DNA from: the human T2T-CHM13v2.0 reference genome, Homo sapiens
NCBI RefSeq assembly: GCF_009914755.1
Contig: NC_060936.1
Reading direction: 5' to 3' (one strand)
DNA length: 64,000 nt
Shown one piece after another: positions 1 through 64,000 of this stretch (position 1 is the first letter of the stretch; the number at the start of each line of letters is the position of its first letter). The notes under the pieces were generated by a model, which saw only the letters and a program-made list of their open reading frames with translations, did no database searches and was not told where the DNA came from. The translations under genes were made by a program, and so were the position numbers.

Positions 1-1154
1 TCAATACAAGGACTGCCTCAGATACTGATGGGGAGGGGGTTTGCTCCTGCTTCTCTCCGTGGGCTCAACTAAGCCAGCATTAAAGCTGGAGACTCCTTCT
101 ACAGTATATCTTTCCTGCTAACTCCACGGGAGAAGAAAAGAAGCGGCATATGGCATCTGTTCTTACTTAAGAAAAAAAGAAAAAACTAACCTTATAAACT
201 CTAACTTTTAATGGGTTTAGTTTAAATGTAACAAACCAACCCTTGAGATACAGCATAAAAATTGAAGACTTTTTATGGTACTTTAATTATAATGAAGGGG
301 AATAGAACAGTCCCTCAGTAACCCCCTTTATTATGTTAGATGCTGAAAAGCAAACACACACAAAACAACATGGTTCTTTTGTTACCAAGGGGATGCCCTG
401 ATGGATGAAAAAGTGCATAGTGTACAATATGGATAATGATGTCTCTTGATCATAAACATATTCTTTCTCTTTTTAGAATGAGAAGAGTCATTTAAGTCCA
501 CTGCTTTGCAAATATGGAATCAGGGGTGCAATATATTGATGGTGTTCTGTGGAGGACAATGTGCAGAAGACATCTTAGACATATTGAAGACAAATTTTAA
601 GTGCATTTGGTATTCAGAAGAAACAGATTTTTAAAAGAGAACAAAAATTCTCTCCCAGATCATCAGATATAACAAGTTTGATGCTGCACCAGTGACATTT
701 TTTGTGTGTGAATGCAGCAGGAATCTGTTTCTCCTGAGTCCCCTGCTATTTATGAATGCAAAGAAGAAACCAACCTTCCCTTCCCTAATTGCACCTGGCA
801 AATAGTCAGAATGACAGATTGGGAATGTTCTTAGTCAGTAAATTCCTTAGACAGAGCCAAACGCCCTGACACACACAACAATTATATCTTCTCTCCCACC
901 TCCCACATACACAATCACCATAGCTGTCATTTCTACCACCATTGAGAAAATACCTAATCCATCCAGGTCTTCTCTCTATGAATGTCTTTATTTTCCAGCT
1001 TCATTCTTTTAATAAATATTTGTTAGTAGATATGCTTTGGAGTTTTAAAGTCAAATCCATTTCAAGATATTCCACCTATAACTTTGAGCAGGAAATGCAA
1101 TTATATGTTTCAGAATATTTTCTAATAGTCTTTGTGAGATTGGTTTTTTGGAAA

Positions 1155-1350
1155 AAGCACTGATTTTTGAATCTAGCTCTGCCAATTTTGTGATCTTAGA
1201 GAAGCAACTTAAGCTTTCTTGAACCTGTATTTTTGTATCCAAGAAATGGAAGTGATAATGCTTACTAATTTTCTCAAAGAGTTACTGTGATAAAATTAAA
1301 TAACATATATGAAAGTACATGGTAAACTAAAAAGTTTTCAAAATAATAAT
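1155..1350 (+). mobile_element. MIR SINE relic
   Basis: Degenerate MIR core (tctagctctgcca...tgtgatcttagagaagcaacttaagctttct...aaatggaagtgataat); boundaries approximate. Confidence 0.65.
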
Positions 1351-1525
1351 ACCATTTTTATTATTTCTATTATATGCAACTCTTTGCTTCTGACAAACCA
1401 GATCAAAGATTAAATTTACATCTGCTACCTGTGGCATTTTATACTTACAAAGTGGCACAAACATTTCCTATTTGTTTTATACTGTGTGTCTTCATGTCAG
1501 TTAACAGACAAGAGACAAAGCAGTC

Positions 1526-1889
1526 TGCTTTAGTCTGCTTAGATGGCTGTAACAAAATAAACTTAATTGAGTAACTTATAAACAACAGAAATTTATTTTC
1601 CACAGTTCTGGAGACTGGGAAGTCCAAGAACAAGGCACCAGTAGCTTCAGTGTCTGGTGAGGAATCACTTTCTGGTTCACAGATGGCAACTTCTCCCTGA
1701 GACCTCACACCGTGAAAGGGGTAAACAAGCCCTCCAGAATTTCTTTTATAAAGGCACTAATCTCATTCATGAGGGCTCTGCCCCATGACCTCATCACTTC
1801 CTGGAGGACCCACCTACTAACACCATCACCTTGGGGGTTAGGATTTCACCTTATAAATGTTGGGGAATACGAACATTCAGGCCAAAGCA
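1526..1889 (-). mobile_element. MLT1A/MLT1A0 solo LTR (ERVL-MaLR)
   Basis: TG...CA termini; MLT1A motifs (cacagttctggagactgggaagtccaag, taaggcactaatctcattcatgagggc); exact 5-bp TSD CAGTC at 1521-1525 and 1890-1894. Confidence 0.9.
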
Positions 1890-2329
1890 CAGTCCTTGGT
1901 CAAGTCTATGAAACAAGTAAGTGGGACATCTAGATTTAGAATACAGCTGTTCTTTAGAGCATATATAAATACAGTAATTCTATACTTTCAATGTTTAAAA
2001 ATTATCATATTTTATAAATCAAAATAGACTAAAATAACACTTTTCGGATCCAGGACCCAGAAGTTTAAACATCTCATTTGATGATTATCCCTTCCTTTTA
2101 TTCTTTTGTCTCTGTGTTTAACACTCTATCAAAACCCTAGTTAATTTTAATAATTAATTGGTAGACATTTGTCCCCATCTGTGCCAGTTTTATTATCTGG
2201 GAACTGAGTAATATAACACTTACTTCAGGGGTTTGCTATGAAGATTAAACAAAGTTATAGAGACAGAATCTTAGAACTCTTCCAAAAACAAGTAAGCATT
2301 GATCAGTATTACTACTTTTTCGTTAGTAT

Positions 2330-3130
2330 CATTCTCATTCAACAAATTGATTTATCACCCACCATGTGCCAGGCACTGTTATAAGGATTTAGGCTATAAA
2401 AGTTGACATAATAAACAAGATTCCAGCTCTTACAGAGTTTATATTCTGGTTTGAGGAAGGGGAAGACAGACAATAATCAATAAGCCTAATAATTGAGAGA
2501 GAATGATTATCACTATGGGAAAAATGTAGGGAAGGGGGAGTGCCATAGGCAGTGTTATGATTAGGGATGGGACAAATGTCCAAATTTAAACAGAGTAGTC
2601 AGGGTAAGTCTAATTGAAAAGATGACATTTAACACATGATTTGAAGAAATGTTTTAGCCATGCTCATATCTAGCAGAAGAATTATCCAGATAGAGGCAAC
2701 AGCCAGTGCAAAAACTCTCAGGCAAGAGTCTGTCTACAGTGTGAGAGTATTAAAGATCTCAGATTGCCTGGAGCAGACGGAGTAAGAGGACAGTGATAAC
2801 AGCTGAAGTCAAAGCGAGAACACCTTGTAAATCCCTGGAAAGACCTACACTTGGGGGGCAATTGGAGGATTCAAGAGATGAAGCTGCACCATCTGATTGA
2901 TGTTTCAAGATCCCACTACCTGTTGCATTGAGAGTATTCTCTATGGAGGTGAGGGTGGACACAGTGAGACCAGTTAGAAAGTGATTAGAGTATCAGAGGT
3001 GAGAGATGACGGAGGCTTGGACAAGGGGATAGCAGTGGGAATGGTGGTAAAAGGTTTGTGGATATATTTTGAAGGTAGAACCAACAGGATTGCCTTATGA
3101 TTTGGAGTTAGGATTTGAAAGAAGTCAGAA
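2330..3130 (-). mobile_element. L2 LINE 3' portion
   Basis: cattcaacaaa...atgtgccaggcactgt 3' end signature, followed by typical L2 body (gagagatgacggaggcttggac, gatatattttgaaggtagaaccaacagga). Confidence 0.8.
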
Positions 3131-5989
3131 AACAAGTTTTACAATGCCTTACTTCAATTTCTAGCCACAAAAAGTTCCAAGAGATTTAGTTGACCTACAC
3201 AGATTTTGAAGTTTGCAAAAGAAGGTAAGAATTAACAATAAAAATTAACATGGGCTTTCTTCAAACAACTTCAATATTGAAAAAAAGAATACCAAAGAAG
3301 GTTCAATTATTTTGCAAAGAGTGGAGGGGACTATTATCAAACATTTATTTTGCACCCCATGACTTATATTTATGTTATTGCCAGAGAGATAAGGATATAG
3401 TTGCAGATCGAGGAAAAAAGTGAGTTATATGGAGGTGAGACAGTAGAGTTTCTTGTTTAGTACAGACCGTGGAACCAGGCTACTTTGGGTGTGAATTCTG
3501 TTCTATTACTTACTAATAATTTAGCCCTGAACTCACAAGGTTATTGTAAGGATTAGACAAATTATTTTAAGAAAATAGTTTAGAATAATGTCTAGAAATT
3601 TGTGTCATGTAAGTGTTAGGTATTATTCTCTCTGTGTGTTTTGTGTGTATGTATGCATGTGTGTTGGGGTTGTTTTATGTTGTTCTTTTATTGCTATCTT
3701 ACACTTCCATTACTCAACAAGTTTGCAAAATGCTAGTTTATTAAGTTGTAAGTTGATCATTCTCTGAGGGACTGATTTATGCTCAACTCAGATGAATCTT
3801 ATTCATAAACCAATATAACAACTTAGTTGTTTTCTCTGAAATTAATACTGCCAAAATTACCGAACACACATGTCAGCAAGTATAAAATTCTCTTCCAGAA
3901 CATTCCTCCAACAATGGAAAAACAATATCAGAAAGCAAAAGGTGGTTGAAAACTTTAAAGAAAGTTCTTATAATGTTGTGGCAACTTGGTACATCATTGT
4001 TTCCTGTAAAAATACTTGGAAAAGAAACAGGAATCCTAATATCAGTTAGTTAGCAAAAATATTTTCTGGATAGTAATGGGGCCTACATAATTACCATTTT
4101 TCGATAGATCCCCATTTTTAATAGTGCTAGTATATGACAATCTGTATCTCTTCTTTGATTACAAAATCTCCTCCATTATTTTAATATGACTCCAGTGCGT
4201 GTGGTCATTTTCAGGATTTCAACCTATTTTGCATTAATTGTACTCATTACATGCGAATTGATAGTTTCCTGGTTGCCTAGTAATATTGAGGAGTACACAC
4301 CCACCTCATTAATAATATACACATAAGTCATGTTTCAAAGTGTATTATTTTTTGAAAGATATATGTAATCAACTAATTTAATGTGTGAATAAATTCTAGT
4401 TAGCTCCATCATATGAAGTTGTTTTTCCCAATTGTGAGTATCTAACTCCTATAACATAGTACTGTATTCTGATACTCACTGTTTACTTTTAGTAATTATG
4501 AAAGAAAGAAGGGGAAAGAAAACAAACAGTGTTGTCTAGGGATGGAATGTGGTTCTCCTTGAGATCTCCTAGTGAGAGAGGATTAAAAAACTATTGCTAC
4601 TTGGGCAAAGTTTTGCAGTATCAAACCCATCATATTCACCATGGGAGCCATATTCCAAAGGTCTGTGATCTCAAGATGACAGCTCAGAGCCCCAAAGTGA
4701 TAAAAAAAAATGCAGAGTTAGCTTCTTTTAATCATTAATCATTTTTGTGTCATTTGATTTTTCTCCTCATTTGTTTTAAACCCACCCAGACATTTTTGTT
4801 TTTCTTTTGAGTGCTCCCAGGCATTTGTTTTACCCAATGCAATTAAAAATTCATTATGTGATCCACAGGGTTCATCTGAATTTGGCACTGCTTTGGAAGT
4901 TTCAGTTATTTGTCTGGGCCAAGAGGAATTCTTTGAGAAGATAAAATATGGGATTTTAGCAATAATGATGTTGCTTTGGCTTATGCAAGTACTTAATTAG
5001 TGCTGCAGGAAAACACATCATTAACTTTCAATAATATTTTCTGGAACAGAAAATATAAAAGGCAAAGTTTATGTTATTTAGGGATACATTTACAACAAGG
5101 ATGTGCACATATACACAGTAACAAAATCAAAAGGAGCATTATACTATAAAAGAAAAAATGACTACTCCAAAGTGAAATTGATCACATTTATTAGATTATA
5201 TTATTAGAAGAATTGGAAATAATGTTGATTGGATCTAATGTTCTGATTCCACAAATTACTCTTACATGTGATGTTCGTTTTAAAGCCACTGCATGCATAT
5301 CTTATCAAATGCTGGGAAAATAAAACAATATTGCCAAGAAAAAAAAATTATTTTGTACCAATACAGAAGAAAGAACACAATTTATTATTGAGAAGCATTG
5401 TCAGATTTATATGGATGTAAGGTAGCATGAAAGTGACTACAAACTCTGGATAGAATTTCACACAAATTTACTGAGTAAAGTAGAAGAAAAACACAATGAA
5501 AATGTCTTGTATCTTCTTGAAAGATAAATACATGCACCTGGTGATTGTCCTCTGTAAAGTCCATAATGAAATCATGAATTGATTTGGAAGTATATTTGCA
5601 GTTCCAAAGAACAGAAAGGCCCAAGACTTTGCACTTTAAAATAAAAAGTTCAGGCCTCATATTAAGCCTATTATGTTTATAAACAGACACTCTAAGGACA
5701 GAATGGGGAGGTAGCTGCCTCCCTTGTTTTTATGAAACAAAGATAATTTAATTTCATCATTTCACCCTTACACAACTGAGAAGAGCAATTTGGATGATAT
5801 TTATTAAGAAATAGAGAGCCAAATAGACTGTATGTATATGCATATATTATGTGTGTGTGTGTAAGTTTCTTTCTTGCTTTCTTTGTAAATTACTGACTTT
5901 ACTGGATCATGAATGGTAGCTATAATTAATTTTACAGAATTTTAATATGGGTAGTCAATATATAATTAAAATCACTTTCCATATATTTG

Positions 5990-8815
5990 AAAGTCGTTTG
6001 TGTGGTTATATCAACTATACCATCTGCTGATTAAATTAGCTCAAATAAAAATATATATATATATATGTGAAACCACTTAATTGTGACAGAAAAAGTTTAA
6101 AAGATTCAAAACAAGGTTCTTATTAACTAAAAATAACCAACTGCAAATTTTAAATAAAATTGTAAAATATGTCATTCCAAATAACAAAACAACTCAGCAA
6201 ATACATACCGAAACATATACAACTGATATAAAGAAAATTATTAAAATGTATTAAGGGATATACATATGTCTATCAGTGGAGAAATATAACTTATTCTTGG
6301 CAAGAAAGATGCAACACTATAAATATATGATGTTTATAATAAACACTATTAAAAAATAAAATATAATACTATTAAAAAATAAAATATTATAAAGTCATAA
6401 ATATATGACTATTAATCTCTAAGTACGATAAAAATTCAGTGAAAAAGATACAATTTTTTCTGACAAAACAAAGTGTTTCTAAAGTTCAGCCAAAAGTATA
6501 CATTTTTGAGAAATCAGGAAATTCTGAAAAACTGAAAAACTTTTAGTCGTCTCTTTCTCATTTGTAAAATATACTGTGTAAAATTTTAGTAATTATTAAT
6601 GTTGTACTGTAATAGACATATATGGGATAAAAGAGATTTCAATATAACAGATTTTAAATTTAAAAAAGAATATAGATTTAAATGTGAATATTAAAACCAA
6701 AATTATAGGAAAAAATATGAGGGTTTTTTGATAATTTATTTTATTTTATAATTTCAACTTTTATTTTAGATTTGGGGGTAGGATTTCATGTGCAGGTTAC
6801 TTGAGTACATTGCATTATGATGAGGTCTAGCGTACAGCTGATCTTTTCACTCAGGTACTGAGTATAGTTCCTGGTAGTGTTTCAACCTTGCCTTCCTTCA
6901 CTCCTCAATAGCCCCCAATGTCTATTGTTGCCATCATCATGTCTACAATTACCCAATGTTTACTCCCACTTATAAGTGATAACGTGTTATTTTGTTTTCT
7001 GTTCCTGTGTTAATTCACTTAGAACAATGGGCTCCAACTGCATCCATGTTGCTGCAAAACACATGATTTTGTTCTATTTTATGGCTGCATAGTATTCCAT
7101 GGTGTATATGTACTAAATTTTCTTTACTCAGCCTGCTACCATTAAGTACATAGGTTCATTCCACATTGTTGCTATTGTGAATTGTGGTACAATAAATATA
7201 TGAGTGCTTGTGTTTTTTTGGTAAAACAATTTATTTTCTTTTGGAAATATACCTAATAACAGGATTCCTGGGTCAAATGGTAGTTCCATCTTATCTTTGA
7301 AAAATCTCCAAACTGCTTTCTGTACTGGCTAAAATCTCCAAACTGCTTTCCACACTGTCTGAACTAACATTCCCAACCAACAGTGTATAAGTGTTCCCTT
7401 TTCTCCACAGCCTTTCCAGCATCTGTTGTTTTTTGACTTTATTGTAATAACCATTCTGACTGGTGTGAGATAGTATCTCATTGTAGTTTTGATTTGCATT
7501 TCTCTGATGATTAGTCATGTGGAACTTTTTTTTTATGTGTTTCTTTGCCACTGTGTGTCTTCTTTTGAGAAGTGCCTGTTCATGTATTTTGCCCATTTTT
7601 AACGGGGTTGTTTTTTGCTTGCTGAATTGTTTAAATTTCTTATGGATTCTGGATATTAGACATTTGTCAGACATATGGTTTATGAGTATTTTCTCCTATT
7701 CTATAGGTTGTTTGTTCACTCTGTTGATAGTTTCGTTTGCTATGCAGAACTTTAATTAGATCCCACTTGCCAATTTTTGTTTTTGTTGCAGTTACCTTTC
7801 AGAACTTGGTCATAAATCTTTCCCCAAGATATGGTAAGTTTTAAAGTGGAATTTAGATGAGGAAAGGCTTTTTAATATATAACTAAATGTAGAGAGCAAA
7901 GGAACTTTGGTAGACTTAATTATAAAAATAAGTAAATAACAATTAAATTTCTCTATGGCAAAATGTATGACTAACAAAATTGTAATACAAATACTAAATT
8001 TGGAAAATAATATTTGCTACACATTTGACGGACAATAAACTGATAATTCTAGTATAGTATGCAAATAACTCTAAAATTAAAAGCACAAAACATTCAGGCA
8101 ATTTACAAAAAAATCAATTTTAATATAATATTTAAAAATTCAACTTGGCTAATTAATAGAGAAAATGAAATAAATACAAAATTGATTACATACTTTCTAT
8201 CTATCAGATGGACCCACCTCCCCCTAAAGAACAAAAAGATATAGAAAAGCACAAAATTGTGAATGTATCCTATCTTGTTGGTAAGAATGTAAATTAATGC
8301 ACACCTTTTAAAAACTCATTTGACAATGTTCACCAAAATTTAAATATATATTCACCATGACTCAGGAAATAATTCCAAGGAGATAATTGCCAAGTGGTTA
8401 AATATGTTTACTATATGAATGTTTATTGTTACATTGTTTTAACAGTGAACTATTGCAAACAAGCTTAATGTCCAAAACAGGGTCTGCTTAAATAAACAGC
8501 TGTAATATTCTGTATTTTAATTTATTTGAGTAAAGATATTTATCCTGGAATTCTTTAAAGTCTATTAAAATAATAAGGTATAGCTATACTGGTAGTGACA
8601 CAGAATTAATTTTCTGACACATTATTTAGTGAAAAAGAGCAGATAACAAAATAATATTTACAAAATAACCTCATTGATATAAAATTCATCTGTGTATTTG
8701 TGTGTGTGTGTCTGTGTGTGTCTGTGTAAATATATCCAAAGGGAGCCATTTGGAAAGATGAAAGATTTGAAGGTTTTCTCATCTAGTTTTTCTACATTCC
8801 AATGAGTATTCTTTT
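5990..8815 (+). mobile_element. Ancient L1M (L1ME-like) ORF2/3' relic, split by the L1PA15/16 at 6735-7830
   Basis: A-rich, highly diverged L1 ORF2 and 3'UTR-like motifs on both sides of the nested L1; boundaries approximate. Confidence 0.55.
6735..7830 (-). mobile_element. 5'-truncated L1PA15/16-type LINE-1
   Basis: T-rich tail, 3'UTR ttttagatttgggggta...tgaggtctagcgtacagctgatc, ORF2 C-terminal remnant (ORF 7291-7674); internal 20-bp direct repeat at 7301-7350. Confidence 0.85.
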
Positions 8816-8827
8816 AAAAAATTATAA

Positions 8828-11119
8828 TTGTGATGGATCACATAAACAGAACCAATGACAAAGAACACATGATTATCTCAATAGATGTAGAAAAGGCGTT
8901 CAGCGAAATTCAACAGCCCTTTATGCTAAAAACTTTCAATACACTAGGTATCGATGGAATGAATCTCAAAACAATAAGAGCTGTTTATGACAAACCCACA
9001 GCCAATATCATACTGAATAGGCAAAAACTGGAAGCATTCGCTGGGAAAACTGGCACAAGACAAGGATGCCTTCTCTCACCACTCCATTCAACATAGTATT
9101 GCAAGTTCTGGCCAGGGCAATCAGGCAAGTGAAAGAAATAAAGGGTATTCAATTAGGAAAAGAGGAAGTCAAATGGTCTCTGTTTGCAGATGACATAATT
9201 GTATATTTAGAAAACCCCATTGTCTCAGCCCAAAATCTCTTTAAGGTGATAAGCAACTTCAGCAAAGTCTCAGGATACAAAATCAGTGTGCAAAAACCAC
9301 AGTCATTCCTATACTCCATAAAAGAGAAGCAGAGAGCCAAATCATGAGTGAACTCATATTCACAATTGCTACTAAGAAAATAAAATACCTAGGAATACAA
9401 CCTACAAGGGATGTGAAGGACCTCTTCAAGGAGAACTGCAAACCACTGCTCAAGGAAATAAGAGAGGACACAAACAAATGGAAAAACATTCCAAGCTCAT
9501 GGACAGGAAGAATCAATATTGTGAAAATGGCAATACTGTCCAAAGTAATTTATAGATTCAATGCTATCCCCATTAACCTACCATTGACTTTCTTCATAGA
9601 ATTGGAAAAAAAACTTTAAAATTCATATGGAGCCAAAAAAGAGCCCACATAGCCAAGTCAATCCTAAGCAAAAAGGACAAAGATGGAGGCATCACACTAC
9701 CTGACTTCAAACTATACCATAGGCTACAGTAACAAAAACAGCATGGTACGGGTACCAAAACTGATATATAGACCAATGGAACAGAACAGAGGCCTCAGAA
9801 ATAATGCCACACATCTACAGCCATCTGGTCTTTGACAAACCTGACAAAAACAAGCAATGGGGAAAGGATTCCCTGTTTAATAAATACTGTTGGGAAAACT
9901 GGCTAGCCACATGCAGAAAGCTGAAACTGGATCCCTTCCTTACACCTTACACAAAAATTAACTCAATATGGATTAAAGACTTAAATGTAGGACCTAAAAA
10001 CGTAAAAACCCTAGAGGAAAACCTCGGCAATACCATTCAGGACATAGGCATGGGCAAAGACTTCATGACTAAAACCCCAAAAGCAATGGCAACAAAAGCC
10101 AAAATAGACAAATGGGATCTAATTAAATTAAAGAGCTTCTGCACAGCAAAAGAAACTATCATCAGAGTGAGCAGCCAACCACAGAATGGGAGAAAAATTT
10201 TGCAATCTATCCATCTGACAAAGAGCTAATATCCAGAATCTACAAAGAACTTTAACAAATTTACAAGAAAAAAATAAACTGCCCCATCAAAAAGTGAGAG
10301 AAGGATATGAACAGACACTTCTCAAAAGAAGACATTTATGCGGCCAACAAACATATGAACAAAAGCTCATCATCACTGATCATTAGAGAAATGCAAATCA
10401 AAACCACAATGAGATACCATCTCACACCAGTTAGAATGGTGATTATTAAAAAGTCAGGGAACAACAGATGCTAGAGAGGATGTGGAGAAGTAGGAATGCT
10501 TTTACACTGTTGGTTGGAGTGTAAATTAGTTCAACTATTGTGGAAGACAGTGTGGCGATTCCTCAAGGTTCTAGAACTAGAAATATCATTTGACCCAGCA
10601 ATCCCATTACTGGGTATCTACCCAAAGGATTGTAAATCATTCTACTATAAAGACACATGCACACGTATGTTTATTGTGGCACTGTTCACAACAGCAAAGA
10701 CTTGGAACCAACCCAAATGCCCATCAATGATAGACTGGAAAAGAAAATGCGGTACATATACACCATGGAATACTATGCAGCCATAAAAAAGGATGAGTTC
10801 ATGTCCTTTGCTGGGACATGGATAATGCTGGAAACCATCATTCTCAACAAACTGTCACAAGAACAGAGAACCAAACACTGCATGTTCTCACTCATAAGTG
10901 GGAGTTGAACAATGAGAACACATGGACACAGGGAGGGGAACATCACACAGTGGGGCCTGTCAGTGGGTGGAGGCTAGGGGAGGGATAGCATTAGGAGAAA
11001 TACCTAGTGTAAATCACGGGTTGGTGGGTGCAGCAAACCACCATGGCACATGTATACCTATGTAACAAACCTGCACGTTCTGCACATGTACCTTAGAACT
11101 TAAAGTATAATAAAAAAAG
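8828..11119 (+). mobile_element. 5'-truncated L1PA6/7 LINE-1 (RT domain to 3'UTR), frameshifted
   Basis: ORF2 fragments including the RT motif LFADD (9066-9347) and the C-terminus; 3'UTR and polyA; 12-bp TSD AAAAAATTATAA at 8816-8827 and 11120-11131 at an L1 EN TT/AAAA site. Confidence 0.95.
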
Positions 11120-11414
11120 AAAAAATTATAAGTAGAAATAAGGATGCTTTAATTTTAAAAAATCATTAATGAATTTAAAAATATATGCACATTTGTACCA
11201 GTATTGTTCAGAGAATGAAGAGTAGCTATTTTTTACACTGCTTGTGGGAGTATGAACTGTTTTGCAGTTGCTGAGGCAATATGACAATATACAACAAAAG
11301 TATTAGAACATGCAAATTCTTTCCCCACCGCTTTCAAACCTAGAAATTTCTTTTGCAAGAAATGTGAAGAAGGCGTCGTCCCTATTGTGAATGAGTTCTG
11401 TGAAGTAGAGAGGC

Positions 11415-11718
11415 TGGAGCAGTCACAGCCAGAGGGCCACAAGTGTGCTTGGTTTCACTCAAAAAAAAGTTTTTGTTTTATTCTAAATTTAAGCCAACGT
11501 TTAAAATTTGAATGTTTCACAGAAATTATGGGTTCCTAGTTTCTCTTAAAATTTCAGAAGATCTGGCACACTGGGGACAAATACACCCTTGACCATGAAC
11601 AGCTGGAACTAAGTATTGGCTGTCACTTTGAGACAGGCTTTGTGCTAGCAGGTCCCATCATTTCTATACTTATCTCATTTATTTTTACCAATTTGACCTT
11701 TACATTTGCAATTCCTGG
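11415..11718 (-). mobile_element. MER102 (hAT-Charlie DNA transposon relic)
   Basis: tcagaagatctggcacactggg...cagctggaactaagta matches the reverse complement of the recalled MER102 consensus. Confidence 0.65.
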
Positions 11719-12853
11719 GTTAAGGTATTTGCTAATCAACTAAAGAGAGACAATTCAATCTCAGGAACTTCCCCTGCATGTCTGAGATACTCAGTACTTT
11801 TGTCTAGAAGGAGTCTATTTTTTCATTTATTATTCTTTCTTGATCCCAGATCATGAGTCACTGACTTCTCCAGTGGTTTTATTATCTTATATTGTGTAAA
11901 CCAAACAGATTTACTCTTTGGTTTGGGGCCTGGAAATCTGAAGAGGATAGTGCATGGGCTTAACTGTTTAGTGGAATTTTCAATTCATCAAATGTTTTGC
12001 CTTTATATGTAGTAAAGTTTCTGGCTTTCCCCATTAGATACTTTTCTAATTACTTCATTCCAATTCATTATAGATTTGCTTTGGATGGAGACCAGGTCTA
12101 TTAACTCTCAATTTCATCAAGAGTCCCCGCAAAATTTTCAGTCTGCCAGTGCTTGTCCTTAAGCTATGCATTTCTGTAAGGGACATTTTTTTCCAAATAG
12201 CAACATGGCCCGATTTATATTGGAAATCTTTCAAATTGCATTAAACCGCTCTTGATTGAATTAGCAGTTTCCAAGCTTCTTTCTTACAGCTGTCATGGAG
12301 TAGAACTGCACAATCTGTTCAGCTGGTTCCAGGGCGGGTGTTTTGTCTTGACAAAAGGTTTTTTCTTTAAACCAGCCTGTCTGGAGATTGTATGTCTTCT
12401 TAGGAGAATTATGAGAGGAAATCAAGGAGAAACTTTTTTTTTTTTTTGGCACCAGCAACTGCAACTTTACTTTTAGCTTATCAGTTAGCCTAAATCCTCT
12501 GTGCTACCTGCTTAGCAGTTTAGCAAAACTAAAAATATGGTTCCTGAACCACACGGTACAAGGGGGGAACAAAACCTGAGCTCTGGAAAGCCAGATGCTT
12601 TTGAAAGAAGTTGAAACATATAAATAATAGAAATGGTTAATATAATATTTAACCATCTTTGTTGTGACTTGGTATTTAAGCCTTCCAATTTGCTGATGCT
12701 CATAAAAATGTTTTGGAGAAACTCTTATGGTAAAGGCCTGGACTGTATTGCTGGAGGGAAATTAGGAGGGTGGGAGAGAAATATCTTATTCTGTACACAA
12801 GGAAACTTACATCAGAAGAATTTAAGGGACCCTAACAGACCCGGGGTTGATTA

Positions 12854-13184
<331 letters not shown>

Positions 13185-13303
13185 TTAATCCTCTCCTATG
13201 CATTCAGGTCATCATAAAAATGATGCATCATTTAAACTGTAAAACTCCTGTCTTCTAGAAGCTTAAGATCAAGACAGGACCATGGGACTGCACCACTGTG
13301 TAT

Positions 13304-13340
13304 ACACACACACACGTACACACACACACACACACACACA
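13304..13340. repeat. (CA)n microsatellite
   Basis: Direct observation; one interruption. Confidence 0.95.
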
Positions 13341-14887
13341 AAATAAAACAAACATCACTTGAAGACAACAAAACTCTTCCAGATTAGGAAACCCTAGAGG
13401 AAATGTGTGAATCAACAAACCCTAATATGTTCATCTGAACCACCTGTAGGAAAAGAACAATAGGACATTCAAAAGTAAGTGAAAAGTCAACAATTTTTGA
13501 AAGGAGTTTACGGGCAATAAAATAATCATTAATTGTGAGAAAAGATAAGCAAAACAATACCTTTAGCATGTGACATGTGGCAGTTTCTGCTTGGTGAGAC
13601 GTGGATGAGTTTGAACATGAAACATTCTCATATGTCAGTCTCTGTGGCTGACAGGGCCTTGGGAGAAACTAACACTGAATGGAAGATATAGGACTGATCT
13701 GTAGAAAAGAACCCTACTCAGAGGTGAGATGCAGAGAAGGTAACTGGGTAATACAAAAATCCTCAAGTAAGGTGGTGAGGTTTTTGCTATCATCAATACA
13801 AAGATGTCCAATCTGGTGAACAGAAACAAGAGAGACATCCCAGGTGCAAACTCTCTTTGTGAGTCACGAGGGCAGGTAATTATGTTAGAAAATACCCAGA
13901 AAATTGCAGGCTCTTCCATTCATGTGGGTGATACGGGACAGGGTCCAACTCTGGGGAAGCAAGACTGGCAGAAGCCAAATAGTACAGAGATCTCTCTGGT
14001 CCTAGAAAGGGTCTAGGGTCCTGGGAGAGGAATTAGATCAACCAATTGTGGACATACTGTTGACCATTTGGATAGTGTTGGAAAATGGAACAGTTCTAAG
14101 GAATTGACAGACCAACAATTGAGTAATGACTTACTATACAATGAACAGATTTTATGACCTTTAAATGTGCTGATAAAGTCTAGTTCATGTGATACTTACA
14201 AATATTAAATGAGATATTAAAGATAAGATGCCTCATGTAGTCCCTGGCACACACAGAACTTCAGTAAGTGTTGTGTACTATGTAATTAGGGCACATATTG
14301 GTTTTCATTGGCCCCAAATTTTTATCAATGTTTGCACATTTATTTAAAATATGTTGTTCTGCAACATATCTCCATGTTGTAATTATTTAGGTAAACACAT
14401 AGTGAGGGGTTTCAGTTCATTGAGATACAGAAAGGAAATAATTTTATATATTTTAACAACCATGCAAAAATTCTTCTTACTGTCTGAGTATTCTCTCAAT
14501 TAACTACTGAAAGAGTTAGATATGCTTGTCCTAAGGAAGCAGGTCTGGAGGTTGGAAGGGAGACTGGGAGTTAGGAAACATCCCTTCGACAGTACCTTTG
14601 GGAAATTAATGCTTTTCTCTACAAACCTTTACTAAAAAAGTTTGAAGGGTGACCCATGTGCACATATTACTGTGTTTAAAATGTTAAAAGATGGCATGGT
14701 AGAGGCTTAGTCACCCTACTCCTGGTATGGCTAAGAACAGAGGATATTAACAACATTCAACAAAATTTATGGTACTACTAATATATAATGCAATAGAAAA
14801 CAAATATATTCCAATTTATTTTCTAAATAAGCTAAATTCTGCATTATAAACTCTATATAAATTATATATAATATATGATTTTATACA

Positions 14888-15371
14888 GTTCAACCAAAAC
14901 TAAAACTATTGAGATAGAAGTAATTTGATAAAGGTTTATTTGAACCCAAATGCGAGTATCAACCCAGGAAGACACCAACAAAATTGGGAGTTCCAGAGTC
15001 TGCTACAAATTGGAAGACTTTTAGAGGAAAGTTTAGAAGGGAAGAGGACTCATGATACTGGAGCTGTCCTTTTCATTGGAGGGTACTATATTGAAGTTAC
15101 AATCATCAGCTACATCTTGTAACATGTATTAATAGATGAAAATAGATAAGCTAAAATGTTTACCTGCAAATTAATCAGGAAAGCTTCATGATTCATAAAC
15201 AAATCAGTGTCCTTTTCAATGTCAGCAGGTCATGCATTAATCAGTATGTCAACAATATGGGGAACTCACAATAAGATTCTTTATTCAGAGATGGGATGTT
15301 TCCATGAATCACAAGACATCTCCAAAGTGGGTTAATTTGAAAGCCTGTCAAATGTGACCTGTAGGTTATCA
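14888..15371 (-). mobile_element. Solo ERV LTR (LTR47-like)
   Basis: Minus strand starts TGATAACCTACAGGTCACATTTG and has AATAAA near its 3' end; about 480 bp; followed by (CA)n at 15370-15425. Family name from recall. Confidence 0.65.
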
Positions 15372-15484
15372 CACACACACACACACACACACACACCACA
15401 CAACACACACACACACACAGACACACTTGCTTGCCAATTGGAAGTATTTCCATGTTTTAACATTCCAGTAGCCCATTTTATGAG

Positions 15485-15740
15485 AACTGCATGATCTGGT
15501 CTTCATTTAGTTTTTTGGCCTGTTTTCTTGCTAACTCTCTCCTACCCTCTGCTTTCCAGCTTCATTAAATGGCTTCTGTTTCCCTCAATGTGCCATGCTG
15601 TTTCATACCTCCCTGCTTTTCTCACACCACTTCCTTTGCCCAGGATAGATTCAGCCTGTGTTTTCTGCCTGGGAAATGTCTCATCATTGCTCAAAAGCTA
15701 CCTCATGCCATTTTCTCAATGAATACTTTCCTGGCTCTCC
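15485..15740 (+). mobile_element. L2 fragment
   Basis: catgatctgg...ttccctcaatgtgccatgct...tttcctggctctcc, typical L2 body. Confidence 0.6.
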
Positions 15741-17859
15741 AACACTGGGATCCTGGTTTATTCTTACTTCTTTCACATTGATAAGCGAGTTTGTAACTCC
15801 TGGAATCATATTCATAAAGCTAGGATCCATTCATTCAAGCAGTTGGACACCGGTAGTATCGTTAGGGTCTCCTGGCTTGTGCCGTGGCAGGGGTGACCAT
15901 ATCAAACGCAGAAAAATTTCTTGCTCCTGGTGTACTTTGAGTGTAATAAATCCCCAGTGAAATATTTGGACAGGAACCTGCACTGCTTTCTAACAAAATG
16001 CAGCTGAATATCTATCTGATACTAAGTCAATAGCAGCCAACACAACTTTCCTCTCTCTCTCTCTATTGAAAGGATGAACAAACACTGTAGCTAAAGAAAA
16101 TATCTAAAAGAGCAGGTAAAACATGAGATGTGTGATACCACTCTGGAAACCCAGAGAGCTTCCTTTTTGCAGGAGAAAGCAAAAGGAAATATTATGGAAT
16201 AGTACTAGTTTTCTGAACAAGATTCAAGCACCTTTGAAACTAGAATCAAGATTTGTAAAGAAAGCAACTTAAAACCAAAAAGTAAGTCCTACAAGATTTG
16301 TGAAATGATGATAATGCCTCTGGTAGCTAATAATTTACTAATTATACTACCAACATTTCTCCATGATGATTTTTATAACACTTCTCTCCCAAGACTTCTT
16401 TCTATTAAACAACAAAATAAATACATTCAACAGCTCTATAATTACAAACAACACTAAATATTTGTTTGGAATTGCACATTAACAACCCCAGATTTGTATT
16501 CATAATAAAATGGAGAGCATGCCAGAGGGGATCCTATATGGAGTTGTGTTTCCCACATGCTAATTACCTGTGGTTGATGATAACTACCAAACAAGTTAGG
16601 CTTCCTTAGATCCACTCACAATAGGACTGCCCCCAGTCCCTGCCCCTTGTCTTTCACATGGTGCAGATGGAATGCTCAGGGCAAGGTCTGGAAGCACAGT
16701 GATGGAAAGAAGCTGAGGCTGGAGAGGCTATTGTGGAAAAGCACTCAAACTTTTATATATTCTTAAGTCACAAATATAAGAGAAAAAAGAGTGAATACAT
16801 TTGTTTCATTATATCTTCAAGGCAATATCACTTATTATTGTATAATTTTCAGTACATTCTTCAGAATAATTTTACGTTTTTCAGGATAAGAAGTTTCACT
16901 GTTTCCCTGAAAATTTTTGCTTGTTATCTTCAGACCAAATACACCCTGTTCAGTTTTCTTTTTATGCTCCTAATTAAGAGTAAAGAATCCCTGTAAGAGT
17001 CTATCTAATTATTTTTATTATCTCTGGCCTGGGTATGAATAGGTGAAGCACCTTGCTATCTTCCCTTTCCAAGAATCTATTCTCGGCATTTGTATTTCTA
17101 TAATACATGGCCCAAAGGAACAGCAGCTCATTTCCACTCTTGTTGGGGTTAATTTTGTGAAATTCATTTTTCTGAAATGATCCTCTGAAAAAGGAGGAGT
17201 TTATGGATATCTAATGTTGAAATGGAAAAATTCAAAATGCGTATTGAAAAGCATTTTAATGACCACTTCTTCTGAGACACATTACCAGCATGGGAAGGAA
17301 TAGTTACTTTCTGCCTCAGAGATCTCCTTCTCAGATGTTTCCTTTTCAGACATCTCAGATGTCTCCACATCTTAAGTGTCACATATAGGCAGAGTAGGTG
17401 TAATATCATATGGGATGATTTCAGGAACCTGAGAAAACCTCATACTTGCTTAGATCTTGCCTCATCAGTTGTTATTATCTCTTTAGTTCTACAATAAGCA
17501 AAATACTTTAAATTGTAACTAATCTGACAGAAGTGGACAAGTTAATATGCAAAAGTAGAAAGGATTTCCCGCAAGATGGCCAAATAAGAACAGCTCTGGT
17601 CTGCAGCTCCCAGCGAGACTGACACAGAAGACAGGTGATTTCTGCATTTCCAAATGAGGTACCTGATTCATCTCATTGGGACTGGTTGGACAGTTGGTGC
17701 ACCCCACAGAGGGTGAGCCAAAGGAGGGCGGGGCATTGCCTCACCCAGGAAGGGCAAGGGGTCGGGGGATTTCCCTTTCTTAGCCAAGGGAAGCCTTGAG
17801 AGACTTTACCAAGTGGAACAGTACGCTCCTGCCCAAATACTGTGCTTTTCCCATGGTCT

Positions 17860-18027
17860 TCACAACTGGCAGAACAGGAGATTCCCTCTGGTGCCTGGCT
17901 CGGTGGGTCCCTCACCCACAGAGCCCAGCAAGCTAAGATCCATTGGCTTGAAATTCCTGCTGCTAGTGCAGCAGTCTGAGATCAACCTGGGGTGCTGGAA
18001 CTTGTCAGGGGGAGGGGCGTCCACCAC
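17860..18027 (-). pseudogene. L1 antisense ORF0 homologue (start ATG replaced by GTG)
   Basis: VVDAPPP...LISDCC..S...SVGEGPTEPG aligns with recalled primate L1 ORF0 MAGAPPP...LISDCCAS...SVGVGPSEPG. Confidence 0.65.
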
Positions 18028-18722
18028 TGCTGAGGCTTGAGTAGGCAGTTTTACGCTCACAGTGTAAACAAAGCTGCTGGGAAGAACGAATTGGGTGGAG
18101 CCCACCACAGCTCAGCAAGGCTGACTGCCTCTCTGGATTCCACCTCTATGGGCAGGGCATATCTGAACAAAAGGCAGCAGCCCCAGTCAGGGACTTGTAG
18201 GTAAAACCCTCATCTCCCTGGGATAGGGCACCTGGGGTAAGGGCAGCTGTGGGCACAGCTTCTGCAGACTTAAACGTCCTTGCCTGACAGCTCTGAAGAG
18301 AGCAATGGTTCACCCAGCATGAAGTTCGAGCTCTGATAACAGACAGACTTCCTCCTCAAGTGGGTCCCTGACCCCCATGTAGCCTGACTGGGAGACACCT
18401 CCCAGTAGGGGCCAACAGACACCTCATGCAGGAGAGCTCTGGCTGGCATCTGGCAGGTGCCCCTCTGGGACAAAGGTTCCAGAGGAAGGATCAGGCACAA
18501 TATTTGCTGTTCTGCAGCCTCTGCTGGTGATACCCAGGCAAACAGGGTCTGGAGTGGACCTCCAGCAAACTCCAACAGACCTGCAGCTGAGGATCCTGAT
18601 TGTTAGAAGGAAAACTAACAAACAGAAAGGAATAGCATCAACATCAACAAAAAAGACATCCACACCAAAACCTCATCGTTAGGTCACCAACAACAAAGAC
18701 CAAAGGTAGATAAACCACAAAG

Positions 18723-19745
18723 GTGGGGAGAAACCAGCACAGAAAGGATGAAAATGCCAAAAACCAGAAAGCCTCTTCTCCTCCAAAGGATCACAACTCC
18801 TTGCCAGCAAGGGAACAAAACTGGATGGAGAATGAGTTTGACAAGTTGACAGAAGTAGGCTTCAGAAGGTGGGTTATAACAAACTTCTCTGAGCTGAAGG
18901 AGCATGTTCTAACCCCTTGCAAGGAAGCTAAAAACATTAAAAAAAAAAAGGTTAGACGAATGGCTAACTAGAATAGTCAGTGTAAAGAAGAAAGTAAATG
19001 ACCTGATGGAGCTGAAAAACACAGCATGAGAACTTTGTGAAGCATACACAAGCTTCAATAGCTGAATAGATCAAGCAGAACAAAGGATATCAGTGAATGA
19101 AGATCAAATTAATGAAATAAAGAGAGAAGACAAGATTAGAGAAAAAAGAGTGAAAAGAAACAAACAAAGCGTCCAAGAAATATGGGACAATGTGAAAAGA
19201 CCAAATCTATGTTTGCTTGGTGTACCTGCAGATGACGGGGAGAATGGAACGAAGTTATAAAACACTCTTCAGGATATTATCCAGGAGAACTTCCCCAACC
19301 TAGCAAGGCAGGCCAACATTCAAATTCAGGAAATACAGAGAACACCACGAAGATATTCTTCGAGAAGAGCAACCCCAAGACACGTAATTGCCAGATTCAC
19401 CAAGGTTGAAATGAAGGAAAAAATGTTAAGGGCAGCCAGAGAGAAGGGTCAGGTTACCCACAAAGGGAAGCCCATCAGACTAACAGCGGATCTCTCAGAA
19501 GAAACCCTACAAGCCAGAAGAGAGTGGGGGCCAATATTCAACATTCTTAAAGAAAAGAATTTTCAACCCAGAATTTCATATCCAGCCAAACTAAGAGCTT
19601 CATAAGTGAAGGAGAAATAAAATCCTTTACAGTCAAGCAAATGCTGAGAGATTTTGTCACCACCAGGCCTGCCTTATAAGAGATCCTGAAGGAAGCACTA
19701 AACATTGAAAGGAACAACTGGTACAAGCCACTTTAAAAATTGTAA
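18723..19745 (+). pseudogene. L1 ORF1p remnant
   Basis: GRNQHRKDEN...WMENEFDKLTEVGFRR and MKEKMLRAAREKGQVTHKGKPIRLTADLS; GTG start, stops and frameshifts. Confidence 0.9.
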
Positions 19746-19985
19746 AGACCATCACCACTATGAAGAAACTGCATCAACTAACAGGCAAAATAACCAGCTA
19801 GCATCATAATGACAGGATCAAATTCACACATAACAATATTAACCTTAAATGTAATGGGCTAAATGCCGCCAATTAAAAGACACAGACTGGCAAATTGAGT
19901 AAAGAGTCAAGACCCATCTGTGTGCTGTATTCAGGAGACCCACCTCATATGCAAAGACACACATAGGCACAAAATAAAGGGATGG

Positions 19986-20288
<303 letters not shown>

Positions 20289-21312
20289 AAAACAAAGGGA
20301 TGGAGGAAGATCTACCAAGCAAATGGAAAGCAAAAAAAAAAAAAAAAAAATCAGGGCTTGCAGTACTAGTCTCTGATAAAACAGACTTAAAACCAACAAA
20401 GATCAAAAGAGACAAAGAAGGCCATTATATAATGGTAAAGGGATCAATTCGACAAGAAGAGCTAACTATCCTAAATATATATGCACCCAATACAGGAGCA
20501 CCCAGATTCATAAAGCAAGTTCTTAGAGACCTACAAAGAGACTTGTACTCCCACACAATAATAGTGGGAGACTTTAACACCCCACTGTCTTTATTAGACA
20601 GATCAATGAGACAGATAATTAACAAGGATATCCAGGACTTGAACTCAGCTCTGGACGAAGTGGACCTAACGGACATCTACAGAACTCTCCACCACAACAA
20701 CAGAATATACACTCTTCTCAGCATCACATTGCACTTATTCTAAAATTGACCACATAATTGGAAGTAAAACACTCCTCAGGAAATGTAAAAGAACAGAAAT
20801 CACAACAAACTGTCTCTCAGACCACAGTGCAATCAAATTAGAACTCAGGATTAAGAAACCCACTCAAAACCGCACACCTGCATGGAAACTGAACAACCTG
20901 CTCCTGAATGACTACTGGGTAAATAACAAAATGAAGGCAGAAATAAAGATGTTCTTTGAAACCAACGAGAACAAAGACACAATGTACCTGAATCTCTGGG
21001 CCACATTTAAAGCAGTGTGTAGAGGGAAATTTATAGCACTAAATGCTCACAAGAGAAAGCAGGAAAGATCTAAAATCGATACCCTAACATCACAATTAAA
21101 AGAACTAAAGAAGCAAGAGCAAACAAATTCGAAAGCTAGCAGAAGACAAGAAATAACTAAGATCGGAACAGAACTGAAGGAGATAGAGACACAAAAACCC
21201 CTTCAAAAAAATCAATGAATCCAGAGCTGGCTTTTTTGAAAAGATCAACAAAATAGACCACTAGCAAGACTAATAAAGAAGAAAAGAGAGAAGAATCAAA
21301 TAGATGCAATAA

Positions 21313-21582
<270 letters not shown>

Positions 21583-21777
21583 TAAAAGAGGAGCTGATAC
21601 CATTCCCTCTGAAACTATTGCAATCAATAGAAAAATAAGGAATCCTCCCTGACTCATTTTATGAGGCCAGCATCATCCTGATACCAAAACCTAGCAGAGA
21701 CACAACAAAAAAAGAGAATTTTAAGCCAATAACCCTGATGATATAGATAAGAAAATCCTGAATGAAAAACTGGCAAA

Positions 21778-22126
<349 letters not shown>

Positions 22127-22401
22127 TCAAGTCGGCTTCATCCATGGGATGCAAGGCTGGTTCAACATACGCAAATCAGTAAACGTAATCCATTGCATAA
22201 ATAGAACCAATAACAAAAACCACATGATTATCTCAATAGATGCAGAAAAGCCCTTCAACGAAATTCAACAGCCCTTTTTGCTAAAAACTCTCAATAAACT
22301 AGGTATTGATGGAATGTATCTCAAAATAATAAGAGCTATTTATGACAAACCCACAGCCAATATCATACTGAATGGGCAAATACTGGAAGCATTCCCTTTG
22401 A

Positions 22402-22805
<404 letters not shown>

Positions 22806-24746
22806 TAAAAGAGGACACAAACAAATGGAAGAACATTCCATTCTCATGGATAGGAAGAATCAATATTGTGAAAATGGCTATAATACCCAAAGTAATTTAT
22901 AGATTCAATGCTATCCCCATTAAGCTACCACTGACTTTCTTCGCAGAATTAGAAAAAAATACTTTAAATTTCATATGGAACCAAAAAAGAGCCTGCATAG
23001 CCAAGACAATCCTAAGCAAAAAGGACAAAGCTGGAAGCATCATGCTACCTGACCTCAAACTATACTATAAGGCTACAGTAACAAAAACAGCACGGTACTG
23101 GTACCAAAAATGATATATAGACCAAAGGAACACAACAGAGGCCTCAGAAATAATGCCACACATCTACAACCATCTGATCTTTGACAAACCTGACAAAAAC
23201 AAGCAATGGGGAAATGATTGCCTATTTAATAAATGGTGTTGGGAAAACTGGCTAGCCATATGCATAAAGCCGAAACTGGATCCCTTTCTTACACCTTATA
23301 CAAAAATTAACTCAAGATGGATTAAAGACTGAAACGTAAGACCTAATACCATAAAAACCCTAGAAGAAAACCTAGGCAATACCATTCAGAACATAGGCAT
23401 GGGCAAAGACTTCATGACTAAAACACCAAAAGCAATAAAGCCAAAATAGATAAATGGGATCTAAATAAACTAAAGAGCTTCTGCACAGCAAAAGAAACTG
23501 TCATCAGAGTGAACAGGCAACCTACAGAATGGGAAAAAATATTTGCAATCTATTCATCTGACAAAGGGCTAATATCCAGAATCTACAAAGACATTTACAA
23601 GAAAAATTTATGAGAAAAAACGAACAACCCCATCGACAAGTGGGCAAAGGATATGAACAGACACTTTTCAAAAGAAGCCATTTATGCAACCAACAGACCT
23701 ATGAAAAAAAGCTCATCATCACTGGTCATTAGAGAAATGCAAATCAAAACCACAATGAGATACCATCTCACACCAGTTAGAACTGCGATCATTAAAAGGT
23801 CAGGAAGATGCTGGAGAGGATGTGCAGAAATAGGAATGCTTTTACACTGTTGGTGGGAGTGTAAATTAGTTCAACCATTGTGGAAGACAGTGTGGCGATT
23901 CCTCAAGGATCTAGAACTAGAAGTACCATTTGACCCAGCAATCTCATTACTGGGTATCTACCCAAAGGATTATAAATCATGCTACTATAAAGACACATGC
24001 ACACATATGTTTATTGTGGCAATATTCACAATAGCAAAGACTTGGAACCAACCCAAATGTCCATCAATAATAGACTGGATAAAGAAAATGTGGCACATAT
24101 ACACCATGGAATACTATGCAGCCATAAAAAAAGATGAGTTCACGTCGTTTGCAGGGACATGGATGAAGCTGGAATCCATCATTCTCAGCAAACTATCACA
24201 AGGACAGAAAACCAAACGCCACATGTTCACACTCATAAGTGGCAGCTGAACAATGAGAACACATGGACACAGGGAGGGGCCTGTCAGGGGGTGGGGGGTG
24301 AGGGGAGGGATAGCATTAGGAAAAATACCTAATATAAATGATGAGTTGATGGTTGCAACAAACCAACATGTCACATATATACCTATGAAACAAAGCTGCA
24401 CATTGTGCACGTGTCCCAGAACTTAAAGTATAATAAAAAAAAAATTCACTCCAAAAAGAGAAGATATAGGATCGTGAAAATAGAGGCCCTAGCAGAAGAA
24501 GCAGGTAGAAGGAATTAATTCATATGTATTCTGTAAGAAAATCCCAGAACGTCAGCCACATAGAGAATCAGCCCAAATTTGGTGAGAATTTGATGATGAT
24601 TGAGACAGGGAAAGAAGAACTTGTGTGAAGAGTCACATATGAGAATTAAATCCTCATTTTCTAGATAACAAATGTCAATAACTCATATGTAAACTTGAAC
24701 AATTATGGAAAAACTGCATAAAGTGTGCTATTATAAAATCTGGGGT

Positions 24747-24829
24747 ATGTCATTTACCTATATAACAAACCTGCACATGTACCCCTGAACCTAAAATAAA
24801 AGTTGAAAATATAAAATAAGTAAAATAAA
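24747..24829 (+). mobile_element. Extremely 5'-truncated older L1PA 3' end
   Basis: tttacctatataacaaacctgcacatgtacccctgaacctaaaataaaagtt plus A-rich tail; degenerate TSD. Confidence 0.8.
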
Positions 24830-27179
24830 ATAAACATGGGGCTAAATACGGAAATAGCTACAAGAGTAGAACATGGTGGTCTCTGTGAGGAAAAATTGTG
24901 AAAGACTTTGGAATGGACTGAAAAAAAAATCATGAGGTGACAACAATAAATGAACCTGCATTGTTCAGAGCATATCCTTCCAGATAATAAAATTCCACAG
25001 GACTCTTGCCTTTCACTGACTTTCAGCTATTTTGCACCTCTGTAGAGAAAGAAGAAATTTCCAGGAAACTAACAATAATGCCAATAATTTCTAATGAGCT
25101 TACATATTTGTCTAGTTTTGTGATTCTCCTTTAAAAATGATTGCCTTAGTAATTAATGAATTAAATAAAATATTTGTTGTATATTCATTTTATATCTGGA
25201 TGAAGGATATGATTTTACCACTTTTGAAAATTATACTTTGTCATCTCTGGGAGTGGCCATTAGATAAGGTTTTTTATTTTTATTACATGCCTGTGCTACT
25301 GTTTGATTTTCCTAACTAAGCAGATATTGTCTTGATAAAAATTGCAATTAAATTTAAAAGATATTTTTAAATTAAACATTAAGAAATGGTGAGAACTGTG
25401 TAAAATGCTTAGCATTCTTAGATGATGATACTTTACATAATAGGCAGAAGGAATTAAATAAACAGAGGATGAGATCGGTAAAAGAATTAAAAAACAACCT
25501 CTGAATAAGACTTTTCTTTCTTCAGCTTCTAGTAAGAAAACTACCTCATTCTTTGTTCCATATTTGTTTCAATGCTTTCTTTCCACTTTAGCTGAGGTTT
25601 TTCTCACTACTCCTACTTACATCACTCATGACCCAGTATCTTCCTTTGGGAACTTCAGACACTGCTTTTTGTTTGTTTGATTTTGTTTTCATTTTTACTA
25701 TTCAGAACTCTCCTCACAATTTATGTCCTTGAACACTGCCAAGCAATTGTCCAGTAAAGGAAACTATGGGTGTGAGCCAAATGAAATGACAATCTTACAC
25801 CACATTGCAGTGTAAAAATACTACCAGGACTGGGTACAAAGTGTATTGTCATTTTGTCAAACACAGAATAAAAGGTATTTAGGGCAAGAACTGTGTCTCC
25901 TCTATTAAGTGTGTATAGCACAGAATATGCCAACAGTACTTGATTAATAATTAATTCCATTCACTGCAAAAGTATCCAGCATGTTTTCAGCTAAAGAAAA
26001 GAAACAAAATAGCAAGGACTTCAGTCTCAAATAAAGAATATATTTTACAAATATCTGACTTTGGACTGCAGTATTTAGCAAATGTTACTAAAAAAGAAGT
26101 CAAGCAGTTTTATCTACGTAAAGCAGTTTGTGCTTTAAAGAGCATTTTTTATAAAAAAAGGAGTTTGCTTATCTGACAAGTTTGCCAAAGTCCTAGTTAA
26201 AAATGTTCATTTCTCATTCACTCCCAGTGACATCAAGAGATCCAAATCTTTTTCTTTTCCTTTCAGGGCTCAGTGGCACTGAGGTCAATACTTTCCATTC
26301 CAGATAAACCAGAGAAAGAGGATTAAGTGAGACCATTCTCCACACTGAAGCTTTGTTTATAAACAAAAAATAAAGAGCCCCAGTGAGAGTATTTTATATG
26401 CAAATGGCTGACCTCAAAGTTTTTCCCTATCGCCTGATTTAGAGTATATCTAACTTCTCTGCCTACTGCACATCAGCAGTACAAAGTAAAGCATCAGTAA
26501 AGGAAGACATTGGAGAAATGGCTATTACTGCATAAAACACTGAAATGAGAAAAAGGGTGGTACATGTTTAAAGTCCACTACAACCTGATAAGAAAAGGAC
26601 AACATTCCTACAGTTCAAATTTTGCTTCTTTTCTTCGTGTACAAAAGACTGACTAGCAACAATAAAAATGCTTTTAAAATTTTCCTCCAAAAAGTGACTT
26701 TTGTATTGTCTGTCTAATTATTCTTTAAGTACTCATGTATCCATGGTGTCTGATGATCTATTTTCTATTATTAATTGGGAATCTTGATATATTTAGTGTT
26801 AATAATACCTAGCTCAGAGGGTTGTTGTGATAATTGAGTTTTAATACATGAAAGAGATTTACACTTGTGTTCTATACATTTTTGCCCTTACAATAATACT
26901 TGTGAATATTGAGCTAAATTCACTACATAGATGATATAATAGATTATAAATGTCATCTTTTACAATTGTTGAGTATATGGGAAGTTGTGCATACATTATT
27001 ATTTAAGTAGGGTTAGGTTTTACTTGACTATGAAAGTTAATTATGAATCTTTTGTTAAAACAAATAATTCCTGCTAAGATTGAAAAAATATCTCAGTAAG
27101 CAGGACAAAGATTAATATAAGGTAGCATACAAGTTGTTATGAAATAACATTAAAACACTAATAGATAATGTTCATGAGA

Positions 27180-27800
27180 TAAATCAGGTTCACAAGAGGA
27201 AACAATAATTTTAAAAGTTTATGTCTTACAATTATATAAATAAATACAACTAAAACAATGAAATAAAATCTGAAACTGCTAAAGCATATTTTAACAATAT
27301 AAGCAAGGTTGGCAAAGGTACAGACAAATTGGTACACATGCATTGCTGTAAGGGAATATAAATGGCCATGACCTTTTAGAAAATAATTTGATAATTTCAC
27401 GAACACTTTTATAACTGCTAAGTTTTAGAAAATATATGCTAGAGAAAATCATCTAAAAGAATTTTTTTAAAAAAACTCCATGAATAAGAGAGAGAGAGGG
27501 AGAGAGAGATGTTATTTTTAATGTTACAGAAAAATGATAGTCACCAGAAATATCAAAGGAAAATTATTAGTTCAATCAATATCTACTTGATCCAAAGTTA
27601 TGTGATATTAAAACAATGACCAAAAAGATCATGACCTCTTAGAATAGTGTTTATTTTATATTATTATTACAGAAACAGATGTGTTACAAAATTGTATCAT
27701 ACTATGATAGGAACTAAAAAAAGATATATCTGTGAGTAGGCAAAAACTAAAATCAGTTCTCCAAGTGAAGTTATTTCATGAAAAGTTGTATTTTTCAAAT
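27180..27800 (+). mobile_element. Ancient L1M 3' relic
   Basis: aaggttggcaaagg...cattgctgtaagggaatataaatgg, typical L1M ORF2 end. Confidence 0.55.
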
Positions 27801-28103
27801 ATCCTGTTATAGTGAATATTTGATATCAAGACTGTTATATTGATACATAATACTGTATTGATCATATACTGTATCTATCAATACACTATTGATATATTTA
27901 ATATCAATACAGTATTGTTATATCGATATTACTTTTAATTTTTATAACAAAATAGTAATAAACTTGTAAAGTAGGTAAACCCTTCACAAGTAAGGTATTT
28001 CATACATTTGGATTTTTGGTTAGGTGTTCTCAAAGGGAGAACACAGAATGAGGCTCGACTCCAATAAGCAATTTTTTTATTTTTGCTTATAGTTATATGC
28101 CAT

Positions 28104-28803
28104 TATTTTTAAGTTCTGGGGGACAAGTGTGGGATGTGCAGGTTTGTTACATAGGTAAACGTGTGCCATGATGGTTTACTGCACCTATCAACCCATCACT
28201 TAGGTATTAAGCCCAGCATGCATTAGCTCTTTTCCCTAATGCTCTCTCCCCTCCCTGCCCTCCTCCAACAGACCCCAGTGAGGGATGTTCCCCTCCCTGT
28301 GTCCATGTGTTCTCATTGTTCAGCTCCCACTTATGAGTGAGAACATGCAGTGTTTGGTTTCTGTTCCTGCATTAGTTTGCTGAGGATAATGGCTTCCAGC
28401 TTCAACCATGTCCTGGCAAAGGACATGATCTCATTCCTTTTTATGGCTGCATAGTATTCCGTGGTGTATATGTACCACATTTTCTTTATCCAGTCTCTCA
28501 TCGATGGGCATTTGGGTTGATTCCATATCTTTGCTATTGTGATTAGTGCTGCCATGAACATAAGCATGCATGTATCTTTATAATATAATGATTTATATTC
28601 CTTTGGGTATATACCCAGTAATGGGATTATTGGGTCAAATGATATTTCTGGTTCTAAATCTTTGAGGAATTGCCACACTGTCTTCCACAATGGCTGAACT
28701 AATTTACATTCCCATAAACAGTGTAAAAATGTTTCTATCGCTCTGCAACCTTGCCAGCATCTGTTGTTTCTTGACTTTTTAATAATTGCCATTCTGAATG
28801 GCA
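28104..28803 (-). mobile_element. 5'-truncated L1PA8A/L1PA10-type LINE-1
   Basis: ORF2 C-terminus (ORF 28331-28804); 3'UTR taggtattaagcccagcatgcattagct. Confidence 0.9.
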
Positions 28804-28884
28804 ATTAAATGAATATGAATTCACGAATTATAAGGTATGTGTTTATTGAAGTTATTATTCGTATTGATACTGAAATTGTAACAT

Positions 28885-29145
28885 AGTTTGTCAGTAGGCA
28901 TCTGTTGAAGATGGCTCCTAAGTCATTTTGCCATGAGCCTAGTGGGTTTTAACTTCCTTAATTTCTGGTATGACAGTTTCCAGGCTCGTTTTGTATATTT
29001 CTTGCTCTGAACCTAGAATCAGCCATTTAATGAGCCCTGCTCCCTTTTAGTGGTAAATGTGCTATGGAGATAATAATCTAGGCACTACTAGTGTTCTTTG
29101 ATGGGTATAGTTTCTAGTACTTTTCAGTGGACACAACTAAGTTGG
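28885..29145 (-). mobile_element. L1MC4/5-like 3' fragment
   Basis: ttccaggctcgttttgtatatttc...cctagaatcagccatt...ttttcagtggacacaactaag. Confidence 0.65.
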
Positions 29146-29906
29146 GACATGACTTATGTCCCAAGACATAAGAGACTGAAGAGATGTTATTCTCATCTCT
29201 CTTTCTCTCTCTCTCTCATTCTCTATCTCTCTCCTCCTCCAAAAACTAATTTGTGTGAAATTCTACTGGATCTTTATGGACTAGTCATGTTTAAGTGAAA
29301 TGGGCTTTTCTTCTCCTCAAAGGAAAACATGGGCGGGACATCTTTTAAGCCTCGCATTCTAGAGATTTCTCTTTAGTTATTTTAAAGTGTTCAAAAATGT
29401 CCTGGAAGTAACTAAGATATTCTAGCTCTGTCCTCTCCCCTACTTTTAACTGTTTCTTCTCTTTCCTCACCCCCATCTGCCTTAAAGGCAGGCGCACAGG
29501 AATTTCTCCTCAATACAGGGCCTTGGATTAGAAAGGAGAATTCTCATGGTCCAGACAACTCCATCTTCCTCCAAGCTTGCACTCATCCATGAAATATAAC
29601 CTGAAAAAGCCACTTCCCAGTTTTGGATGCTGACCACAAATTGACCCACTGAGCTTTCCTTTGAAAACCTTTCAAATGGGGAGTTTTCTAGTTCTCAGGC
29701 TTTGCATAATGCTTTTGCTTGCCTTCCATTTTTTTTTTTTTTTTTTTTTTTTCTGAATAGTTGCTGATACACTGCAGACCTTGTTGCTGTCAGTGGTTTT
29801 TCTGCATTCACTCATGATTTGGAATTTGTGTGGAAATCTTATCCTCTGGTTTAGTTGCAGATGCTGTCTATGGGTTGTGGTTTTGCTATTCTAGTTGCTA
29901 TATCTC

Positions 29907-29908
<2 letters not shown>

Positions 29909-29949
<41 letters not shown>

Positions 29950-29992
29950 AGGGAGGGTGTCAAGGAAATACACATGCACACACACACACACA
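29909..29992. repeat. (TG)n microsatellite followed by short (CA)n
   Basis: Direct observation; a polyT run also lies at 29729-29752. Confidence 0.9.
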
Positions 29993-30179
29993 TATTGCTG
30001 TAGCTGCCATCTACCCTGACTAATCTTTATAAAATATATGAAACCAATTTTTGTTGGTTTTTAAAATATAAACTTTGTTAATATTTTAATATAATATAAA
30101 TATTATATTTATTTAAATATAAAATATAGTTTTGTTGGTTTTTAAAATATAAAAAACCAAAAAGGCTTTTTATTTTTTC

Positions 30180-30680
30180 CTCAAACTTCTCCAATGGCTT
30201 CCCATCTGATTCTGAGTAAAAGCCACATTTTACTCTGAATTACAGAGTAAACACATTTTAATCAACATACACAATCTGCTACCCTCTTTTCTTACTCCAC
30301 ATTATCTCTCCAACTTCATCTTATGGTACCCACCAACTGATGTCATCAATACCAGTCTCTTGATCAACCTCAGTTTTTAGCCAGACTTAAGCCTCAGTGT
30401 TTTTGCGCCTGCTATTCCCATTGCCTAGCTTTGCTTCTGCTGAATACCTGTATGAATAGTTCCTTCTCTTACAAGTCTTAGCACAAATGGCATCTTAATG
30501 GTGAGGTCTTTCGTATTTAAAGGTATAATTTTCCCACCCTTGAAATATATTTTAATCATTTATTTTTGTTTTTTATATTTTCCCAGTAGGAAGTTTTTTC
30601 TATTTTTTTTTTACTTGTCCCTTTTAATGTATTTAGCACTCTGCATCATAGTAAGTGGTCAGTAATTTTTGTGAGATTGA
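30180..30680 (+). mobile_element. L2 fragment to 3' end
   Basis: ctccaatggcttcccatct...gagtaaaagcca...catagtaagtggtcagtaatttttg. Confidence 0.65.
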
Positions 30681-32613
30681 GCTGGGTTCTGTAATTTTAA
30701 TAATGAATAGTCAGCCCCAAATCTTGAGAAAATATCCAGCTCTGAGAGAAAATCAATTATGTGAACAAGTAATTACAAATATGATTCCTAAGATATGGTG
30801 AATCAAATATGATGAATGCTAAAATCAGGATATTCACTAGGTGACATACTATCAAGCAATCGATCAGAAATAACTTAATTTCCCTTTATCCTCTCCAAGT
30901 ATATTCCCTACTATGCCACTTTATATATTCTTTATTCAGAAAAAATGAACAATTTTATTTGTTGCTGCATATGCAGCAGTGTATAGGTTTGTATGTTTTT
31001 TTGGTAATCTCCCCACTGCCTAGAAGTTCTCTTTCTCAGTTTCATAAATCTATATTATTTCTAATTTTTAAGATCCAGAGAAAAATTCTACCTCTTGTGT
31101 ACAGTCTTTTCGTATTTCCTTGCTGGAAGGAACCTCTTCCTCCTTTGCATCCTGATGGCATCCTTCTGGAACTTCTTATTAATTTAATCACTTTTGGGGG
31201 TACAAAATACATATATTTGTAAATGTCTCTGATACTGACCCACCCTAACCTATTCCTTACCTCATTTCCTAAACAAATATTTTTAGCTCCTGCCAAAATT
31301 AATTAGTTTTAGTTTTGTGATGAAAGCTGATCTGTGCTTCACTAATGACTTAATATGTTAATTCTCCTAGAGGACACTTTCAGATTCCTCTCTCCTTTAA
31401 GATCCTGATGTACCACATAGGTACAACCATGTTATCATAGATAAAATGTTGCTGTATTTACTTATTTACAAATCTGACCCAATCTGTATTCTACAGTTGA
31501 GTGCAGGGGCTTTATATGATTTCCTATCCTCATTTCCAATCAAATTCTGGCATAGAGCAAATACTTAATAAGTGTTTGTGGGTAGAAATAAAGGAAGAAA
31601 AAAGTAAGCAAGAAAAGCTAGAAGACAGAAAATTTAGCCAGAAGCTTTCTGAAAGCAAAATATCTTAAATTATTTAAAAATGTTTTCTAATTACGGATCA
31701 TTCCAGAGACTGACTTGAAGCAAGTACTTTAGGGCCTTTGACGCTCCTAAAATCATAACCTAGGTAATATCCTTGTGAAACAAATGCAAGTGAGACACTA
31801 TGACCCATTTTGATCTCAGACCAATTTTCCTTGCCTAGCATGATTACAGGTGGAGAGACACTCCTTAGCAGCCTTCCTGTCCACACATACTTAATGCATC
31901 ACTCTTTTGACCACATTTATTCATAGAATCAATAAAATCAGACAGTATTTGAATTTCTATCATTTAAAAAAATTAATGCATTTTCAAAAACGGTTTGTTG
32001 ATTATTTTGCTTGTTTTCACATTCTTGTTCATTTCTGGGAATTAGAAAGGAATTAACAACAGGAAGTAAGTACCCATCTTAAAAATTGCAGAAAAGGTGT
32101 TTAGCACATGGGTAGTAGTCTTACAACAAGGAGATGCAATATAAAACTATGGCATAAATCATTGATCTAGATCTCTTACATCACTCCTTTCCCCCCTCTT
32201 CTTCCTACTATATAATTTAAAACTTGAATCTCACTTTTTAAAAGATAAAGTTCTACCTTTAAGTTAATTTTTTGCATCTTTTATTCCAAGAAATGGAGAG
32301 GTAAAAAGGAGGAAAATAGAGAATAAAAGTCTGTTTGTTTTCCCTCAACTCCCATACCACCTAACTCAGTACATTTGGATCATTCATCAAACTCAGATTT
32401 TATTTAATTTTCTTTTAAGGTCCTATAAATTCAGAATATGATGAGAAAGTGATATCCCATTTTATCAGAGAAGAACAAAGGGAGGCTTAATTTAAAGAGG
32501 ACTATGTTAAATACATTTTCATTCACCTAGTGAGATAGAAGAATATGAGAAATTACAGAGGAAAGAAAGTATCCCTCCTTTCAGGAGGAAATTATCTTAA
32601 TGAAAATAGTGAG

Positions 32614-32922
32614 GGCCAGGTGTGGTGACTCGTGCCTGTAATCCCAGCACTTTGGGAGGCCAAGGTGGGCGGATCATGAGGTCAGGAGTTCAAGACCAGC
32701 CTGACCAATGTGGTGAAACCCAGTCTCTACCAAAAATACAAAAAAAAAAATTAGTGGGGCGTGGTGGTGCATGCCTGTAATCCCAGCTACTCAAGAGGGC
32801 TGAGGCAGGAGAATTGCTTCAACCCGGGAGGCGGAGGTTGCAGTGAGCAGAGATCGCACCACTGCACTCCAGCCTGGGCGACAGAGCAAGACTCCATCTC
32901 AAAAACAAACAAACAAACAAAC
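32614..32922 (+). mobile_element. AluSg-like
   Basis: Dimeric Alu, gatcatgaggtcaggagttc, (AAAC)n tail, TSD core AAAATAGT. Confidence 0.95.
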
Positions 32923-34039
32923 AAAATAGTCAAGCTATTACAAACCAGTTAGATTTGATTTTAGTTTCTAACTAATGAAGTCAAGGTCAGCCATGAAAAC
33001 CTCTGGGAACCAGTCACTTTTACCCAGTTCCATCATCATGGTTCCAACCTCTGACTTCAGCCAGCCAAGAGACTTAGCAGGGGCCCAACAAGAAACTCAC
33101 AATATAGTGGGAAGCAATTGTCAATACCAAGAAAACAACATACAAACATGTACTCATGGTACTTCTGTAAATTCATTGTATTGAAAAGGAAAATACAACC
33201 TATTAATGCTTATGAAATAGTCACTGATTCTATTGGGCAAATTAACGGGAGTGAAAGTATCCACTAATCAGAAGTTTGATTGATGACTCAATATTCAGTA
33301 TCTCAAATATTTGAACCTAAACTTGAGGCCACTGGTTGAATGTAAATGGGCTGTTTCTTTTCTATCATTTGGTTCTATTCAGAGCCTGAAATATGTTCTT
33401 CGTTTAAAATGTATTCAAATCTAATATTGGAAATTCCTCCAGAGCCTTGTGTTTGCCTTAATTTATGCTTTTAATATTTCTTTATTGCTTTTCTAAAGCA
33501 ATGCACACATTTAAAATAGAAAAAGCAGATCCCACAAATTGCAACTAAGTGTAGGTAAGATACACAGTTTGGAATCTAATTTATTACTAAAGCGTTATTA
33601 AGAGAAAGTACAGATAAACTAAATAGCTTAGGAAAATTAAAGCATTAATTCTAAGTTTCATTATTTAACTAGGAACATCAGAAAAGTTCAATGTAAGTCT
33701 AAAAAATGTACATTTAATTCACTTTTGTAACCACAGGTTGAAAATATAAACTTTCAGGGAGGAAAGCCAACAGCATTCTAATCTTGTGCAGATATAACTG
33801 TTAGTCAATCTTTGCTATGTCATCATTAAAATAGAGAAAATCATGCCATTGTAAAAGACCTGCATTGAATCATAATGTGCAGCATATGTCCATAAAAATA
33901 GTGTAGATATCCTTTATGCACTTTTCAAGTCATAATCCAAAGACCTTTATTTAGTTCTCCTATATGTAGAGACACAATTTTATATAAGATATAGTTTTTG
34001 TTCCTAATCAACCCCCCAAAAAATAAAAACAACAAAAAC

Positions 34040-34290
34040 TAGAACAGCCTAGGAAGCAGGATTTTGGAAAGTTAAAAAAAAATGGTATGTGACTCATATC
34101 TTAATTTGCTGCATACTTGCCACGGAACTTTGGGTAAGTTATTTAACCTGTCTAAACCCCAGTATTCTCACCTATAAAAAAGGATTACAATAGTACCAGA
34201 ATGGTTTTAAAGACCAAATGAAATAATGTAAGTACATTCATTTGCAAGGAGCCTCACTATAAGACTTTAACAAATGCTAGAATTAATAAT
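34040..34290 (+). mobile_element. MIR
   Basis: ttgggtaagttatttaacctgtctaaacccca...ctcacctataaaa core. Confidence 0.7.
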
Positions 34291-34419
34291 ATTATAATGG
34301 CTATATATTATTGTAACATTGCTACAACAAACAATAGACATCAATATTATCATAAACATTTTTATCATTCATTAGAAAAAATTCTTATGATGGAGAATTT
34401 GTTTTGTTTTATTTTCAAT

Positions 34420-37085
34420 CATAAAAATATTACACAATAAAATCTGAAAAATCCTCATTGTAAAAAATTCAGACAATGTAGAAATATATGGATGTGTAGT
34501 AAATGGTGGAAGTCTTCCTAATACTTTTCATCACTTAATCCTTCTCTGCTCTTCCAGTGTTGTTCCAAGTAACCATTTAACTACTTAGTCTGTGCCCTTT
34601 CTGATCCTTTTTATTCACTTATATTTGTTTATATATGCATATCCAGATAATTCAGCTTTGTTTTATTTTGTTTTCATGTAAATGGTTCATTTAAACATGC
34701 TACAGTGTTTTACCTAGATTACATATACCATAGTTTTTTTCTCTTTTATGAACATTTGGGTTATTTCAATATTTAGCAATTGCAAAGAATGCTGCAGTGA
34801 AAAATCATCCTACAAGTCTTTCTGTAGATGTGGCGTATTTTCTAGAATGCAGACTTAGAAACATAAAAGCTTAATAGGGGAATATGAGCATTTCTAAAGC
34901 TTAATATATTATCAAGTTGCTATTTGAAAGCCTGTAACAATTTACAATTTACACACTCCACCCACCAGCCATGTATGAGGGAACCCATTTCCCATACTCT
35001 TCCCAACAGTGTATGTTTATTTAATCATTCCTTTAATGAATAACCATTGCACATCTACTCATGCCAGGTCCTAAGCATATTGCACATTCCCCCAAAAGCT
35101 TGCATTCTAGTAGAATGAAACTGACAAAAAGCAATGCACATGAAAATAGGTAAATAATGTTGCATATTAGAAAACAAGTTGCATGGGGTAAGACAGTAAA
35201 GAGTGAAATGTTAGAAAGTATAAAAACTAGAGTTTTAAATGGTAAATGATCAGACTAGACCTCATTAGAAATATAATATTTGAGAAAAATCTTGAAGGAT
35301 GTAGCAAATTTAAAGAACTTATAATCTAGAGAAGGTGCTCCATTGTCCCTGGCTTCCAAAATTGTTGACAATAACTCTGTAATCTACTACATACTACCCA
35401 CAGCACCCCACACATACTTTCTAAGTGAACACCTTCATTTTTATGCAGTTTTAAAAGTTTATAATTTACTGATATCACTAAGCTATGTCTTGAAATTTTA
35501 AGATTTTAAAATTAATTTTCCCTCTAATTCTATAGTTATTTTCAGTCTGAAGCTTCTGACTTTCATTCATTTATAAATAATTTTCTTCCATTAAGTGTTT
35601 GGTTATTTTCCATTGCAATTCATTCTATATACTTTAGAGGCAATTGTCCATATTTGTCTCTTTATTTTAGACCTTTATGTAGTCTCCTTTATTCAATGGT
35701 CTTTTTGTTCCTTTATTTCATGGTTTGATTTTTTTCTCTCTCCATCTTTGGAAGCGTCAGCTCTGACTTTGCCACTTTATTGTGTCTATATATTGCATGT
35801 TTTTCTCTTTCTTGGGTCCATTTTTCATTTGGATATTATAAATCTGTAGGAAATTATTTCAATACAGTCTGCAAATGTTGAACTGTTGGAGCCTGTTTAT
35901 AATTTAAATTGTCATTATTCTTCTCTCATGTTTGGTAATAATTTGGCTGCTTATTGAAATTTAACTTCAAAATCATTTTTCCTCAGTTTTCAAAAAATAT
36001 TTTTGCACTCAATAGAATTCTTAATCATCATAATAAAGGTAATATTTATCAAGAGTTTACGAAGAGTGAGGTTACTATGCGTATACATTGATATCATTTA
36101 ATACTTAAACCAATGAAATATGTTCTATTATTGTCCATAATTCAAGTAAAAATATGTAGCTTAAAAACAGAAGTGGTTTGTTCACTGTTTTATGATAAAG
36201 TTGTGTTACAATCAGAATTGAAACCAGTGTCATCTGAAATAGAGGTCAAGTCACATTCTTGATAACTATTTGATTTTGGTTTATCTGCAGGCAAGCTGAC
36301 TCCTCTACTCTTGCAAAAGCTTTAAGATTTTTTTGGGGGGAGGGGGGTGTATCCTTGAGGTTTTGAAATTGCAACCCGATATATAAATGTGTATCTTTAT
36401 TTATCCTGCCTTACACTCAATGGAAACTTTAATTCTGAGGATTTATTCTTCTCTAACTTCTGAAAATTTCTGAATATTAATGTTTTTCTAATATATTTTC
36501 TTTTTTTATTGTGGTCCCTCCTATATAACTACTATTAGATGGCTATTGGACCTTCTGATTAACTCTTTATGCTTCTTAATATTTTTAAATATTTTCTATC
36601 TTTTTCTTCTTGTTTTATATTTTGGGAGACCTCCTTTTCATCTTTCAGTCCCTAATTTAAACTTGAATGGTTATCATTCTGTTAGTTAGACTTATTTTTA
36701 ATTTAGGATCTATATTTTTAATAAACTTTGTCAGCCATTTGTTCACCTAATCCTTTCTTTCAGATTTTTAAAAATCTTTAATTGTTTTTGCACTGATTTT
36801 AGATTTACAGAAAAGTCGCAAATATAGTACAGAGTTTCCCCTATATGTTTCACTCATCTTCCCCTAAGGTTACCACAGTGCATTTATCAAAAGTAAGAAA
36901 TAAACATTGGTACATTACTATTAACTCAACTACAAATTCTGTTCAGATTTCACCAGTTTTTCCACTAATACCCTTTTTCTCTTCCCAGATTCAACCTAGG
37001 ATCCCCTACTGTCTTTTGGGTTTTTGCTTTTCCTCAATTCTGCTATTCTTGTTTTGTGTTTATGTTAACAAATAGAAGACCAGGT
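34420..37085 (-). mobile_element. Mosaic of ancient L1M/L1MC-L1MD relics with nested L2 (about 35020-35310) and MIR (about 36020-36270)
   Basis: T-rich L1M motifs (gaacatttgggttatttc...gaatgctgcagtga; tttagatttacagaaaagt...agtacagagtttccc); boundaries approximate. Confidence 0.55.
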
Positions 37086-37089
37086 TGAT

Positions 37090-37362
37090 ATACATTTTGT
37101 AAATCAACAATATGAACATCCTAAAATAATAAAATGGGTGGCATGTTTTTTATGAGTTGGACAATTAAGGGATAGGTTCAACATGAAAGCCTGTCAATCA
37201 TTCTGCATACATTAGAGATTAGCTTTAATTTCTTTTTAATTATAAAAATTGCCTAATAAAGAGAGGCAGATTTCCAAGGTCGATAGTGCATAAATATGCA
37301 CATAAACCTTAACAAAAAAGCCAACTTTGACACCCCGTCTATATGACAGTAACATTCCTCTG
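37090..37362 (+). repeat. 273-bp dispersed direct repeat, copy 1
   Basis: Identical to 39254-39526 except C37275 vs A39439. Confidence 0.97.
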
Positions 37363-37840
37363 TTCTAAGATTCTACATAGCTTAGAAAGGATCCTCGTAT
37401 ATTTATATAGACTGGTTTCCCAAATGGGTCTCTCTTTTGAATGGGAACTGACTGGGGATTTTGTATAAAGAATGGATTATGTCAAAAGGCAGGCTTCCCT
37501 CTGGTATACATGGGGTGGAGCAGACAATCAAAATGAGACATTGCCTTCTCTGACTCATGGCTAACATAAGGAAGGCTTTATTATGTTCATTTCACTTTGC
37601 ATAAAATTATGTTTCCATTATTATTTTTTTGTTGACCTTTATTTTCTTTTGTGGTCGTTAGAGTTACCTTGAAATTCCCTCTATTGTGTTCTGCACTTTT
37701 TCTACACCCGAGTAGAAATCATTCCCTGGAATGCAGTTAGGTTTCATTTGTTTTTCATTTTTGTTTCTTGTTTCTGTATTTACACTTTTTGTATGTAATT
37801 CTTGGGTTCTTTTCTGGGCTGAATACTGTCTTCAACTCAG

Positions 37841-37843
37841 TGT

Positions 37844-37899
<56 letters not shown>
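37841..37899. repeat. (TG)n microsatellite
   Basis: About 25 uninterrupted TG units. Confidence 0.95.
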
Positions 37900-37902
<3 letters not shown>

Positions 37903-38744
37903 GGGAAAGCATGAACAGATATGAAGAGGAAAGCTTTCTAAAAGATACATGCTTGTCCCATGTCAATCTTTGATATATCTTTTTTTTAAATAATGTGACT
38001 TGTGAATTCTCCTCAATATACCTATTTTTACTTCCATATAAGGCAATGTCTTAAATTATTTAGTCTCTAAAAATATTACATAAAAAATGGACGCTTTCAG
38101 AATAACTTCATTCTTAAAAGAATACTTTATTGCATGCAATTTCAGGATGCAAATAATCCAGGTCAAAGGGCTAGCAGGAGAAGGGGTGAGAGAACTACAT
38201 TAGGTACAAAACCTATGTTCCCACCTGGGCTGTGCTCTTTCTAGGATAAGGCATAAAGCTATCTGAATTTGTTAGCCAGTATAAAAATAAAAGAATAATA
38301 TCTGTCTTATCCCCAGCATGTGGGATTGCTCTCAGTATCAAAAACATAGTTATGTATAAGACCACTTTGTAAAGCACTGTGCATGTTTACTCTTTTATTC
38401 GGGAAATATTTCTTGAGTGCCTTCTAAGTGCCAAGTCCTCTTTTTGGTGCAATGTTAAGTGTTTCTAAAGAGAGAGAGATTATGGAGGGCTAAAGTAATA
38501 TGCCTTAGAAGTGGCTGGAATTTTATATTGAAAATCAGAAGCCAGAAACATTTGAATGAGAGAGGGATAAAACAGAGAATTTAGGTTAGAAAAACAGAGA
38601 GAACTAATGTCCCTCAGAATTTGAGTGGATTTGGGTGAACAGTTCCCATCTGGTTGGAGCAAGAGCTTTTTCTGTGCTTTCTCTAAATCACTATGTTGGA
38701 CACATTTTGCACACCTTAATTAAGTTTACGTATTATGTATTAGA

Positions 38745-38803
38745 TTAGATTGTTTTTTGCCAATGTTACGGCAAAACTCGCAATAACTTTTGCACCAATC
38801 TAA
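38745..38803. mobile_element. MADE1 mariner MITE with internally deleted left TIR
   Basis: ttttgcc...ggcaaaactcgcaataacttttgcaccaatctaa followed by TA matches the MADE1 right half. Confidence 0.8.
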
Positions 38804-39253
38804 TAATTTGATTTACATGTTTTTCAAACTATGAAAAACAAACTTTCATATCATTTTTGTACCTACTCACGAGAGCATTTAAATCAAAGTTGATTGTTTC
38901 ACTTTTTAAAAAATTTATAAATTGACTTAATTTCAATGTAGTGTAAGATACACATTTTCATCATTAAATTCTCCATGTTTGTGGCCAGGGCTACTAACTG
39001 GTTAAGTCACATTGCCATCTCTATAGCACCTTAAAGAGTTGAAGCCAGACAAACACACTTCTACCAAAGCTTGGATTCTACAATACTGTCAGTGGATTAG
39101 TATTTCCCTAAGGATGATTTCTATCTCCAGAACTAGCCTCCCACTTTATTTTGACAAAACTCAACACCCATCTGTTTACGCAGTCGTTTGATTGCGTGGG
39201 AAGTTTGACAAGTCCATGGCCAGATAACAGAACTGAATCCTTTTTATAGTCTC

Positions 39254-39526
39254 ATACATTTTGTAAATCAACAATATGAACATCCTAAAATAATAAAATG
39301 GGTGGCATGTTTTTTATGAGTTGGACAATTAAGGGATAGGTTCAACATGAAAGCCTGTCAATCATTCTGCATACATTAGAGATTAGCTTTAATTTCTTTT
39401 TAATTATAAAAATTGCCTAATAAAGAGAGGCAGATTTCAAAGGTCGATAGTGCATAAATATGCACATAAACCTTAACAAAAAAGCCAACTTTGACACCCC
39501 GTCTATATGACAGTAACATTCCTCTG
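39254..39526 (+). repeat. 273-bp dispersed direct repeat, copy 2
   Basis: Offset 2164 bp from copy 1; one mismatch. Confidence 0.97.
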
Positions 39527-39801
39527 GCTACACATTTGATATTTCACTAGTGTGAACTTTTTTGACTCTATACTTATCCTTATTCTATAATTCAAATCCT
39601 TTATGTACTGTAGAGTTGGCAAAAACAGTCTCCTCTCTGTCCCACTCTAAAAGAACTTTCTCCATTTGTCTTACTAATGTTGCAGGCATGGGGGGTAGTT
39701 GGGTAAAAGGAGACTGAAAGGATGCAAGAGTGAGAATCGGTCAGACTCAAGACAAAACTGAAAAGTTTTATAATTTGACTGCCTTTAAAAGTTGTTTAAC
39801 T

Positions 39802-39930
39802 TCCTAGCTGCTTGAGAGGTTGGGGCAGGAGGATCATTTGAGCCCAGGAGGTCGAGGCAGCAGTGAGCTATGATCGCTCCACTACATTCAAGCATGGGTG
39901 AGTGAGATTCTATCTCTAAAAAAAAAAAAA
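39802..39930 (+). mobile_element. Alu right arm / FRAM (AluJ age)
   Basis: gaggatcatttgagcccaggaggtcgaggcagcagtgagctatgatcg plus polyA; degenerate TSD AAAAGTT(G)TTTAA. Confidence 0.85.
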
Positions 39931-40059
39931 GTTTTAATTTAAAAAAAGTAACTAAACTTCTATCTCAGTAGTGGGCATGGCTGAGAGAATTTATCAGCTG
40001 GATTAGCAATGGACAATTAATTGCTGAGTGAGAAAGGTCATTTGGCATTTTGGGTCCTC

Positions 40060-41585
40060 TTTTTTTTAAATTTCAAATTTTATTGTCAATTAAAGAGTAC
40101 ACATGCACATTTGTTACATGGGTAAATTGCGTGACATTCTGGCTTGGGGTTCTAATGATTCCATCACCCAGACAGTAAGCATAGTACCCAACAGGTGGTT
40201 CTCCAGCTTATGCCCCACTCGCCCCCTCACCTTCTAGTGGTCTCCAGTGTTTATTGTTCCCATTTTTATGTTCATGTGTATTTATTGTTTATCACTTGCT
40301 TATAAATGAGAATATGGACTATTTGTTTTTCTGTTCTTGCATTATTAATTTGCTTAGGTTAATGGCCTCCAGCTCCATCCATGTTGCTGCAAAGGACAAG
40401 ATTTTGTTCTTTTTTATGGCTGCATAGTATTCCATGGTGTAAATGTACATTTTCTTTATTCAATGCACCATTGATGGGTACCTAAGCTGATGCCATATCT
40501 TTCCTATTGTGAACTGTATTGCAATGAACATACAGGTGTGTGCATCTTTGATAGAATGAATTATTTTCCTTTAAGTATATACCAGTATACCCAAAGTAGT
40601 AGGATGACTGAGTCTAATGGTAGCTGTATTTTAAGTTCTTCGAGAAATCTCTAAACAGCTTTCTAGAGTGGCTGAACTAGTTTGCGTTCCCACTGACAGT
40701 GTATAAGCCTTCCCTTTTCTCTACAGTCCCAACCACATTTGTTGTTTTTTGACTTTTTAATAGCCATTATGATTGGTGTGAGATTATTTTACGGTTTTGA
40801 TTTGCATTTTTCTGATGATAATGTGATATGATGATAGTGATAATGAGTAATTTTTTCATATGTTTGTTGGCCACTTGCACATCCTCTTTTGAGATATGTC
40901 TGGTTCATGTCCTTTGCTCACTTTTTAATTAGATTTTTGTTGTCGTTGCTTTTGCTGGTTGATTTGTTTAAGTTCCTTGTAGATTCTGGATATTAGACCT
41001 TTGTCAGATGCAAAGTTTGTAAATATTTTCTCCCATTCTGTAGGCTGTTTACTCTGTTGGTAATTTCTTTCGCTGTGCAGAAGCTCTTTAGTTTAATTAG
41101 GCTCCACTTGTCAATTTTTGGTTTTGTTGCATTGCTTTTGGGGACTCAGCCATAAATTCTTTAGCAAAGCCTATGTTGAGAAGGGTATTTCCCAGGTTTT
41201 CTTCTAGGATTTTTATTGTTTGAAGCCTTATATTTAAAGTTTTAATCCATTTTGAGTTAATTTTTGTGTATGATGAGAAGTTGGGGCACAGTTTTAATCT
41301 TCCACATATGGCTAGCCAGTTATCCCAGCACGATTTATTGAATGGGAAGTTCTTTTTCTTTTGCTTATTTTTGTTAATTTTGTTGAAGATCAGATGGTTA
41401 TAGGTGTGCAAATTTATTTCTAGATTTTCTACTCTATTTCACTAGTTTATGTGTCTGTTTCTTGTACTGTTTTATTATTATTATTATTTACTATGCCTTA
41501 TGGAGCAGGCTAACCCATGGTCAATGTGCCCAGAGTTGCACCATGCTATTTTGATTACTGTAGCCTTATAGTATAATTTGAAGTA
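40060..41585 (-). mobile_element. 5'-truncated L1PA15/16 LINE-1
   Basis: 3'UTR gttacatgggtaaattgcgtgac...gtaagcatagtacccaac; ORF2 remnant 41097-41411; nested insert at 41470-41539. Confidence 0.88.
41470..41539 (-). mobile_element. 50-nt tailed small-RNA-like retroposon nested in L1
   Basis: Non-L1 GCAACTCTGGGCACATTGACCATGGGTTAGCCTGCTCCATAAGGCATAGT plus (AAT)n tail, interrupting L1 consensus gtac|accatgct. Confidence 0.7.
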
Positions 41586-42526
41586 TTATTGTTAAACAGA
41601 AAATGTTATTAGTCTTTCAGAAGGAAAGTTATTCATTCAAAATATTGGCTTGATGAACTTTGTAGCTATAAAGCCTGAAATTACAATGAAATAAAATCTG
41701 TATCTTTGTCAATCCATGGGATACATTAATGCCTCAATTTGATGATCTGCTCTGTTTTGTTATTATATACATATTTTATAAGCAGGAGTCATCAGAGCAT
41801 AAAACGTATCTATCTTTACAACATAATATTTAGGTGGTATACATGTTTGATTGAGAGGCTACAGTGAACCTGTCTTTACAATTTGAAAATTCTCATTTCA
41901 AAAGCTCATGTTCTGCCTTCTTTTTGTTTCAATTTCTTATATCTTAATTTTTAAAATAGTTTATATCCATGTATCAAAAAGTAGGCATCTTAGGTCACCA
42001 CACTGGTAACAAATTTCAATGTTGTAATATACTTCTATGACATTTACTAAATGGGTGAGCTGTGGTTTTTATTTTATATTTTACGTTATTTATGGACTCT
42101 TGTATTGAACCCTTCAATTTAAAAAACATAAACAACAGAGTCTGACTTTAAGTAATCGCAGAATCCTCAAAAATGTGCTATAAAATGTTTACTTTTAAAG
42201 TTAAAAATAAATTATTCCTTAGTAGTGTTAATATATATGAAAATAATAATATCTATTTGAACTCATATGCTAGAGATGTGTGACTATCAGACTTATGCTT
42301 GTGTGACTGTCTTATGGATTTGTTCTGATCTGGTATCTCCACACCTAATTCTCTCACTCGGTTCTATTATTTTTTTGGCCAACATAGCCAGTTAGTTAAT
42401 CAATACATTTTTATTCACAAAGGGAAATCTTTGGCATAAGTTAAGATGTTCAATAGTCTGCCCTATTAACTTCATTCTTCTTTAAGGTGTGGCTTTATGG
42501 TTGTTCTTGTGAAAAACCCTACTGTG

Positions 42527-42761
42527 GCATCTTAAATCTTTTTTTTTCTCAGTTGGTATTGTATCTGAGAGCAGTTTTGGGGTACAGTACTTATGCATTA
42601 TATACCTTCCCATCCAAAGACTAGCCTGACAAGATGTTACAGAGGATGAGTTTTCATCAGGTTCTTCAGAGGTGGAGCTCTGTGCCAATACTCCTGCTGC
42701 TTGACTTATGATATCTTTATAAAGTTGAATAAACTGGTATAAATTCATTAAAAAAAAAAAA
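42527..42761 (+). mobile_element. L1-machinery retroposed non-repetitive segment (orphan transduction or antisense retrocopy)
   Basis: 16-bp perfect TSD GAAAAACCCTACTGTG at 42511-42526 and 42762-42777; AATAAA at 42728-42733; A12 tail at 42750-42761. Confidence 0.93.
42606..42748 (-). pseudogene. RNF141: Fragment of an RNF141 (ZNF230) coding exon, about aa 98-145, with its native splice donor and about 79 nt of presumed intron
   Basis: [48 protein letters not shown] matches recalled human RNF141 (one change, T>I); homology stops at AG|GTATAT (42606/42605) rather than continuing VKQLTDEEECC. Confidence 0.88.
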
Positions 42762-43565
42762 GAAAAACCCTACTGTGTTTATGGCTTTAGTGAATTGCTG
42801 AAGTTAATTTCCCAGCAACCTGTAGAACAAGTACAGAAGAAAAGTGGTGCTCCTCAGTTTTATGTTAACTTATTTTTTCTAAATCTCTCTAGTCTAATCC
42901 CTTTATTCTTAGTCATTAAAGAAATGGCCAAAAAAACTATCATGCACAATAATTTTAAAAAATGAAGCTAGCTTCCCAGGGCTTGAAAATGTCTTAGCTG
43001 TATTAAGTTCAATCAATTTGAACAACAAATCATCAGTACTTTTTTTAATCGTAGAGTGAATTAATTAGTATTTTCAGTTGTGCTTTTTTCAACAGAGTAA
43101 TTAGTCTTTCACATAGCATTCTCTTTGATGAAATGTTCTGGGGCTGGTGTCTGCTATAGAATCACCTCTGCCCTGAATTATGCTCTTTGTTCCACAAGTT
43201 TCAGGGTAGGCTGCACAGTGCCTTTGACTACTTCATTTATACAATATAAATTTATTCCTTGGCTTATTCTCAAGTGCATGCATTTATGACCTATAGAAAA
43301 TGCTATATTCCTTTCTTTGAAAGAATAATCAATATAGAAAATGTAGCCTCTGTCCGTAACACAACTAGAAAGACCCCTACTCCCCCCAGAAAGACTGTTT
43401 GGCTTCAGTTTCCTAAATCTTTAAGAAGAGCATCACAAATTAAACAAATATGTTCTAAAAGTTGAATTGTGGAAAATATTGTAGTAAATGACATCACTTC
43501 AGTTAGGTGGCTAGGTATGCATAAGCATTTTGGAAATTTTACTTAGCTTCAATGTTTCTGACTAC

Positions 43566-43727
43566 TAACAAAGATTCTTCCCTTAACCAAACTTTGATCA
43601 GGTTCTTCTGAGTTCTCATTGTAACTAGGACTTGGCTTTTGGGCTTCTGTGTTTGTCTCTCCATTGTCCAGTTTTAGCCAGAATCCTGCTAACTCAGTTT
43701 AACTGGAATTTCCCATCCTCGCTATCT
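43566..43727 (+). mobile_element. MER31-like ERV1 LTR, 5' third only
   Basis: acaaagattcttcccttaaccaaactttgatcagg...gttttagccagaatcctgctaactcagttta; cut off by L1. Confidence 0.75.
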
Positions 43728-46700
43728 AACTAAGCTTCATAAGCGAAGGAGACATAAAATCCTTTCCAGACAAGCAAACGTGGAGGGGTTTTGTCATCAT
43801 CAGGCCTGCCTTGCAAGACCTCCTGAAGGAAGCACTAAATATGGAAAGAAAAAACCAGTACCAGCCACCGCAAAAACACACCAAAATATAAAGACCAATG
43901 TCACTATGAAGAAACGGCATCAACTAGTGTGCAAAATAACCAGATAGCATCATGATGACAGGATCAAATTCACACATAATAATACTAACCTTAAATGTAA
44001 ATGGGCTAAATGCCCCAATTAAAAGATACAGACTGGCAAATTGGATAAACAGTCAAGACCCATTGGTGTGCAGTATTCAGGAGACCCATCTCACATGCAA
44101 AGACACACATAGGCTCAAAATAAAGGAATGGAGGAATATTTACTAAGCAAATGGAAAGCAAAAAAAAAAAAAAAGAACAAAAAAACAAAAAAAATCAGGG
44201 GTTGCAATCCTAGTCTCTGACAAAACAGACATTAAACCAACAAAGATCAAAAAAAGATAAAGAAAAGTATTACATAATGGTAAAGGGAACAATTAAACAA
44301 GAAGAACTATCTTAAATATATATGGATCCAATACAGGAGCACCCAGATTCATAAAACAAGTTCTTAGAGACCTACAAAGAGATTTAGACTCCTACACAAT
44401 AATAATGGGAGACATTAACACTCCACTCTCAATATCAGACAGATCGATGAGACAGAAAATTAACAAGGATATTCAGGACTTGAACTCAGCTCTGGATCAA
44501 GAGGACATCTACAGAACTCTCCACCCCAAATCAACAGAATATGTTCTTCTCAGTGCCACATGGCACTTATTCTAAAATTGACCACGTGATTTGAAGTAAA
44601 ACACTCAGCAAATGCAGAAGAACTGAAATCATAACAAACAGTCTCTCAGACCACAGTGCATTCAAATTAGAACTCAGGATTAAGAAACTCACTCAAAACC
44701 AAACAATTACATAGAAATTGAACAACCTGCTCCTGAATGACTCCTGGTAAATAACTAAATTAAGGCAGAAATCAGGAAGTTCTTTGAAACCAATGAAAAC
44801 AAAGAGACAATGTACCAGAATCTCTGGGACACAGCTAAAGCATTGTTAAGAGGGAAATTTATAGCACTGAATGCCCATATCAGAAAGCCAGAAAGATCTC
44901 AAATCATCGCCCTAACATCACAATTAAAAGCGATAGAAAAAAGCCAACTAATCCAAAAACTAGCAGAAGACAAGAAATATCTAAGATCAGAGCAGAATTA
45001 AAGGAGATAGAAACATGAAAAACCCTCCAAAAAATCAATGAATCCCAGAGATGGTTTTTTTAAAAACTTAACAAAATAGACCACTAGCTAGAAGAATAAA
45101 GAAGAAAAGAGAGAAGAATCAAACAGACACAATAAAATATGATAAAGGCAATATAACCACTCACCCCACAGTAATACAAACTACCATCAGAGAATACTAT
45201 AAACACCTCTACACAAATAAACTAGAAAATCTAGAAGAAATGGATAAATTCCTGGACATGTATACCCTCCCAATACTAAACCAGGAAGAAGTAAAAAACC
45301 TGAATAGACCAATAAGAAGTACTGAAATTGAACCAATAATTAACAGCCTACCAACCAAAAGAAGCCCAGGACCAGACAGATTCACAGCCGAATTCTACCA
45401 GAGGTACAAAGAGGAGCCAGTACCATTCCTTCTGAAACTATTCCAAACAACTGAAAAGGAGGGACTCCTCCCTAAATCATTTTATGAAGTGAGCATCATC
45501 CTTGTAACAAAACTTGGCAGAGACACAACCAAAAAAAAAGAAAACTTCAGGCCTATATCCCTGATGAACATCGATGTGAAAATCCTCAATAAAATACTGA
45601 CATACAGAATCCAGCAGCATGTCAACAAACTTATCCACTACAATCAAGTCAGCTGCATCTCTGGGATGCAAGGCTTGTTCAACATATGAAAATCAATAAA
45701 CATAATCCATCACATAAACAGAACCAAAGACAAAAACCACATGATTATCTCAATAGATTGAAAAAAAGTCCTTTGATAAAATTCAACAGCCCTTCATGTA
45801 AAATCTTAATAAACTAGGTGTTGATGGAAGATATCTCAAAATAACAAGAGCTAAGTATGACAAACCCACAGCCAATATCATATTAAATGGGCAAAAGCCG
45901 GAAGCATTCCCTTTGAAAACTGGCATAAGACAAGGATGCCCTCTCTCACCACTCCTATTCAACACAGTATTGGAAGTTCTGGCCAGGGCAATCAGGCAAG
46001 AGAAAGAAATAAAGCCTATTCAAATAGAAAGAGAGCAAGTCAAATTGTCTCTATTTGTAGACAATATGATTCTATATTTAGAAAACCCCACCATCTCAGC
46101 CCAAAAACTCTTTAAGCTGATAAGCAATTTCAGCAAAGTCTCAGGATACAAAATCAATGTGCACAAATCACAAGCATTCCTATACATCAACAGTAGGGAA
46201 GCAGAGAACCAAATCATGAATGAACTCCCAATCACAATTCCTACAAAGAGAATAAAATACATAGCAATACAGCTAACAAGGGATGTGATAGACCTCTTCA
46301 AGGGGAATTACAAATCACCACTCAAGGAAATGAGAGAGGACACAAACAAATGGAAAAACATTCCATCCTTATGGACAGGAAGAATCAGTATTGTGAAAAT
46401 GGCCATACTGCCCAAAGTAATTTATAGTTCCAATGCTATTCCCATCAAACTACCATTGACATTCTTCACAGAATCAGAAGAAACTACCTTAAATTTCATA
46501 TGGAATCAAAGGAGACCCCATATAGCCAAGACAATCCTAAGCAAAGAGAACAAAGCTGGAGAGCTGGAGTCATTATGCTACCTGACTTCAAACCATACTA
46601 CAAGGCTACAATAATCAAACAGCATGATACTGGTACCAAAACAGACATACAAACATGGAACAGAATAGAGACCTCAGAAATAACACCACACATCTACAAC

Positions 46701-47973
46701 CTTCTGATCTTCAACAAACCTGACAAAAAACAAACTATGGGGAAATAATCTCCTATTCAATTAATGGTACTGGGAAAACCGGCTAGCCATATGCAGAAAA
46801 CTGAAGCTGGACCCCTTCCTTAAACGTTATACAAAAATTAACTCAAGATGGTTTAAAGACTTAAATGTAAAACCCCAAACCATAAAAACCCTAGAAGAAA
46901 ACCTAGGCAATACTATTCAGGACATAGACATGGGCAAACACTTCATGATGAAAACACCAAAAGCAATTGCAACAAAAGCCAAAATTGACAAATGGGATCT
47001 AATTAAAGAGCTTCTGCACAGCAAAAGCAACCATCGTCAGAGTGAACAGGCAACCTACAGAATAGGAGAAGATTTTTGCAATATAACCTTCTGACAAAGG
47101 TCTAATATCCAGAATTTACAAGGCACTTAAACAAATTTACATGAAAGACACAAACAACCCCATCAAAAAGTAGGCAAATGATATGAACAGACACTTCTCA
47201 AATGAAGACATTTACGCAGCCAATAAACATATGAAAAGAAGCTCAATATCACTCATCATTAGAGAAATGTAAATCAAAACTACAATGAGATACCATCTCA
47301 TGCCAGTCAGAATGGTGATTTTTAAAAAGTCAAGAAACAACTGACGCTGGTGAGGTTGCAAAGAAATAGGAACGCTTTTACACTGTTAGTGGGAATGTAA
47401 ATAAGTTCAACCATTGTGGAAGACAGTATGGCAATTCCTCAAGTATCTAGAACCAGAAATACCATTTGACCCAGTAATCCCATTTCTGGGTATATACCTA
47501 ATGAACATAAATCATTCTGCTATAAAGACAATGCATATGTATGTTTATTGCAGCACTATGTATAATAGCAAAGTCATGGAACCAACCCAAATGCTCATCA
47601 GTGATAGACTGGATAAAGAGAATGTGGTAAATATACACCATGGAATACTATGCAGCCATAAAAAGGAATGAAATCATCTCCTTTGCAGGGACATAGATGA
47701 AGCTCGATGCCATTATCCTGAGCAAACTAACACAGGAACAGAAAACCAAACACCGCATGTTTTCACTCTTAAGTGGGAGTTGAACAGTGAGAATACATGG
47801 ACACAGAGAGGGGAACAACAAACACCAGGGACTGTTGGGAGGTGGGGGGCAAGGGGAGGGAACTTAGAGAACAGGTCAACAGGTGCAGCAAACCACCATG
47901 GTACGTGTACATGTATGTAACAAACCTGCTCATTCTGCAAATGTATCCCGGAACTTAAGTAAAATTAAAAAAA
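43728..47973 (+). mobile_element. 5'-truncated L1PA8 LINE-1 (end of ORF1, whole degenerate ORF2, 3'UTR)
   Basis: ORF2 start MTGSNSHI at about 43955, RT fragment 45913-46614, 3'UTR ggagggaacttagagaacaggtcaac; no TSD seen. Confidence 0.93.
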
Positions 47974-47979
47974 TATTCA

Positions 47980-49310
47980 CACTCTCCAGCAGAAGGAGGA
48001 AAAACTGAAAAGCAGACATAATGAGTAAGCTATTATTCTACATAAAAGAAAATAGGTGTTATGAATAAAATAAGAACAAGTAAAGAACATGTAGATAGGA
48101 TGTTCAATGAATGAAGCCTATGATTTAAAAGGGTTTACCTCACTGAATGGGGACAGATCAGCAAAGACTTAAAGGAAATGAGGAAGTGAGCGATGTGTAG
48201 ACAAACCACAGCCCATGCGGAAGAAACTTACCTGAGGCTGGTGTACACCTGGTCGTTATGAGGAACAATGGTGAGGCTAATTGTATGGCTAGCACAGAGT
48301 GAGTGTGGCTGAGAATGAGTGATGAGGTCTCAGGGGTCAGATCATGAAGTGCTCATAGGCTAGTTGTGGTAGATTGAAATTTCTCTTCAAGATATGAAGC
48401 ATATTTATACAAACCTTGACTCTAAGCTGGAAGTTTGGACTTGATTTTACAAATAGAATGTGGCATATGTGATGTTATCTGAGTGCCAAAGCCTAGGCTC
48501 AAGAGGCTTTGCTACTTTCATGTTTACACTCCTGAAAGAAGTTATGAGAAAAAAAAGTTATGAAGTTAAGAAGGCCATATAAAGAAGGCCATATAAAGAA
48601 GTTAAGAAGGGCTACAGATTATCCTACTGGAAAGCCCATGTAAGAAAGAACTGAGGCATCTGAGCCAACGACCCTAGAGAACTGCCATATGTATGAATAA
48701 AAGTATTCTGAAGTCATCAGTCCCAGGTGAATCCTAGACAAGTGACTCCTGGCAACCCATGGGGCCCTTGTGTGAGTCCAGAAGAAGACTAAACTCAGGT
48801 AAACCCAGCCCAAATTAAAGAATCATGAAGAAACATATGGTTGCTGTTTAAAGCCACTAAATTTTGGGGTGGTTTGTTGCACAGCAATAGCTAACAAGTA
48901 CTCCAGTGTCATAACTTTAGATTTTACTCTGAGTTTAATGGGGTGCATTTTACAGTTAGATTTAGGAAAATAGTGACACAATCTGACTTTGAGTTTGAAA
49001 CAGTTATTCTGACTACTGTGAGAATAACTGTGGAGGTCAGGCACAGCCATGGGGACTGTTGTGGATATTACTGCAGTAATCCAGGATAGAGATGGGAGTG
49101 AGTTGGACCAGAGTAAAGCAGAATGTTATTGCAGCAATCCAAGATGGAGAGGGTGGTGACTTGGACCAGAGTGGAGGAAGTGACAAATGGTTATACAATT
49201 TACATTCTGAAGGTAGACAAGATTTGTAAAGGATTGTATGTTGGGACTGAGGGAAAAGAGAAATCAAGGTTAACACAAAGATATTGGACTTCTCCAATAA
49301 AAAAATAGTG
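47980..49310 (-). mobile_element. L2 relic split by an MLT1 LTR
   Basis: L2 body motifs on both sides (gcaaagacttaaaggaaatgaggaagtgagc; gtgacacaatctgacttt; gcagcaatccaagatggagagggtggtgacttggaccag). Confidence 0.7.
48365..48900 (+). mobile_element. MLT1G/H-type solo LTR
   Basis: Starts tgtggtagattgaa; ends ggttgctgtttaaagccactaaattttggggtggtttgttgcacagcaatagctaac. Confidence 0.75.
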
Positions 49311-51214
49311 ATATTTTATAGAGAACATATTATGCTGCAAGTTATTTCAAAGGTGGAAAATACATGTGTGTATGTACACATATCTTCCTATATTGCATAA
49401 ATAAATAGTATAAGTATAAACAAAAAATACAAAATGGTTAAAAATGGTTATGTACAGGGAATGAAGGAGAATAGGGTAAATGAGGACAGGGAAGTGATCA
49501 AAATTTCTTAGGGCATATATTGCTTATCATCATGATTTTTGAATCTTCTACATGTAAAACTATTATAAAAATAAAACAAGAAGGAAAGTTAAGCAATTTT
49601 TTTCTTTTGAATGCCTATCATGTGGCAGGAACTATGCTAAAGTACTTTTATATGTAATCCATAGCCTCTCTGGCTTTCTCATTTTTAAATGGTGGTGATA
49701 CCGATATCTTGCAAAGCTGGCATATCTGATTGACAGATATTAGACATAACATATCTCAGAAAATGCCCAACACAGAGTAAGCAGTCAGTAATTGGTGGTT
49801 GCCATTACTATTGTTTAAGATCGTGGAACAAGTAAATGTTGGAATATAATTCAAACTAGATGTTTCTGGTGGTAAAGTCCCTGGTATTTCTCTCTATGCC
49901 ATGCTGTCTTTTATAAAAAGCAACATAACAGCTGATGTCTCTAATTTCACTATGCCAGGTGTGTGGGAGTGATGGAATACAGATATGTGGAAAGTCAGTC
50001 CCAGGAGGACCAAAAAAATCCTCAGAACAAATGTTTGGAGCAAACATGGAAGTGGTCTGGACCTGAGACTTGCGGGGAGATCAGTAATAAAGATATGGCA
50101 ATGAGTTAGAACTCAGCCAAGTGCTCACGTACTAGGTACACACAAACATTGAATTTAAGTAAAGGCAAAGAGTCTGATACCAATCAAGCCAGCAGACACT
50201 GGAGTCAGTGAAATTAAATCCTCCTTTTGTATCCACTGTAAGCCAAATTTTTGCCTTCTGCTGAAGCTGGAATCAATCCCCAGATATAGAAGTCCAGGGT
50301 CTGTTCATAAGTAACTTTCTGAAGAAGGGATATCGATGGAGCTAGAGTGCAGCTTAGGAGAAGAATCATCAGAGTTCCCAAGCACTTTTTTAAAGATTGG
50401 ATTTTACTAGGGGTCTTTGAGAAAGTGTCTTTCTCATTTATATTTTAGACAAATTGATAAATAAGACAAATGGCAGGTGGGAAACTGAAGCATAACCTTG
50501 GTAAAGGCCAAGTTGGAGCACATAGCTTACCCTGACACCCGGTGGCCTTTCTAATAGAGTATCTCATTTAACAGACTTCTCACCCAAGCCAACTCCACTA
50601 CCACCACCTCAGAGACAGGGCCTGGCCCCATGAAAAACAGAGCTTCTGTTTCCTGTGAGCATTTTGTTCCTTGTGAGCAGCTTGCACCCAAGAGGAAAAC
50701 AGCCACAGTTAACTAAGTATCCTGGTTTTTCTTCCCAAATTTACCACTCAAGTGAGTCACCCCAGCTCCTCAGGGTTGGTGGCCACAAACAGAAGCAAGA
50801 AGCATGCCCCAGGAAGCACAAGTGGAAGAGGCTCCACCAGCTAACAGATTTATTTAGTAGACCTTCTTGGGAGAGGCACACCTGGAGATTTCAGTTATCT
50901 TTGCTCAGTAGTCCTTCAAAAAGACATCTATTAGATCTCAGAGCTAAATATATCTGTTGATGATGAGGTCAAATTTCCAACAAAGAAACAATTTCTGAAG
51001 CACTGACAGGATGCTTGAGACAACTTGGCAGAACTAGATGCCATTTTTAGAAAAACAACTAAAACTACACCCATCTTTCTGTTAGGCAAACAAAGCTCTG
51101 GGCTTCCTCTCTCCAACATGGACAAGCAGGCAGCAAATACAAGCAGATACACATGGAATCAAGTCAGATATGGGGCATGGCAGTAACTGTCATAAAAGTA
51201 GGAGAAGTCAGATA

Positions 51215-51960
51215 TGTATCCAACAAATATATAGGAAGCACTTACCATGTGACAGGAACGATGTTGTGAATCATAAGACACTGCATTTGTCCTCTGGGAG
51301 CTTATAGTCTTATGAGAGATAAGGACAAGTAATCAGACAATTACTATAAAGTAGCATAAACATTATGAGAAACATGTGTAGGGTGCTTTGAAATTAGGAA
51401 GGGGGTACCATATCTAGTATTGGGGCTGTAGGAAAGGATTTCTAGAGGAGATTTTAAAGAACAAGTAGTTGTTTGTCAAGCCAGAGGGGCCAGAGGGGAG
51501 GTGGGACAGAGAAATACTAAGCAGAGGAGGCAACAAATGCAAGTCTGCAGTTCAGAGAGTATGGTGATTCCAGAGATGTAAACAGAGTTAAAAATGGATG
51601 AATAATGGAATACAGGATATACTGTGTGTGTGTGTGTGTGTGTGTGAGTGTGTGTGTATGTGTTGGGTGGATGGGTAGAAAAGTGGAGGATAATTAATAA
51701 ATAATAAATCTTGATATTTACATACTTGAATATGTTAAATATACTATTTAATATACAAATAATATGAATAAATTTATATTATTATGAATATATATTAAAT
51801 ATATTCAAATTTATAAATGTATCAAAGGACCAAGTCATAAAGAGAACTGTAAGCCATGTTTGGAATTAATTCCTAGAGCAAAGAGAGGGCAAATAAGCAG
51901 GTGCATGACAATGTATCTGTTATCACATCTGTGCTTTTAAAATGTCAGTGGCTGCAATGT
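51215..51960 (-). mobile_element. L2 relic with internal (TG)n (51623-51662) and AT-rich tract
   Basis: caacaaatat...gcacttaccatgtgacagg...gggagcttatagtc. Confidence 0.65.
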
Positions 51961-52389
51961 GGAGCATGTGAGAATGATGGCCTTGAAGTATGTGATCATC
52001 ACACTACCATCTTGTCTGTTTCCCTGCACTTGTTTGACTTGCTGCTGTGGTAACTGTATTATAGTTGGTGCTTACAAAAAGTAAGCCCTCCTGCCCGCTA
52101 ATATGTGCAATGGTGTCTCTGAGTTACAAAAGTCATTGCAATAATTTCTTTTCAACATGGAAGCAATAGACACTGGACTCCCAGAGGAGAGTCTCCAGCT
52201 TTTATAGACTTACTACCAGCCACCAGCTTCCCTGCCCTCACCCTCTTTATTTTGACATTGCACTTGGTCTCAGGTGTCAATTGAAATAAACTAATCCAGG
52301 ATAGGACCGACGTGACAGACACCATCCTGCCCTCAAAACCACATTTCATCTCTTAACCATGGCCCACTGTCCTTTCTTTGACCCACATA

Positions 52390-52640
52390 TGTGTGACTCA
52401 GTTCACTCTTCAGGTTTCAGCATAAATATCATTTCCCTAGGAAAGTATTTTCTGACCCCCTTCCCTAAACTAGCTTAGATCATCTTGTAATATGCTTCCA
52501 TAGTATTCCATAATTCTTTGAAATACTTACTTTACTTGCTCATTGTATATCTTCGCTGAGGGCAGAGGTCATAGCTTTCTAAGCCTAGCACTTTGCTACC
52601 TAGTTGGTACTCAATAAATATTTGTTTATTGCGTGAATGA
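52390..52640 (+). mobile_element. L2 3' end
   Basis: gagggcagagg...gcctagcac...tagttggtactcaataaatatttgtt...gaatgaa. Confidence 0.7.
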
Positions 52641-54369
52641 ACTCTGTGATCAGAGAGACGTGATACCTCATGTAACTAGATCTTTGTTTTTAACAAAACA
52701 AAAAGTCCTCCTGACATTCCAAGACATGCCTGAAATCCAGGGTGAACACATCATAAATTCAAAGCTTTTGCTGTGTGAGGCTTTGAAAGTGGACGGGAGA
52801 TCCATGTTCCATATCTCACAAAAGGCTTCCTTTCCAAAAGATCATATTACGATCAGGAAAGAAAGACAACAAATGTACAAGGACATAATATCAAAAAAGT
52901 TGAAATTTTTGTTTGCTTTTATGGGGTAAATGGAGAAATTTTCAGGTAAACCTGGAGAACCTGGGCAGATAAGAAATGAGATGAGGAAAGGTAAACTACA
53001 ATAAATGGCTCAATCAACTCCACAGGTATTGTCAAGGACCCAGCTGGGTGCTAGCCACTGGCAGAACTGGTGACTCACACCCTTCAGGAGGTCACAGTTT
53101 CTAACCTGTAGACCCATGGTCCTATTTTAAGAAAAGGCAGCTGCATTTACCTCTGCTGCTGCTGCTGCCAGTCTACCTGCTGGAACGAGAGGAGGATGTG
53201 TCTTTTTACCAAAGCAACAGAAATGCAGTGTTTCTTGTCTATTATATCTGCATACTGTTGTTTTCCTTACTAACTCCTTCAATAAATGTTTATTCAACAT
53301 TCACTGTGGGCCAATCTCTATGCTAAGTGAAATCAAGTAACAAGACATAGCTTCATTTCTATTTTTTGTCCTCTTTCTTTTTCAATGAAGAAAAAGTAAT
53401 GTCAATATAAATTCACATAAAAGAATAATATTCAATGTCCTGTGCTTTGCTTATCTTCTATTAATAGCTGTCTGCCAAGCTGGACTTATTGCTGAACCCC
53501 TCCTCTATGTAAGGCCTATTCCAGGCACTACAGAACAGAGAAGGAAATTTGTAAACCCTATCCTCCAGGAACTTACAACACAGTTGAAGAAAGAAGATAC
53601 AATCACTTAAGAAAGAATCCTTTATCCCTTTTCTTATTACTCATTCTCTAAATCTGATCTAAAAATATTCATTTTTTTCTCCAAGAAGCTGAGCAGGCAG
53701 TAACATCGAAGAAAATACTTTCCTTTAATATTCTGTTGTTCTTCCTTGGTTACAATTTTTATTTCATTGGGTTTTTAGCCCATACCAACCTAAATAGTCT
53801 CCTTCATTAATCCTCTCTGCCTCTTTCAACTCTCCTACATCATTGATGCTGGTTTTGCAAGCACACACACAAAAAAATTTCTAGCAAGCTGCCATCACTG
53901 AATCATACCAGTTCTGATCTTTTGAGAACAACTTGGATTTCACAAATGTTTGTTAATCATGGTTTCGATCGAAAGGGAAGAGCTTCCGGTTTTTATTTCT
54001 TGCAAGCTAACGTTTCCCACTCTCATCTGGCTGCAGACAGTTTCATAAACAAGACTTATTCATATTTATTATTTTGCTAAAATTAGCAGGATGTTCAGTC
54101 ATGGGTGTTACCAGAGTCTTAGGGAATTGCACTTTTCACTTTAAGGCAGGATGGCTTTGTGATGGATGGTTCCCTGGGCTCTTTCGACTGTGCTTTCTGC
54201 TGTTTCTTTCTCCAGCCCATTGCATGCTGCTGTTTATCTTGCAAAATGTCTGACAATTGAGAGCAGAGACAAAAGCACTTAGAGCTAGATGGAGCTGGGG
54301 AAAGAGAGAGAGAGGGAAAGAGAGAGAGAGTTCAAGTAGATCAACATGTTCCTTGAGATGCGATGAGCT

Positions 54370-55015
54370 GGTTCTAACTCATGTATCAGATACTGTGCCT
54401 AGATTACCTTATTTAGTCCTCATTATAGCTATATGAAATAGATGCATTTTACAGATAAGAAACTGAGGCTGGAGGAAGTGAAATACCGTGTTTTAAGTCT
54501 TGTGATTCCTAAGGAGCAGAGAGCCCTGTTTCAATACTGGGTGAGTCTGGAATGGCTCTCTGTCCTTTGCATTCTCCTACAAGATGCTGCGCCCCCTATT
54601 GAGCCCTTGCCACGGAGGACTGTCATTGTCTTTTTGTTCTTTCTCTCAGCTAATCTCTGAACTCATAAAAAATGTGGATTCTGTCTTTTCTCCATCCCAA
54701 GAATCTACCTCAATTCCTGGCACATTGTGAATGCTCACTAATATTGGTGGACAGGAAAAATGAATGAATACATCTGTATGCCCTGCCTACCTCAAAGATT
54801 GTAACCATCACATATAATAATATACAGGAGACATTTGTAATCCTGAAATACTACATAATGTAAAGGTTGATGTTGACATGGGTATCTCTTGTGTCTTTAT
54901 TACTAGATTGTATTTTTTGAAAAAAATACTGTATTCTACCAATATTTGTGTCTTCTACATTGACTAGCTGAAACTTAATAGTTGGAGATATTTAATAAAT
55001 ATGAATTGATTCAAT
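54370..55015. mobile_element. Cluster of MIR and L2 fragments
   Basis: cattttacagataagaaactgaggct (MIR, minus); cctggcacattgtgaatgctcactaaatatt (L2, plus). Confidence 0.6.
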
Positions 55016-57589
55016 AAATTTATGATGGTTTATAAAAGCAAGATATAAAAAGCCCATGACTAGCTTTTTGTTATTAAAAGATCACTCTAGCAAAAGGGAA
55101 AGATATTTGGAAGGAGGCAGACACAAAAATAATGGGGAGAACAGATCAGAAGATACAGAAGATAAATTAGGAAGTCTTGACCCCAAAACATGTCAAAAGG
55201 CATCAGTTGAAACAATGTTCTCGTTATATATCAGTCTAATCTACAAAGATATAAAATTAAAATCTATAGGAATCAGAATAATAATCACTTATGTATGTGG
55301 AGGTATTGAATACTTTTCACATAGTCATAAGTAAATTTAGGCACTTTTTAAAAATAAAATGCTAAAAAAAGGACATGAAAACAATTTTCTCAAAATAGTT
55401 ATTTTTGTTACAAAGCTTTTGCAATAAAAAAAAAGACTATCCTAATTAGCATTCAATTTTGCAACAATAAGTGGAAATGGCAGGTTGTACCTTTCCCTTT
55501 AGGATACAGCTCCTCGAGGCTTTCCTATCTGTTCTGCTTTTGTTGGAGGCAATTTCTCCATTTCAATCTGTAAATGGGTTCTACCTCCATGTCATGTTTC
55601 ACTTGCTCTGTGTGCTAAGAAAATGCTAAATGTTAGAACTGAGAAATGAGATGCCATAATGGTAGTTCTGCTTCTTGTGTTGTCATGTTCTAAATATTGA
55701 AGAAGAGTATCTAGCTAAAAATAATTTTCCAGGTATCGAAGTCAATGTTGCTATTAAAGCACCGAAGTGCTTATGTATCATTCCACAGTTGCCAAACAGA
55801 TCTACCATAGGGTTTCAGAATATCCCCTTGACTATATAACAAGAAATATGGAAATCTTCTTAAATACAAAAAAGCTTTTAATATTGAGAAGTATTATATG
55901 AATTTGTAAAACTAAATAAAAATGCACAATGCTCTAATTTTTGCTTAAAGATGTTTTGTTTTAAAGAAAAAAATGCCAGCATTAATAAGATAAAATCTTA
56001 AAAATGAATGTAAACAAGAGATTCATGTAATAAAGATGGTGGGACATGAGGGGAAGGGATGGGATTTGCTTCTGTCCAGGATATATTAATACCTACACAT
56101 ACCTGTATGTTTTTATATAAAAATGGTCATCTATCACAAAATGTATCTGCCACATGTGTGCTTGATATGACTTGATAATTTTTATTTTGTTTCATTTTGG
56201 TTTGCTCTTGTTTTGCTAGTCATCCACTAGAAAAAAAAAAGAGATCTCAAATTAAAAAGCTGATTAAGAAGAATCTCAGAGTTCCTTGTCAATATTGGTT
56301 AGGTAAACATTCTCATTTTATTGGAAGAAAACTGATGCTCAGAAAGCTGAAGCAGTTATCAAAAGTCACATATTATCAAATCTGAGCATTAAATGTACAT
56401 TTTGTACCACCTCTTTCGTGACTCTTTATCCAATGTATTTTGCCTTTTGAGGGAGGCAGAGGAACACAGTAAAAATATCACTAGTCTAGCAGATTAAACA
56501 AACAAATAAAACAACTTGTCTTGAGATTTGGTTTTCTCCCTGACTAAATGGATAACCTTGGGTAATGCATTTGAATTTTCAGGACTCCAGCTTCCTTGCA
56601 TAGGTAGAAACCCTACCATGGCAAAGTACTAAATGAGATATAAAATCATTTTTATATGGTGATTTTCTGCAAAAGGAATTCTAAATTTTCAAAACTTCAA
56701 GCTGGCATCCTGTAATCATCAATATAGAATTACAATATAGATGTAGAGAGTTCTACACTAAGTGTTAAAGTGCATGAGACTTCGGAAGAATGAAAGATCA
56801 CTTATTTCTGTCTCATTTACACCCATTTACTCATATTCTGAAGAAAACCTTCCCTCATTTTAGTAAAAACTTGTGAATCAAAATATGCTGAAAACATGAA
56901 GGAAAAATCTCCACTGGAAAATCCACAGAATCTCAAACTTAACATCCTCCAAAATAAACTTGTTATCTTTAAGCCTTCTCTTCTTCCTATAATCTGAATT
57001 TTTTTTTCCTTTTTTCAGCTAGAAACCTCACTCATCTTTTGTCTTGCCTTCTTTGCTTCCCAATTTTAACTATTCTTCTGTCATACTCCTTCTATTTCAG
57101 GACTTCCATTTTAACCCTCTTACTCTAATGTAACAAATACATAGTCCTCTAAACCATATGCCCTGTCACCCCTTTACCTCTTTACCTCAGGCCACAATGC
57201 ACACTCTCTTTAGTTTATCCATGAACTTTTAAAGAGGTTCCACTGCTTCTCTCCCCTAGTCATTTCCTCATTATTGTGTATTTCCCACTGTACTCTATGA
57301 CAAATTAAAATCCAAACCCTTTCTCATGATCTAAGGAGCCTTTACCAATAAAATCATACATATTTTTCTGAACCTAACTGCCCTACCTTCATCTTCTCAC
57401 CTTTCCTTTCCCTCATCCCCTGAACAACTCTTGCTACATTTCTCATTATTCTTGAACTTTCATATTTTTTCATGACTCATGCCTCAGTACATGCCCTCAA
57501 TGTCCAGGAAGGTTTCCCTTTACTTTTCTGACTCATTATTCATTCTTTAACTTGAGCTATATCATTGTTCTTTATCCTCTCTTTCTGTA

Positions 57590-60370
57590 TTGCAGTTTTC
57601 TTGAGATATAATTCACACACATAATTCAGCAATATTAAAGTGTACACGTCAATGGTGTATTAGTGTCCCATTCTATGGGTACCAATTTACTGTAGTAGTT
57701 TGTTTTCATGCTGCTGATAAAGACATACCCAAGACTGGGCAATCTACCAAGGAAAGAGGTTTAATGGAGAACTCAGTTCCACATGGCTGGGGAAGCCTCA
57801 CAATCATGGCAGAAGGCAAGGAGGAGCAAGTCATATCTTACATGGATGGCAGCAGGAAAAGAGAGAGCTTGTGTAGGGAAATTCCCATTTTTAAAATCAT
57901 GAGATCTCAGACTTATTCACTATTAGAAGGACAGCATGGGAAAGACCCAACCCCATGATTCAATTACCTTCCACCAGGTCCCTCCCACAACACACGGAAA
58001 TTCAAGGTGAGATTTGGGTGGGGCCATAGTCAAACTATATTATTCCACACCTGGCCCCTCCCAAATCTCATATCTTCACATTTCAAAACCAATCATGCCT
58101 CCCCAACAGTCTCCCAAAGTGTCAACTCATTTAAGCATTAACTCAAAAGTCCACAGTCCAAAGTCTCATCCAAGACAAAGCAAATCCCTTCCACCTACGA
58201 GCCTGTAAAATCAAAAGCAAGTTAGTTACTTCCTAGATACAATGGGGTACAGGCATTGGATAAAAACAGTCATTCCAAATGGGAGAAATTGGCCAAAACC
58301 AAGGGGTTACAGGCCCCATGCAAGTCCAAAATCCAGTAAGGCAGTCAAATTTTAACACTCCAAAACGATCTCCTTTGAATCCATGTCTCACATCCAGGTC
58401 ATGCTGATGCACGAGGTGGGCTTCCATGACATTGGGCAACTCGGCCCTTGTGACTTTGCAGGGTATAGCCCCCCAGACCTCCCCAGTTGCTTTTAGGGGC
58501 TGATGCTGAGTGTCTGTGGCTTTTCCAGTCACACAGTGCAGACCTTTGGTAGATCTACCATTCTGGGGTCTAGAGAATGGTGGCCCTCTTCTCACAGCTC
58601 CACTAGGTAGTGCCTCAGTAGGGACTCTGTGTAGGGACTCCAATCCCACATTTCTCTTCCACATTGCCTTAGCGGAGTTTCTCCATGAGGGCCCTGCCCC
58701 TGCAGCAAACTTCTGCCTGGGCATCCAGGCATTTCCATACATCCTATGAAATCTAGGCGGAGGTTCCCAAACCTCAATTCTTGACTTCTGTGCACTGGCA
58801 GGATCAACACCACATGGAAGCTGCCAAGGCTTGGGGCTTCCACCCTCTGAATAAACACCCTGAGCTGTACCTTGGCCCCTTTAAGTAACAGATGGAGTGG
58901 CTGGGACACAGGGCACCAACTCCCTAGACTGCACACAGCAGAGGAACCCCGGGCGTGGTCCACAAAACCATTTTTTTCCTCCTAAACTTCCAGGCCTGTG
59001 ATGAGAGGGCCTGCTGCAAAAGTCTCTGACATGCGCTGAAGATATTGTTCCCATTGTCTTGGTGATTAATATTCAGCTCCTCGTTACTTATGCAAATTTC
59101 TGCAGCTGGCTTGGATTTCTCCCTAGAAAATGGATTTTCTTTCGATCGCACTGTCAGGCTGCAAATTTTCTGAACTTTTATGCTCTGTTTCCCTTTTAAA
59201 ACTGAATGCATTTCACGGCACCTAAGTCACCTCTTGAATGCTTTGCTGCTTATAAATTTCTTCTGCCAGATACCCTGAATTATCTCCCTCAAGTTCAAAG
59301 TTCCACAGATCTCCAGGGCAGGGGCAAAATGTCACCAGTCTCTTTGCTAAAACATAACAATAGTCACCTTTGCTCGAGTTCCCAACAAGTTCCTCCTTTC
59401 CATCTGAGACCACCTCAGCCTGGACTTTATTGTCCATATTGCTATCAGCATTTTGGTCAAAGCCATTCAACAAGTCTCTAGGAAGTTCCAGACTGTCCCA
59501 CATTTTCCTGTCTTCTTCTGAGCCCTCCATACTTTTCCAACCCTTTCCTGTTATCCAGTTCCAAAGTCACTTCCACACTTTCGGGTATCTTTTCAGTAGT
59601 GCCCTACTTTACTGGTACAAATTTACTGTATTCGTTCATTCTCATGCTGCTGATGAAGGCATATCCAAGACTGGGCAATTTACCAGTGAAAAGGTTTAAT
59701 GGAGAGCTCATTTTCATGCAGCTGGGGAAGTCTCACACTCATGGCGGGAGGCAAGGAGAAGCAAGTCACATCTTATGTGGATGGAGGCAGACAAAGAGAG
59801 AGCTTGTGTAGGGAAATTCCCACTTTTAAAACCATCAGACCTCATGAGACTTATTCACTATCACAAGAACAGCACAGGAAAAACCCGCACCCATGATTCA
59901 CTTTCCTCCCACCAGGTCCCTCCCACAACACATGGGAATTCAAGATGAGATTTGGGTGGGGACACAACCAAACTATATCAAGTGGTTGTTAGCACAGTCA
60001 TTATCTTCTGCAACTAGCACCAGAATTTTTTTCCAGAAAATTCTCATCATCTCAAGAAGAAACCCCATACATACTAGCAGTCACTACCATTCAACCAGTC
60101 AACTCTGGGCAATCACTAATTTACTTTCTGTCTCTATAAATTTGCCTATTTTGGACATTTTATATAAATGGAATCATTCCAAATATGGCCTTTGTGTCTA
60201 GCTTCTTTTATATAGCATAACATGTTCAAGGTTCGTTCATGTTGTAGTATGTATTGGTACTTCATTCCTTTTTATGGCTGACTAATATCTGTTGTATGGA
60301 TATACAGCATTGTGTTTATTCCTTAATTGATCAACATTTGTGTTGTTTCCACTTTTTGGCTACTATGGAT
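57590..60370 (-). mobile_element. L1MB-type 3' end split by the THE1 provirus (57590-57655 and 59981-60370)
   Basis: ttgagatataattcacacac...aagtgtaca continues after THE1 as ...ggcaatcactaatttactttctgtctctataaatttgcctattttggacatt. Confidence 0.8.
57656..59980 (-). mobile_element. THE1A/B MaLR provirus: 3'LTR 57691-58042, internal 58043-59626, 5'LTR 59627-59980, plus 35-bp extra junction
   Basis: Two homologous LTRs of about 350 bp; THE1-int ORF remnants (58233-59530); 5-bp TSD AATGG/AGTGG at 57651-57655 and 59981-59985. Confidence 0.93.
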
Positions 60371-60479
60371 TATACTTATTGTACTTATTTTCAAGGTATA
60401 TTTAATTTGTGTTTTATTACTATTACTATAAAGCTTCTAATAAGTGCCTTTCTCTATTCTTGGGCCCCCCTTTGTGAGA

Positions 60480-63170
60480 AAACCATTCTTAATTTTTAGC
60501 TTTTTCTTCTGATTTTTGCATTCATTTTCAATGTAAGCCATTCCTTTTCTTCAATTTTAGACAAATCTATTTATATTCTACCAGAGAAGAGAAGAATTTA
60601 TCACTTTTCTATCCTATCTATACTTTATTCCTCTCTCTCCATGTTCTTTAGAAAATTTCTTTCAAAAGTTTCTGTTATTTCAATATACAGCATATAAATC
60701 GCTGTCTATGTAAACATTGTTCACAGCTGACCTCACTGGATTCGTACATTATTTATGGCCATATAATCCTTACACTTAATGCAGGTAATATTACATATGA
60801 ATGTATATGAGTGTGTATGTGTGTGTACGTGCATAGCAAATATCTTGGTCTTTTTTTTAGTCTATTGTCTGTAAAAATTCACAGAAGTTTTATCAAAGCC
60901 TTCTTTTAATTAAAAAAAAATAGTTCCCCTCTCTGTGAGTTCTTAGACCTTGGTCTTATCCTTCTCCCTTCCTCTTACTATTTTTCTTAAAAAAAAAATT
61001 GTGTTCCATTTTCATTGATGCATTCTCTTTCTCAGATTACTTTTCCTATTTGTTGATTTTGATGTCTTCTGTATTTCTAGAATTTTCTCAAATGATCTCA
61101 AATAATCTGTGGCTGTTCATTCATAACTTTCAATAAAATAGAAATCATAAGTTAATCTTTTTGGTACCGTTTTTTTCTTCAGAACATCTCTCTTGAATAG
61201 TACCATATTGCAGCTATCATCTTGACTGATTATTCTCAGTCTGGTGCACAGCCTTCATTATGGGAATTTTTGTGATGACTCTCCTGTATGCCATGTCTTT
61301 CAATTTTGGTCTACTCCATGGGAGCAGACTGTTAGTGCTTACTAAAAAATGTTTGTGAGAGGTATTTTTTTGTAACATGTACATAAAAAAAAGCTTTATT
61401 CTACATTCACACTTAATGGATGGTTTGACTGAATATAAAATTCTAGATTGAAAATTATTTTTACACAATTCTAAAAGCAATAATTCATCTTCTTTTAGCT
61501 TTCCTTAATGCTATTAAGAATTCCAAGGTCATCCTGATTGCAAATTCGTTTTATATTAACTACTTTTTCCACGTAGCATTATCTATTTGTCCCGAGCATT
61601 CGAAATTTCATTATTTTCACCAGTGTGTCTTTTTTCTATTTTAACCAGTGTGTGTTGACAGATCCTTTAAATATGGAAATCATGCCCTTATTTTTTGGTG
61701 ATTTTATTTCCTTAAATGCTTTCATAGGTGATATCTTCTAGGTGTCCTTTGCTCTCTCTTTTTGGAACACATATTACCCAAATACTGGGCATCCTGGGTT
61801 AATTTTATAATTTACTTCTATTGAGATTTTCACTTCCAGATTTGCATTTTTAAATTCAATAACAACAAAAAAGGGAAGAGAAAGGGAAAACACAGAAACA
61901 AAAACAAAAACCCAAAAGAGGTAACTTGAAAGATGGTGGACAAATGGTAATTGTCTTACCATATCTGAGAAATTTGATTAATAAGGATTGATAAAAGACA
62001 AATCCAACCCAATTTATACTGCAACCCAATTTAATCTCCCTGTGTCATCTTAGGAATCAGCAGCACCTGGTTTTTTAAAGGGTGAATTAAAGATGGAACT
62101 ACATTAATTAGTTAAAATTTTCAGAAACCATCAAATCTCCAGTTCATTCCTCACAAAATAACTTGAATGTTCCCAATTTTCGCAATTTGTTTGTTTCACA
62201 GTACAAATTGTCTTACCTCTCCCAAGTTTGCTTTCTTAGAATAGCCCCTGATCCCTGTGTGGCTTGCTTCTACTTACTTCTTTTAGGCGGTAACTTTCAT
62301 ATTAGTGGCTTCTTCAGAGGTCTGGCCATCCTTGGTTATATGCTCATATTTAAGAATGTGGGACTGAAATAGTGTTTGTAAAGCTATTGAGTAATACACG
62401 GTTGGGGCTTGTCAGCTATGTGTTTTATCATAGGAAGATTAGACTGGCCTGTTTATTTATAAAATCTTGATGTCAATATATTTAACTATTTTCCATTGGA
62501 ATGATTATATTACGTAAATAAGACTTTTTCAATTTTTTGTCTGCCAAGTGAAAGCATGGTTACCATTGTTCTGGCAAATATGTTGAAAAAATCTATGAGT
62601 CTCAAAATCCAGTCTGTACACATTCTACTAATCCCCCTATTTATGATAGAGAACCTAGGACTTCCATTGTGTTTGGTGTCACTAAGTCCAAGAACAAGTG
62701 GCAAACAAAAGGTCCTCTACCTTCTGCAGAAGGAAACTATTAAGTCTTCTTCTGGGTTGTGAGAAATCTCTAGACTGTGAAGAGTTAGGGAAGGGATTTG
62801 ACTGTTCAATTATTTATTACATTTTCAAGTAATGCACCTTATTTACCCCCCTTCCCTTCATCTCCTCTCACAGTAGAACCTGGTCTTCTCATTTTCTGTC
62901 TTTAGGTGATCCTCTGCATAAACCATGCTGAATCTTAGCCTTATTAATCCCTATTCATGAGTCAACTTTCTCAAACGTGCTAGTCAATTACCACTTACCC
63001 ATCTGTTTTCCCGGCTTCCAAATTTTTCTTGTGATGTTTTCTCCTTTCCTGTTTTCCCATTATCTATGGGTTTATTTTTCAAAAAACAGCATGCTTTTGT
63101 ATTTACAGTGGGAGTTTGGTTTGGAGTAAAATTAGATTTGTGTGTTTTCAATCAGCCATTTTACACAGCA
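60480..63170 (-). mobile_element. Ancient L1M 5'/ORF1-region relics
   Basis: ORF 61217-61480 NNFQSRILYSVKPSIKCECRIKLF resembles the L1 ORF1 C-terminus; very diverged. Confidence 0.55.
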
Positions 63171-63199
63171 GTCCCTATGGCTTTCAATATAGATTTCCA

Positions 63200-64000
63200 A
63201 TGACAACTACCACTTTTCCTTGTAACTTTTTCTATCCCTCTCTTTTTCTTTTCATCTAAACAAACAATGAACTGCTTTCTGTCACTTTGCATTAGTTTGC
63301 AATTTCTAGAATTGTATATGTAAGGAGTCACACAACATATAGCCTTTTTGTCTACCTTTCACGCAATATAATTATTTTGAGATCTATACATGTAGTTGCC
63401 TGTATCAATAGCGTGAGACTTTTTTATTGCACAGTAGTATTCCATTGCACATTGAATATATATTCATTGAATATATTGCATTTCATTGTGGGAATACAAT
63501 TGTTTATATATCCACCCATAGATGGACATTTCAGTTGTTTGTTTTGGACTGTTACAAAATAAAGCTACGATAAACATTCATATATAAGTTTCATACAGGC
63601 ATATGCTTTTATATCTTTTCTTTAAATATTTAGAAATAGAATGGCTAGATCATATGTAGGTATATGTTTCAGTTTTTTAAAACTACCAAACTGTTTCCCA
63701 AAGTGGCTGTATCATTTTAAATTTTCACCTTCAGTGCTTGAGTGTTCCAGCTCCTCTATATCCTCACCAAAACTTGTTATGGTCAGTCTTTTAATTTTAG
63801 ACGTTCTAATTTGAGTGTAAGGGTATAACATGATTTAACTGACATTTTCCTAAAGACTAATGGTGTTGAGCATCTTTTCATGTGTTGATTTGTCATTTTT
63901 ATATCTTTAGTGATGTTTGTTCAAATACTTTGCTCCTTTTTTATTGGGTTGTTTGTTTCCCTATTATTTAAGAGTTTTTTATTTATTGTGGATACAAAAC
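63200..64000 (-). mobile_element. L1MC/L1MB-type 3' region, running off the window
   Basis: ctgctttctgtcact...gatggacatttcagttg...gaatggctagatcatatg...gttgagcatcttttcatgtg. Confidence 0.8.

What the first reader, a model, noticed from the sequence alone, without database searches (positions are those of the whole stretch)
42511..42777. Antisense, unspliced RNF141 exon-intron junction retrotransposed by L1 machinery (orphan 3' transduction / exon-shuffling event)
Seen: a 235-bp insert between perfect 16-bp TSDs, ending AATAAA, 16 nt, then A12 on the + strand. These are hallmarks of target-primed reverse transcription, yet the insert has no L1/Alu/SVA sequence. The opposite strand encodes 48 aa matching RNF141 as I recall it (about aa 98-145, one substitution). 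Homology stops at AG|GTATAT and runs into 79 nt of non-coding sequence. This is therefore not a normal processed pseudogene: the polyadenylated RNA was antisense to RNF141, crossed an intron/exon boundary, and used an AATAAA hidden in the antisense of the codons for F-I. Inference: the source is either read-through from an antisense-oriented L1/SVA in the RNF141 intron (5'-truncated to an orphan) or an unannotated germline antisense transcript. The perfect TSD and low divergence suggest a young event.
Basis: partly seen in the sequence, partly recalled or inferred. Interest (0 to 1): 0.9.

Follow-up and report, generated by a model that had tools for sequence, protein, structure and literature searches.

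The report
Twin-primed L1 retrocopy of RNF141-antisense RNA
A 235-bp piece of chromosome 11, copied from an RNA that ran backwards through an RNF141 exon and its intron, was pasted into a gene-poor part of chromosome 12 by the LINE-1 copying machinery; this is an ordinary, apparently harmless event of a kind already described.

Summary
Perfect 16-bp target-site duplications (42511-42526, 42762-42777) flank a 235-bp insert that ends AATAAA, 16 nt, A12. Its minus strand encodes RNF141 residues 98-145 with one substitution (T111I).

The insert matches only one other place in the genome, the RNF141 locus on chr11, and it matches in two pieces. Window 42583-42748 equals chr11:10609642-10609807 on the + strand (164/166 identical). 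Window 42527-42583 equals chr11:10609576-10609518 on the opposite strand. The 65 nt between the pieces are missing, and both junctions show microhomology. This is the signature of twin priming during L1 target-primed reverse transcription.

The template was an unspliced, polyadenylated RNA antisense to RNF141, cleaved about 15 nt after an AATAAA formed by the antisense of the Phe-Ile codons.

An orphan L1/SVA transduction is not supported. In CHM13, the 30 kb upstream on that strand holds only one decayed L1 ORF2 fragment and no SVA hexamer run, and no sibling copies exist. Exon shuffling is not supported either, because no gene lies at the target. The age is loosely bounded at roughly 1.4-58 Myr.

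The insert meets every testable criterion of the described "class 1 templated sequence insertions". It is a new member of a known kind and of low to moderate interest.

The parts
42511..42526 (+). 5' target-site duplication GAAAAACCCTACTGTG. The bottom-strand nick site reads 5'-TTTTTC/ACAAG-3', a TTTC/A L1 endonuclease motif.
   Evidence: motif list in PMC12016303 Table 1 legend
42527..42583 (-). Inverted (internally primed) cDNA segment. It equals chr11:10609576-10609518 read on the chr11 minus strand, which is RNF141 intron. It differs by 1 substitution (42571) and a T9 versus T11 run. TGT of the TSD end overlaps the source sequence at the priming site.
42583..42605 (+). Start of the poly(A)-primed cDNA segment: 23 nt of RNF141 intron directly adjoining the exon's splice donor, in antisense orientation. 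It has 1 substitution (42587). The T at 42583 is shared 1-nt microhomology at the inversion junction.
42606..42748 (+). Antisense copy of 143 nt of the third coding exon of RNF141 (chr11:10609665-10609807). The minus strand encodes aa 98-145. It has 1 substitution (42708, T111I).
42728..42733 (+). AATAAA polyadenylation hexamer, the antisense of codons TTT ATT (F103 I104). The same hexamer is present at the chr11 source.
42749..42761 (+). One unmatched T followed by the non-templated A12 tail. The chr11 source continues GATCCG here, not A-rich.
42762..42777 (+). 3' target-site duplication

Best explanation
This is a retrocopy made by the LINE-1 ORF2 protein acting in trans on a non-L1 cellular RNA.

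Shown:
- The template RNA ran along the chr11 + strand, antisense to RNF141.
- It was colinear with genomic DNA (unspliced) over at least chr11:10609518-10609807.
- It carried a non-templated poly(A) tail added about 15 nt after an AATAAA that lies in the antisense of RNF141 codons F103-I104.
- On chr12 the bottom strand was nicked at 5'-TTTC/A-3'.

Inferred from the anatomy (the twin-priming model):
- The poly(A) tail was primed there, and the first cDNA was copied back to chr11:10609642.
- The top strand was cut 16 nt away. Its 3' end (...CTGTG) annealed inside the same RNA at chr11:10609577-80 by three Watson-Crick pairs plus a G-U pair.
- From there a second cDNA was primed, covering 10609576 back to 10609518.
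- Joining the two cDNAs at a single shared T left a 5' inverted piece, a 65-nt gap and intact 16-bp TSDs.

Inferred without direct evidence:
- The RNA was a low-level Pol II antisense transcript. It arose either from a cryptic start inside RNF141 or as read-through from the convergent upstream gene AMPD3.
- It was present in germline or early-embryo cells, where L1 is active.
- The insert has no function at its gene-poor target.
For: Insertion hallmarks:
- A perfect 16-bp TSD, one of only 3 such repeats in the 64-kb window against a mean of 0.1 in 50 shuffles.
- AATAAA, 16 nt, then A12, while the source continues GATCCG.
- The nick site matches TTTC/A, one of the three EN motifs used in PMC12016303 (passages read).

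Source and structure:
- The own-genome DNA search scored 2 of 2 first-look candidates. Apart from the chr12 site itself it found only chr11, as two pieces on opposite strands.
- Local alignment gives 164/166 identity for the 3' piece. The inverted piece has 1 substitution and a 2-nt T-run difference, and there is microhomology at both junctions.
- The flanks do not match chr11.

Source identity:
- The chr11 exon translation hit 204 proteins with E <= 0.001 among 232 candidates. Nearly all the named rows among the 120 listed are 'RING finger protein 141'.
- A 230-aa orthologue maps to 5 coding exons on the chr11 minus strand.
- The window peptide aligns to M98-R145.

Precedent:
- 5' inversions occur in 3 of 23 polymorphic processed pseudogenes and in 18-22% of L1 insertions. 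In 132 of 287 inversions the two cDNAs lie within 20 bp of each other, so larger gaps are common (PMC12016303).
- Class 1 templated sequence insertions have the same four hallmarks, and their templates include non-annotated intronic or intergenic sequence (PMC5110952).
Against: - No transcript data were available, so neither the antisense RNA nor use of its poly(A) site is shown directly.
- The extra T at 42749 is not templated by chr11.
- The nick site is a variant (TTTC/A), not the main TTTT/A consensus.
- Against AMPD3 read-through specifically: 30 AATAAA and 23 ATTAAA hexamers lie on the + strand in the 19,431 nt between the AMPD3 stop region and the site used.
- Against a strong local promoter: 0 of 40 500-bp windows in chr11:10590000-10610000 look like a CpG island.
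- Twin priming leaves the RNA's 5' end unknown.
Confidence: 0.85

Rival explanations
1. Orphan 3' transduction. Read-through from an L1 or SVA lying antisense in RNF141 used the exon's antisense AATAAA, and severe 5' truncation (here with twin priming) left only transduced sequence.
For: - An L1 ORF2-derived fragment does lie on the chr11 + strand at 10602269-10602767, about 6.8 kb upstream.
- Orphan transductions are a described class: unique sequence downstream of an active L1, mobilised without the L1 (PMC7058536, passages read).
- The source element could be non-reference or since lost.
Against: - The chr11 L1 fragment is only 43-52% aa identical to a long-ORF L1, is internally deleted and is full of stops.
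- blastn of that L1 copy against the 40-kb chr11 stretch found 0 hits at 1e-5.
- tblastn with L1 ORF1 and ORF2 found no other L1 coding remnant on either strand in chr11:10579518-10619517. There were 3 HSPs, all belonging to the one fragment.
- There were 0 SVA-type hexamer runs.
- No sibling copies share the sequence: 2 of 2 candidates scored, and only chr12 and chr11 were found.
- Non-coding L1 parts (UTRs) of old families would not have been seen by these tests.
Confidence: 0.1
2. Sub-hypothesis on the RNA's origin: read-through ('downstream-of-gene') transcription from AMPD3. AMPD3 converges on RNF141 and lies on the same strand as the template RNA.
For: - The C-terminal end of the Pfam AMP_deaminase domain (profile positions 577-630 of 630, E 1.8e-20) lies at chr11:10590093-10590356 on the + strand. 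That is about 19 kb upstream of the captured segment. It was the only Pfam hit among 94 + strand ORFs sent.
- The RNF141 coding exons lie on the minus strand, so the two genes converge.
Against: - 53 canonical or near-canonical poly(A) hexamers would have to be bypassed.
- No expression data were available.
- The AMPD3 name rests on the Pfam domain plus my recall of the gene order. The 87 ORFs of L008 were not scanned.
Confidence: 0.25
3. A DNA-level event: a class 2 templated insertion (break-repair patch) or replication template switching copied two chr11 fragments into chr12.
For: - There are two fragments in opposite orientation with microhomology at the junctions.
- Class 2 insertions show microhomology (PMC5110952).
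Against: - Class 2 events lack a TSD, a poly(A) tail and a poly(A) signal. All three are present here.
- The A12 is not templated at the source.
- The copy ends about 15 nt after an AATAAA.
Confidence: 0.02
4. A Pol III transcript started in the sense-oriented Alu about 630 bp upstream (chr11:10608605-10608889) and read through into the flank.
For: An Alu-like 5' motif and an A13 run lie on the + strand at that place.
Against: - Two T4 tracts (Pol III terminators, from general knowledge) lie between the Alu and the end point.
- The end has Pol II-type features: AATAAA plus a non-templated tail about 15 nt later.
Confidence: 0.02

Closest known systems
Class 1 templated sequence insertions / polymorphisms (TSI/TSIP; Onozawa and Aplan, review PMC5110952; abstract and parts 1-2 of 4 read)
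   Same: - A TSD, a non-templated A tail and an AATAAA 10-20 nt upstream ('cryptic' poly(A) signal).
- An L1 endonuclease-type target site.
- A template that is non-annotated intronic sequence from a distant chromosome.
- An intact donor locus.
   Different: - Whether this insert is polymorphic in humans is not known; it is present in the T2T-CHM13 reference.
- It also carries a twin-priming inversion and part of a coding exon in antisense. The parts of that review I read do not mention either feature.
Twin-primed (5'-inverted) L1 insertions and processed pseudogenes (model of Ostertag and Kazazian 2001, seen only as reference 14 of PMC12016303; statistics from PMC12016303, sections read)
   Same: - A poly(A)-primed non-inverted 3' cDNA plus an internally primed inverted 5' cDNA from the adjacent upstream part of the same RNA.
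- A gap between the two cDNAs.
- An intact TSD.
   Different: - The template is neither L1 nor a spliced mRNA.
- Both cDNAs are very short (166 and 57 nt, against medians of 253-751 bp in that study).
Orphan L1 3' transduction (definition in PMC7058536, passages read)
   Same: Unique non-L1 sequence with a poly(A) tail and TSD, mobilised by L1 and ending at a downstream poly(A) signal.
   Different: The defining feature, a donor lying just downstream of an active L1, was tested here and not met in this genome. No siblings were found.
Processed pseudogene / retrocopy of a non-coding Pol II RNA (e.g. microRNA host-gene retrocopies, PMC7692494, passages read)
   Same: - L1-mediated copy of a polyadenylated Pol II transcript.
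- The retrocopy serves as a fossil record of how a locus was transcribed.
   Different: - The insert is antisense to the protein-coding gene.
- It retains the intron and has no exon-exon junction.
- It covers only 222 nt of template.

Membership tests
L1-mediated class 1 templated sequence insertion | Duplication of recipient sequence of at least 5 bp at both junctions (TSD) | tested here: met
   A 16-bp perfect repeat. It is rare in the window and in shuffles.
L1-mediated class 1 templated sequence insertion | Non-templated run of about 10-40 A at the 3' end | tested here: met
   A12 at 42750-42761. The chr11 source continues GATCCG.
L1-mediated class 1 templated sequence insertion | AATAAA 10-20 nt upstream of the A tract, present in the donor | tested here: met
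   AATAAA at 42728-42733, 16 nt before the tail. The same hexamer is on chr11.
L1-mediated class 1 templated sequence insertion | Insertion at an L1 endonuclease-type site (5'-TTTT/A-3' or close variant) | tested here: met
   The bottom strand reads 5'-TTTTTC/ACAAG-3'. TTTC/A is one of three accepted motifs in PMC12016303. It is a variant, not the main consensus.
L1-mediated class 1 templated sequence insertion | Donor sequence from a distant locus that remains intact | tested here: met
   The chr11 RNF141 locus is intact and carries the 65 nt missing from the copy.
L1-mediated class 1 templated sequence insertion | Polymorphic presence/absence among humans (for the 'P' in TSIP) | not testable with these tools
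   Only one human genome is held. No pangenome or primate assemblies are available.
Twin-priming 5' inversion | The 5' part is inverted relative to the poly(A)-bearing 3' part, and both come from one RNA with the inverted part lying upstream in the RNA | tested here: met
   Window 42527-42583 equals chr11:10609576-10609518 on the minus strand. Window 42583-42748 equals chr11:10609642-10609807 on the plus strand.
Twin-priming 5' inversion | Complementarity between the 3' end of the top-strand TSD and the RNA at the internal priming site | tested here: met
   The TGT of TSD end TGTG matches the source TGTA next to the first copied base, and the fourth position would be a G-U pair. Four nucleotides is short and could be chance.
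Orphan L1/SVA 3' transduction | Donor sequence lies just downstream of an active (full-length) L1 or SVA in the same orientation | tested here: not met
   The 30 kb upstream holds one decayed, internally deleted ORF2 remnant 6.8 kb away (43-52% aa identity) and no SVA hexamer run. Non-reference elements were not testable.
Orphan L1/SVA 3' transduction | Sibling insertions carrying the same transduced tag | tested here: not met
   The own-genome search scored 2 of 2 candidates and found only chr12 and chr11.
Processed pseudogene of RNF141 | Copy of the spliced sense mRNA (exon-exon junctions, poly(A) at the mRNA 3' end) | tested here: not met
   The poly(A) is on the strand antisense to the RNF141 reading frame. 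The copy crosses the exon's splice donor into the intron. No other RNF141 exon is present.
Segmental (DNA-mediated) duplication | Homology continues beyond the insert into the flanks | tested here: not met
   A 1,301-bp query spanning the insert matched chr11 only between query positions 524 and 749, that is, within 4 nt of the TSD boundaries.
Exon shuffling by retrotransposition | The captured exon lands in, or is used by, a gene at the target | tested here: not met
   The hub table lists no gene in the window. The 95-aa ORF over the insert has no Pfam family. Expression was not testable.

The most novel reading that the evidence does not exclude
The retrocopy may be a fossil of a recurrent, germline-expressed, polyadenylated antisense RNA of the testis-expressed gene RNF141. 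That RNA would end at a cryptic poly(A) site created by the conserved Phe-Ile codons (TTT ATT) inside a coding exon. It might be fed by convergent read-through from AMPD3 and might take part in sense/antisense regulation of RNF141 in germ cells. On this reading the coding sequence of RNF141 would be constrained on both strands.
Probability: 0.15. Interest if true: 0.45.

Novelty: new member of a known kind. Interest (0 to 1): 0.25.

Why it matters
- **Teaching example.** The insert shows L1 acting in trans on a non-genic RNA with every hallmark intact: TSD, endonuclease site, a poly(A) tail after a cryptic signal, and a twin-priming inversion with microhomology.
- **Record of transcription.** It shows that the strand opposite RNF141 was once transcribed and polyadenylated inside a coding exon, in cells that contribute to the germline.
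- **Annotation.** Retrocopy pipelines that rely on exon-exon junctions miss such inserts (a limitation noted in PMC7692494 and PMC5470649, passages read). No gene or pseudogene is annotated in the window.
- **Consequence.** No functional effect at the chr12 site is expected.

Tried and rejected
- **Pfam on the 95-aa ORF over the insert:** 0 families at E <= 1.
- **Rfam on window 41000-44500:** 0 matches at gathering score, so there is no snRNA or SINE chimera.
- **Paralogous 'empty site' search:** the 1.3-kb flanks are single-copy at the search's sensitivity, so no paralogue could serve as an empty-site proxy.
- **Pfam on chr11 + strand ORFs:** all 94 stop-to-stop ORFs of 40 aa or more in L006 and L007 were sent. 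Only the AMPD3 C-terminus hit, and no L1 domains were found.
- **Read-through of the L1-like stretch:** reading L006:1600-4004 in 3 frames with X at stops gave 0 Pfam families. L1 identity was shown instead by 83,179 first-look genome candidates (150 scored, all matching) and BLASTP to a Pfam-labelled L1 ORF2.
- **ORF1-like stretch:** what I saw by eye in the printout was not confirmed. tblastn gave 0 ORF1 hits at 1e-3.
- **Literature on an RNF141 antisense transcript:** searches were judged from listings, plus passages of one paper. Nothing relevant was found. This is a weak negative.
- **Ostertag and Kazazian 2001:** not held, so its details are recalled.
- **Rejected readings:** segmental duplication, processed pseudogene and exon shuffling. 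Reasons are given under Membership tests.

Full report
**1. What is there**

The window reads ...cttgt GAAAAACCCTACTGTG [235-bp insert] GAAAAACCCTACTGTG tttatgg....
- The two 16-mers at 42511-42526 and 42762-42777 are identical.
- The insert ends with AATAAA (42728-42733), then 16 nt (42734-42749), then A12 (42750-42761).
- In the whole 64-kb window only 3 exact direct repeats of 16 nt or more occur at 50-1000 bp spacing. The other two are a local 24-mer and an Alu-internal repeat.
- Fifty block-wise shuffles gave a mean of 0.1 and a maximum of 2 such repeats.
- The repeat boundaries also coincide to the base with the limits of foreign sequence (section 2), so chance is not a serious option.

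**2. Where the insert came from**

A DNA search of the window's own genome (T2T-CHM13) with the 235 bp scored 2 of 2 first-look candidates. It returned the site itself plus two matches on chr11:
- 10609642-10609807 on the + strand (query 57-222, 99% identity);
- 10609518-10609576 on the minus strand (query 1-57, 95% identity).

A 1,301-bp query spanning the insert gave the same two chr11 pieces and nothing for the flanks. The flanks are therefore single-copy and unrelated to chr11, which rules out a segmental duplication.

Local alignment gives these details:
- Window 42583-42748 equals chr11:10609642-10609807 with 164/166 matches. The differences are at 42587 and 42708.
- Window 42527-42583 equals the reverse complement of chr11:10609518-10609576. 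It has one substitution (42571) and a T9 versus T11 run.
- The 65 nt at chr11:10609577-10609641 are absent from the copy.
- The two pieces share a single T at their junction (42583).
- At the 5' junction, the last bases of the TSD (TGTG) resemble the source bases next to the first copied base (TGTA).
- After 10609807 the chr11 sequence reads GATCCGTGATG, so the A12 is not templated.

**3. Identity of the source**

- The chr11 exon that overlaps the 3' piece translates to a 60-aa peptide.
- That peptide found 204 proteins with E <= 0.001 among 232 candidates. Of the 120 listed, nearly all the named rows are 'RING finger protein 141'. Exceptions are some unnamed or 'hypothetical' rows, one fusion model and one metagenome protein labelled 'phage protein D'.
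- A 230-aa orthologue maps to five coding segments on the chr11 minus strand (72 of 72 candidates scored, 10 matches). The segments are aa 1-50, 49-108 (65% identity), 84-146, 144-182 and 179-230.
- The same search also matched chr12:38482602-38482751, which is the insert. Four weak hits elsewhere had E values of 2.5e-4 to 8.4e-4.
- The window peptide (42605-42748, minus strand) aligns to M98-R145 with one change, T111I.
- The RNF141 frame is on the window's minus strand and the poly(A) tail is on the plus strand. The copied RNA was therefore antisense to RNF141.
- The copy runs through the exon's GT donor into the intron, so the RNA was unspliced.

**4. Mechanism**

Every hallmark of L1 target-primed reverse transcription is present:
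- a 16-bp TSD;
- a non-templated A tail;
- a poly(A) signal 16 nt before the tail;
- a bottom-strand nick site 5'-TTTTTC/ACAAG-3'. TTTC/A is one of the three endonuclease motifs accepted in PMC12016303 (Table 1 legend).

The opposite orientation of the 5' 57 nt is what the twin-priming model predicts. The relevant features are its origin just upstream in the same RNA, the gap between the two cDNAs and the short complementarity between the TSD's 3' end and the RNA.

The model is that of Ostertag and Kazazian 2001. I saw that paper only as reference 14 of PMC12016303, and the paper itself is not held.

In PMC12016303 (sections read):
- 5' inversions occur in 18-22% of L1 insertions and in 3 of 23 polymorphic processed pseudogenes;
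- only 132 of 287 inversions have the two cDNAs within 20 bp of each other, so a 65-nt gap is unremarkable.

The order of events in twin priming is inferred from the anatomy, not observed.

**5. Which RNA**

This is the open part. On the chr11 + strand, upstream of the captured segment, I found the following.
- **One L1 ORF2 remnant** at 10602269-10602767.
  - Its 99-aa ORF has 83,179 first-look candidates genome-wide; 150 were scored and all matched.
  - It is 46-52% identical to parts of a 1,192-aa frame that Pfam labels Exo_endo_phos plus RVT_1. That frame sits next to a Transposase_22 ORF1.
  - tblastn with those two proteins against chr11:10579518-10619517 gave 3 HSPs, all belonging to this fragment. 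blastn gave none, and no SVA hexamer run was seen.
  - The element is old, internally deleted, full of stops and 6.8 kb away.
- **The last coding exon of an AMP deaminase gene** at 10590093-10590356 on the + strand. It matches Pfam AMP_deaminase profile positions 577-630 of 630 (E 1.8e-20) and was the 1 hit among 94 ORFs sent. I take this to be AMPD3 from recalled gene order.

AMPD3 and RNF141 converge, so AMPD3 read-through is a possible source. However, 30 AATAAA and 23 ATTAAA hexamers lie in the intervening 19,431 nt. None of 40 500-bp windows looks like a CpG island.

No sibling copies exist. I therefore favour a low-abundance cryptic antisense Pol II RNA of unknown start. My estimates are:
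- about 0.25 for AMPD3 read-through;
- about 0.1 for an orphan transduction from a non-reference or lost element.

RNF141/ZNF230 is reported as testis-expressed and spermatogenesis-related (PMC9140377, passages read, citing Zhang 2001 and Song 2008). That fits transcription of the locus in germ cells, but it says nothing about the antisense strand.

**6. Age**

- There are 3 substitutions in 222 aligned nt, plus one homopolymer length change.
- I counted the exon part as evolving on the copy only and the intron parts on both lineages (303 site-lineages), or all parts on both lineages (444). This gives 0.007-0.010 substitutions per site, with a Poisson 95% range of 0.0014-0.029.
- At 0.5-1.0e-9 per site per year (general knowledge), the age is roughly 7-20 Myr, with limits of about 1.4-58 Myr.
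- The perfect TSD and pure A12 argue against great age. 'Young' in the sense of human-specific is not shown.

**7. Comparison with what is known**

The closest described class is the class 1 templated sequence insertion of Onozawa and Aplan (PMC5110952, abstract and parts 1-2 read).
- Its hallmarks are a TSD, a poly(A) tail after a cryptic AATAAA and a TTTT/A-type target.
- Its templates include non-annotated intronic or intergenic sequence.
- All testable criteria are met here. Polymorphism could not be tested.

The insert is not a processed pseudogene: it is antisense and retains the intron. It does not meet the defining feature of an orphan transduction in this genome. It is not exon shuffling, because the hub table lists no gene in the window and the ORF over the insert has no Pfam family.

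Retrocopies as records of unannotated Pol II transcripts have precedent (PMC7692494, passages read).

**8. Verdict**

The mechanism and the antisense, unspliced template are right. The contiguity prediction, the orphan-transduction headline and the exon-shuffling label are not.
- This is a new member of a known kind. Interest is about 0.25.

Noticed in passing
L007:576-839 (chr11:10590093-10590356, + strand): The C-terminal end of an AMP deaminase domain (Pfam PF19326, E 1.8e-20). An AMP deaminase gene therefore converges on RNF141, with the coding ends about 9 kb apart (RNF141's last coding exon is at chr11:10599394-10599549).
   Followed up: partly
L006:2752-3250 (chr11:10602269-10602767, + strand): A decayed, internally deleted L1 ORF2 remnant in RNF141's last intron, antisense to the gene. 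It ends about 740 bp before the next RNF141 exon upstream in the gene (aa 144-182).
   Followed up: yes
chr11:10608605-10608889 and 10610975-11269 (L002/L009): Two Alu-like 5' motifs, each with an A13-A15 run about 270-280 bp downstream, on the + strand flanking the source exon. They were identified only by a recalled motif with up to 3 mismatches.
   Followed up: no
proteins P0036 and P0037: Two metagenome-derived predicted proteins (106 and 147 aa; one labelled 'phage protein D' by its source) are 92% identical to the RNF141 exon peptide. They probably reflect mammalian host DNA in metagenome assemblies with a misleading label.
   Followed up: no
window 42482-42769, minus strand: A 95-aa stop-to-stop frame runs through the TSD, tail, exon copy, intron and inverted piece. 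It has no Pfam family and appears to be a by-product of copying part of an exon.
   Followed up: partly
window 30049-30072 and 30130-30153: An exact 24-nt direct repeat (TTTTGTTGGTTTTTAAAATATAAA) at 81-bp spacing, found in the repeat census. It is a possible small tandem duplication or another TSD pair.
   Followed up: no
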